DNA of 11,111 nucleotides, taken from IMG/VR virus record IMGVR_UViG_2563366932_000013; one strand, given 5' to 3'. How positions within the stretch are numbered: the first letter of the stretch is position 1; every line of letters starts with the position of its first letter. The notes beneath the pieces are model-generated. The model did no database searches, had not been told where the DNA came from, and saw nothing but the letters and a program-made list of their open reading frames with translations. Origin of the DNA: a virus (taxonomy: Duplodnaviria > Heunggongvirae > Uroviricota > Caudoviricetes). The position numbers were made by a program, and so were the translations under genes. Below, piece after piece: positions 1 to 11,111 of the stretch.

Positions 1-1158
1 ATGCTCACCGTTAAGCAGATTGAAGCAGCAAAGCCGAAAGAAAAACCATACCGCCTACTCGATGGTAATGGCCTGTACCTTTATGTCCCTGTATCAGGGA
101 AAAAGGTATGGCAGCTTCGCTACAAGATTGACGGTAAGGAGAAAATCCTGACCGTCGGAAAATATCCACTTATGACTTTGCAGGAGGCAAGAGATAAAGC
201 ATGGACCGCGAGGAAAGACATCTCGGTTGGCATCGATCCGGTAAAAGCGAAAAAGGCTTCGTCTAACAACAATTCCTTTAGTGCGATTTACAAGGAATGG
301 TACGAGCACAAGAAGCAAGTCTGGTCAGTAGGCTATGCAACTGAACTTGCAAAAATGTTTGATGACGACATTTTACCTATCATCGGCGGCCTTGAAATTC
401 AGGATATTGAGCCGATGCAACTGCTGGAAGTAATCCGCAGATTTGAAGATCGCGGTGCAATGGAGCGAGCCAACAAAGCCCGCAGAAGATGCGGCGAGGT
501 TTTCCGTTACGCTATTGTCACTGGTAGGGCTAAATATAACCCGGCACCTGACCTTGCTGACGCCATGAAGGGATACCGCAAGAAGAACTTCCCGTTTCTT
601 CCTGCAGACCAGATCCCTGCATTCAACAAAGCACTGGCAACATTTTCAGGAAGTATCGTATCGCTCATTGCGACCAAAGTTTTACGCTACACAGCCCTAA
701 GAACGAAAGAGCTTCGTTCCATGCTATGGAAGAACGTCGATTTTGAAAACAGGATTATCACCATCGACGCCAGTGTGATGAAGGGACGCAAAATTCATGT
801 GGTCCCGATGTCAGACCAGGTGGTTGAACTTCTCACTACGCTAAGCTCCATCACCAAACCAGTATCAGAGTTTGTTTTTGCCGGGCGCAACGATAAGAAG
901 AAGCCAATCTGCGAGAACGCGGTTCTACTTGTGATCAAACAAATCGGCTATGAGGGTCTAGAAAGCGGTCACGGATTCAGGCATGAATTCAGCACGATTA
1001 TGAACGAGCACGAATGGCCTGCTGACGCTATTGAAGTGCAACTGGCACATGCCAACGGCGGATCTGTGCGCGGTATTTACAACCATGCTCAGTATCTCGA
1101 TAAGCGCAGAGAAATGATGCAGTGGTGGGCGGATTGGCTTGATGAGAAGGTAGAGTGA
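1..1158 (+). CDS. int: Tyrosine integrase, P4-type (N-terminal arm-binding domain of the DUF4102 kind)
   Basis: 385-aa ORF from ATG at 1 to TGA at 1156-1158. N-terminus AKPKEKPYRLLDGNGLYLYVPVSGKKVWQLRY matches the P4-family integrase arm-binding signature as I recall it. C-terminal part has HGFRHEF and a tyrosine near the C-terminus (IYNHAQY), as expected for tyrosine recombinases. Confidence 0.9.
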   Translation: MLTVKQIEAAKPKEKPYRLLDGNGLYLYVPVSGKKVWQLRYKIDGKEKILTVGKYPLMTLQEARDKAWTARKDISVGIDPVKAKKASSNNNSFSAIYKEWYEHKKQVWSVGYATELAKMFDDDILPIIGGLEIQDIEPMQLLEVIRRFEDRGAMERANKARRRCGEVFRYAIVTGRAKYNPAPDLADAMKGYRKKNFPFLPADQIPAFNKALATFSGSIVSLIATKVLRYTALRTKELRSMLWKNVDFENRIITIDASVMKGRKIHVVPMSDQVVELLTTLSSITKPVSEFVFAGRNDKKKPICENAVLLVIKQIGYEGLESGHGFRHEFSTIMNEHEWPADAIEVQLAHANGGSVRGIYNHAQYLDKRREMMQWWADWLDEKVE

Positions 1159-1309
1159 TCCGCCTTAACAACTATCGAAGAGCACAAAGCCTTGTGTGTC
1201 TCATAGGCTATGAAACAATCATTTTACATGGTTACTTCACTACTTCCGCACAATATGATATCGTTCACAATCTAAAAACATTAATAATTTATCCATTACC
1301 GCGGTTAAT

Positions 1310-1336
1310 GCCCGTCGCTTCCAACGGGCTTTTTTG
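1310..1336 (+). terminator. Rho-independent terminator downstream of int
   Basis: Perfect 6-bp stem GCCCGT (1310-1315) / ACGGGC (1324-1329) with an 8-nt loop, followed by TTTTTT (1330-1335), about 150 nt after the int stop. Confidence 0.5.
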
Positions 1337-1397
1337 TAAATTATATTTTTATTACCTTATATTAATATTGGTAATATGTCTGCATGATGTTTTATAT

Positions 1398-2174
1398 TTA
1401 TTGCGTGAGCTTCGCATGATAGCTGGAGCATCTCTTGTCATCACTAATTAGCTCCGCTTTATCCGTTCTTGCCCATATTATATTTCTTTTTATTATTTTT
1501 GCTGGATTACCGGCTGCTGCACACATAGATGGCACATCTTTAGTTACAATACTCCCATACCCAATGACAGATCCGCTTCCAACAGATACTCCTTTCATTA
1601 TAGAGACATTTCTCCCTACCCATACGTAACTAGATATAATGATATCTTTTGCCCAATTAATCCTTTTTTTGCTATGAATATCAAATATAGGATGCCCATC
1701 TGATGCACGCAAAATAACATCTCTTGCTATCATGCAGTCATGGCCAATTGTAACATTGCACTTATCAGTGACGACTTCAAAACCTGCACCTATTGTCGTT
1801 CTTCTACCGATAATAACTTTTGAACCTTTTGTTGCGACAATATCACCTTTAATCTTACTGTTTTTATGTATTCTTACGTAATTATTATCACCCCTAAATA
1901 TTACGGTAAGCCATCGACACTCAACATCATCTTCTATAATAAGTTTGTTATTGTTTCCATTGAACTGAACTTTATTCTCTTTGCTATTTACAAGATCTCC
2001 ACATACAAAAACATTACCTGACCCATTATCATCAACGGAAAACGAGTCTTGAGTCTTGAGTCTTGAGTCTTGAGTCTTGAGTCTTGAGTCTTGAGTCTTG
2101 AGTCTTGAGTCTTGAGTCTTGAGTCTTGAGTCTTGAGTCTTGAGTCTTGAGTCTTGAGTCTTGAGTCTTAACAT
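1398..2174 (-). CDS. neuO: NeuO-like polysialic acid O-acetyltransferase (hexapeptide-repeat acyltransferase with N-terminal RLKTQDS heptad repeats)
   Basis: 258-aa ORF, ATG = complement of 2172-2174. C-terminal half (VWVGRNVSIMKGVSVGSGSVIGYGSIVTKDVPSMCAAAGNPAKIIK) is typical of left-handed beta-helix hexapeptide acyltransferases. N-terminus is ML followed by (RLKTQDS)x6 encoded by the AAGACTC tract, matching what I recall of K1 NeuO carried by prophage CUS-3. Putative SD AGGA about 5 nt upstream of the ATG. Confidence 0.85.
   Translation of the reverse strand: MLRLKTQDSRLKTQDSRLKTQDSRLKTQDSRLKTQDSRLKTQDSFSVDDNGSGNVFVCGDLVNSKENKVQFNGNNNKLIIEDDVECRWLTVIFRGDNNYVRIHKNSKIKGDIVATKGSKVIIGRRTTIGAGFEVVTDKCNVTIGHDCMIARDVILRASDGHPIFDIHSKKRINWAKDIIISSYVWVGRNVSIMKGVSVGSGSVIGYGSIVTKDVPSMCAAAGNPAKIIKRNIIWARTDKAELISDDKRCSSYHAKLTQ
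2044..2169 (-). repeat. Perfect tandem heptanucleotide repeat, (AAGACTC)x18 on the coding strand (GAGTCTT on +), inside the neuO 5-prime coding region
   Basis: Counted directly: 126 bp from 2044 to 2169 is 18 uninterrupted copies of GAGTCTT. 126 is divisible by 3, so the tract keeps the downstream acetyltransferase domain in frame with the ATG at 2174. Confidence 0.95.
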
Positions 2175-2190
2175 ATTAGTATCCTACGTT

Positions 2191-2219
2191 ATTTTACCAC
2201 TAGTTACTTTTCTTGTCAT
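2191..2219 (-). promoter_or_regulatory. Putative sigma70 promoter for neuO with extended -10
   Basis: On the minus strand: -35 ATGACA (complement of 2214-2219), 17-nt spacer, TGg-TAAAAT extended -10 (complement of 2191-2199), about 17 nt upstream of the neuO ATG. Hexamer matching only; no experimental support. Confidence 0.4.
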
Positions 2220-2327
2220 TAAAAAGCATTTAAATTTTTATATTTAATTTCGTTGACGTCAATGTTTTTTGCCAATGTACTTACTTCTTTATGTGATCAG
2301 TTCATATTTTTGACGCCAACGAAACAT

Positions 2328-5273
2328 TTAGTGCTTCCCTTCTATTAAGTCTAACCTAGCTTTTATTCTTTCTATTTCTCTGCGCTGCCATGCTGCCTCG
2401 ATATAGAATAAGAGATCAGGTCTGACCCCCCATCTAGATCCTGCTGGCGTTATTTCAACGCGCTCAATGATGTCTTCCATTACCATCACTGGATTATCAT
2501 CCTCATCAACAATGATGCTCCCGTCATTATCAGTCAGCGGCATTTCCCTTTGGCCAGTAATGACGTCATCATATACTGCGGGATAATCGTCATAGCAAAG
2601 AAAGGCATAGCGGCATGTTGTGCTTTCTTCTTCCATGAGTCCGTGAGAAATAAGAACATCACGAAGTTGCTGCGCGATTACACCATGATGTATCCTCGCC
2701 CCTTCTTCCCCCTTTATAGCGACAGCGTTCAGCCATTTATAAGCGATATACCTGACGTCACCCCAGGCATCCAGCAATGTTTCGTCAGGAGAGACCGGCT
2801 CTGTCTTTAATGTTCCGTCACTGGTAACCACAGGATTGGAGCCAAGATAAACTATCGAGAACCTGTTTCCCGGACCACCAAGAGCATTTACATTATCAAG
2901 ATAAGGTTTAACATCTCCGTTCTCAAAAAGATGTTCGAGTGCGTTATATACCGCGCGACGTGGAGTACTGCTTCTGGAACCATGCAACGTTATCATTGCA
3001 CCATCTGCTGAAGACGTTGTTTCACCGCCGCTAACGATTAATCTCTGAGCGGTAACATCATCAGACGGTACTTTCTTCGCAATAATGGCGTAATTACCCT
3101 CAAGTTTGACTTCCGCGCGAACTTGTCCTGATGTACCTGCATGGACAGTCAGTGACTGGACGGCAACATCATCTGTGAAATCAACGGGTACAGGAACCGT
3201 CCTCACGCCTGACGTCGACATAAAAGTAGGAAGCGTTCTGTTAGGAGTGGCTCCGTAGACAAAATCCCTTGAAACAAATTCTTCCTGTTTAATTTTCACC
3301 CTGAAACAATACAAATCAGCCGGGTGACCATCGTGAACATAAGGATATTTTCTGTTGTTATCCCCTATGCTCCATGGGTTTAGAAAGTCTTCCCCACCGA
3401 AAATGTAGTACAGCCAGTTGTCTTTGATACAAACTGAACCAACACCAACCGCAGAGTTAACTATTCCGCCCTGATAAATCTGATCAGTAACATTAACCCA
3501 CTCTACATTATCCAGACTCCACTCATTGACGTTAACTCTGGTCATAAATGTTCTTGGATAGTTTCCTGCATAACGGTTATCAGGTTCTCCTCCTTCCCAC
3601 TCACCAAATGCGCGCTCACTGCCAAAAATAATCAGCTCATCGCCAACTTTGGCAAAAGGAAGGTTTGAGTGATGAACATTATTTGGGAAGCGAAGAGAAT
3701 TCCATGATGTACCTAAATCAGAGCTTCTGTGCAATGAACTACCGGGTTGAGTACTTAATGTCCCCCTGGTCGTCAGATACAGAATGCCATCATAATATTT
3801 TACACATGGCTCAGATGCATTCGCCTCATATTCTGCAGGTATGCGTCTGCGAACAAAGCTACCAGGAGAACCGAAAGCATCAGAGAAATAGAGTATCCCA
3901 AGCTCGCGTGGACCAATATCACCATTATGGTAGCCAACAGCAAAACTGTTATCGCTAATCGTCGCAAAACTGTGAATCTCAGTAACAGGAGTGCTTCCGT
4001 CAACAAAAGAAGGAATAGTTCCAAGACTGGTTTTTCTCCATGGTGACGAGTGAAATGATGTACCAAAACTCCAGTATCTACCCTCGTTATTCTGATCCAC
4101 ATCCTGGGTATTTTGCGTCGTAACTGTAAAAGTATTTTTATCAATAACAGTAGTCACCGTCATATTCCCGGTAACACCTGTAACACCAGAGTTTGAGAAG
4201 TTGACAAAATCACCAGCAAATAATCCGTGATCAGTAATGCGAATATAAGCGACTTGCTGATTTGCTGCTTTCGTTATACCACCATAAACGCGAAGGCTGC
4301 GACTCATTGGGCGATCCCACAACTCTGCAACCTGCAGTTTATTTCCGCTCACGGTCCGCGTCTCAATTACAGCAAAAAGGCGATTTCTGACAACCCCCAT
4401 ACTCATGCAGTGATAGTTAACTGTGGGATAGTTTTCATGTAAATCTGTAAGCCATTCCGGCGTTGTCCAGGTCTTCCCGTCATCTCCTGAGCGAACCCAT
4501 GCAACATGGAGGTTATTTACACCATGGCGGTCTCCAGCCATAAAAGGCGCATAGATGACATTGTCATATACAAACGTTTTATCCTGCGTCCAGGCGTTGT
4601 ACCACGGTGTATCTGTAATTTTAAATAACTCTCCCTGGATAAAATCTTCAGAAACATAAAAAAGAGGCTGACCCGGTATTCTCTCAAATAAAAAACGAGC
4701 ATTTTTAAATCGACTGACATCTGGAAGAGTTGATACTTTAAAAGTAAGCCCTCGCCCATCTATCTTTTCACCACCTGTTGCAACAGAAAGTAATTCTGAT
4801 AGAGCTGATGTATCATCATGAACACCATCACCAATAGCCCCCCAACCTCTTACATCATAACTGTCTCTCCATCTTGCTATCTGAAGTTTTGGGTATTTAT
4901 TCGCTCCATCTGGGTCTTCTAATTGCTGCCGTAGTTGATCAGGATCATACTTCAGCACATTCTGGAAATAGAACTGCTGTACGCCATACGCATCGTACAC
5001 AGCCATAGAATGGCCTTGCACAGTTACGAACTTGGCAATCCGTCCGTTATATACAGGGTAACCAGCAGCGTTAATGATGATTGGTTGCGAAACAGGAACG
5101 TGAGAGCCGTCTTCGTTCTCTACATAAACCTGAATCCGGTTTTCAGGATTTACCGGGTCAGTGTCAATTTTACCGATATAAATTTTGCCATTGGCTACGG
5201 CTTTAAAAGAACGCGCCATAGTGAAGAGTTGCGAAGGCATCGATACAATCACATTGGCTGTAATGTCTGTCAT
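2328..5273 (-). CDS. Tailspike endosialidase (endo-N-acetylneuraminidase) with P22 gp9-like head-binding N-terminal domain and C-terminal intramolecular chaperone-like domain
   Basis: 981-aa ORF, ATG = complement of 5271-5273, SD GGAG 8 nt upstream. First ~115 aa ([43 protein letters not shown]...VLKYDPDQ) closely match the P22 tailspike head-binding domain as I remember it. Two sialidase Asp-box motifs ([16 protein letters not shown]). C-terminus (...[10 protein letters not shown]...[29 protein letters not shown]) resembles the autoproteolytic chaperone domain of endosialidase tailspikes. Confidence 0.85.
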
Positions 5274-5330
5274 TTAATTTGCTCCAGATGCAAAGAATCG
5301 CCGCAGCATGGCCACGGTGAATTTTGGGCA

Positions 5331-5354
5331 TAAAAAAACCCAGCCGAAGCTGGG
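5331..5354 (-). terminator. Rho-independent terminator (minus strand) between the upstream gene stub and the tailspike gene
   Basis: Read on the minus strand: stem CCCAGC/GCTGGG (5339-5344 and 5349-5354) with a 4-nt loop, followed by a 7-nt U tract (complement of A run 5332-5338). Confidence 0.5.
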
Positions 5355-5373
5355 TCGTTGCGTTGGTTATCTG

Positions 5374-5582
5374 TCAGTAATTATGTACTGAAGGAGGTAA
5401 TTCTTTATTCTTAAGTCTCATCCATGCGGAAAGATTCGTTGGTCCGTCTGGCTCATTGATATCAACATCTCGTGTGTGATTGATTAAAACGTCTCTCGCC
5501 ATATCGATAATACGGGAGAACTCATAACCGCAGTCATGACATCTGCCGGAATAGTTCGATTGAATTTGTTTTAGCGCCGGAT
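5374..5582 (-). pseudogene. 3-prime fragment (about 69 codons) of a gene whose 5-prime part was lost at the IS911 junction
   Basis: The six-frame ORF 5374..5631 runs into the IS: its first 16 codons are IS-end sequence, so only the C-terminal portion ([32 protein letters not shown]...SVHNY) is non-IS DNA. I do not recognise the family. Confidence 0.45.
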
Positions 5583-5654
5583 TGAAGTGGTTTACTGAAT
5601 TTGGCCACCTGAACAGAGGTGATATGCTCACCTCAGAACAACACAGGTGCCATA

Positions 5655-6802
<1,148 letters not shown>

Positions 6803-6832
6803 CTCGGTGGCCAGTTTTTGTTGACCACTTCA

Positions 6833-7003
6833 ATGCAACAGTTCGCTATTGCAGGGGCGGCATCGGTTCGCCCTTTCAACCCGATTTTATCGGTACAGCA
6901 TTCACGAAAAAACATTTTAACCGGAGCAGACTTTAAACAACCAAGAATGAAAAGCTTGCTCGAAAAGCTTTGGGATATTTTGAAACAACAAGGCCGTCCA
7001 TGA
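6833..7003 (+). CDS. cIII: cIII-like protein
   Basis: 56-aa ORF whose ATG (6833-6835) immediately follows the IS right end. N-terminus MQQFAIAG resembles lambda CIII MQYAIAG, and a central SLLE...DIL.Q.G.P stretch is similar. It sits first in an operon followed by erf, as in lambdoid/P22 pL operons. Confidence 0.5.
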   Translation: MQQFAIAGAASVRPFNPILSVQHSRKNILTGADFKQPRMKSLLEKLWDILKQQGRP

Positions 7004-7158
7004 GTTTTACGGATAACTGGTCAGACGAAGAATTCATTCGTCAGATAAAAGAATTAATCGGTAACGAAGGAGATATTCATGTCACTTGCAACCACAGTGA
7101 AGGAGAGCAAGTTACAGAGACGCATGTACACGCAGAAAGCTCTCTGGTATCGCCATAA
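7000..7158 (+). CDS. Small hypothetical protein (52 aa) at the position that kil occupies in the P22 pL operon
   Basis: ATG at 7000 overlaps the cIII-like stop (ATGA). Acidic small protein MSFTDNWSDEEFIRQIKELIGNEGDIHV... Positional inference only; the sequence is not recognised. Confidence 0.4.
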   Translation: MSFTDNWSDEEFIRQIKELIGNEGDIHVTCNHSEGEQVTETHVHAESSLVSP

Positions 7159-7259
7159 TGGTGACCGCGAAGGAATGCGGGTATGCCTTAATTTGTCCCG
7201 AGTCGAAGTATTAAATCAGCGTTATTTCCTTGGGCCGTGTCCATTCTGAGAGCAATCAT

Positions 7260-7865
7260 ATGAGCAAAGAATTTTACGCAAGACTGGCAGCTATTCAGGA
7301 GAATCTGAACGCGCCAAAGAATCAGTACAACTCATTCGGCAAATATAAATACAGAAGCTGCGAAGATATTCTTGAAGGCGTTAAGCCGTTACTGAACGGT
7401 CTGTTTTTATCAATCAGCGATGAAGTTGTGTTGATTGGTGATCGGTATTACGTGAAAGCCACGGCAACTATTACCGATGGCGAAAACAGTCATACGGCAA
7501 CCGCTCTTGCACGAGAGGAAGAAAGCAAGAAAGGAATGGATTCTGCACAAGTTACGGGAGCTACAAGCTCTTATGCACGCAAGTATTGCCTCAATGGTTT
7601 GTTCGGCATTGATGATGCGAAAGATGCAGATACAGACGAGCATAAACATCAGCAGAACGCAGCAGCAAAGCAATCAAAACCATCACTTACACCTGAACAG
7701 GTTCTAAAAGCATTCACTGACGCAGCAATGCAGAAAAACACCGTAGAAGAGCTTAAACAGGCGTTCGCCAAAGCGTGGAAGATGCTCGAAGGGACGCCGG
7801 AGCAGCACAAAGCGCAGGACGTTTACAACATCAGACGAGACGAATTAGAAGGGGCAACTGCTTAA
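7260..7865 (+). CDS. erf: Erf single-strand annealing protein (essential recombination function)
   Basis: From ATG at 7260 the protein begins MSKEFYARLAAIQENLNAPKNQYNSFGKYKYRSCEDILEGVKPLL..., matching P22 Erf as I remember it almost residue for residue in the N-terminal domain. Stop TAA at 7863-7865. Confidence 0.9.
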   Translation: MSKEFYARLAAIQENLNAPKNQYNSFGKYKYRSCEDILEGVKPLLNGLFLSISDEVVLIGDRYYVKATATITDGENSHTATALAREEESKKGMDSAQVTGATSSYARKYCLNGLFGIDDAKDADTDEHKHQQNAAAKQSKPSLTPEQVLKAFTDAAMQKNTVEELKQAFAKAWKMLEGTPEQHKAQDVYNIRRDELEGATA

Positions 7866-8248
7866 TGGCACATTCGATTACAGTAAGACTAAACAAACCC
7901 GCAAGAGAGTTTCAGGGCGGGGAAAATATCGGATTCAACATCCGTGCTGGCGTTCAGTATTACGATCGCCAGACAAAAAAGAAAGAATGGACAAACTACA
8001 GCGCCGTTGTATTTGCCAAGCCGGGAGCGCAAGCGGATTACTATCGTAGCGTTCTGGTTGAAGGAGGCATTGTAGAAATTACCGGAGAAAACATCAGGGT
8101 TGATGTTTATCAGGGGCAAAATGGTCAATCAATCACTCTTGAATTACTGAATGCAAAGATTGGATTTGCAACTTCAGGAAACAGCCAACAGCAGCAAAGT
8201 AGCAATCATCAAAATAATCCTGAATACGACGATTCCATCCCATTCTGA
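7865..8248 (+). CDS. Phage SSB-like OB-fold protein with acidic C-terminal tail
   Basis: 127-aa ORF, ATG overlapping the erf stop (TAATG). Ends ...QQQQSSNHQNNPEYDDSIPF, echoing the E. coli SSB C-terminal tip DDDIPF preceded by a Gln-rich linker. The N-terminal part has an OB-fold-like pattern (EWTNYSAVVFAKPG...VEITGE). Confidence 0.65.
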   Translation: MAHSITVRLNKPAREFQGGENIGFNIRAGVQYYDRQTKKKEWTNYSAVVFAKPGAQADYYRSVLVEGGIVEITGENIRVDVYQGQNGQSITLELLNAKIGFATSGNSQQQQSSNHQNNPEYDDSIPF

Positions 8249-8271
8249 TTTAGAAAAATAAGGATTTAATT

Positions 8272-8568
8272 ATGCCAGCGCCTTTGTATGGTGCGGATGA
8301 CCCGCGCCGCTGTTCCGGCAATTCCGTATCGGAGGTGCTGGATAAATTCAGAAAAAACTACGATCGAATAATGTCTCTACCGCAGGAAACGAAAGAGGAA
8401 AAGGAATTTCGCCACTGTATATGGCTTGCAGAGAAAGAAGAACGCGAGCGAATTTACCAGACATCAATCCGACCATTCCGCAAAGCCACATATACCCACT
8501 TCCCTGAATATATCGACCCGCGCCTGCGTAATTACCGCTCACGCTATGGCGCTATCAGTAATGACTGA
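8272..8568 (+). CDS. Hypothetical protein (98 aa), basic and helical
   Basis: ORF with SD AAGGA 8 nt upstream of ATG 8272. Its position after erf/ssb and its size are similar to where anti-RecBCD abc genes lie in P22, but I cannot confirm this by sequence. Confidence 0.5.
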   Translation: MPAPLYGADDPRRCSGNSVSEVLDKFRKNYDRIMSLPQETKEEKEFRHCIWLAEKEERERIYQTSIRPFRKATYTHFPEYIDPRLRNYRSRYGAISND

Positions 8569-8662
8569 GGAATTTACCATGAGAGGACTTGCTTAAGAGA
8601 AAGAGTTTCGGTTCTGTTAATGACAACAAATATCTGAATGCGATGTGGCGGAGTGGGAAGAA

Positions 8663-9181
8663 ATGAAACAAATGTCACTAATTGAGATGGATGGTTTTCT
8701 GAAAGGTAAATGCATCCCAAGTGATTTAAAGGTTAACGAAACAAACGCTGAATACCTTGTCCGTAAGTTCGGTGAACTTGAATCAAAACTGGAAACGGCG
8801 TTGCGGGAGTGTAGTTCTGCTGGAATCACGATTGATAACCTTGAGGCTAAATGCGCGAAGATGGCTGCTGAAAATACCTCACTTAAGCAATCTGAGAAGG
8901 AATTTAATGACTTTTGTCGTGAGGAGTTTAGCGAATGGGAAGATGATGTTACTGAAACCCCAGCCACCGATGCTTTTCTGGCTGAAGTGCGGGCGCAGGG
9001 GGTGGATGCTGCTATAGAAGCTGCAAAAAATCTGGTGGCCCAAGAATATGAGTATAAGGATTTCAAAGCGGCGCAGAGTGATTGCTGTATGCACCCTGGT
9101 TCAGACCTGGTAGGGAAGGTTGAAATGACTGAGTGGTTAGTTGACTTTGCTGCCCAGCTTCGCAAAGGAGGCAACCAGTGA
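8663..9181 (+). CDS. Hypothetical protein (~172 aa), acidic, predicted helical/coiled-coil
   Basis: Long ORF in the same orientation as the operon. Start taken as ATG 8663; the track starts at the GTG at 8645, which is also possible. Not recognised. Confidence 0.5.
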   Translation: MKQMSLIEMDGFLKGKCIPSDLKVNETNAEYLVRKFGELESKLETALRECSSAGITIDNLEAKCAKMAAENTSLKQSEKEFNDFCREEFSEWEDDVTETPATDAFLAEVRAQGVDAAIEAAKNLVAQEYEYKDFKAAQSDCCMHPGSDLVGKVEMTEWLVDFAAQLRKGGNQ

Positions 9182-9477
9182 CTGTATGTCTTATTGATAA
9201 ACGTCGACGTGGGCAACAAATACCATCTGTTGAAATGCCGAATCACACATGGTTTTGCGTACTTGATATCGATGGTATGGATTCGTTGGTTGACACTCGT
9301 CATTACTGCGATACCGCAACAGCTACTCCGGCGAAAGCAAAGAAAATGGCTGCTCTGATAGAAAACTGGACTCCACCTGATGGTTGGTGCAATGGGAATG
9401 ATCGAGATTGGCACGAAAAAATGAAGGGCTATATCTGCGATTTTTTACGTAAATGCAACGGCTTCAGGGGGATGTGA
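9178..9477 (+). CDS. Hypothetical Cys-rich protein (99 aa)
   Basis: GTG start at 9178 overlapping the previous stop (GTGA), with a strong SD AAAGGAGG 6 nt upstream. Six cysteines. Not recognised. Confidence 0.5.
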   Translation: MTVCLIDKRRRGQQIPSVEMPNHTWFCVLDIDGMDSLVDTRHYCDTATATPAKAKKMAALIENWTPPDGWCNGNDRDWHEKMKGYICDFLRKCNGFRGM

Positions 9478-9478
9478 T

Positions 9479-10051
9479 ATGACCAAAATTAACTATCAGG
9501 CACTGCGTGAGGCGGCAGAACGTGCAATTCCGGCAATGGAACGCCTGTTAATGTTGCCAGTTGATGATGATTTGTTAAGTGAACAGGAACTTAAGGATTA
9601 CGGTGTGGATATTGATGCGCTCAACGCCTTCAAATTTCTGACCGGACCAGAAACCGTGCTGGCGCTGCTGGATGAACGGGAAAGAAACCAGCAATACATC
9701 AAACGCCGCGACCAGGAGAACGAGGAAATTGCGCTAACGGTAGGGAAGCTGCGCGTTGAGCTGGAAGCTGCAGAGAAGCGCATTGCAGAACTGGAAGCCG
9801 AACCTGTAAGCCAAACTTACAAGTTGAACGAGCTGTCGGGCAACTATCCGGTAACTCCGGATGGTTGGATAAGCTGTAGTGAGCGAATGCCCGCTCAAGA
9901 TGATTGGATTTTAATTTATTCAAAGCACGGCGAGTATATGGCAGGACAGGTACAAGGGGAATACGTGGAGTTGAGCGACGGCACTTTATCGTGGTTAGGG
10001 AACGCCTTGTACTGGATGCCTCTACCGGAACCGCCGCAGGAGGTTAATTGA
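9479..10051 (+). CDS. Ead/Ea22-like protein with C-terminal DUF551-like domain
   Basis: ATG 9479 with SD AGGGGGA. N-terminus MTKINYQALREAAERA and C-terminal W...SERMPAQDDWILIY...WMPLPEPP pattern resemble prophage Ead/Ea22-family DUF551 proteins as I recall them. Confidence 0.6.
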   Translation: MTKINYQALREAAERAIPAMERLLMLPVDDDLLSEQELKDYGVDIDALNAFKFLTGPETVLALLDERERNQQYIKRRDQENEEIALTVGKLRVELEAAEKRIAELEAEPVSQTYKLNELSGNYPVTPDGWISCSERMPAQDDWILIYSKHGEYMAGQVQGEYVELSDGTLSWLGNALYWMPLPEPPQEVN

Positions 10052-10245
10052 TGGTCTCCTTCGCGAAATATACGATTATTGACTGGATAGCATTCATTCA
10101 GGTTTTGCTCATCTGGTTTTATATGGCTTACAGGAGTGGACAGTGGATTGTCAGTGTAGCCTGTAGCAATGGATGGCGTTGGTGGAACCGAAAGAATAAA
10201 AAAAGCGCTGGCCTTGGCTTCGTTTTACGAAGCATTCAATCTTAA
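10051..10245 (+). CDS. Small hydrophobic protein (64 aa), one predicted transmembrane helix
   Basis: ATG 10051 overlapping the upstream stop, SD GGAGG 7 nt upstream. Hydrophobic stretch IIDWIAFIQVLLIWFYMAY followed by a Trp/Arg-rich tail. Confidence 0.4.
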   Translation: MVSFAKYTIIDWIAFIQVLLIWFYMAYRSGQWIVSVACSNGWRWWNRKNKKSAGLGFVLRSIQS

Positions 10246-10328
10246 CAGTCTTCAGCCTGGTTCTGTCGTTGTAGTCACCACTCAAAGCGGCATGACGATA
10301 CAAATTCACAAGCCAAAGGAGGAAGGTC

Positions 10329-10613
10329 GTGGCTAACCTGCAACTTGCCGTTAAAGGTGAATACTTCGATGCCATGATTCGCGGAGAGAAAACGGAAGAG
10401 TATCGCCTGTGTAATGACTACTGGAATAAGCGAATTATGTTCCGCGAGTATGACCGCCTGATTATCACAAAGGGATATCCGAAGCGCGACGATTCCAGCC
10501 GCAGAATTGACGTCCCGTATGACGGATATGAAATCAAGACAATCACACATCCGCACTTCGGCGATAAACCGGTAAAGGTGTTCGCTATAAAGGTGAATAT
10601 CGACAATGAATGA
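10329..10613 (+). CDS. ASCH / DUF3850-like (PUA-like beta-barrel) protein
   Basis: GTG start 10329 with a strong SD AAAGGAGGAAGG upstream. LQLAVKGEYFDAMIRGEKTEEYR... resembles ASCH-domain prophage proteins from memory. Confidence 0.5.
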   Translation: MANLQLAVKGEYFDAMIRGEKTEEYRLCNDYWNKRIMFREYDRLIITKGYPKRDDSSRRIDVPYDGYEIKTITHPHFGDKPVKVFAIKVNIDNE

Positions 10614-10614
10614 T

Positions 10615-10670
10615 AATCCTCGCACTCGCGGGGATTTCTTTTATCTGAACTCGCTACGGCGGGTTTTGTT
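10615..10670 (+). terminator. Tandem hairpin / U-tract terminator-like region after the ASCH-like gene
   Basis: Hairpin AATCCTCGC-ACTC-GCGGGGATT (10615-10636) followed by TCTTTTAT. A second short hairpin CTCGC-TACG-GCGGG (10650-10663) is followed by TTTTGTTTT. Confidence 0.4.
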
Positions 10671-10685
10671 TTATGGAGATGATAA

Positions 10686-10853
10686 ATGCACTTCCGAGTC
10701 ACAGGTGAATGGAATGGAGAGCCATTCAACAGAGTTATCGAAGCAGAGAACATCAACGACTGCTATGACCACTGGATGCTGTGGGCGCAGATAGCACATG
10801 CAGACGTAACTAATATTCGAATTGAAGAACTGAAAGAACACCAAGCCGCCTGA
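10686..10853 (+). CDS. Small hypothetical protein (55 aa)
   Basis: Not in the ORF track (below its length cut-off). ATG 10686 with SD GGAGA 6 nt upstream; hand-translated as MHFRVTGEWNGEPFNRVIEAENINDCYDHWMLWAQIAHADVTNIRIEELKEHQAA, stop TGA 10851-10853, ending inside a terminator hairpin. Confidence 0.4.
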   Translation: MHFRVTGEWNGEPFNRVIEAENINDCYDHWMLWAQIAHADVTNIRIEELKEHQAA

Positions 10854-10866
10854 TGGCGGTTTTTTA
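10844..10866 (+). terminator. Rho-independent terminator
   Basis: Stem AGCCGCC / GGCGGTT (10844-10850 and 10855-10861) with loop TGAT, followed by a T run to 10865. Confidence 0.55.
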
Positions 10867-10910
10867 TTGCCTGATTTGCAGGTTCGATTCCCTATTCGGA
10901 GATAGCACTC

Positions 10911-11111
10911 ATGCAACACGAACTACAACCTGATTCACTGGTTGATTTGAAATTCATCATGGCCGATACTGGCTTCGGTAAAACCTTCATCTATGACCGG
11001 ATTAAGTCCGGCGACCTGCCAAAAGCCAAAGTTATCCACGGGCGAGCAAGATGGTTATATCGTGACCATTGTGAATTCAAAAATAAGCTCTTAAGCCGCG
11101 CCAATGGGTAA
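10911..11111 (+). CDS. AlpA-family helix-turn-helix regulator / excisionase-like protein
   Basis: 66-aa ORF, ATG 10911 with SD GGAGA. LVDLKFIMADTGFGKTFIYDRIKSGDLPKAKVIHGRARWLYRDHCEF fits the AlpA / phage excisionase HTH pattern (recognition helix with TIY, then a basic wing with W). Stop TAA is the last three bases of the window. Confidence 0.7.
   Translation: MQHELQPDSLVDLKFIMADTGFGKTFIYDRIKSGDLPKAKVIHGRARWLYRDHCEFKNKLLSRANG

Follow-up and report, generated by a model that had tools for sequence, protein, structure and literature searches.

A defective CUS-3-like K1 prophage at argW carrying neuO and an integrase-excisionase module of the KplE1 type

Described elements at argW and the present remnant

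The prophage remnant KplE1 (CPS-53) of Escherichia coli K-12 occupies the argW-dsdC site, with intS at attL, torI at attR and a duplicated recombination core (PMC2951348, PMC3509656). It is 10.2 kb long and excises in vivo, expression of torI being sufficient, and its intS shows constant low-level expression (PMC2951348). The same site is used by CUS-3 (strain RS218, CP000711.1; Lederbergvirus), which carries the endosialidase gene siaK1 and neuO with its AAGACTC repeats. At argW-dsdC, phages of the CUS-3 kind tend to decay, and the distance from neuO to dsdC can fall to about 8 kb while neuO is kept (PMC9659370). It matters for ExPEC and NMEC lineages whether the vehicle of neuO is a functional phage, a remnant that can excise or an island fixed in place, because the vehicle sets the stability and transferability of the trait.

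Here we define the boundaries, gene content, recombination module and deletion junctions of a viral DNA stretch of 11,111 nucleotides (IMGVR_UViG_2563366932_000013; hereafter the window). The window very probably comprises the genes of an 11,377-bp defective CUS-3-like K1 prophage that lies beside dsdC at the argW 3' end, can likely still excise and is not a satellite. As publications already cover both the KplE1 paradigm and CUS-3-like decay at argW, the remnant is a further example of a known phenomenon and leaves current understanding unchanged; the decayed elements of NMEC represent the same phenomenon, their excision module being undiscussed in that report (PMC9659370). In the present case a non-lytic, repressor-less remnant bears neuO together with an intact endosialidase gene, and its recombination module is protein-identical to an experimentally working one.

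The remnant shares with KplE1 its site, core and gene arrangement, IntS and TorI proteins that are 100% identical, att arms of about 98% identity, and the lack of a repressor gene. KplE1 (10.2 kb, versus 11.4 kb here) nevertheless aligns with it at the two ends only, apart from a 105-nt stretch at 72%, and their cargo is unrelated: gtr-like yfdGHI, tail-fibre fragments and yfdK-T in KplE1, as opposed to neuO, endosialidase, ISEc52 and erf, abc2 and ea genes. Excision of KplE1 is experimental, whereas that of the remnant is predicted by analogy from its genes and sites. Identity to CUS-3 is 98.9% from int to the truncated ant (window 1-5582) and 99.9% in the early-left region (7000-10891), with 19 heptamers in CUS-3 against 18 in the window. 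The complete P22-like gene set (head, portal, terminase, injection, lysis, replication, immunity) is absent, which makes the element a remnant and not a phage.

Boundaries, attachment sites and recombination module

The window is contained at 100% identity in the 2.17-Mb E. coli scaffold KE136718.1 (GCA_000407885.1), in which its flanks were read. Features at or near its ends are as follows.

161 nt upstream of the intS ATG, same strand (source scaffold): argW, tRNA-Arg(CCT)
1..1158, plus strand: intS, tyrosine integrase of 385 aa, an ORF from the ATG at position 1 with Pfam domains
10876..10891, plus strand: TTGCAGGTTCGATTCC, 16 nt that exactly repeat the argW T-arm, annotated as 'attR core' in the CUS-3 GenBank record
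10911..11111, plus strand: torI, recombination directionality factor (excisionase) of 66 aa, its stop codon ending at position 11111

Host genes lie outside the element, yfdC/argW on the left and dsdC/dsdX on the right, both in the source scaffold and around a near-identical copy in strain CEA212U, and neither set of flanks contains phage genes beyond either window end. Within the 11,111 nt themselves a tRNA search found no tRNA gene, and Rfam gave no match at gathering thresholds. A perfect 17-nt repeat, CTGCAGGGGACACCATT, stands at -176 to -160 before position 1 and again at +74 to +90 past position 11111; by our arithmetic a 17-mer shared by chance between two 400-nt flanks is expected about 1e-5 times. 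The duplicated core CTGCAGGGGACACCAT, as published for KplE1 (PMC2951348), thus borders the element in perfect 17-nt copies at both ends. The element between these repeats measures 11,377 bp (~11.4 kb), so that the window is the remnant minus 176 and 90 nt.

When the outer flanks were joined, the resulting empty site occurred uninterrupted in 912 of the 5,426 complete E. coli genomes searched. The inner arms, joined, gave an attP found contiguous at 96.8-98.2% identity in Sf6, HK620, IME10, HK633, N7, HF4s, Bas106 and others, with 80% or more of the predicted junction length present in one place in 17 phage records. These records and the Sf6 alignment share the order torI-attP-int. Reading from sequence only, an earlier annotation had placed attL just upstream of position 1 and attR just past position 11111, had taken the window for essentially the whole remnant, had expected the terminal excision gene and int to be adjacent in the circular form, and had proposed that a tRNA gene and matching att repeats be sought in the flanks. 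All of this agrees with what we find: attL lies in argW, the direct repeats are present on both sides, and the window accounts for 11,111 of the 11,377 bp between purely host flanks.

The 16-nt argW-like repeat was considered as the crossover site and rejected: virion phages match attL from the 17-nt core onwards and no earlier, and it is with this core that the empty site and attP can both be rebuilt. Because the CUS-3 reference record stops at this internal repeat, it omits torI and the true attR; it appears to be about 310 bp short, an annotation problem that the comparison exposes.

IntS contains the Pfam domains Arm-DNA-bind_3, Phage_int_M and Phage_integrase and is identical to K-12 IntS and CUS-3 Int over 385 of 385 aa; its gene differs from that of K-12 by 34 synonymous and no non-synonymous changes. 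Its promoter and the attL arm are situated within the 159 nt upstream of the window, and the attR arm and core within the 90 nt past torI, the core starting 74 nt after the stop codon (source scaffold). TorI has the same sequence as K-12 TorI, Sf6 gp18 and the Tor inhibition protein of PDB 1Z4H, and is assigned to the phrog_66 excisionases. The window does begin at an integrase ATG and end at the stop of an excision-regulator gene, both on the plus strand, as had been proposed from the sequence, but the AlpA-family label given to the latter does not hold: TorI scores 12.7 bits (E = 0.12) against a gathering cut-off of 21 for Pfam PF05930 Phage_AlpA, and no Pfam or NCBIfam family reaches threshold. 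Likewise, the module is not of the suggested P4 type. It is of the KplE1/HK620/Sf6 argW type, in which int and the directionality factor flank attP on opposite sides, with int beside attL pointing away from argW and torI beside attR.

The element can likely still excise, because its IntS and TorI are protein-identical to those of KplE1, which excises given TorI. By analogy, a promoter overlapping attL would drive weak, self-repressed synthesis of IntS; were TorI supplied, IntS, TorI and IHF would recombine the two 17-nt cores and yield an 11,360-bp non-replicating circle and a restored argW. The following features stand ahead of the torI gene.

10615-10636, 10647-10666 and 10843-10862, plus strand: terminator-like hairpins upstream of torI, from a hairpin scan

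Positioned behind these hairpins and cut off from PL/N-antiterminated transcription, torI is probably kept silent, which would leave the element stably integrated and make excision only rare. Should the hairpins be leaky, transcripts entering the early-left genes from the IS might extend as far as torI, and a weak promoter may lie immediately ahead of it. Upstream of torI a consensus scan gave no sigma-70-like site, which is weak negative evidence only. In Sf6, the annotation places a putative 'pI' promoter directly upstream of torI.

These features bear on the strongest alternative, that of a dead, permanently fixed island in which the module merely looks intact, excision having been lost through substitutions in the att arms or because torI is never expressed. 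Each att arm differs from K-12 by 3 substitutions (attL matching at 173 of 176 nt, attR at 87 of 90), PL, N and cI are deleted, and even the K-12 counterpart excises spontaneously, without induced TorI, in fewer than 1 in 1e5 cells, excision becoming complete on TorI overproduction (PMC3105296). Against this, the proteins equal those of an experimentally active system, the intS changes are exclusively synonymous, both cores are perfect, attL matches the CUS-3 attL at 100% along the 191 nt compared, and at both of its variable upstream positions it has the bases of the functional phage Sf6. We therefore regard a fixed island as quite improbable and retain the reading of an excisable remnant.

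ISEc52 and the loss of about 30 kb

Between the truncated ant gene and the early-left region lies an insertion sequence.

5374..5582, minus strand: ant (antirepressor gene), 3' part only, truncated by the IS, with a P22_AR_C domain
5583..6832, plus strand: ISEc52 (IS3 family), 1,250 bp, identified by its ends, inverted repeats, domains and PGAP name
5583-5609 and 6806-6832: ISEc52 inverted repeats with TG...CA ends
5619-5957, plus strand: ISEc52 orfA (HTH_Tnp_1 and rve domains are found in the IS ORFs)
5984-6802, plus strand: ISEc52 orfB, in the -1 frame
6833..7003, plus strand: cIII-like ORF of 56 aa (phrog_550), its ATG abutting the right end of the IS
7260-7865, plus strand: erf, recombination gene (Pfam ERF)
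7865-8248, plus strand: ssb-like ORF; annotation and phrog_44 support a recombination block at 7260..8568
8272-8568, plus strand: abc2, anti-RecBCD (Pfam Anti-RecBCD_p2)
8663..10853, plus strand: 'ea' accessory genes (hkaH-like, DUF7739, Ead/Ea22-DUF551, DUF4752, a 94-aa ORF annotated ASCH, a 55-aa ORF)

The TG...CA inverted repeats, the orfA/orfB pair in frames 0 and -1 and the DDE (rve) domain place the IS in the IS3 family; it is 100% identical to copies in L005, L006 and L008. The listed ORF at 5374-5631, which holds the ant fragment, extends 49 nt into it. The sequence-only reading, which listed the survivors as integrase, excision regulator, recombination genes, capsule modifier and depolymerase, was correct in its structural predictions; missing from it was ISEc52, the element that lies behind the remnant.

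Homology to CUS-3 stops at window 5582 (CUS-3 5780) and resumes at window 7000. The intervening CUS-3 5781-36316, about 30.5 kb, is replaced by ISEc52 and a 167-bp mosaic segment (window 6833-6999) that is absent from the CUS-3 RS218 record and 99% identical to ExPEC XM. With it have gone immI, the injection, head, portal, terminase and lysis genes, Q, nin, replication genes O/P, cro/cI and N/PL; the full-length relative S88 spans 40,052 bp from int to torI. ISEc52 lacks the 3-4 bp target-site duplication expected after simple insertion (its flanks are GAT and ATG), which fits a deletion formed at the IS. From the junctions we infer that an ISEc52-linked loss of some 30 kb of CUS-3 created the remnant: the IS would first have sat in ant, and an IS-adjacent deletion by one-ended transposition, or recombination between two IS copies, would then have removed the interval, the sequence fitting either route. 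Because attP lies between torI and int, these genes end up at the two extremities of the prophage and, together with attL and attR, survive a deletion confined to its interior.

Besides the source assembly, this pair of ISEc52 junctions is uninterrupted in one of the 5,426 complete genomes, that of CEA212U. ESBLEC_HM50, a full-length prophage with ISEc52 in ant, was discarded as direct precursor, as its IS lies 21 bp away with its own near-perfect 3-bp duplication and so represents an independent insertion; a right-junction match in AR_0058 consists of two pieces over 320 bp and is a different junction. Shrunken CUS-3 elements at argW display at least six different junction architectures. ISEc52 occupies four different positions, three of those elements being deletion remnants, and most such shrunken islands retain the IntS/TorI/att module. 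It is conceivable, though rather unlikely, that independent IS3-family deletions repeatedly shrink CUS-3 to neuO islands of about 10-13 kb among which selection favours excision-competent 'neuO contingency cassettes'. If so, each cassette would be gained or lost whole, and the cassettes would form a reservoir from which incoming P22-like phages could gain K1 host range by recombination through int and the head-binding segment.

A lesser change affects the early-left region, in which the DUF4752 gene is frameshifted by an extra A at 10198; the S88 annotation likewise marks a frameshift.

Cargo and routes of transfer

The cargo adjoining intS comprises two genes of K1 capsule biology and their associated elements.

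1398..2174, minus strand: neuO, polysialic acid O-acetyltransferase of 258 aa (ORF with Hexapep domain), in frame (phase ON)
2044..2169, minus strand: contingency repeat of 18 AAGACTC heptamers, as read on the coding strand (GAGTCTT on plus), from TRF
2328..5273, minus strand: endosialidase tailspike of 981 aa, intact, with Pfam domains
5337..5356, minus strand: intrinsic-terminator-like hairpin in the interval between the ant fragment and the tailspike gene

TRF reports a period of 7, 18.0 copies and 100% matches, and the NeuO translation contains (RLKTQDS)x6. Full-length translation of neuO occurs if the repeat number is divisible by 3 (PMC13001214). CEA212U has 8 full heptamer copies at the same place and its annotated neuO ORF is truncated; this strain, from which alone the host genotype is taken, has a complete K1 kps/neu cluster. 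The tailspike matches CUS-3 siaK1 at 975 of 981 aa and contains Head_binding, End_N_terminal, End_beta_propel, End_beta_barrel, End_tail_spike and Peptidase_S74 domains (Pfam), thus retaining both head-binding and C-terminal chaperone domains. In the integrated state neuO would be the only clearly host-relevant expressed gene, phase-variable and, at 18 repeats, ON; the intact endosialidase gene has been deprived of its late promoter and of Q.

The element is not a helper-exploiting satellite. It resembles satellites and P4-type alpA-int islands (e.g. CP4-57) in being small, situated at a tRNA gene and equipped with a tyrosine integrase and a winged-helix excision factor, but differs from them in having int and the directionality factor flank attP and so stand at opposite prophage ends, and in lacking replication, packaging and capsid-remodelling genes, its TorI moreover falling below the AlpA threshold. 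Mobilisation by a helper phage, suggested when the sequence was first read, accordingly finds no support. On that alternative, a P22-like phage, resident or superinfecting, would package the excised 11.4-kb circle and transfer it at high frequency in the manner of P4 or PICIs, for which the intact int/RDF/att module, the tailspike head-binding domain and early-left genes homologous to those of potential helpers could be cited. The window ORFs, however, include no satellite-type gene, no replication domain (primase/helicase or rep-ori) and, in domain and phrog searches, no packaging, capsid or capsid-redirecting domain; the small and large terminase genes and all structural genes other than the tailspike fell within the deleted CUS-3 interval. 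In P22-like headful packagers pac lies within the small-terminase gene; the remnant may nonetheless hold a cryptic pac sequence. A single 11.4-kb copy amounts to roughly a quarter of what a P22-type headful holds and, lacking replication, would form no concatemer. Such an island is thus very improbable.

A further alternative, in which the window was cut arbitrarily from a bigger and perhaps complete prophage and owes its minimal look to the cutting, has next to no probability: its edges do fall exactly on gene edges, suggesting annotation-based cutting, but argW/yfdC and dsdC/dsdX come next in the source scaffold and in CEA212U.

For the defective, excisable remnant that we favour, realistic transfer would proceed by generalised transduction or by homologous recombination with an incoming P22-like phage. 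Homology to such phages flanks the neuO-endosialidase cassette, amounting in the comparison with Sf6 to 97% in int and 88% in the segment encoding the tailspike head-binding domain.

Boundaries and crossover core of the argW element

The entire window was recovered at 100% identity in assembly GCA_000407885.1 (scaffold KE136718.1, 2.17 Mb) and, with one substitution and eight heptamers instead of 18, in the complete genome CEA212U, the 400 nt on either side of the window being identical between the two. Its annotated content is as follows.

1-1158, plus strand: intS, tyrosine integrase of 385 aa, ATG start, with arm-binding, central and catalytic domains (ORF list)
1398-2174, minus strand: neuO, in frame, 258-aa product (ORF list, translation)
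2044-2169: perfect array of 18 heptamers inside neuO (repeat search)
2328-5273, minus strand: intact endosialidase tailspike gene, 981 aa, with all six expected domains
Between the tailspike gene and the IS: 3' fragment of ant, the antirepressor gene
5583-6832: ISEc52, an IS3-family element of 1,250 bp (name from PGAP)
Right of the IS: lambdoid early-left operon, distal portion, with a cIII-like ORF, erf, an ssb-like ORF, abc2 and several "ea" ORFs (domain and family searches)
10615-10636, 10647-10666 and 10843-10862, plus strand: three terminator-like hairpins ahead of torI
10911-11111, plus strand: torI, 66 aa, its stop codon ending on the final base of the window (ORF list)

The sequence-only reading had the window run from the integrase ATG (position 1) to the stop of a small excision gene (11111), both on the plus strand, as practically the whole of a remnant with attL just upstream and attR just beyond. 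This structural inference is correct and precise. The left flank carries yfdC and argW, a tRNA-Arg(CCT) gene whose end lies 161 nt before the integrase ATG; on the right, host dsdC starts 188 nt past the torI stop and is followed by dsdXA. No phage gene occurs past either end of the window in the flanks of the source scaffold or CEA212U, so the remnant neither continues into further phage sequence nor lacks the expected tRNA and att repeats at its boundaries. Searches of the window itself found no tRNA gene and no Rfam family.

A perfect 17-nt direct repeat, CTGCAGGGGACACCATT, has one copy in the 3' end of argW, at -176 to -160 relative to window position 1, and a second 74-90 nt past the window end. 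Three independent tests showed this repeat to be the crossover core. In alignments with the virion phage Sf6, the xis-attP-int segment comprised the arm that follows torI, the core and the arm that precedes int; chromosomal sequences parted from Sf6 precisely at the core edges, and homology to the attL region began at core base 1 in every virion-derived relative. Of 5,426 complete E. coli genomes, 912 had the outer flanks joined over one core as a contiguous sequence, with 99.8% identity among the matches listed, and this join is the empty attB. The inner arms joined, a predicted attP of 570 nt, were contiguous at 96.8-98.2% identity in the phages Sf6, HK620, IME10, HK633, N7, HF4s, Bas106, Dewey, Louie and HZ41, bearing out the proposal that torI and int are neighbours in the circular form; HK620 has attP annotated at the matching junction. 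With the cores thus confirmed, the element measures 11,377 bp, both cores counted, and the window falls short of it by 176 nt at the left end and by 90 nt at the right.

A second, 16-nt segment of argW, the T-arm sequence TTGCAGGTTCGATTCC (-191 to -176 relative to window position 1), recurs as an exact copy at 10876-10891, 19 nt upstream of torI, and Sf6 and K-12 KplE1 keep it there too. Counting also the true core that follows torI, the phage holds the final 31 nt of argW in two pieces, parted by an insert of about 290 nt bearing torI; this split may be left over from an earlier attachment site, or from capture of the directionality factor gene. In the CUS-3 record (CP000711.1) this 16-mer is what is marked as the core of attL (1-16) and of attR (40192-40207), and the record hence ends ahead of torI and the true attR. 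Full-length prophages run on into torI and then dsdC, an example being that of the K1 strain S88 (40,052 bp from int start to torI end), in which torI, with a protein accession identical to that of the window, is likewise followed by dsdC. The CUS-3 reference thus appears to be about 310 bp too short, with its excisionase gene missing.

Probable reduction of a CUS-3-like prophage by ISEc52

Alignment placed window 1-5582 on CUS-3 192-5780 (98.9% identity) and window 7000-10891 on CUS-3 36317-40207 (99.9%). The intervening 30.5 kb of CUS-3 is missing, and with it immI, the injection, head, portal, terminase, lysis, Q and nin genes, as well as O/P, cro, cI, N, ral, cIII and kil; a complete CUS-3 phage is thereby ruled out. 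ISEc52 occupies the breakpoint, with TG...CA ends and imperfect 29-nt inverted repeats, and no target-site duplication was found there, the flanking triplets being GAT and ATG, which is the expected mark of an IS-formed deletion. Intramolecular transposition could have produced such a deletion, as could recombination between a pair of IS copies, and the sequence would fit either route. Among 5,426 complete genomes, CEA212U alone has both the left and the right IS junction uninterrupted, indicating that the deletion is confined to one clone and is probably recent.

Immediately right of the IS, a 167-bp segment (6833-6999) that is absent from CUS-3 of RS218 and 99% identical to the strain ExPEC XM encodes a cIII-like 56-aa ORF, the ATG of which directly adjoins the IS; the parental prophage was accordingly a mosaic CUS-3 variant. 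The DUF4752 gene (10048-10336) is frameshifted, having one A more than CUS-3 at window 10198, and because the S88 annotation also flags this gene as frameshifted the lesion may be older than the large deletion.

The argW-dsdC interval of other E. coli genomes revealed at least six distinct IS3-family-mediated reductions of CUS-3, with ISEc52 at four positions. CUS-3 remnants at this locus include the following.

19AR0253 and 19AR1321: ISEc52 357 bp deeper in ant; right junction 152 bp further on
PE144: ISEc52 links part of an injection gene to sequence just ahead of torI
FDAARGOS_1302 and APEC E19019: two copies of a different IS3-family element
N63: cerebrospinal fluid (CSF) isolate with a CUS-3 remnant at the argW site
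CP007275.1: deletion exits the prophage through attR and dsdCXA into emrY; torI lost

Target duplication was absent in all three ISEc52 remnants, and was near-perfect around the ISEc52 copy in ant of the full-length HM50 prophage. One of the reduced prophages has lost the tailspike gene and kept the late genes. That CUS-3-like prophages decay at argW-dsdC while keeping neuO is already in print (PMC9659370), as is the argW module described below.

The integrase-excisionase module

Every defining feature of the KplE1/HK620/Sf6-type argW module that sequence can test was found in the element, which by sequence is such a module with CUS-3 cargo. The small gene had been read as AlpA-family. TorI scores 12.7 bits against a Pfam AlpA threshold of 21, so the label of a P4-type alpA-int pair is only a loose analogy; all 66 of its residues match those of the Tor inhibition protein TorI (PDB 1Z4H). 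In K-12, KplE1 (CPS-53; 10,215 bp) occupies the same site, with intS first and torI last. IntS is identical to its K-12 counterpart over 385/385 aa, the genes differing by 34 synonymous and no non-synonymous nucleotides; TorI is likewise identical (66/66 aa, four synonymous differences), and the att arms match at 173/176 (attL) and 87/90 (attR) positions. These comparisons point to strong purifying selection on the int/torI module; the changes are exclusively silent, though both copies now lie in remnants.

KplE1, bordered by the 16-nt core CTGCAGGGGACACCAT, excises in vivo although a remnant; its intS has its own promoter, overlapping attL, and is held at a low level by IntS and TorI, and supply of TorI alone triggers excision, so that control resides in the directionality factor gene. 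CUS-3, HK620 and Sf6 carry the same module (PMC2951348; PMC3509656). The spontaneous excision frequency of CPS-53 is below 1 in 100,000 cells; TorI overproduction cures the element (PMC3105296). By close analogy, the present element would be excision-competent and normally quiescent, and its earlier proposed excision is plausible. Alignment to CUS-3 shows PL, N and cI to be deleted, and a consensus scan found no promoter in the region before torI.

Cargo genes and possible routes of transfer

Full-length NeuO is made from repeat numbers that are multiples of three (PMC13001214). Over 11 kb, the source and CEA212U differ only in the heptamers (18, ON, versus 8, OFF; CEA212U locus 21044-21099) and in the substitution at window 7219, and the heptamer difference captures phase variation directly in two near-identical isolates. 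Since the K1 capsule locus of CEA212U is complete (kpsFEDUCS, the alpha-2,8-polysialyltransferase gene, neuC, neuB and kpsTM), NeuO has its substrate in that host. DsdC is reported to regulate neuO (PMC9659370), and dsdC adjoins attR. The tailspike, identical to CUS-3 SiaK1 at 975/981 aa, is encoded by a gene that is intact but without late promoter and Q, with a terminator-like hairpin between it and the IS side; it is probably silent.

Mobilisation by a helper phage, also proposed in the sequence-only reading, found nothing in its support: the small and large terminase and replication genes all fall inside the deleted interval. Domain and family searches detected no replication, primase, packaging or capsid domain in any window ORF, and by gene content the element is not a satellite. 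In P22-like headful packaging, pac falls within the small-terminase gene; moreover, a circle of 11.4 kb that does not replicate would not yield the concatemer needed for a headful of about 40 kb. More realistic routes would be non-specific transduction, or homologous recombination with a related phage entering the cell. Sf6 matches the window at 97% over int (1-1151) and at 88% over the tailspike head-binding segment (4936-5288), blocks that bracket the neuO-endosialidase cassette. ExPEC XM (NZ_CP025328.1) has this cassette fused to a xis-int pair of lambda type, where 84 nt of the intS 3' end persist as a scar, an arrangement which, as judged from sequence, shows that module shuffling of this kind has occurred. 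The scar corresponds to window 1075-1158 (ExPEC XM locus 4001-15244), and the run from erf through xis-int-neuO-tailspike is contiguous in that chromosome, an unusual layout for a prophage integrated via that int.

Follow-up and report, generated by a model that had tools for sequence, protein, structure and literature searches.

A neuO lysogenic-conversion locus in a CUS-3-type prophage remnant: limits of the neuO indel and a candidate RNA hairpin behind the endosialidase gene

Phase-variable O-acetylation of the K1 capsule by the neuO product is known from published work to influence resistance to phages, killing by neutrophils, sensitivity to serum and the epitopes relevant to vaccines. The literature describes NeuO as a trimeric hexapeptide-repeat acetyltransferase that O-acetylates the K1 capsule, with slipped-strand mispairing in a 5′ AAGACTC repeat as the switch of its expression. 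The structure and the mechanism of the variable-number tandem repeat (VNTR) are known and heptads raise activity (PMC3046976), while acetyl-CoA-dependent O-acetylation of K1 polysialic acid together with on/off switching was reported for a gene nearly identical to the one analysed here (PMC3046976, PMC13001214). neuO is carried by 43.5% of 8,659 K1 genomes and protects from phage and neutrophils (PMC13001214); protection from K1 phage was also reported in PMC9659370. For endosialidase-bearing K1 phages, the acetylated capsule is a poorer substrate according to the literature, so that the prophage masks the receptor recognised by its own tailspike, encoded just upstream of neuO.

Accessory modifiers of a surface polysaccharide that alter the receptor of the phage's own tailspike are also found in other P22-like phages, and the comparison called for in the original prediction placed Sf6 oac and P22 gtrABC in the same slot between tailspike and int/att (tailspike-oac-int-attP in Sf6 and tailspike-gtrCBA-attP-int in P22). 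Like neuO, such genes are often of low GC, as with P22 gtrC (0.318). However, NeuO is a soluble hexapeptide acetyltransferase, unlike Oac, which is a membrane protein of the acyltransferase-3 type, and unlike the Gtr proteins, which form a glucosylation system. NeuO targets the capsule rather than the O-antigen, and neuO follows the tailspike gene in the same direction, while oac and gtr converge on theirs. Phase variation of P22 gtr involves Dam and OxyR, unlike that of neuO, which relies on an intragenic VNTR. The sialate O-acetyltransferases of capsule loci (OatWY of Neisseria meningitidis and neuO-like genes) share the left-handed beta-helix fold family and the substrate class, but they are chromosomal members of capsule operons with no VNTR and no phage context. 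neuO also resembles a phage moron in the sense of Juhala and Hendrix, being an extra, prophage-expressed gene with a promoter candidate of its own, a composition distinct from that of the neighbouring phage genes, and neighbours that adjoin each other in some relatives. By contrast with that concept, no dedicated terminator was found for neuO and its neuO-less relatives look like secondary deletions.

With a probability of about 90%, we identify positions 1159-2327 of the window (the whole analysed stretch of 11,111 nucleotides) as the neuO lysogenic-conversion, or moron, locus of a CUS-3-type P22-like prophage of E. coli K1. Positions 1100-2400 are 99.5% identical at the DNA level to CUS-3 (CP000711), where the annotation reads int, neuO with its poly(psi) repeat and siaK1, and the region was present in 158 of 5426 complete E. 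coli genomes. The naming of neuO in the original prediction was correct, as judged by this annotation, a Pfam Hexapep match and a match to the 3JQY crystal structure over residues 17-258 (E = 9.7e-161); the protein was also 100% identical to E. coli cluster P0001 and matched OatWY (2WLC) with E = 4.6e-31. The locus shares with CUS-3 the gene, the AAGACTC VNTR, the argW-side prophage end and the position between int and siaK1, neuO lying directly downstream of the endosialidase tailspike gene on the same (minus) strand (Table 1). Eighteen heptads are present, against 19 in RS218 (OFF), and as 18 is a multiple of three, neuO is in frame and phase ON. The prophage itself is a remnant of ~10.9 kb in which ISEc52 stands in place of CUS-3 5781-36316; such decay has been reported, as has a second site between pgl and bioA (PMC9659370). 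An attP between int and neuO was ruled out, given that the attL core of CP000711 lies upstream of int, that int, neuO and tailspike are contiguous in chromosomes, and that no tRNA or tRNA fragment was found. The established picture of this known and well-studied contingency locus is left unchanged by the re-analysis. What is added are the limits of neuO-specific DNA (an 845-bp indel flanked by an 11-bp repeat) as opposed to DNA of the tailspike flank, a new interpretation of a motif pair, now seen as an inverted repeat able to fold into a hairpin, support for descent of neuO from capsule-locus acetyltransferases, and a second, repeat-free pairing of an endosialidase with a neuO-like gene in Atlantibacter.

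Table 1. Features of the neuO locus and its neighbours, in window coordinates
Feature	Position	Strand	Remarks
CUS-3 integrase (IntS type)	1-1158	+	Pfam Phage_integrase, Phage_int_M, Arm-DNA-bind_3; GC 0.478; int at 192-1349 in CP000711
int-downstream segment common to other P22-like phages (HK620, N7, HF4s)	1159-1203		Phage matches end at window 1194-1203
AT-rich int-neuO spacer	1204-1397		GC 0.304; CUS-3-lineage specific, kept in neuO-less relatives
Intrinsic terminator of int	1310-1329	+	GCCCGT-loop-ACGGGC then TTTTTT; sole terminator-like site in 1000-2600
Left copy of perfect 11-bp direct repeat, TTTTATATTTA	1390-1400	+	Overlaps neuO stop codon
neuO, polysialic-acid O-acetyltransferase	1398-2174	-	258 aa, in frame, intact ORF; left-handed beta-helix (hexapeptide) fold
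poly-psi VNTR	2044-2169	-	18 perfect AAGACTC copies, six RLKTQDS heptads; TRF period 7, 18.0 copies, 100% match
Shine-Dalgarno AGGA	2182-2185	-	7 nt upstream of ATG at 2174-2172; read from sequence
Promoter candidate P1	2191-2219	-	ATGACA (2219-2214), 17-nt spacer, TAAAAT (2196-2191), TG at 2199-2198; 10/12 consensus positions
Weaker promoter candidate P2	2234-2262	-	TTGACG, 17-nt spacer, AAAAAT; 9/12 positions
Right copy of 11-bp direct repeat, TTTTATATTTA	2235-2245	+	neuO-less "del-B" alleles retain exactly one copy
Proximal arm of 15-nt inverted repeat, TTTCGTTGACGTCAA	2248-2262	.	Contains palindrome 2253-2262
Distal arm of inverted repeat, TTGACGCCAACGAAA	2310-2324	.	Contains second motif; ~3 nt past tailspike stop
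Endosialidase tailspike siaK1, P22-type head-binding domain	2328-5273	-	Pfam End_beta_propel 1e-233, End_tail_spike, Head_binding, Peptidase_S74; CP000711 annotation

The extent of DNA that comes and goes with neuO was read from relatives that lack the gene. These keep 1159-1370/1400 and 2214/2236-2327 almost unchanged, so that both AT-rich flanks, which had been counted as part of the neuO unit, are retained without it. Two junctions were found, namely that of the single-copy "del-B" alleles (L003, L098-L100, L114, L115 and L119) and a second one at 1370|2214. One model would have neuO entering as an 845-bp cassette (1390/1401-2234/2245) that included P1 and duplicated its TTTTATATTTA target, with the single-copy alleles being ancestral. 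This would account for the perfect direct repeat that brackets ORF, Shine-Dalgarno sequence and P1 (a repeat of at least 11 bp between the two flanks arose in 80 of 5000 shuffles, p about 0.016), and for single-copy alleles at two or more prophage integration sites and in 3 viral contigs. However, neuO is found on both flank haplotypes (2297 T/G, 2780 T/C) while neuO-less alleles occur on G/C only, indicating that the losses are nested within neuO-positive diversity. In addition, the 1370|2214 junction retains 2214-2234, which the cassette model makes cassette-internal, and must therefore be a deletion. In IAI39, a neuO-positive allele occupies the ybhB site where both neuO-less types are also found, slippage deletion between short direct repeats would yield an identical product, and no transposase or recombinase is associated. 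We thus consider entry as a cassette unlikely; the haplotype nesting and the two junctions indicate that the neuO-less alleles are secondary deletions, and an ancestral empty site was judged the less likely origin for them.

Two related motifs, TTGACGTCAA at 2253-2262 and TTGACGCCAA(C) at 2310-2320, were present exactly where the original prediction had located them. Their common pattern TTGACGYCAA, chosen after seeing the data, gave 3 strand-hits against 0.05 expected, a number reached in 0 of 200 shuffles. Each motif lies within one arm of an inverted repeat (I1) with arms 93% complementary and 47 nt apart. RNA of the sense (minus) strand is predicted to fold into a 16-bp stem that pairs perfectly when G.U is allowed (-21.1 kcal/mol, z = -4.55) and is followed by UUAAAUAU, and RNA of the plus strand into a stem with a mismatch (z = -3.48). 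With its 47-nt loop and no U tract, the element is not a canonical terminator, and no intrinsic rho-independent terminator was matched on the minus strand between tailspike and neuO. The arms were identical across 20 viral contigs. In ~30 sequences (these 20 plus ~10 chromosomal or phage loci), the distal arm was invariant and the proximal arm differed by a single base in L003 only, where T2259C changes a sense-strand U-A pair to U.G. The proximal site of L003 then reads TTGACGCCAA, and the palindrome is thus not conserved. Such near-invariance means that the hairpin gains no support from covariation. CRP-like half-sites (TATGA-N5-TCACA) seen by eye in the hairpin loop were rejected, the spacing being off by one base.

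We reasoned about the motifs in two ways. As an operator pair, ~62 bp or six turns apart, they would allow a host or phage transcription factor to control the promoter of neuO, perhaps through a DNA loop, which is close to the regulator sites originally proposed for neuO. Their strong local over-representation agrees with this, as do the (nearly) palindromic core of each site, reminiscent of dimeric HTH operators, the overlap of the proximal site with a -35-like hexamer, and the in vitro shift of a neuO promoter fragment by DsdC (PMC9659370), although the in vivo DsdC ChIP peak at the promoter was very modest (PMC9659370). Nevertheless, the sites did not co-occur with the gene across homologous cassettes, nor were they lost or drifting without it. 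Neither lies within the neuO indel, and every neuO-less relative examined, comprising 7 chromosomal or phage loci and 3 viral contigs, retains both. The inverted repeat is absent from the Atlantibacter cassette (L005), the sole divergent homologue of the cassette that turned up, and the 86%-identical gene there is preceded by an unrelated TTGACT-17-TAGAAT promoter. Thus, of the two findings named beforehand as arguments against an acquired cassette, uniform composition and absence of the motifs from homologous cassettes, the second was observed. Further copies are missing from the complete 40-kb CUS-3 genome, the palindrome does not survive in L003, and with the flanking CGAAA included the inverted match reaches 15 nt, as is typical of a stem. 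An operator pair is therefore improbable, and retention without neuO, absence in the Atlantibacter cassette and lack of recurrence in CUS-3 indicate that the motif pair belongs to the 3′ flank of the tailspike gene. Our best reading is that the inverted repeat would form a 3′-UTR stem-loop of the tailspike or late transcript, with a role in RNA stability, in processing or in partly insulating neuO. Speaking for it are the length of the inverted repeat, the stem that is perfect on the sense strand but mismatched on the antisense strand, the sense-strand U.G pair produced by the L003 change and a 12-bp GC-rich hairpin of unrelated sequence that the Atlantibacter phage carries in the corresponding place, right behind its endosialidase stop codon. 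The endosialidase-neuO pairing recurs at argW, ybhB-bioA and torT in E. coli, and in a VNTR-less form in Atlantibacter. We propose, quite tentatively and with more doubt than confidence, that the inverted repeat is an RNA element tuning late read-through into neuO and that endosialidase and neuO make up a conserved "cut-and-mask" module of two genes, mobile among prophage backbones and across genera, both of which may be new. If so, the hairpin would couple or insulate receptor cutting by the endosialidase and receptor masking by neuO.

A promoter of its own with an extended -10 had also been assigned to neuO. The candidate P1, of the extended -10 type and within the 845-bp indel, is a match to the consensus only and an unproven promoter; its predicted start at ~2184 falls inside the Shine-Dalgarno sequence, which would give a leader of ~10 nt. 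P2 would have a leader of ~50 nt that includes the Shine-Dalgarno sequence, but a poor -10; one half of the proximal motif makes up the -35 hexamer of P2, so the proximal arm may happen to serve as a -35-like TTGACG as well. As a class, promoter-like matches were not enriched here (8 versus 5.6 +/- 3.0 expected). Transcription in the lysogen would most likely start from a local sigma-70 promoter, either P1 or P2, and the primary neuO literature may already contain a mapped promoter or a description of the inverted repeat. No minus-strand terminator was found in 1000-2600, and since the int terminator lacks a U tract when read on that strand, neuO is without a canonical terminator of its own. 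Matches to known RNA families in the same interval were at chance level (E of at least 0.36). The host LysR regulator DsdC activates neuO ~7-fold according to ChIP, EMSA and qRT-PCR, with a ChIP signal "directly downstream of neuO", a location matching the spacer 1204-1397 here, and a binding pattern likened to that of H-NS (PMC9659370). Most of the DsdC binding was on the AT-rich coding sequence and the 3′ flank. This pattern fits counter-silencing of AT-rich DNA, with H-NS as putative silencer and DsdC as putative counter-silencer.

Homologues of neuO point outside the phage. Those of 44% identity sit directly after neuB-neuC-neuA-DUF6716-polysialyltransferase on contigs of GC 0.33-0.36, and a 60% homologue adjoins DUF6716; the 44% homologue is not from E. 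coli and had no match among GTDB species representatives. From these homologues of 44-60% identity, none of them a close relative, we infer a donor lineage among capsule-locus acetyltransferases from which neuO would descend. In an Atlantibacter prophage, a 64%-identical endosialidase gene is immediately followed by the 86%-identical, heptad-free neuO-like gene, DNA homology being limited to the ORF with unrelated flanks, and the gene forms a low-GC island (0.39 versus 0.48-0.56). Together with the conversion slot, the capsule-locus homologues and this copy support the foreign origin of an acquired accessory gene, as had been suggested.

The original prediction had described the segment as much more AT-rich than integrase, tailspike and early genes, and sliding GC and codon usage bore this out. 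The GC content of 1159-2327 was 0.351 against 0.462 in the remainder of the window, ~4.4 sd under the mean of the 7616 equal-length windows clear of the region (mean 0.460, sd 0.025, minimum 0.424). The lowest-GC 1169-bp window started at 1209 (GC 0.343), and the actual low-GC zone ran from ~1204 to 2345. Its most AT-rich parts were the two non-coding flanks, that beside the tailspike gene (2175-2327) having a GC of 0.275, while neuO itself had 0.371. GC3 was 0.298 in neuO (0.266 without the repeats), compared with 0.527 in int, 0.373 in the tailspike gene and 0.43-0.54 in early genes. The dinucleotide signature after removal of base composition was not exceptional (delta* 107 versus 74 +/- 20 for same-length segments); the difference therefore lies in base composition and codon third positions, and the signature was dropped as an independent sign of foreignness. 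neuO may owe its AT-richness to O-acetyltransferases that end AT-rich polysialic-acid capsule loci, and the flanks would be lineage-specific intergenic DNA that stays with the endosialidase gene even in the absence of neuO. That low GC is instead no foreign mark, about a third of the interval being intergenic regulatory DNA and the rest a small gene whose codons are only weakly selected, agrees with spacers that are the most AT-rich parts and persist without neuO, with the ordinary dinucleotide signature and with the lowish tailspike GC3, and it still holds for the flanks, but for the coding part it is largely refuted and overall very doubtful, given a neuO GC3 far under that of every other gene of the window, an Atlantibacter copy that is likewise a low-GC island amid GC 0.5-0.6, and nearest distant homologues in capsule loci of GC 0.33-0.36.

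The int-neuO spacer was found in 178 E. coli genomes, all CUS-3-like. HH97, at 86.7% identity in the spacer, was discounted as a divergent cassette, as frameshifts occur throughout its locus and the divergence is probably due to assembly error. On the integrase side, 1159-1203 has a GC of 0.47 and thus lies outside the AT-rich zone.

The interval 1159-2327, bounded exactly by the stop codons of int and the tailspike gene, is the neuO contingency locus already known from CUS-3, the prophage of E. coli K1 RS218, with all testable defining features present. The segment is 99.5% identical to CUS-3 of RS218 (CP000711), in which the matching segment carries the annotations int, neuO poly(psi) repeat and siaK1 endosialidase, and the region was found in 158 of 5426 complete E. 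coli genomes. The neuO product matched the NeuO crystal structure 3JQY (E=1e-160) and meningococcal OatWY (5e-31). The 18 perfect copies of the AAGACTC heptanucleotide at the 5' end of neuO, a number divisible by three, leave the reading frame open (phase ON) and encode six RLKTQDS heptads. Slippage of this repeat toggles neuO translation, with enzyme activity rising with more heptads (PMC3046976), and NeuO protects from K1 phages and neutrophils (PMC9659370, PMC13001214). Window 1-5582 corresponds to CUS-3 192-5780 and window 7000-10891 to CUS-3 36317-40207 (attR end), while the ~30.5 kb of CUS-3 from ant through kil has been replaced by IS3-family ISEc52, an identical junction being found in 5 genomes only. 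Because all virion, lysis and replication genes were lost by this replacement, the window is a decayed, defective CUS-3 remnant of ~10.9 kb in which the early genes adjoin the tailspike; it still has int, an in-frame neuO and a full endosialidase gene. Exactly such CUS-3 decay has been described (PMC9659370). The locus itself is already known, and the remaining new possibilities are modest.

Positions of features in the window and of related genes and modules in other loci
Feature	Sequence	Position	Strand	Remark
int	window	1-1158	+	
neuO	window	1398-2174	-	258-aa product
AAGACTC tract	window	2044-2169		
tailspike	window	2328-5273	-	
ISEc52	window	5583-6999		orfA 5619-5957, orfB 5984-6802
TTTTATATTTA	window	1390-1400, 2235-2245		first copy overlaps neuO stop codon
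TTTCGTTGACGTCAA	window	2248-2262		proximal arm
TTGACGCCAACGAAA	window	2310-2324		distal arm
AGCGCAGAGAAAT	window	1103-1115, 2374-2386		inverted repeat
MKQSFYMVTSLLPHNMISFTI	window	1210-1275	+	21-codon ORF
44% neuO-like gene	L007	6001-6672		
44% neuO-like gene	L008	5348-6019		
44% neuO-like gene	L010	2004-2675		
44% neuO-like gene	L009	240-911		
endosialidase module	L002, L003, L012, L014, L015			at ybhB-bioA
endosialidase module	L098, L100			at torT

The distinct AT-rich composition noted for this interval was borne out, with a GC of 0.351 versus 0.462 in the remainder of the window, while non-overlapping windows of the same 1169 bp never fell below 0.424 (mean 0.460, sd 0.025); of all 1169-bp windows in the sequence, the one beginning at 1209 has the lowest GC. 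On a finer scale the GC is reduced from ~1204 to ~2345, and the 45 bp directly after int (1159-1203) have a GC of 0.47 and are homologous to int-downstream DNA of HK620, N7 and similar phages. The lowest values lie in the non-coding flanks (0.304 in 1204-1397 and 0.275 in 2175-2327). The GC3 of neuO was 0.298 (0.266 with the repeat tract left out); int reached 0.527, the tailspike 0.373 and the early genes 0.43-0.54. The dinucleotide signature of the interval was not exceptional after base composition was removed.

Related prophages without neuO were found at ybhB-bioA and torT, all with an 84-bp remnant of a CUS-3-type int 3' end. Window 1370 is joined to 2214 in the del-A junction (L002, L012, L014), and the del-B junction (L003, L098-L100; viral contigs L114, L115, L119) has one copy left of the 11-bp repeat TTTTATATTTA, of which neuO-containing DNA has two; a repeat this long between both flanks arose in 1.6% of shuffles. 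Comparison of these alleles favours deletion as their probable polarity, because IAI39 is neuO-positive at the same ybhB site, 2214-2234 is kept in del-A but absent in del-B, and neuO-positive alleles vary at 2297 (T or G) and at 2780 (T or C), where all neuO-less alleles are G/C. Whichever the polarity, the neuO-specific unit is ~845 bp in length and consists of the ORF, its Shine-Dalgarno sequence and promoter candidate P1. Where neuO is missing, the AT-rich DNA at 1204-1389 and 2246-2345 is still there, indicating that these flanks are part of the tailspike and int-remnant context rather than of neuO. The module made up of the 3' remnant of int (window 1075 onwards), the spacer, optional neuO, the inverted repeat and the endosialidase gene occupies three different integration sites in chromosomes, indicating that the phage tailspike end recombined onto different int/att modules; its recombination breakpoint lies near the codon for the int catalytic tyrosine.

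Among the neuO relatives obtained by protein search followed by contig look-ups, three were informative. A 44%-identical homologue, from a source that is not E. coli, lies directly after neuB, neuC, neuA, DUF6716 and an alpha-2,8-polysialyltransferase gene as the last gene of a polysialic-acid capsule locus, on AT-rich contigs of GC 0.33-0.36 (L007, L008, L010), and a 60% homologue adjoins a DUF6716 gene (L006). The third, in JGI metagenome contig L005 (1-3313) and also in an Atlantibacter sp. MAG (L018), is 86% identical in amino acids, has a GTG start and lacks the heptad VNTR; it immediately follows, in the same orientation, an endosialidase tailspike 64% identical in amino acids to that of the window, and is itself followed by umuDC at the prophage end. 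DNA homology to CUS-3 is limited to the neuO-like ORF, which is a low-GC island too (0.39 versus 0.48-0.56), with an unrelated promoter candidate of its own (TTGACT-17-TAGAAT). Combined, the capsule-locus homologues and the Atlantibacter pairing suggest that capsule-locus polysialate O-acetyltransferases are the most plausible ancestors of neuO, and the neuO-endosialidase pairing would most plausibly have arisen more than once or be long-standing. Sf6 oac and P22 gtrABC occupy the same slot between tailspike and int/att, and P22 gtrC is AT-rich like neuO (GC 0.318), but these genes are convergent with the tailspike whereas neuO is co-directional with it. The capsule-locus homologues, the low-GC Atlantibacter copy and this slot agree with the original prediction of an independently acquired accessory gene, which was correct. 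The Atlantibacter pair suggests polysialic-acid-targeting phages, and perhaps polysialic acid capsules, outside E. coli; a portable 'cut-and-mask' module of endosialidase and neuO, reaching Atlantibacter without phase variation, is a modest possibility.

The extended -10 promoter candidate that had been proposed was found on the - strand (P1: ATGACA 2219-2214, a 17-nt spacer and TG-n-TAAAAT ending at 2191); promoter-like matches as a class showed no enrichment in this AT-rich DNA. P1 lies inside the neuO indel and 16 nt separate its -10 element from the ATG, placing the predicted start at ~2184 inside the AGGA Shine-Dalgarno (2185-2182) with a leader of ~10 nt. The weak candidate P2 has a predicted leader of ~50 nt, a poor -10 and a -35-like TTGACG that comes from the proximal arm of an inverted repeat. 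Deleting both dsdC copies lowered neuO mRNA more than 7-fold, and DsdC binding at the neuO promoter is only modest (PMC9659370); the GC 0.30 spacer 1204-1397 corresponds to the DsdC signal downstream of neuO in that study. We infer that the AT-rich island may be an H-NS target relieved by DsdC.

Two motifs upstream of neuO, confirmed at 2253-2262 and 2310-2320, had been proposed as a regulator binding site pair. A repeat search showed that each forms the core of one arm of a 15-nt inverted repeat (TTTCGTTGACGTCAA and TTGACGCCAACGAAA) with 14 of 15 positions complementary and 47 nt in between. On the - strand, sense for both tailspike and neuO, the lone mismatch becomes a G.U pair and the predicted RNA forms a 16-bp stem (-21.1 kcal/mol, z = -4.55) beginning ~3 nt past the tailspike stop codon, while the + strand fold keeps an A.C mismatch (z = -3.48). 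The distal arm is invariant in all ~30 sequences, 10 of them neuO-less, and the sole variant of the proximal arm, T2259C in L003, destroys the DNA palindrome while the sense-RNA U-A becomes U.G. The arms are absent from the Atlantibacter cassette, in which an unrelated 12-bp GC-rich hairpin occupies the same position after the tailspike stop. Given that the arms persist without neuO, are absent from Atlantibacter and form a sense-strand stem, we tentatively read the repeat as a stem-loop in the 3' flank of the tailspike/late transcript (probability roughly 0.4); that this hairpin, lying between the endosialidase gene and neuO, is functional is a modest possibility. A canonical terminator was ruled out because of the long loop and the absence of a U tract. 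An operator pair is unlikely: TTGACGYCAA is over-represented locally, but the arms have no further copy anywhere else in CUS-3, and the comparison with homologous cassettes, suggested together with the regulator proposal, did not bear out regulator sites for neuO, the motifs being missing in Atlantibacter and kept in neuO-less relatives. A repeat without function is the other alternative.

Flanking the entire AT-rich zone on both sides are the copies of AGCGCAGAGAAAT, an exact 13-nt inverted repeat for which chance alone would give roughly 0.01; they lie on the sense strands of int and tailspike, 40-43 nt before each stop codon, and both encode RRE. The 21-codon ORF MKQSFYMVTSLLPHNMISFTI, which lies ahead of the int terminator in the int-neuO spacer, has no convincing Shine-Dalgarno sequence and is probably not a gene. 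Finally, an endosialidase prophage near yfgI in E. coli A33 (L013) matches the query over its final ~90 bp alone (window 2360-2450 in the tailspike C-terminal coding region) and has lysis genes downstream instead of neuO, indicating that endosialidase genes occur in at least two unrelated E. coli prophage architectures.

Follow-up and report, generated by a model that had tools for sequence, protein, structure and literature searches.

The question raised by this locus is whether an acetyltransferase gene with a heptanucleotide repeat just past its start codon is neuO of Escherichia coli K1 prophages or only resembles it, and whether its switch is still working in the prophage that carries it. 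The window, i.e. the whole stretch of 11,111 bases that was analyzed, contains an open reading frame of 258 aa with an ATG start on the minus strand (1398-2174). The original prediction had described it as a neuO-type locus with the architecture known for neuO on prophage CUS-3, and its coordinates, repeat unit, tract placement, and product length all proved correct when compared with the open reading frame and the output of Tandem Repeats Finder. We put the probability that it is neuO, through which the P22-like K1 prophage CUS-3 brings about lysogenic conversion, at about 95%, and no result spoke against this identification. Every defining feature at the level of sequence was looked for and found; the window gene is neuO itself rather than a look-alike. 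The neuO gene of prophage CUS-3 (E. coli K1 RS218) was reportedly described by Deszo and colleagues in 2005 and by King and colleagues in 2007. Everything found here agrees with what was published between 2005 and 2026. The observation thus holds but is already known: the gene, its mechanism, structure, distribution, and biological effects have been published, and there is nothing new about the gene itself.

The product was first compared with proteins of solved structure. NeuO (PDB 3JQY) was 100% identical to residues 17-258 of the open reading frame product (242 aligned residues, E = 9.7e-161), and the Pfam Hexapep family was detected (E = 1.1e-10), in agreement with the predicted hexapeptide-repeat acetyltransferase. 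The sole difference in the alignment was the number of RLKTQDS heptads, with six in the window and four in the crystal construct; the four derive from a synthetic non-repetitive sequence (Schulz et al. 2011, PMC3046976), whereas the six come from the natural variable-number tandem repeat (VNTR). As catalytic or conserved residues, the structure paper names Met134, His147, Trp171, Arg174, Trp220, and Arg222, with His147 and Trp171 as the catalytic pair in NeuO+12 numbering (PMC3046976). All are present in the window protein at the 3JQY number plus 14, i.e. as Met148, His161 (for His147), Trp185 (for Trp171), Arg188, Trp234, and Arg236. The second-best solved relative was OatWY, the capsule O-acetyltransferase of Neisseria meningitidis (E = 4.6e-31), and galactoside and maltose acetyltransferases ranked below. 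OatWY (serogroups W-135 and Y; PDB 2WLC-2WLG) is a homologous left-handed beta-helix sialate O-acetyltransferase that has active-site residues in common with NeuO (PMC3046976), but it lacks both the N-terminal heptad domain and the heptanucleotide VNTR and is encoded on the chromosome, whereas neuO is prophage-borne. NeuO is a trimeric left-handed beta-helix (hexapeptide-repeat) enzyme; according to the literature, it moves acetyl groups from acetyl-CoA onto O-7 or O-9 of the alpha-2,8-polysialic acid K1 capsule.

A single repeat array was detected by Tandem Repeats Finder in the whole window (2044-2169, minus strand; period 7, 18.0 copies, 100% matches, no indels, score 252), and the copies were also counted with a regular expression. 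A perfect heptamer array of 126 bp is far beyond chance. The coding strand reads ATG TT (AAGACTC)x18, with the ATG at 2174-2172 and the tract beginning 2 nt later, in line with the original prediction, which had placed it directly after the start codon. The published VNTR likewise lies 2 nt past the start codon; it has 2-93 copies, follows a multiple-of-three rule, and confers an activity that goes up with heptad number (PMC3046976). To this slippage-prone poly-psi switch we applied an in-silico series of 0-24 units. A full-length protein, with a length of 216 + 7n/3 aa, was obtained only when the copy number n was divisible by three. For n mod 3 = 1 a stop codon followed 4 codons past the tract and for n mod 3 = 2 after 21 codons; a single unit gained or lost from 18 thus left simulated peptides of 49 or 59 aa. 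The claim that copy changes other than multiples of three shift the frame was therefore borne out by simulation, in agreement with the published rule (PMC3046976). Because 18 is divisible by three, neuO is in frame in the window, i.e. phase ON, with six RLKTQDS heptads encoded. This call matters when the phenotype of a strain is to be read.

According to the literature, AAGACTC units are gained or lost by slipped-strand mispairing during replication, and copy numbers divisible by three alone keep the neuO frame. One RLKTQDS heptad of the N-terminal domain, which is disordered, takes three units, and catalytic efficiency has been shown to increase with heptad count; the tract therefore combines an ON/OFF switch with graded control of activity. 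Contingency loci built on simple sequences are found in Haemophilus and Neisseria, e.g. the tetranucleotide tracts in the lic1 and mod genes. They follow the same principle as neuO, in that slippage of an intragenic repeat shifts the frame and gives reversible ON/OFF states. In contrast to these loci, the 7-nt unit of neuO is unusual, its in-frame copies make a functional heptad domain that tunes activity, and the locus is mobile on a phage.

The surroundings of the gene are those of CUS-3. Over positions 1-5582, with int, neuO, and siaK1, the window shares 98.9% identity with CUS-3, a phage of E. coli RS218 (CP000711), which confirms the predicted prophage type by gene order as well as by identity. 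In the CUS-3 record, the tract between int and siaK1 is annotated as 'neuO, poly(psi) domain, 19 copies of AAGACTC'. The two elements share the same neuO, the tract 2 nt past the ATG, the order int-neuO-siaK1-ant, and an identical stretch of 161 nt upstream. They differ in that the record has 19 copies (OFF) and the window 18 (ON), and in that the ant gene of the window is cut by ISEc52, about 31 kb from mnt to kil are missing, and the early-left genes are mosaic. The int gene (1-1158, plus strand) encodes an intS-type, argW-specific tyrosine integrase of the CUS-3 prophage (Pfam Phage_integrase, Phage_int_M, and Arm-DNA-bind_3; match to CUS-3 int). As the window begins at the int ATG, it is the nearest genomes alone that show argW to be adjacent; CEA212U, the closest complete genome, has a tRNA-Arg gene 161 bp upstream of int. 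Downstream of int, a scan located a terminator-like hairpin with a T-run (1310-1329, plus strand), which on the neuO strand is a hairpin without a T-run after it.

Next to neuO, the siaK1 endosialidase tailspike gene (2328-5273, minus strand; match to CUS-3 siaK1) is intact and encodes 981 aa. The neighboring endosialidase of the original prediction is complete, and none of the six domains expected of it is lacking: Head_binding, End_N_terminal, End_beta_propel (E = 1e-233), End_beta_barrel, End_tail_spike, and Peptidase_S74. This capsule-degrading gene has stayed intact though all other virion genes of the prophage are deleted, and it is kept in a probable K1 host without a phage carrier. The neuO cassette (1159-2327) is AT-rich, as had been noted, with a GC content of 0.351, whereas int has 0.478 and the tailspike gene 0.442. 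No RNA family was found when the whole window was scanned against Rfam with gathering thresholds. In P22-like phages, lysogenic-conversion cassettes such as Sf6 oac and P22 gtrABC lie between int and the tailspike gene. Both slot and logic are those of neuO: the prophage alters the surface polysaccharide that its own tailspike recognizes. Sf6 Oac differs in being an integral-membrane acyltransferase-3 protein that targets the O-antigen and has no frameshifting repeat, whereas NeuO belongs to the hexapeptide-repeat enzymes, is cytoplasmic, and is switched by a VNTR.

A K1 status of the host is suggested by CEA212U, which has 8 rather than 18 copies of the repeat. Its K1 locus comprises kpsFEDUCS followed by neuS (alpha-2,8-polysialyltransferase), neuE, neuC, neuA, neuB, and neuD, and the kps/neu cluster is situated at the distal end of the pheV island. 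For the bacterium, NeuO has been described to give protection against K1-specific phages and neutrophils together with greater sensitivity to serum (PMC13001214, PMC9659370).

Tract length was then followed across public genomes. A megablast search with positions 1350-2330 against 5426 complete E. coli genomes returned 178 with the locus, 158 of them covering at least 80% of the query. In a sample of 50 of these 158, the spans of full-length matches corresponded to 3-57 copies (21 ON and 29 OFF), bearing in mind that assemblies give consensus copy numbers, in which errors may occur. H87 and H91 were excluded from the copy-number table, their spans not being multiples of 7. Direct counts agreed with the span arithmetic for CUS-3 (19 copies), CEA212U (8), 19AR1321 (16), and MS7163 (21). 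Published fragment analysis of MS7163 likewise gave 21 copies, and a 2026 survey of 64 genomes reported 3-53 copies with 65.6% OFF (PMC13001214). At the level of public genomes the tract is thus far from invariant. It varies between lineages and within them: the near-identical New Zealand sister isolates 19AR1321 and 19AR0253 share the locus structure and have 16 and 17 copies, and CEA212U and the window have 8 and 18. Four other complete genomes of the sample, among them CE10 and APEC O18, also have 18 copies. CE10 (locus L007) carries Ser for Leu as second codon (ATGTC... vs. ATGTT...) and two Val to Ile positions, and the tailspike gene beside its neuO is annotated as frameshifted.

Expression of neuO would be expected to start from a promoter of its own in the AT-rich spacer between the tailspike gene and neuO (153 bp, GC 0.275). 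A candidate promoter in the cassette had been part of the original prediction. A consensus match does exist: the best sigma-70 candidate, ATGACA-17-TAAAAT with the TG of an extended -10 element (2191-2219, minus strand), matches 10 of 12 consensus positions. The second candidate, TTGACG-17-AAAAAT (2234-2262, minus strand; 9 of 12), has its -35 element inside the palindrome TTGACGTCAA. Promoter-like matches were no commoner in the region than in shuffled sequence (6 vs. 5.6 +/- 2.2), and for this reason the scan cannot alone support a specific promoter. A Shine-Dalgarno-like AGGA, read from the sequence 7 nt upstream of the ATG (2182-2185, minus strand), is invariant in the window, CE10, MS7163, and CUS-3. 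Over the 161 nt that precede the ATG, the window, MS7163, and CUS-3/RS218 do not differ from one another, and CE10 differs from the window at one upstream position (-1) as well as at +5 within the gene. For lysogens of MS7163, RS218, and CE10, neuO activity or transcripts have been reported (PMC13001214, PMC3046976, PMC9659370). In CE10, transcription was DsdC-dependent; DsdC bound the upstream spacer in vitro, and the spacer was treated as the neuO promoter region (PMC9659370).

The spacer also contains a 15-nt inverted repeat (2248-2324, minus strand; arms 2248-2262 and 2310-2324, 93% complementary) that begins 4 nt past the tailspike stop codon. In minus-strand RNA it is predicted to form a long-range stem of 16 bp (-30.5 kcal/mol, z = -3.6). 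It holds the perfect palindrome mentioned above and a near copy, TTGGCGTCAA; the motif TTGRCGTCAA occurs three times vs. 0.1 expected. One candidate neuO -35 element is overlapped by the repeat. The repeat might mark the end of a transcript, serve in processing, or be bound by a regulator.

Completeness was the only feature of CUS-3, a P22-like genome of about 40 kb, that the window did not share, as the prophage is a remnant of 11 kb. The 3′ fragment of the antirepressor gene ant (5374-5582, minus strand; P22_AR_C domain) is cut by an insertion sequence, and the CUS-3 match ends at 5582. It is followed by ISEc52 of the IS3 family (5584-6832, plus strand), with HTH_Tnp_1 and rve domains, a RefSeq annotation in CEA212U, and the terminal inverted repeats TGAAGTGG...CCACTTCA. 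Directly after ISEc52 comes a small gene (171 bp) upstream of erf, within a segment of retained early-left genes (6833-11111, plus strand), namely erf (7260-7865), the anti-RecBCD gene abc2 (8272-8568), an ead/Ea22-like gene (9479-10051), a torI/xis-like gene (10911-11111), and others (Pfam ERF, Anti-RecBCD_p2, DUF7739, and Ead_Ea22; CEA212U annotation). Compared with the 40.2-kb map of CUS-3, about 31 kb are absent, from the 5′ part of ant through the injection, head, terminase, lysis, Q, nin, replication, and immunity genes to kil. The early-left segment is a mosaic of HK633, HF4s, Sf6, and Stx-phage alleles, which match it at 95-97% identity and better than CUS-3 does. A search of CUS-3 with the junction after ISEc52 gave no match within 3 mismatches, and the 32 nt just after the element were unmatched there, because the segment is a different mosaic allele; the right endpoint of the deletion was therefore placed by gene order only, at the 171-bp gene upstream of erf. 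The complete element of CEA212U, located between argW and dsdC, is about 11 kb long.

Among the genomes compared, ISEc52 interrupts ant at three different junctions: in the window and CEA212U, in 19AR1321 and 19AR0253, and in ESBLEC_HM50 (loci L002, L006, L009, and L010). In ESBLEC_HM50 it lies 24 bp from the site in the window, and the remaining prophage is intact. A single ancestral insertion shared with ESBLEC_HM50 was rejected on account of this distance. Both the left and right junctions of 19AR1321 and 19AR0253 differ from those of the window, and these isolates have a large deletion of their own. Since the junctions differ, the ISEc52 events were independent, and int, neuO, and the endosialidase gene were retained every time.

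Three other explanations were weighed against an ON-phase neuO that would be functional in this remnant. Two of them touch on its state. The in-frame count of 18 would be an assembly artefact if the repeat had been collapsed or mis-counted, which would leave the true phase of the source strain open. A perfect repeat of 126 bp is hard to size from short reads, and CEA212U, 100% identical to the window outside the tract, has 8 copies. Real phase variation yields just such differences, though, and 18 copies recur in the four complete genomes mentioned above, so that we consider an artefact improbable; the identity of the locus is in any case independent of the exact count. The gene might also be a silent relic in a decaying prophage, neither expressed nor selected any longer. 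The IS-bordered deletion that cuts the prophage to about 11 kb would fit with this, as would the excess of OFF states (over half of the sampled genomes) and the 8 out-of-frame copies of CEA212U, where neuO is annotated only as a 111-aa fragment. Against it stand an open reading frame that is intact, in frame, and without substitution relative to the crystallized enzyme, a perfect and uninterrupted tract, and an upstream region identical to that of active strains. Moreover, OFF states are expected of a contingency locus and are no sign of decay, and the genomes carrying remnants differ in copy number (8, 16, 17, and 18), which argues that the switch is still turning over. We regard a silent relic as very improbable.

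The third explanation concerns the source of the transcript, which in the remnant might come mainly from read-through on the minus strand (from the tailspike gene, the truncated ant, or the end of the IS) instead of a promoter belonging to neuO. The gene lies 153 bp downstream of the tailspike gene on the same strand, the scan found no canonical terminator between the two on the minus strand, and the promoter-like hexamers are not statistically enriched. Yet the deletion took away the late promoter and Q as well as the 5′ part of ant together with the ant promoter, so that no known strong source of read-through is left; a stable stem also follows right after the tailspike stop codon, and the published work assigns the promoter region, with DsdC binding in vitro, to the spacer (PMC9659370). 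Read-through as the main source hence appears unlikely. The deletion of the late operon and Q has a further consequence: any neuO expression in the remnant must be independent of phage late transcription. This independence had been predicted, and it gains indirect support from the 161 nt upstream that the window shares with MS7163 and RS218, two strains with documented O-acetylation.

Of lesser weight, though the one less familiar feature of the locus, are the remnants bordered by an IS. A literature search for CUS-3 remnants found none. Two of the three ISEc52 junctions go along with independent deletions of about 30 kb, each leaving an 11-kb remnant with int, neuO, siaK1, and the erf-torI segment. 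Tentatively, and with more doubt than confidence, this pattern may mean that ISEc52 insertions in ant repeatedly degrade CUS-3 and that independent deletions of about 30 kb then always spare int, neuO, the intact endosialidase gene, and erf-torI. neuO would thereby have turned into a contingency gene that is fixed in the host but still phase-variable, on a small, perhaps excisable element about 9 kb from its regulator gene dsdC. The sole and modest addition to existing knowledge is the persistence of a switch that goes on varying in IS-truncated remnants unable to make phage.

With an IntS-type integrase gene at one end of the remnant and a TorI/xis-like gene at the other, the 11-kb element may still excise from argW; both attachment sites, attL and attR, are located immediately beyond the ends of the window. 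Immediately outside attR, just past the right end of the window, is dsdC (26229-27164 of locus L002). The distance between dsdC and neuO is about 9 kb in the remnant vs. about 38 kb in a full-length CUS-3 lysogen.

Follow-up and report, generated by a model that had tools for sequence, protein, structure and literature searches.

The AAGACTC tract of neuO in an ISEc52-truncated CUS-3 prophage remnant: an 18-copy, in-frame allele

The window, meaning the whole 11,111-bp stretch of DNA that was analysed, contains the neuO gene with 18 copies of the heptanucleotide AAGACTC in its 5' coding region, and the allele is ON, a genotype call made from the consensus sequence. The tract is almost certainly the poly-psi VNTR of neuO from CUS-3, the P22-like prophage of Escherichia coli K1, and nothing contradicts its identification as the neuO poly-psi tract. 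The finding is accurate but already known: the switch and its rule of three, as well as the relation between length and activity, were published from 2005 to 2011 and surveyed again in 2026.

The switch was described by Deszo (2005, as cited in PMC3046976). The VNTR lies two nucleotides past the neuO start codon, copy numbers from 2 to 93 have been observed with gain or loss of a single unit as the most frequent event, and active NeuO is produced from multiples of three only, every three units encoding one RLKTQDS heptad (PMC3046976). In the mechanism taken from the literature, units would be gained and lost by slipped-strand mispairing at replication, and since the unit is 7 nt long the gain or loss of one shifts the reading frame. 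With a copy number divisible by three, and with no other, the ATG at 2174 reads into the catalytic domain; the remaining numbers end in a short peptide, and the window allele encodes NeuO carrying six RLKTQDS heptads at its N terminus. Published enzymology reports that the heptad domain is dispensable for activity, catalytic efficiency rising proportionally as it lengthens; given the frame rule, a single tract may thus act both as an on/off switch and as a graded control. Active NeuO would O-acetylate the K1 capsule, changing its antigenicity and conferring resistance to K1-specific phages. Both the ON/OFF phenotype and the activity-length relation at this locus are taken from the literature.

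The heptanucleotide tract and its copy number

The tract and the gene that contains it are as follows.

2044..2169, minus strand: poly-psi tract, 18 perfect AAGACTC copies encoding (RLKTQDS)x6 (Tandem Repeats Finder, exact string test, translation)
1398..2174, minus strand: neuO coding sequence, 258 aa, polysialic acid O-acetyltransferase with a left-handed beta-helix, hexapeptide family (3JQY, Pfam)

Tandem Repeats Finder reported 2044..2169 as the sole tandem array of the window, with a period of 7, 18.0 copies of the unit GAGTCTT, 100% matches and 0% indels, and the 126 bp of the tract proved identical to 18 successive GAGTCTT units in an exact string test. The original prediction had counted 18 perfect copies over 126 bp at 2044-2169, and both recounts agree with it, 18 being confirmed as a number divisible by three. 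The minus strand of the window holds 18 AAGACTC units, all inside the tract, and reads ...AGGA TACTAAT ATG TT (AAGACTC)x18 GTTTTCC..., the coding-strand flanks (ATGTT upstream, GTTTTCC downstream) extending the repeat on neither side. In none of 200 mononucleotide-shuffled versions of the window did a perfect tandem run of any 7-mer exceed 2 copies (longest run 0 or 2), compared with the 18 observed. Instability driven by a hairpin was rejected, because the tract DNA showed no folding potential in excess of shuffles (z = -0.23 and +3.27); with no such potential, plain out-of-register slippage is enough as an explanation.

A search for the neuO 5' region in 5,426 complete E. coli genomes gave 178 matches, 157 of them with at least 80% of the region. 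Among the matches listed, 91 records had fully aligned query ends; in 90 of them the difference in span from the window is exactly divisible by 7, and for these 90 genomes copy number was inferred from span length. The inferred values run from 3 to 60 copies (median 26.5) between flanks that are 99-100% identical, and 32 of the 90 listed genomes (36%) have a copy number divisible by three and are classed as ON. Selection for ON in sequenced genomes was rejected, as the three mod-3 classes (32/27/31) are not distinguishable from uniform (chi-square p = 0.79). An earlier survey of 64 complete genomes, with 3-53 repeats and 65.6% OFF (PMC13001214), is in line with the present sample. Copies were also counted directly in nine strains, and in the complete genomes checked the span-derived and direct counts agree in 8 of 8.

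RS218: 19 copies (from the phage record, with no span-derived value)
APEC O18: 18 copies
PE144: 60 copies
MS7163: 21 copies (equal to the Sanger-verified published value, PMC13001214)
UTI89: 20 copies
SF-088: 47 copies
GN02050: 3 copies
CEA212U: 8 copies
19AR1321: 16 copies

Perfect tracts account for 17 of the 18 neuO tracts inspected directly, and the seven complete tracts in IMG/VR contigs, with 8-32 copies, are perfect without exception. The only imperfect neuO tract is that of E. coli UM146 (NC_017632.1), in which 10 units are followed by the 6-nt AACCTT and by 9 further units; as the near-identical UTI89 has 20 perfect units, the AACCTT of this older assembly is probably a sequencing error.

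It could be argued that the figure of 18 is itself a product of assembly, from a collapsed or mis-polished repeat, or of a mixed culture; the allele that truly predominates might then be OFF. Of 14 IMG/VR contigs in which the neuO start context is retained, seven terminate within the tract, so copy number taken from short-read assemblies can be unreliable; the corrupted unit in the complete genome of UM146 resembles a sequencing error, and fragment analysis of a single culture found 93%, 1.9% and 5.4% of cells with 21, 20 and 22 repeats, that is, about 7% of cells one unit off (PMC13001214). Such an origin of the window count is nevertheless improbable, since ordinary 150-250-bp reads can span a 126-bp tract, the 18-copy allele is found again, among the matches listed, in six complete genomes of three flank haplotypes and in phage phiv205-1, and span-derived counts are reproduced by direct ones, including the verified 21 copies of MS7163. 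The ON state of the 18-copy allele is a statement about the consensus genotype, in which minority lengths such as 17 or 19 copies are invisible.

One viral contig, IMGVR_UViG_3300007747_000060, has a 13-copy tract straight after ...AACGTAGGA, the 12 nt TACTAATATGTY that include the start codon being missing; this is either a start-codon deletion, giving a locked-OFF allele, or a misassembly.

The heptamer itself also occurs elsewhere. Genome contigs were scanned for exact (AAGACTC)x4, and the figures given here come from at least 120 matches listed. The possibility that other genes use the neuO repeat was rejected, as the matches listed, none from E. coli and none a neuO relative, are unrelated, mostly intergenic, degenerate heptamer arrays in other phyla. 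Among them, (AAGACTC)n runs were found in Planctomycetota, Acidobacteriota, Balneolaceae, a Methylococcales sponge symbiont and others, with 5 perfect copies at the median and 17 at most, and 97 of 120 runs lie inside degenerate arrays (AAGACTA, AGGACTC and similar). Also among the matches listed, some MAGs have such runs on 9-13 contigs, the arrays of Acidobacterium SZAS-13 stop, at 6 of 11 loci, 0-19 nt short of an ATG start, and those of the Methylococcales sponge symbiont are followed by a conserved CTTGATTTTTGRT motif.

Turnover within a truncated prophage

The prophage that carries the tract is recognised by the following features.

1..1158, plus strand: CUS-3 integrase, an IntS-type tyrosine recombinase (Pfam Phage_integrase 4.9e-39; CUS-3 annotation)
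2328..5273, minus strand: CUS-3 endosialidase tailspike siaK1, 981 aa, directly upstream of neuO (Pfam, CUS-3 annotation)
5583..6832: ISEc52 (IS3 family), inserted in the antirepressor gene ant
10876-10891: CUS-3 attR core
10911-11111: torI, an excisionase-like gene of a KplE1-type element

Positions 1300-2400 of the window are 99.4% identical in DNA to Enterobacteria phage CUS-3 (from E. coli RS218), whose record annotates the tract as 'poly(psi) domain; contains 19 copies of heptanucleotide repeat AAGACTC', and the tailspike at 2328..5273 contains the Pfam domains End_beta_propel (1.2e-233), End_tail_spike and P22 Head_binding. On a larger scale, window 1..5582 corresponds to CUS-3 192..5780 with 98.9% identity, and window 7000..10891 to CUS-3 36317..40207, up to the attR core. 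CUS-3 5781-36316, about 30.5 kb, is missing, and with it the genes for injection, head, terminase, lysis, Q, replication, cI/cro and N, only the C-terminal 85 aa of ant remaining. The window prophage is an ISEc52-truncated CUS-3 remnant, in which the neuO promoter region and coding sequence are undamaged and match intact prophages exactly, and the tailspike is intact as well. A 2-kb stretch over the junction, which falls in window 5374-6999, is covered to at least 80% in just 3 of 5,426 complete E. coli genomes. Considered as the source along with the other 18-copy genomes, APEC O18 was rejected, its ant being intact and its prophage full. The tRNA-Arg of the argW site lies just beyond the window and is present at the locus in both CEA212U and APEC O18; in CEA212U, dsdC, which encodes the reported regulator of neuO transcription, is found about 190 bp past the point at which the window ends.

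The closest public relative of the source of the window is CEA212U (NZ_CP166707.1; human biopsy, France), which over 11 kb differs by one SNP (G vs A at 7219) and by tract length, 8 copies against 18 in the window, and has the same IS junction. At 1 SNP per 11 kb, such a difference indicates that the tract alters far faster than point mutations accumulate. In 19AR1321, a related ISEc52-truncated remnant, the IS lies about 360 bp deeper into ant and the tract has 16 copies; together with the 8 copies of CEA212U this implies that the tract changed after the truncation. The original prediction had taken the perfection of the tract as a sign of ongoing slipped-strand turnover, and this claim is upheld by the range of 3-60 copies in the 90 listed genomes, by the pair of 8 and 18 copies in CEA212U and the window, and by the 17 perfect tracts of 18.

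These comparisons also bear on the idea of a relic tract, fixed within a defunct prophage and in frame by a one-in-three chance, with neither turnover nor expression. About 30.5 kb has indeed been lost, with all structural, lysis, replication and immunity genes, and the three frame classes are equally common across the listed genomes, so that the in-frame state alone is no evidence of selection. A relic is nonetheless very unlikely: CEA212U shares the identical deletion junction at one SNP in 11 kb and has 8 copies instead of 18, the related remnant in 19AR1321 has 16, and the window tract contains zero degenerate units next to an intact promoter-like site, Shine-Dalgarno sequence and coding sequence.

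It is conceivable, though in our view rather doubtful, that in this lineage neuO and its hypermutable tract have been kept by the host after the ISEc52-associated loss of about 30 kb and are now effectively chromosomal. On this reading the 10-unit gap between CEA212U and the window, at one SNP in 11 kb, could mean that multi-unit jumps play a larger part than is implied by the published account of changes by one unit in either direction. If this is true, such jumps would allow enzyme activity to be reset by large amounts, in addition to the flipping of phase.

As to the host, CEA212U has the K1 kps/neu cluster in full, the alpha-2,8-polysialyltransferase included (reference layout: UTI89), and its being a one-SNP relative makes a K1 host likely for the window. 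We infer that neuO is transcribed in the source strain and that this strain forms K1 capsule. An ON phenotype also needs DsdC-dependent transcription (PMC9659370) and the K1 capsule, and both the regulator and the capsule locus lie beyond the window.

Reading frame and product of neuO

The signals at the start of neuO and the stop codons of the two shifted frames are listed below.

2172..2174, minus strand: neuO ATG start codon, with the tract 2 nt after it (ATG TT, then AAGACTC...), a layout as in PMC3046976
2182..2185, minus strand: Shine-Dalgarno-like AGGA with a 7-nt spacer to the ATG, read from the sequence
2191..2219, minus strand: sigma-70-like promoter match ATGACA-17 nt-(TG)TAAAAT, 10/12, extended -10, by consensus match alone
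2026..2034, minus strand: TGA-TGA-TAA triple stop in the frame for copies mod 3 = 1, peptide end ...RLVFR* (simulation)
1988..1990, minus strand: TAA stop in the frame for copies mod 3 = 2, peptide end ...YVEIL* (simulation)

A single long ORF spans the tract, 1398..2174 on the minus strand, with an ATG start and 258 aa, and its translation is ML(RLKTQDS)x6 followed by FSVDDNGSGNVF... (begins FSVDDNGSG...). When copy numbers from 0 to 24 were simulated, the full-length product was obtained at multiples of three only, the other numbers (n mod 3 = 1 or 2) meeting a stop codon 4 or 17 codons beyond the repeats. Between neuO codon 1 and Met148 the frame contains no ATG, GTG or TTG, and the internal Met148 has no Shine-Dalgarno sequence; an internal start codon was accordingly rejected, and a functional enzyme must be translated through the repeats. 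The original prediction that the ATG at 2174 is in frame through (RLKTQDS)x6 and the gene ON is sustained, as 18 is divisible by three and the catalytic domain is that of crystallised NeuO; a start downstream of untranslated repeats, which had been named as one of the observations that would overturn it, is absent, there being no in-frame start before Met148 and an AGGA at the ATG.

That the repeats form an untranslated leader, with the enzyme starting downstream and copy number being no switch, would suit the finding that the heptads are not needed for catalysis and that heptad-free NeuO is active in vitro (PMC3046976), but this reading is, on the sequence, already refuted, since Met148, before which no in-frame ATG, GTG or TTG occurs, is without a Shine-Dalgarno sequence and would give a product missing about 100 beta-helix residues, AGGA stands at 7-nt spacing before ATG 2174, and a change from 38 to 39 copies moved O-acetylation from 3% to 44% (PMC8653822).

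PGAP annotates the full-length acyltransferase coding sequence in divisible-by-three genomes only. In OFF genomes it calls a 336-nt 'acyltransferase' fragment from the internal Met148, which is an annotation remnant; surveys of annotated proteins would consequently misjudge the length or status of neuO.

PDB 3JQY, polysialic acid O-acetyltransferase, matches the window protein with 100% identity over residues 17-258 (E 9.7e-161), the second-best structure match is meningococcal OatWY (PDB 2WLC, E 4.6e-31), and maltose and galactoside O-acetyltransferase structures are also among the matches. Pfam PF00132 Hexapep scores 41.2 bits against a cutoff of 27, and the hexapeptide repeat that defines the acyltransferase family, [LIV]-[GAED]-X2-[STAV]-X forming a beta-helix, is found in the window NeuO. 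The catalytic residues are present as His161 and Trp185, equivalent to His147 and Trp171 of the crystallised NeuO+12 (4 heptads) and shifted by two heptads.

With regard to the heptads themselves, the extension has been reported to be dispensable, NeuO without heptads being active in vitro; the poly-psi domain is disordered in the crystal, an earlier coiled-coil model has been excluded, and the authors suggested that the heptads, rich in Arg and Lys, enlarge the surface to which polysialic acid binds (PMC3046976). Catalytic efficiency climbs linearly with heptad number (Bergfeld 2007, as cited in PMC3046976), and the original suggestion that length tunes activity finds its support in this relation.

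Capsule O-acetylation alters Siglec recognition, resistance to neutrophils and to K1 phages, and serum sensitivity, and protection against K1 phage and neutrophils has been reported (PMC13001214). The strains concerned cause neonatal meningitis and urosepsis. An ON neuO allele with six heptads predicts the likely capsule form of the isolate, which is useful for typing and for phage or vaccine work.

Two further observations were made near the gene. The first is a perfect 10-bp palindrome, TTGACGTCAA, at window 2253-2262, which lies some 80 bp before the neuO ATG and may be the site of a regulator; another promoter-like match, less good than the first (TTGACG-17-AAAAAT), overlaps it. The second is a GTG ORF of 98 aa at window 1155-1451 on the plus strand, in all likelihood spurious, which has no Pfam match and overlaps the integrase stop, the neuO 3' end and a terminator-like hairpin (1310-1329, with a T-run after it).

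Comparison with known systems

The nearest known system is the CUS-3 neuO locus (Deszo 2005; King 2007; Bergfeld 2007; Schulz 2011, PMC3046976), with which the window shares the AAGACTC unit and its position, the RLKTQDS heptads, the catalytic domain and the integrase and endosialidase tailspike as neighbours. The alleles differ, with 18 copies here, 19 in the RS218 record and 12 in the crystallised variant, and the intact CUS-3 prophage is 40 kb long whereas that of the window is an ISEc52-truncated remnant. Among solved structures the closest homologue after NeuO is OatWY of N. meningitidis W-135/Y (PDB 2WLC), which has the beta-helix fold and the active-site logic in common (PMC3046976). 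OatWY differs in having neither the N-terminal heptad domain nor a repeat-based switch of the form seen in NeuO.

The window tract shows the hallmarks of a contingency locus, namely a 7-nt unit, a position in the 5' coding region and stops in both shifted frames, and it belongs to a group of neuO tracts of which 17 of 18 are perfect, as arrays homogenised by slippage are and decaying arrays are not. In Haemophilus influenzae and Neisseria meningitidis, simple-sequence-repeat contingency loci such as lic, mod, opa, siaD and similar genes contain tetranucleotide or homopolymer tracts. Like neuO, they combine a repeat unit not divisible by three in length, placed in the 5' coding region, with slippage and reversible translational ON/OFF switching, and the switched function modifies the surface. 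In contrast to them, neuO has a heptanucleotide unit, is phage-borne, and its translated repeats grade enzyme efficiency.

P22-like phages carry serotype-converting genes beside the tailspike, such as oac of Sf6 and gtrABC of P22. These resemble neuO in being cargo located by the tailspike or integrase, in modifying the polysaccharide that serves as the phage's receptor and in shielding the lysogen from related phages, although they act on the O-antigen and neuO on the capsule. The oac product is an integral-membrane acyltransferase-3 protein, whereas NeuO is a soluble beta-helix enzyme, and the phase variation of P22 gtr is achieved through Dam/OxyR epigenetic control, that of neuO through a coding repeat.

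Follow-up and report, generated by a model that had tools for sequence, protein, structure and literature searches.

An intact CUS-3 endosialidase tailspike gene in an 11-kb E. coli prophage remnant, probably a silent leftover

A tailspike gene for a capsule depolymerase with a P22-type attachment domain lies next to a capsule-modifying gene in an element without virion genes, and this raises the question of whether it is a silent relic or an enzyme domesticated by the host. To answer it we analyzed the whole stretch of 11,111 nucleotides (IMG/VR record IMGVR_UViG_2563366932_000013, hereafter the window), in which the gene is an intact open reading frame of 981 aa plus stop. We conclude that the observation is real but ordinary and already known, and that domestication is unsupported. 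The gene and its parts are as follows:

2328-5273, minus strand: endosialidase tailspike gene, siaK1 allele (open reading frame, Pfam, PDB, alignment)
4935-5273, minus strand: head-binding (tail-attachment) domain of P22 gp9/Sf6 gp14 type, aa 1-113 (PF09008, E 3.8e-64; PDB 7SG7, 1LKT, 2XC1, 8TVR)
3288-4838, minus strand: endosialidase N-terminal extension and six-bladed GH58 beta-propeller, aa 146-662 (PF12218, PF12217, PF12195; alignment to endoNF 1V0E)
4056-4304, minus strand: inserted beta-barrel domain, aa 324-406 (PF12195)
2823-3287, minus strand: endosialidase stalk (tail-spike) domain, aa 663-817 (PF12219, E 6.7e-78; 1V0E/3GVL)
2331-2822, minus strand: C-terminal intramolecular chaperone domain, aa 818-981 (PF13884; PDB 3GW6)

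The preliminary description of this DNA had proposed a P22 gp9-like N-terminal domain, a sialidase-type catalytic region with two Asp-boxes and a C-terminal chaperone-like domain. All three were borne out, and the HMM search it had named as a check found both the endosialidase beta-propeller and the S74 domain. Pfam profiles covered the protein as Head_binding (aa 1-113), End_N_terminal (146-212), End_beta_propel (213-662, E 1.2e-233, full profile), End_beta_barrel (324-406), End_tail_spike (663-817) and Peptidase_S74 (818-878). Against the PDB, aa 1-126 matched the head-binding domains of the Sf6 and P22 tailspikes (E down to 2.7e-64), aa 145-817 matched endoNF (1V0E/3GVL, E = 0, with 1V0E aligned end to end) and aa 698-979 matched the endoNF C-terminal chaperone (3GW6, E 1.8e-93). 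The two Asp-boxes, SGDDGKTW near aa 262 and SSDLGTSW near aa 517, were read in the sequence. Residues E488, R503 and R554 align with 1V0E chain positions 337, 352 and 403, which we take to be the endoNF catalytic-site residues E581, R596 and R647, as the chain indexing agrees. The start of the S74 domain carries a Ser-Lys dyad, S818 and K823, which is the predicted autocleavage site; in GH58 tailspikes the S74 chaperone is released after trimerisation. With its propeller, Asp-boxes, beta-barrel, catalytic-site residues and S74 chaperone, the protein can be assigned to the GH58 phage endosialidases, and its N-terminal gp9-type head-binding domain would place it among P22-like (Lederbergvirus) tailspikes. 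If made, it would be a functional, self-cleaving trimeric endosialidase.

By its sequence, the protein is the known capsule depolymerase from the tail of CUS-3, a prophage of E. coli K1. It is identical to the siaK1 tailspike of RS218 CUS-3 at 975 of 981 residues, with all six differences within aa 43-121 and the catalytic and chaperone parts 100% identical. The CUS-3 siaK1 record carries a direct-assay annotation of endo-alpha-2,8-sialidase activity on polysialic acid (PMID 16689790). At the DNA level, the gene shows no difference over 2946 nt from copies in other genomes (PU-1 and others) that have P22-type tail and injection genes directly upstream, and its intactness is therefore uninformative on selection.

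The window is the complete 11-kb CUS-3 remnant between tRNA-Arg (argW) and dsdC. The features outside the tailspike and neuO are:

1-1158, plus strand: intS, P4-type prophage integrase of CUS-3/KplE1 (Pfam Phage_integrase and Arm-DNA-bind_3; CUS-3 int 192-1349; annotated intS beside tRNA-Arg in CEA212U)
5337-5356, minus strand: intrinsic terminator between the ant stop and the tailspike start (terminator scan, sequence, fold)
5374-5582, minus strand: 3' stub of ant (antirepressor), 209 nt, last 69 codons with stop (P22AR_C, E 2.2e-13; CUS-3 homology stops at 5582)
5583-6832, plus strand: ISEc52-family IS3 element, 1250 bp, orfA and orfB (HTH_Tnp_1, rve; PGAP name; 100% identical to copies at five other loci)
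6833-7003, plus strand: small early-left gene WP_001183771.1, its ATG directly abutting the IS right end
7260-10853, plus strand: remaining early-left operon genes (99.9% match to CUS-3, Pfam ERF, annotation)
10876-10891, plus strand: 16-bp attR core (annotated in the CUS-3 record)
10911-11111, plus strand: torI, excisionase-type recombination directionality factor (PGAP annotation; weak HTH_17 match)

The order is thus intS, neuO, tailspike, ant stub, ISEc52, early-left genes and torI, the last gene before dsdC. The tRNA-Arg gene (argW, attL) lies just left of the window, and the 16-bp attR core TTGCAGGTTCGATTCC recurs within it. In CEA212U, a 100%-identical genome with a closed chromosome, the element is bounded by tRNA-Arg and yfdC on the left and by dsdC on the right, and the flanks are contiguous core genes. 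The early-left survivors comprise erf, a hypothetical gene (7865-8248), anti-RecBCD, ead/Ea22-DUF551, a frameshifted DUF4752 gene, an ASCH-domain gene and others. We rejected the DUF4752 frameshift as a sign of post-deletion decay, as it is also annotated in ESBLEC_HM50, which retains virion genes; a homopolymer sequencing error is also possible at this site. Rfam and tRNA scans of the window gave no matches. The window shares with CUS-3 the argW integration, IntS, the 16-bp att core and the int-neuO-tailspike-ant order. It is not a complete inducible CUS-3 genome, as about 30 kb with the immunity, replication, lysis and virion genes is absent. Virion genes (gp4, gp10, gp26 hub, portal, coat) were found neither in the window nor within 12 kb on either side of the element in CEA212U. 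This agrees with the claim that portal, coat, hub and injection genes are missing, none being among the window's open reading frames; P22-like structural genes just outside, which would have told against an orphaned tailspike, are likewise not found beside the element in that genome. CEA212U carries no insertion at pgl-bioA, the other site known for CUS-3.

Upstream of the tailspike, the preliminary description had listed a terminator, a gene stub and IS911. The first two stand, and the third is an IS3-family element whose NCBI name is ISEc52 family; its OrfA and OrfB look IS911-like. The terminator (5356-5337) reads GACCCAGC-UUCG-GCUGGGUU followed by U7, with an 8-bp stem and a UUCG loop. The ant stub is 100% identical to the intact ant of PE144, and its mechanical open reading frame runs on to 5631 inside the IS end. 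The ISEc52 copy has the ends TGAAGTGG...CCACTTCA and no target-site duplication in the window (left flank GAT, right flank ATG).

On the other side of the tailspike, 153 bp downstream and on the same strand, lies neuO:

1398-2174, minus strand: neuO, phase-variable polysialic acid O-acetyltransferase, 258 aa (open reading frame, Hexapep)
2044-2169, minus strand: neuO poly-psi tract, 18 perfect AAGACTC copies, GAGTCTT on the plus strand (TRF: period 7, 18.0 copies, 100% match)
2191-2219, minus strand: best sigma-70-like promoter match of the region, ATGACA-17-TAAAAT with upstream TG (consensus scan, 10/12 matches; a match alone, not function)

This gene is full-length and in phase ON because its 18 heptad repeats are a multiple of 3 (frame rule: PMC13001214), in comparison to 19 (OFF) in CUS-3. 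Within the same remnant type the number varies, with 8 repeats in CEA212U, 12 in L012 and 18 in the window. The promoter match falls between the tailspike stop and the neuO ATG, and neuO therefore probably has its own promoter. In K1 strains neuO is regulated by DsdC (PMC9659370). It is a cargo gene known to benefit the host, through capsule O-acetylation and resistance to phage and neutrophils.

Enterobacteria phage CUS-3 (CP000711; prophage of E. coli K1 RS218) is collinear with the window across the integrase, neuO, tailspike, ant 3' end and early-left genes, all in matching orientation, at 98.9% nucleotide identity in the left block and 99.9% in the right. Window positions 1-5582 correspond to CUS-3 192-5780 and 7000-10891 to CUS-3 36317-40207, with the IS between; in place of about 30 kb (CUS-3 5781 to about 36.2 kb) the window has one ISEc52 and a 167-bp stretch, which carries a small gene absent from RS218 CUS-3. 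Position 6833 is the right-hand deletion junction and is common to nested remnants. The window type (with L012), L014 and L017 all have the IS right flank ATGCAACAG, whereas their left flanks map to three different positions, 9692, 9312 and 7507, of L009, a copy with intact upstream region. As three remnant types share this right flank and differ on the left, the anchoring IS copy is therefore the early-left one. ESBLEC_HM50 has two direct ISEc52 copies around the lysis and virion module, one of which sits in ant as a simple insertion flanked by a 3-bp duplication. Together, the shared right junction, the differing left junctions and the ESBLEC_HM50 pair point to IS-mediated deletion. An order of events starting with an ISEc52 insertion into ant and followed by a deletion to the right, with ESBLEC_HM50 as precursor, was considered and rejected: the ant insertion of that strain lies 21 bp off the window junction and has its own 3-bp duplication, and the right flank common to three remnant types speaks against it as well. 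Copies of an IS are a classic source of mis-assembly, and each genome holds several identical ISEc52 copies, so that the junction could in principle be a repeat mis-join hiding a full prophage. We give this next to no credence, as both junctions recur identically in independent assemblies (the window, CEA212U and CP164910.1, which is L012), related nested junctions occur in L014 and L017, and in CEA212U the chromosome is closed with contiguous core-gene flanks.

We consider it very likely that the window is a recent deletion derivative of a P22-like temperate CUS-3 at argW, with the tailspike most likely left as a silent leftover. The identity of the gene, the integrity of its domains, the junctions, the genomic context and the recurrence of such remnants are observed directly, whereas we infer how the events followed one another, by which recombination mechanism, and that the gene is not expressed. 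The source strain would be an E. coli of K1-associated lineages, with the prophage integrated at argW in the native order attL-int-neuO-tailspike-ant moron-virion genes-lysis-Q-replication-immunity-early left-xis-attR. The starting point would have been an ISEc52 copy immediately upstream of the small early-left gene. A deletion anchored on this copy would then have removed about 30 kb, with one endpoint at the left end of the IS and the other in the 3' part of ant. It would probably have come about by recombination with a second, directly oriented ISEc52 copy that had landed in ant; the alternative would be an IS-end-mediated (one-ended) adjacent deletion, and the present data fit both routes. 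The tailspike would owe its survival solely to its position beyond the deletion endpoint, on the neuO side.

Such a deletion would leave the tailspike cut off from its transcription. The tailspike lies in the late operon behind the ant moron (PMC2629481). In P22-like phages it is the last gene of that operon, and only Q-antiterminated transcripts would run through the ant moron and terminator into it. The window has lost the late promoter, the Q antiterminator and the ant promoter and still has the terminator that precedes the tailspike; the gene is therefore most likely transcriptionally silent, a young relic that would not yet have had time to decay. Genes to the right of the tailspike are all on the opposite strand. 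A consensus scan of the minus strand from 5273 to 7300 gave no promoter-like site, although weak internal or cryptic promoters may escape such a scan. Lysogens of the P22-like prophage BTP1 show several secondary transcription start sites in the tailspike gene, on both strands (PMC7067206), which counts against silence. The supplement of PMC9659370 holds no tailspike expression data.

Truncated CUS-3 elements with this exact tailspike have at least five different junction pairs, and independent remnants stop short of the gene in the window type, the 19AR0253 type, PE144, L014 and L017. Selection is one possible reading of this pattern, but a need to keep neuO with its promoter would produce it just as well, and so would ascertainment, as the sampled contigs were chosen for carrying this exact tailspike protein. 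The gene is dispensable elsewhere: N63 keeps neuO with only 204 nt of the tailspike left, and an IS3-family element lies inside the tailspike in FY26, NCTC11151, MS20654 and GPEC128-620, so that K1 strains with the tailspike IS-disrupted or nearly deleted retain neuO. Genomes covering at least 80% of the 10 kb upstream of an intact-upstream copy numbered 39, vs 181 for the tailspike, a comparison that is uninformative as a remnant fraction because the ant moron and injection region are mosaic. SCU-125, considered as a remnant with a truncated tailspike, proved to be a separate prophage whose endosialidase protein is a chimera of 1039 aa. Decay of CUS-3 to 8-10 kb between neuO and dsdC, with neuO retained, has already been published (PMC9659370). 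The pairing of a depolymerase with a capsule-modifying gene in a virion-less remnant had been called unusual, and this did not hold, since int-neuO-tailspike-ant is the native CUS-3 order, such remnants recur and their decay is on record.

Other readings give the retained gene a function. The host could express the endosialidase from a cryptic promoter and use it against the polysialic acid of its own K1 capsule, for instance in trimming, turnover or dispersal, and phase-variable O-acetylation by NeuO might modulate the sensitivity of the capsule. The open reading frame and all catalytic and chaperone residues are intact, the adjoining neuO is still phase-varying, the gene is retained in several independent remnants, and the BTP1 data make secondary promoters possible. 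Against this, the terminator stands in front, the scan found no promoter-like site and the Pfam scan of the tailspike found no signal-peptide or export domain; a cytoplasmic endosialidase would meet nascent polymer and would more likely be harmful, and other neuO-keeping K1 strains have the gene IS-cut or nearly deleted. We regard such domestication as very improbable. The same low standing applies to low or conditional transcription from a cryptic promoter, with active enzyme remodeling the K1 capsule together with NeuO or arming incoming P22-like phages; if true, this would explain why several independent CUS-3 deletions end just short of the gene. Of the two outcomes first proposed for this gene, silent relic or domesticated enzyme, the relic is favored by the lost promoter and Q and the kept terminator, and domestication is left unsupported by the absence of nucleotide differences and by the cutting or loss of the gene elsewhere.

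The benefit could instead be to phages, with the remnant a reservoir of a K1 host-range module from which a P22-like phage acquires the tailspike by recombination or, if it is transcribed, by pseudotyping. The conserved P22-type adaptor takes up the N-terminal ~115 aa, and DNA matching this part occurs in about 1166 of 5426 complete E. coli genomes, over roughly 11-16% of the gene length among the matches listed. In SCU-125 the endosialidase module, at 99.5% nucleotide identity, is fused to a different N-terminus in another prophage, and the module therefore does move. The erf and anti-RecBCD genes also survive in the remnant. However, this is the evolutionary opportunity of any prophage fragment and not a function maintained in the window element, pseudotyping requires expression, which is unlikely, and CEA212U has no second CUS-3-like prophage at pgl-bioA; we judge this reading unlikely. 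It is also conceivable, though barely so, that the tailspike DNA and not its protein is retained, for cis elements of neuO expression or phase variation or for a superinfection-exclusion antisense RNA as in BTP1. The closeness of neuO on the same strand and its regulation by DsdC (PMC9659370) would suit the former, and the BTP1 antisense RNA overlapping the tailspike 5' end (PMC7067206) the latter. Opposed to this are the promoter-like site of neuO's own in the intergenic region, the near-loss of the tailspike beside a kept neuO in N63, and the lack of any Rfam family in the window.

On this preferred reading as a recent relic, the locus is an example of textbook prophage decay, in which the beneficial neuO is kept, its neighbor hitch-hikes and IS elements delete the dangerous modules. 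Its practical use is limited. Finding neuO or the endosialidase gene in a K1 genome is no sign that an inducible CUS-3 is present. Lineages might be tracked by the nested IS junctions, and an active endosialidase sequence can be taken straight from the intact gene. The wider question of bacterial co-option of phage depolymerases would be touched only if the gene proved to be expressed.

Compared with known systems, endoNF of coliphage K1F (1V0E, 3GVL, 3GW6) has the same GH58 layout, catalytic-site residues and C-terminal intramolecular chaperone as the window tailspike. Their catalytic parts are similar without being identical, the window protein having one 7-residue insertion, and endoNF has a T7-like capsid adaptor where the window tailspike is of P22 gp9 type at its N-terminus. 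The P22 gp9 and Sf6 gp14 tailspikes share with it a homologous head-binding domain (aa 1-~120, E down to 2.7e-64) and are likewise encoded by the last late gene, behind the ant moron and terminator; they have an endorhamnosidase beta-helix in contrast to the endosialidase propeller of the window tailspike. The E. coli K-12 cryptic prophage KplE1 (CPS-53) has the same argW site and IntS/TorI recombination module. It is presumably also a virion-less remnant, with O-antigen conversion genes and tail-fibre fragments where the window has neuO and the endosialidase. The degraded CUS-3-like elements of SCU-116, SF-088, SCU-175 and CE10 have the same argW-dsdC locus and the same loss of phage content (PMC9659370); neuO lies about 8-10 kb from dsdC in those strains, and here about 9.1 kb separate the neuO 5' end from dsdC. 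That study gives the distances and neuO status and does not cover the junctions of the deletions or what became of the tailspike; the present analysis adds the nested junctions anchored on the IS and the intact tailspike.

The reading frame at 2328-5273 (minus strand) is unbroken and encodes 981 aa. Pfam searches divided the protein as follows.

Domains of the tailspike, from Pfam
aa 1-113: P22-type head-binding domain, very strong score
aa 146-212: endosialidase N-terminal extension, very strong score
aa 213-662: catalytic beta-propeller, full profile, E 1.2e-233
aa 324-406: beta-barrel inserted in the propeller, very strong score
aa 663-817: stalk, very strong score
aa 818-878: S74 chaperone, very strong score

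A PDB search matched aa 145-817 to K1F endoNF (1V0E/3GVL), aa 698-979 to the endoNF C-terminal chaperone (3GW6), and aa 1 to ~120 to the N-termini of the P22 and Sf6 tailspikes. In the residue-level alignment E488, R503 and R554 pair with the endoNF residues that we take to be E581, R596 and R647, with agreeing chain indexing, and S818 and K823 lie at the start of the chaperone domain. As no module expected of a phage endosialidase tailspike was missing, and both Asp-boxes were seen in the sequence, the architecture proposed in the preliminary description was confirmed in full. The protein is identical to CUS-3 SiaK1 at 975/981 positions, all six differences falling within aa 43-121, and the endosialidase activity of CUS-3 siaK1 is annotated in the database with direct-assay evidence. 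The predicted product qualifies in full as a GH58 endosialidase tailspike carrying a P22-type adaptor. Strain SCU-125 carries, in a different prophage adjoining yfgI, a gene (8972-12091) for a 1039-aa protein whose N-terminus is not P22-type; ~81% of the window tailspike gene aligns to it at 99.5% nucleotide identity, which exemplifies transfer of the endosialidase module from one phage type to another.

Megablast against phage records identified the element as CUS-3 of E. coli K1 RS218. The window runs from the ATG of a P4-type integrase to the torI stop codon, and is built as follows.

Blocks of the window
1-5582: CUS-3 192-5780, with int, neuO, siaK1 and the 3' end of ant
5583-6832: IS3-family element of 1250 bp between the two CUS-3 blocks, encoding orfA and orfB
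7000-10891: CUS-3 36317-40207, early-left genes as far as the annotated attR core

About 30 kb of CUS-3, from 5781 to about 36.2 kb, has been lost, comprising most of ant, immI, the injection, tail, head, terminase and lysis genes, Q, nin, the replication genes, cro/cI, N and kil. The closed CEA212U genome carries the region at 100% identity to the window, except for ten fewer neuO repeats, directly between tRNA-Arg/yfdC and dsdC; pgl-bioA, the other site that CUS-3 can occupy, is empty in this strain. No intact P22-like structural genes were found just outside the element in CEA212U, so the tailspike does stand without virion genes. The element is not a complete CUS-3 and its tailspike is not within a virion operon, which is what remnant status means. 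The adjacency of a depolymerase and a capsule-modifying gene, previously thought unusual, is not special to this locus, as int-neuO-tailspike-ant is the native CUS-3 order.

Upstream of torI, at 10876-10891, is the 16-bp core that the CUS-3 annotation marks as attR; on the downstream side of torI there is a second repeat, of 17 bp, matching the extreme 3' end of tRNA-Arg (CTGCAGGGGACACCATT; CEA212U, L002: 11810, 22806, 23115). These are two nested attR candidates, and torI could be part of CUS-3 or of an older layer resembling KplE1. At ~10198-10204 a DUF4752 early-left gene is frameshifted by an A7 run, where CUS-3 and 19AR0253 have A6. Annotation of ESBLEC_HM50 shows this gene frameshifted as well, which makes the change either older than the large deletion or a recurrent homopolymer error.

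The IS element (ends TGAAGTGG...CCACTTCA) is annotated by NCBI as ISEc52 family and is presumably IS911-like; 167 bp with a small early-left gene follow it directly. No target-site duplication was found at its borders (left flank GAT, right flank ATG), as expected if the flanks derive from different places. An 85-aa ORF at 5374-5631, which PGAP names a "P22AR C-terminal domain-containing protein", is in fact a fusion: the IS left end supplies the GTG start and first 16 codons, and ant contributes no more than the final 69. We looked up contigs encoding the exact tailspike protein, which gave ten distinct contexts, and mapped each ISEc52 copy with its flanks.

ISEc52 junctions (left flanks placed on L009, a copy with an intact upstream region)
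Window type (window, CEA212U, CP164910.1): left 9692, in ant; right ATGCAACAG, ATG of the small gene at window 6833
Nested 2 (remnant L014): left 9312, deeper in ant; right ATGCAACAG, as in the window type
Nested 3 (remnant L017): left 7507, adjoining a Clp-protease gene; right ATGCAACAG, as in the window type
Independent (19AR0253, 19AR1321): left 9335; right window 6985
Independent (PE144): left 5822, in the gp16 injection gene; right just before torI

Three remnant types thus share one right junction and differ at the left, forming a nested deletion series; such a pattern marks deletions that are anchored on an IS copy already in place. In ESBLEC_HM50 one ISEc52 copy, flanked by a 3-bp duplication, has simply inserted into ant at a point 21 bp away from the window junction, and a second copy, directly oriented, sits between the holin gene and a truncated replication gene, so that the two bracket the whole lysis and virion module. 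This arrangement is likely the intermediate state, from which recombination between the direct copies would give a structure of the window's kind; the alternative to such recombination is a one-ended adjacent deletion. ISEc52 is very active in CUS-3-bearing lineages (the window, CP164910.1, L014, L017, L005, L003, L004 and L020). It has hit ant at three different insertion points, in one orientation throughout. In AR_0058 it lies (13899-15149) in an unrelated lambdoid prophage at argW, of RecT type and without neuO or tailspike, ~200 bp upstream of WP_001183771.1, the same small gene that abuts the IS in the window; the early-left region near this gene may be a preferred ISEc52 target.

The preliminary description left open whether the orphan was a silent relic or a domesticated enzyme. 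A strong intrinsic terminator (5356-5337; 8-bp stem, UUCG loop, U7) stands in front of the tailspike gene, a scan of the gene's strand from the ATG to position 7300 found no sigma-70-like site, and the genes to its right are all transcribed in the opposite direction. In P22, reading through the terminator to the tailspike reportedly needs Q-type antitermination. The tailspike gene of P22-like phages comes last among the late genes, after the ant moron, and is reached from the late promoter (PMC2629481); late promoter, Q and ant promoter are all gone from the remnant. In lysogens of prophage BTP1, transcription in the tailspike region also begins at several secondary sites, on either strand (PMC7067206), so, as far as sequence alone can tell, the gene may be weakly expressed.

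All 2946 nt are identical to tailspike copies that have P22-type genes for tail and injection proteins immediately upstream (PU-1 among others), and the deletion is too recent for an intact ORF to signal selection. In the CSF isolate N63 (5566-7023), a similar CUS-3 remnant at the same locus retains intS, the early-left genes and neuO (52 repeats, OFF), but a different IS3-family element, bearing an AL1L pseudoknot, has deleted the tailspike down to its last 204 nt; an IS interrupts the tailspike gene in FY26, NCTC11151, MS20654 and GPEC128-620. These cases indicate that the tailspike is dispensable in K1 strains. Judged from transcription signals, recency and dispensability, it is probably not doing anything. 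The relic reading therefore gained ground, whereas domestication found no support and is very improbable; the gene is likely a relic, young and probably silent, of a prophage gene already known. Its neighbor neuO has a promoter-like site of its own (2219-2191) and 18 AAGACTC repeats (2044-2169), in frame and ON. The same remnant type has 8 (OFF) in CEA212U and 12 (ON) in CP164910.1, showing that this contingency locus has kept switching since the bulk of the prophage was lost.

The feature is real and was correctly described, but is an ordinary one for which an explanation already exists. Much is known of CUS-3, neuO and the endosialidase tailspike, all of them well characterized. A 2022 paper describes CUS-3-like phages as prone to decay, with neuO to dsdC as little as 8 kb and strains tabulated at 8.4, 10.2, 10.5, 17.6 and 22.1 kb (PMC9659370). 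The present element, with neuO about 9.1 kb from dsdC, belongs to that decay class, to which our analysis adds junction-level detail, in the form of nested deletions anchored on an IS, together with the finding that remnants usually, though not always, keep the tailspike.

Follow-up and report, generated by a model that had tools for sequence, protein, structure and literature searches.

Background

In phage lambda, the exo-xis region (orf60a, orf63, orf61, ea22, ea8.5 and orf55) is transcribed early and is non-essential. Lambda Ea22 and this region are the best studied among the homologues of the genes treated here, and have been tied experimentally to the lysis-lysogeny decision and not to defence evasion (PMC7093339, PMC10834534), and ea22 of both lambda and an Stx phage is reported to have a pro-lysogenic effect on phage development (PMC7093339). 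In some Stx phages, the protein ends in a DUF551 domain, an architecture called 'Ea22 V2' (PMC10834534). Orf55 has been modelled as a small inhibitor fold, similar to T7 Gp2 and to phi29 p56 (PMC8614690). The 'ea' region of P22 contains abc2, orf56, eaE, orf45, eaF, eaD, eaI, eaA, eaG, eaC and xis; like its lambda counterpart, it is expressed early from PL and dispensable for growth. P22 Abc2 binds RecC and alters the Chi response of RecBCD and recombinase loading (PMC9836394). Contiguous, co-transcribed recombination modules combining an annealing protein, an SSB and an anti-RecBCD protein have been described from lambdoid phages (Genome Res 2025, PMC12315714).

Two described elements share the chromosomal site considered here. 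CUS-3 is a P22-like prophage of Escherichia coli K1 located at the tRNA-Arg gene argW, with neuO and an endosialidase tailspike gene as cargo. In K-12, the site between argW and dsdC is occupied by CPS-53, or KplE1 (intS ... yfdP-yfdQ-yfdR-yfdS-yfdT-ypdJ-torI). Overexpression of yfdQRST affects replication initiation, and yfdS (DUF551) and yfdQ have been linked to tolerance of H2O2 and MMS (PMC4776307).

Identity of the region and its source prophage

The window, that is, the whole stretch of DNA analysed, is 11,111 nucleotides long (IMG/VR record IMGVR_UViG_2563366932_000013). Its context is argW, intS, neuO and the endosialidase tailspike gene, then torI and dsdC. The neuO gene carries a heptanucleotide repeat in 18 copies. 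Seven co-oriented ORFs lie on the + strand between 8272 and 10853, as a preliminary description had claimed. The features used below are as follows.

5583-6834, + strand: ISEc52, an IS3 family element (PGAP, 'IS3-like element ISEc52 family transposase')
6851-7003, + strand: kil homologue (CUS-3 and HK106 counterparts annotated Kil; PHROG 550, E 1e-22)
7260-7865, + strand: erf, single-strand annealing protein (Pfam ERF, E 4e-44; PGAP, 'ERF family protein')
7865-8248, + strand: SSB-like protein (PHROG 44 'single strand DNA binding protein', E 3e-29; weak TIGR00621 match)
8272-8568, + strand: ORF1, abc2 (Pfam PF11043; PHROG 656 'abc2 anti-RecBCD'; PDB 8b1t/8b1u)
8583-8666, + strand: remnant of a DUF2737 gene (P22 orf56), without a start codon (PGAP pseudogene, 'missing N-terminus')
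8663-9181, + strand: ORF2, EaE-like acidic coiled-coil protein, hkaH of CUS-3 (PHROG 614, E 4e-67)
9178-9477, + strand: ORF3, DUF7739, small stand-alone alpha/beta protein (Pfam PF24881)
9479-10051, + strand: ORF4, Ea22 family with a C-terminal DUF551 domain (Pfam PF13935, E 1e-29; PF04448, E 6e-11)
10051-10336, + strand: ORF5, DUF4752 gene, a frameshifted pseudogene in this lineage (PGAP, 'frameshifted'; A7 versus A6 alignment)
10329-10613, + strand: ORF6, probable small ASCH (PUA-like) domain protein of 94 aa (PHROG 625, E 1e-51)
10686-10853, + strand: ORF7, homologue of lambda Orf55 (lambdap35) (PHROG 676)
10843-10868, + strand: terminator-like hairpin and T-run overlapping the ORF7 stop, upstream of torI (pattern scan)
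10911-11111, + strand: torI, AlpA-type excisionase and TorR inhibitor (PGAP, 'response regulator inhibitor TorI')

The block at 8272-10853 is the early-left 'ea / exo-xis' region of CUS-3, with 99.9 to 100% identity. It is the accessory tail of the CUS-3 early operon, which had already been sequenced. Positions 7230-11111 are 99.9% identical in nucleotide sequence to CUS-3 (CP000711) and to phage phiv205-1, with the same gene order from erf to orf55 (ECRS218_0056-0063: hkaJ, hkaH and others). Positions 7000-11111 are 100% identical to APEC O1, ATCC 11775 and others. At least 80% of this interval is covered in 110 genomes, and over 100 complete E. coli genomes contain the region. The window differs from CUS-3 in an extra A in the DUF4752 gene and in the loss of approximately 25 kb beside ISEc52. 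This stretch of the E. coli K1 genome can be named as a stranded CUS-3 early-left accessory region. In our principal reading, the block forms the distal, accessory part of the early-left (PL) operon of CUS-3 and corresponds to the P22 'ea' and lambda 'exo-xis' regions; this reading joins in one explanation a role in lysis-lysogeny tuning and the present state of a stranded, probably neutral passenger. We give this joint reading a probability of about 0.85.

Comparison with P22, lambda and K-12 supports the position assigned earlier to the block, in the distal early-left operon between the recombination genes and xis (torI); the small co-oriented genes of this interval have homologues in both phages. 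Operon position and order are those of P22 (abc2, orf56, eaE ... xis), and parts of orf56, EaE, EaD and the DUF551 end of EaA have homologues in the block. In contrast to P22, an SSB-like gene replaces abc1, the excisionase is of the AlpA-type TorI rather than P22 Xis, and ORF4 joins EaD-like and EaA-like parts in one 190-aa protein; P22 lacks homologues of DUF7739, DUF4752, ASCH and Orf55. In lambda, the order ea22 ... orf55, xis is the same, whereas Exo/Bet/Gam stand in place of Erf/SSB/Abc2, the Ea22 C-terminal domain is replaced here by DUF551, and homologues of orf60a, orf61, orf63 and ea8.5 are absent from the window. The IntS and TorI proteins are 100% identical to those of K-12 CPS-53, which also has small co-oriented genes upstream of torI. 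The cassettes themselves are not the same, the resemblance to YfdS being confined to residues 1-40 of ORF2, and CPS-53 has gtr genes in place of neuO and endosialidase.

The recombination module and abc2

ORF1 aligns over residues 1-98 with positions 1-97 of the 97 in PF11043 (E 4e-62; 206.8 bits, cut-off 25). It matches PDB 8b1t, the RecBCD complex with P22 Abc2, with an E value of 1.4e-56, and is 93% identical to P22 Abc2. The genes for Erf and the SSB-like protein lie immediately upstream. On these sequence matches, ORF1 is Abc2 and belongs to the Erf-SSB-Abc2 recombination module, not to the block of unknown genes. This arrangement shows no notable difference from the lambdoid Rec modules cited above. 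By analogy with the P22 protein, it would bind the RecC subunit and make RecBCD, otherwise a threat, assist the phage recombinase. The suggestion that the block holds an anti-RecBCD gene is therefore right in that abc2 is present, but the gene is already well characterised and is part of this module.

The other families are also catalogued. Every ORF of the block was assigned to a PHROG family, all but abc2 listed as 'unknown function', and on profile matches ORF2 to ORF7 all fall in described phage families without an assigned function. The preliminary description had counted seven uncharacterised genes, only two with recognisable folds. The first figure included abc2 and a fragment of a frameshifted gene (ORF5). 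The second is too low since four ORFs pass the Pfam curated cut-offs (Abc2, DUF7739, Ead_Ea22 with DUF551, and DUF4752), the ASCH match is sub-threshold and ORF7 is lambda Orf55. Homologues of the ORFs in 80 IMG/VR loci have dN/dS values of 0.12 to 0.60. Values below 1, together with the PHROG families, indicate that these are real phage genes and not chance ORFs.

Genes downstream of abc2

The DUF2737 remnant is an eighth element of the block, absent from the first reading. A blastx analysis matches it to residues 28-53 of P22 orf56 (62% identity); 45 related loci carry an intact copy of the gene. The stop codon of the remnant overlaps the ORF2 start (ATGA). PGAP places this start at 8663 (ATG) rather than at 8645 (GTG). 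ORF2 has a pI of 4.5; it shares 72% identity with the K-12 YfdS N-terminus over its first 40 residues and 64% with P22 EaE over residues 60-113.

ORF3 matches PF24881 over residues 1-96 (positions 1-95 of 98; 76.2 bits, cut-off 27). DUF7739 is a narrow family, with 46 clusters at 90% identity and 72 representatives at 50% among 1.84 billion proteins. It is always found in an early-left operon, usually translationally coupled to whichever gene is upstream. More than 40 gene arrangements surround it among 80 loci, and distant homologues (in Plesiomonas, Serratia and other enterobacteria) have the same operon position with unrelated neighbours. The predicted model is nearest to the DNA mimic DMP12, a CdiI immunity protein and YfbM. 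A DMP12-like mimic would be strongly acidic; the pI of ORF3 is 7.6, and it is therefore not an acidic DNA mimic.

ORF4 matches the Ead_Ea22 family in its N-terminal and coiled-coil part (PF13935, residues 3-104; 104.3 bits, cut-off 27), and is 54% identical to lambda Ea22 over residues 1-81. The lambda-type C-terminal domain, for which an NMR structure exists, gave no alignment past residue 104 and no PDB match. The C-terminus is instead DUF551 (43.5 bits), which fits the 'Ea22 V2' architecture and not the lambda type. The middle of the protein matches P22 EaD and the C-terminus EaA, with DNA patches matching HF4s eaD and eaA.

ORF5 as called (10048/10051-10245) is the 5' fragment of a broken DUF4752 gene. 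A run of seven A residues at 10198-10204 replaces the six found in CUS-3 RS218, HF4s and HK106. Only positions 2-47 of the 84 in DUF4752 (PF15944) are in frame, the rest being in the +1 frame after the run, and the two halves match PHROG 667 positions 1-53 and 49-92. The predicted N-terminus is hydrophobic. Transcriptional slippage could partly bypass the A7 frameshift, so that DUF4752 may not be fully null.

The signature motif of ASCH domains is GxKxxExR. ORF6 contains G19-E-K-T-E-E-Y-R26, in which G19, K21, E24 and R26 are invariant in 35 homologues. Its score against Pfam ASCH (PF04266) is 14.3 bits, below the cut-off of 21.2, with only residues 6-28 aligned, and a PDB search with a profile of the 35 homologues gave no ASCH chain at the sequence level. 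An AF2 model (pLDDT 86), compared for the small beta-barrel of PUA-like proteins, gave ASCH proteins (3iuw, 5gus/5y6c and YqfB, 9kyh) among its best ten Foldseek PDB matches, the others carrying no ASCH label; probabilities reach 0.99, but E values are only 1e-2 and TM scores about 0.5. ORF6 has a dN/dS of 0.12 and is probably a binder of RNA or modified nucleosides, or a hydrolase.

ORF7 is identical to lambda NP_597778 at 54 of 55 residues (98%), with a dN/dS of 0.18. It is the last gene before torI, as Orf55 is the last before xis in lambda.

Counter-defence and other roles

The genes after abc2 (EaE-like, DUF7739, Ea22-DUF551, DUF4752, ASCH and Orf55) are independently exchangeable mosaic cassettes. 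Most likely, their role is to modulate host physiology and the choice between lysis and lysogeny at an early stage of infection, as suggested by the lambda and Stx-phage homologues of one gene (Ea22) and by region-level experiments in other phages.

The preliminary description had proposed a counter-defence block. This stands for Abc2, which is anti-RecBCD; for the other ORFs no tool result points in this direction. That at least one of DUF7739, ASCH, Orf55, the EaE-like protein and Ea22-DUF551 is a dedicated inhibitor of an anti-phage system is, in our view, unlikely, although a number of observations agree with it. The genes share an operon with abc2, and lambda keeps gam and ral in its early operon. 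Small, fast-shuffling cassettes are typical of accessory regions (bioRxiv 10.1101/2023.04.06.535777). The likeness of the DUF7739 model to DMP12 and to a CdiI immunity protein, that of modelled Orf55 to T7 Gp2 and phi29 p56, and the acidic coiled-coil nature of ORF2 and ORF4 can be read in the same way. However, these genes have no sequence or profile link to described anti-defence proteins, and the pI of DUF7739 speaks against mimicry. PADLOC gave no significant match for the block ORFs (all E values at least 0.014), only TorI matching an AlpA-like model (mad1), and Abc2 was the one known anti-defence family found in the block. No canonical anti-restriction family occupies the same slots among the 80 related loci, where frequent alternative cassettes are recombinases, SSB, exonuclease, YfdQ/YfdR-like genes and Ea22 variants. 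The phenotype on record for Ea22 is pro-lysogenic.

A broader proposal is that at least one of these families (the best candidates being DUF7739, the 94-aa ASCH protein and Orf55) is a new small lambdoid inhibitor of a host nuclease, toxin, defence effector or RNA polymerase. We regard this as quite improbable and put it forward tentatively. Lambdoid prophages widely carry DUF7739, the small ASCH protein, Orf55 and the EaE/Ea22 coiled-coil proteins. These are under apparent purifying selection, have no assigned function, and are thus reasonable, if unremarkable, entries for a screen. Wider value would come only from experiments such as systematic screens of accessory genes.

Operon organization and translation signals

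Inspection of the sequence bears out the Shine-Dalgarno sites and coupling signals described earlier. The stop codon of ORF2 overlaps the start of ORF3 (GTGA, 9178-9181), preceded by an AAGGAGG site; 1 nt separates the ORF3 stop from the ORF4 ATG (9475-9481); and the ORF4 stop TGA (10049-10051) overlaps the ATG at 10051, preceded by a GGAGG site. A crude consensus scan for sigma70-like promoters found no match in 6800-11111, compared with 6.8 +/- 2.2 in shuffled sequences. Since all genes are co-oriented, stop and start codons overlap and no promoter match is found internally, we consider the genes to form one operon. TorI closes it at the dsdC-side prophage end (attR in the CUS-3 record). The hairpin has a predicted RNA fold of -13 kcal/mol (z -2.9).

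In intact CUS-3, antiterminated transcription from PL would begin after infection or induction. It would yield one polycistronic message carrying kil, erf, ssb, abc2, the ea cassettes and orf55, and running towards torI (xis), in which short overlaps and strong ribosome-binding sites would couple translation of neighbouring cistrons.

Origin of the reduced prophage

Alignments to other genomes stop at 5582 and 6834, the two limits of ISEc52. The deletion that left the early genes stranded is bounded on its left by the right end of this element, and the kil homologue, 17 nt downstream of the IS end, is the first surviving gene of the early-left operon. In strains with the same IS inside ant but a full prophage, AH21I008 among them, the two flanks lie approximately 25.7 kb apart, and in APEC O1 the repressor, cro/cII, replication and nin genes are found upstream of erf. 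The reduced form arose by a single recent ISEc52-adjacent deletion of approximately 25 kb. Lost with it were PL, N and the genes for immunity, replication, lysis and the head. The deletion thus leaves the block in a dead prophage, without its native promoter.

Survival of the block through this reduction had been taken as a sign of function. The argument fails: the whole reduced window occurs in only 3 of 5,426 genomes, its early region is 100% identical to full-length CUS-3 prophages, a single IS-adjacent deletion produced it, and the DUF4752 and DUF2737 genes are broken. Survival after the deletion is not evidence of selection, and this is the third point, after the identity of ORF1 and the pseudogene status of ORF5, on which the preliminary description is corrected. 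The block is a recent, probably neutral passenger rather than a selected survivor.

A very improbable alternative is that the block was kept for a bacterial gain, for example in stress tolerance. At the same argW-dsdC site, K-12 has another remnant in which yfdQRST precede torI, and genes of this remnant are reported to act in this way (PMC4776307); the YfdS-like N-terminus of ORF2 adds a link to them. Against this, rarity and complete identity to an active-type prophage mean that selection has had no time to work, the deletion took away the native promoter, the block already contains two broken genes and the same deletion kept the toxic gene kil.

We also think it very unlikely that the ORFs are all becoming pseudogenes and that none is functional any more. 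The frameshift in DUF4752, the truncation of DUF2737, the dead prophage and the missing PL promoter would fit such decay. Frameshifts or premature stops, named earlier as its hallmark, affect one called ORF (ORF5), but the other six have kept their full length and do not differ from their counterparts in inducible-type CUS-3 prophages. The record of CUS-3 RS218 shows the DUF2737 truncation too, dN/dS across the families stays below 1 and the DUF4752 frameshift allele is in the minority (approximately 7% of E. coli copies). The reading of the block as a recently stranded, neutral CUS-3 segment does not imply that it is silent in this strain, since IS3-family elements can drive outward transcription and the block may still be expressed.

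Gene content and coding status of the block

The seven small + strand ORFs at 8272-10853, in the early-left operon of the E. coli K1 prophage CUS-3, are all present, and the stop/start overlaps and strong Shine-Dalgarno sites attributed to them in the preliminary description can be seen directly in the sequence. ORF2 (EaE-like) and ORF3 (DUF7739) share a GTGA overlap at 9178-9181, preceded by AAGGAGG. A single nucleotide separates the ORF3 stop from the ATG of ORF4, an Ea22-family gene (9475-9481). The ORF4 stop TGA (10049-10051) overlaps an ATG at 10051, with GGAGG upstream, and the ASCH gene (ORF6) starts with a GTG at 10329 with AAGGAGG ahead. Every block ORF matches a PHROG family and dN/dS, calculated with homologues in 80 related IMG/VR loci, is 0.12 for the ASCH gene, 0.18 for ORF7 (Orf55), 0.31 for Abc2 and 0.34 for DUF7739, while the value of 0.60 for DUF4752 derives from few changes. 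The families together with this range (0.12-0.60) argue that these are not chance ORFs.

Two antisense ORFs were rejected. One (8617-9414, - strand, 265 aa), opposite ORF2/ORF3, has no PHROG family and is considered spurious because in relatives its open length lies anywhere between 93 and 340 codons. The other (10275-10625, - strand, 116 aa), opposite the ASCH gene, matches a single PHROG and is annotated as ECRS218_0062 in the CUS-3 GenBank record; this PHROG probably stems from annotation of the spurious ORF itself.

The preliminary description needs correction on three counts. ORF1 is Abc2 (PF11043, E 4e-62; PDB 8b1t/8b1u 'Anti-RecBCD protein 2', E 1e-56; 93% identical to P22 Abc2) and is the one ORF that matches a well-characterised protein. 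ORF5 exists as described but covers only the beginning of a DUF4752 gene. This gene carries A7 at 10198-10204 where CUS-3 RS218, HF4s and HK106 carry A6, its two halves match the two halves of PHROG 667, and PGAP labels it 'frameshifted'. The A7 allele was found in approximately 4 of 60 sampled rows (roughly 7% of E. coli copies; spread sample, 121-nt query, 539 records); the rows that follow have A6 and are otherwise the same. The A6-to-A7 difference lies in a homopolymer, where reversible slippage, and possibly transcriptional slippage, readily occurs; rather than dead, DUF4752 may be leaky or able to switch. The gene list was also incomplete: a remnant at 8583-8666 corresponds to residues 28-53 of P22 orf56 (DUF2737) and lacks a start codon. 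An intact DUF2737 gene is carried by 45 related loci. Two of the outcomes that the preliminary description named as refuting it are partly observed: ORF1 matches a well-characterised protein, and one ORF and this neighbouring remnant show decay.

Operon organization and exchange of cassettes

Abc2 attaches to RecC at its Chi-recognition domains, a contact that probably makes RecBCD products available to the phage recombinase (PMC9836394). The standard lambdoid Rec module (PMC12315714) is formed here by Erf, an SSB-like protein and Abc2. The block shares the order abc2, orf56, eaE ... xis with the P22 ea region and the order ea22 ... orf55, xis with the lambda exo-xis region. The 'AlpA-family regulator' noted after the block is TorI, with the same protein sequence as in K-12 (100% identity). 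TorI (10911-11111) also matches the PADLOC model 'mad1' (E 8e-14), which we attribute to a shared AlpA-type helix-turn-helix and not to a defence role.

A consensus scan of 6800-11111 on either strand gave 0 sigma70-like promoters, compared with 6.8 +/- 2.2 in shuffled sequence. This apparent depletion of internal promoters extends across the whole early-left segment and fits a single long transcript from the early-left promoter, PL. A + strand terminator-like hairpin at 10843-10868 (-13 kcal/mol, z -2.9) overlaps the ORF7 stop just upstream of torI, and two others on the same strand (10615-10666) lie in the 72 nt that separate the ASCH gene from orf55.

More than 40 gene arrangements were found around ORF3 in the 80 loci. 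Distant DUF7739 homologues, in Plesiomonas, Serratia and other enterobacteria, keep the operon position with unrelated neighbours (a TraR-like zinc-finger protein or an HNH-like 150-aa protein). In these sequence comparisons the block cassettes behave as independent units. A conserved three-gene module (EaE-like, DUF7739, Ea22) was rejected since it holds among close relatives only. A 4-nt overlap with the upstream gene occurs in three of the four distant DUF7739 contexts examined. In local coordinates the distant genes lie in L092/L093 (4795-5300), L094 (4552-5300) and L095 (1257-1981); they keep this start/stop overlap even though the genes upstream of them are not related to one another.

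The organization we favour would place a Rec-module gene (abc2) first, followed by exchangeable early accessory genes. These would influence the host's physiology and the lysis-lysogeny decision, although we infer the role of each uncharacterised gene. This reading is preferred because Ea22, the only family member with experimental data, favours lysogeny (PMC7093339).

The ea proteins also suggest exchange within genes. ORF2 (hkaH in CUS-3; PGAP start 8663) encodes an acidic coiled-coil protein of 172 aa (pI 4.5). Centrally it is 64% identical to P22 EaE, and over its first 40 residues (8663-8782) it matches the N-terminus of K-12 YfdS (9515-9634 in the K-12 locus L089) at 72% identity. The YfdS C-terminus is a DUF551 domain, as in ORF4. 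In ORF4, the Ead_Ea22 N-terminal/coiled-coil part is 54% identical to lambda Ea22 and DUF551 forms the C-terminal domain, the same architecture as in Stx-phage Ea22 V2, with DUF551 at its C-terminus (PMC10834534). The ORF4 DNA is a patchwork of pieces that also occur in HF4s eaD and eaA, which are separate genes there. The N- and C-terminal modules of these ea proteins seem to be reshuffled independently.

Candidate counter-defence functions

The block had been proposed as a set of anti-defence or host-takeover genes from its operon position. The position is right, and it holds one true, already-known anti-RecBCD gene, abc2. For the other ORFs we consider a counter-defence role unlikely. What speaks for it is the resemblance of the predicted DUF7739 and Orf55 models to inhibitor folds. 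ORF7 is identical to lambda Orf55 (lambdap35) at 54 of 55 residues and both adjoin the xis position; a modelling paper proposes a Gp2/p56-like small inhibitor fold for Orf55 with a possible action on RNA polymerase (PMC8614690). The fold match of DUF7739 to DMP12 suggested a DNA mimic, but its pI is neutral and this candidate was discarded; a BFVD fold search with DUF7739 gave nothing informative. PDB sequence searches with ORF2, ORF3, ORF4, ORF6 and ORF7 returned nothing significant. Against the proposal, PADLOC models gave no significant match to the block ORFs and PHROGs assigns a host-takeover label to Abc2 only. In addition, what often replaces the block cassettes in related loci are recombinases, SSB, an Rv2179c-like exonuclease, YfdQ/YfdR-like proteins, DUF2737 and Ea22/DUF551 variants; among those of the 80 IMG/VR loci no known anti-restriction family was found. 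The observation is partly confirmed and its interpretation partly supported.

ORF6 is a 94-aa protein of probable ASCH type whose Pfam ASCH match (14.3 bits) is under the 21.2-bit threshold. Its sequence carries the GxKxxExR motif, in which G19, K21, E24 and R26 do not vary across 35 homologues. When its predicted model (pLDDT 86) was compared with PDB structures, the top-ranking folds included ASCH proteins, among them the ac4C amidohydrolase YqfB. In phage HK106 the ASCH slot is occupied by a gene (4926-5726 in locus L005) that RefSeq labels 'queuine tRNA-ribosyltransferase'. A DpdA-like DNA-modification gene here might have marked an anti-restriction slot, but the gene has no Pfam match at E <= 0.05. 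The label looks unreliable and gives no support to an anti-restriction slot.

Identity of the element and origin of its reduced form

The window has the following layout, also found in complete E. coli genomes between tRNA-Arg (argW) and dsdC.

intS, whose ATG begins the window
1398-2174, - strand, neuO, phase-variable O-acetyltransferase gene, with an 18-copy heptanucleotide repeat at 2044-2169
downstream of neuO in window order, endosialidase-type tailspike, 981 aa
5374-5631, - strand, remnant of the ant gene, 3' end only
from 5583, ISEc52, an IS3-family element, inserted in ant
after the IS, a run of + strand genes, the last being torI (10911-11111)

CUS-3 (CP000711), a published P22-like K1 phage, and phage phiv205-1 are 99.9% identical to window 7230-11111, and APEC O1, ATCC 11775 and others are 100% identical to 7000-11111. 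The block therefore belongs to a known, already sequenced prophage and, judged from these identities, the element is not new. At least 80% of 7000-11111 is covered in 110 of 5426 genomes.

The complete reduced arrangement occurs in only three of these 5426. In other strains this ISEc52 copy sits in the ant gene of a full-length prophage; the flanks of the window junction are approximately 25.7 kb apart in AH21I008. The corresponding points in APEC O1, without the IS, are separated by approximately 30 kb carrying repressor, cro, cII, replication, nin and morphogenesis genes. The right end of ISEc52 is the boundary of the missing segment, and kil, erf ... torI were left without nucleotide divergence. 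These comparisons indicate a single, recent, IS-adjacent deletion of approximately 25 kb in which PL and N were lost. The argument that survival of the block through reduction points to function does not hold: with a rare, recent and undiverged form there has been no time for selection, and the phage that the genes might protect is gone.

The gene kil (6851-7003), which encodes a toxic inhibitor of cell division, now follows the IS at a distance of 17 nt and is oriented like the transposase. Transcripts leaving the IS, either outward or by read-through, could therefore express kil, erf, abc2 and the ea genes.

An Rfam scan of the window found no RNA family. At the neuO 5' end, all 18 GAGTCTT copies (coding strand AAGACTC) are perfect. 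With a copy number divisible by three and an open 258-aa reading frame, neuO is in the ON state. Among complete genomes the closest is CEA212U; its 70-nt difference from the window probably lies within this repeat (70 nt would equal 10 copies).
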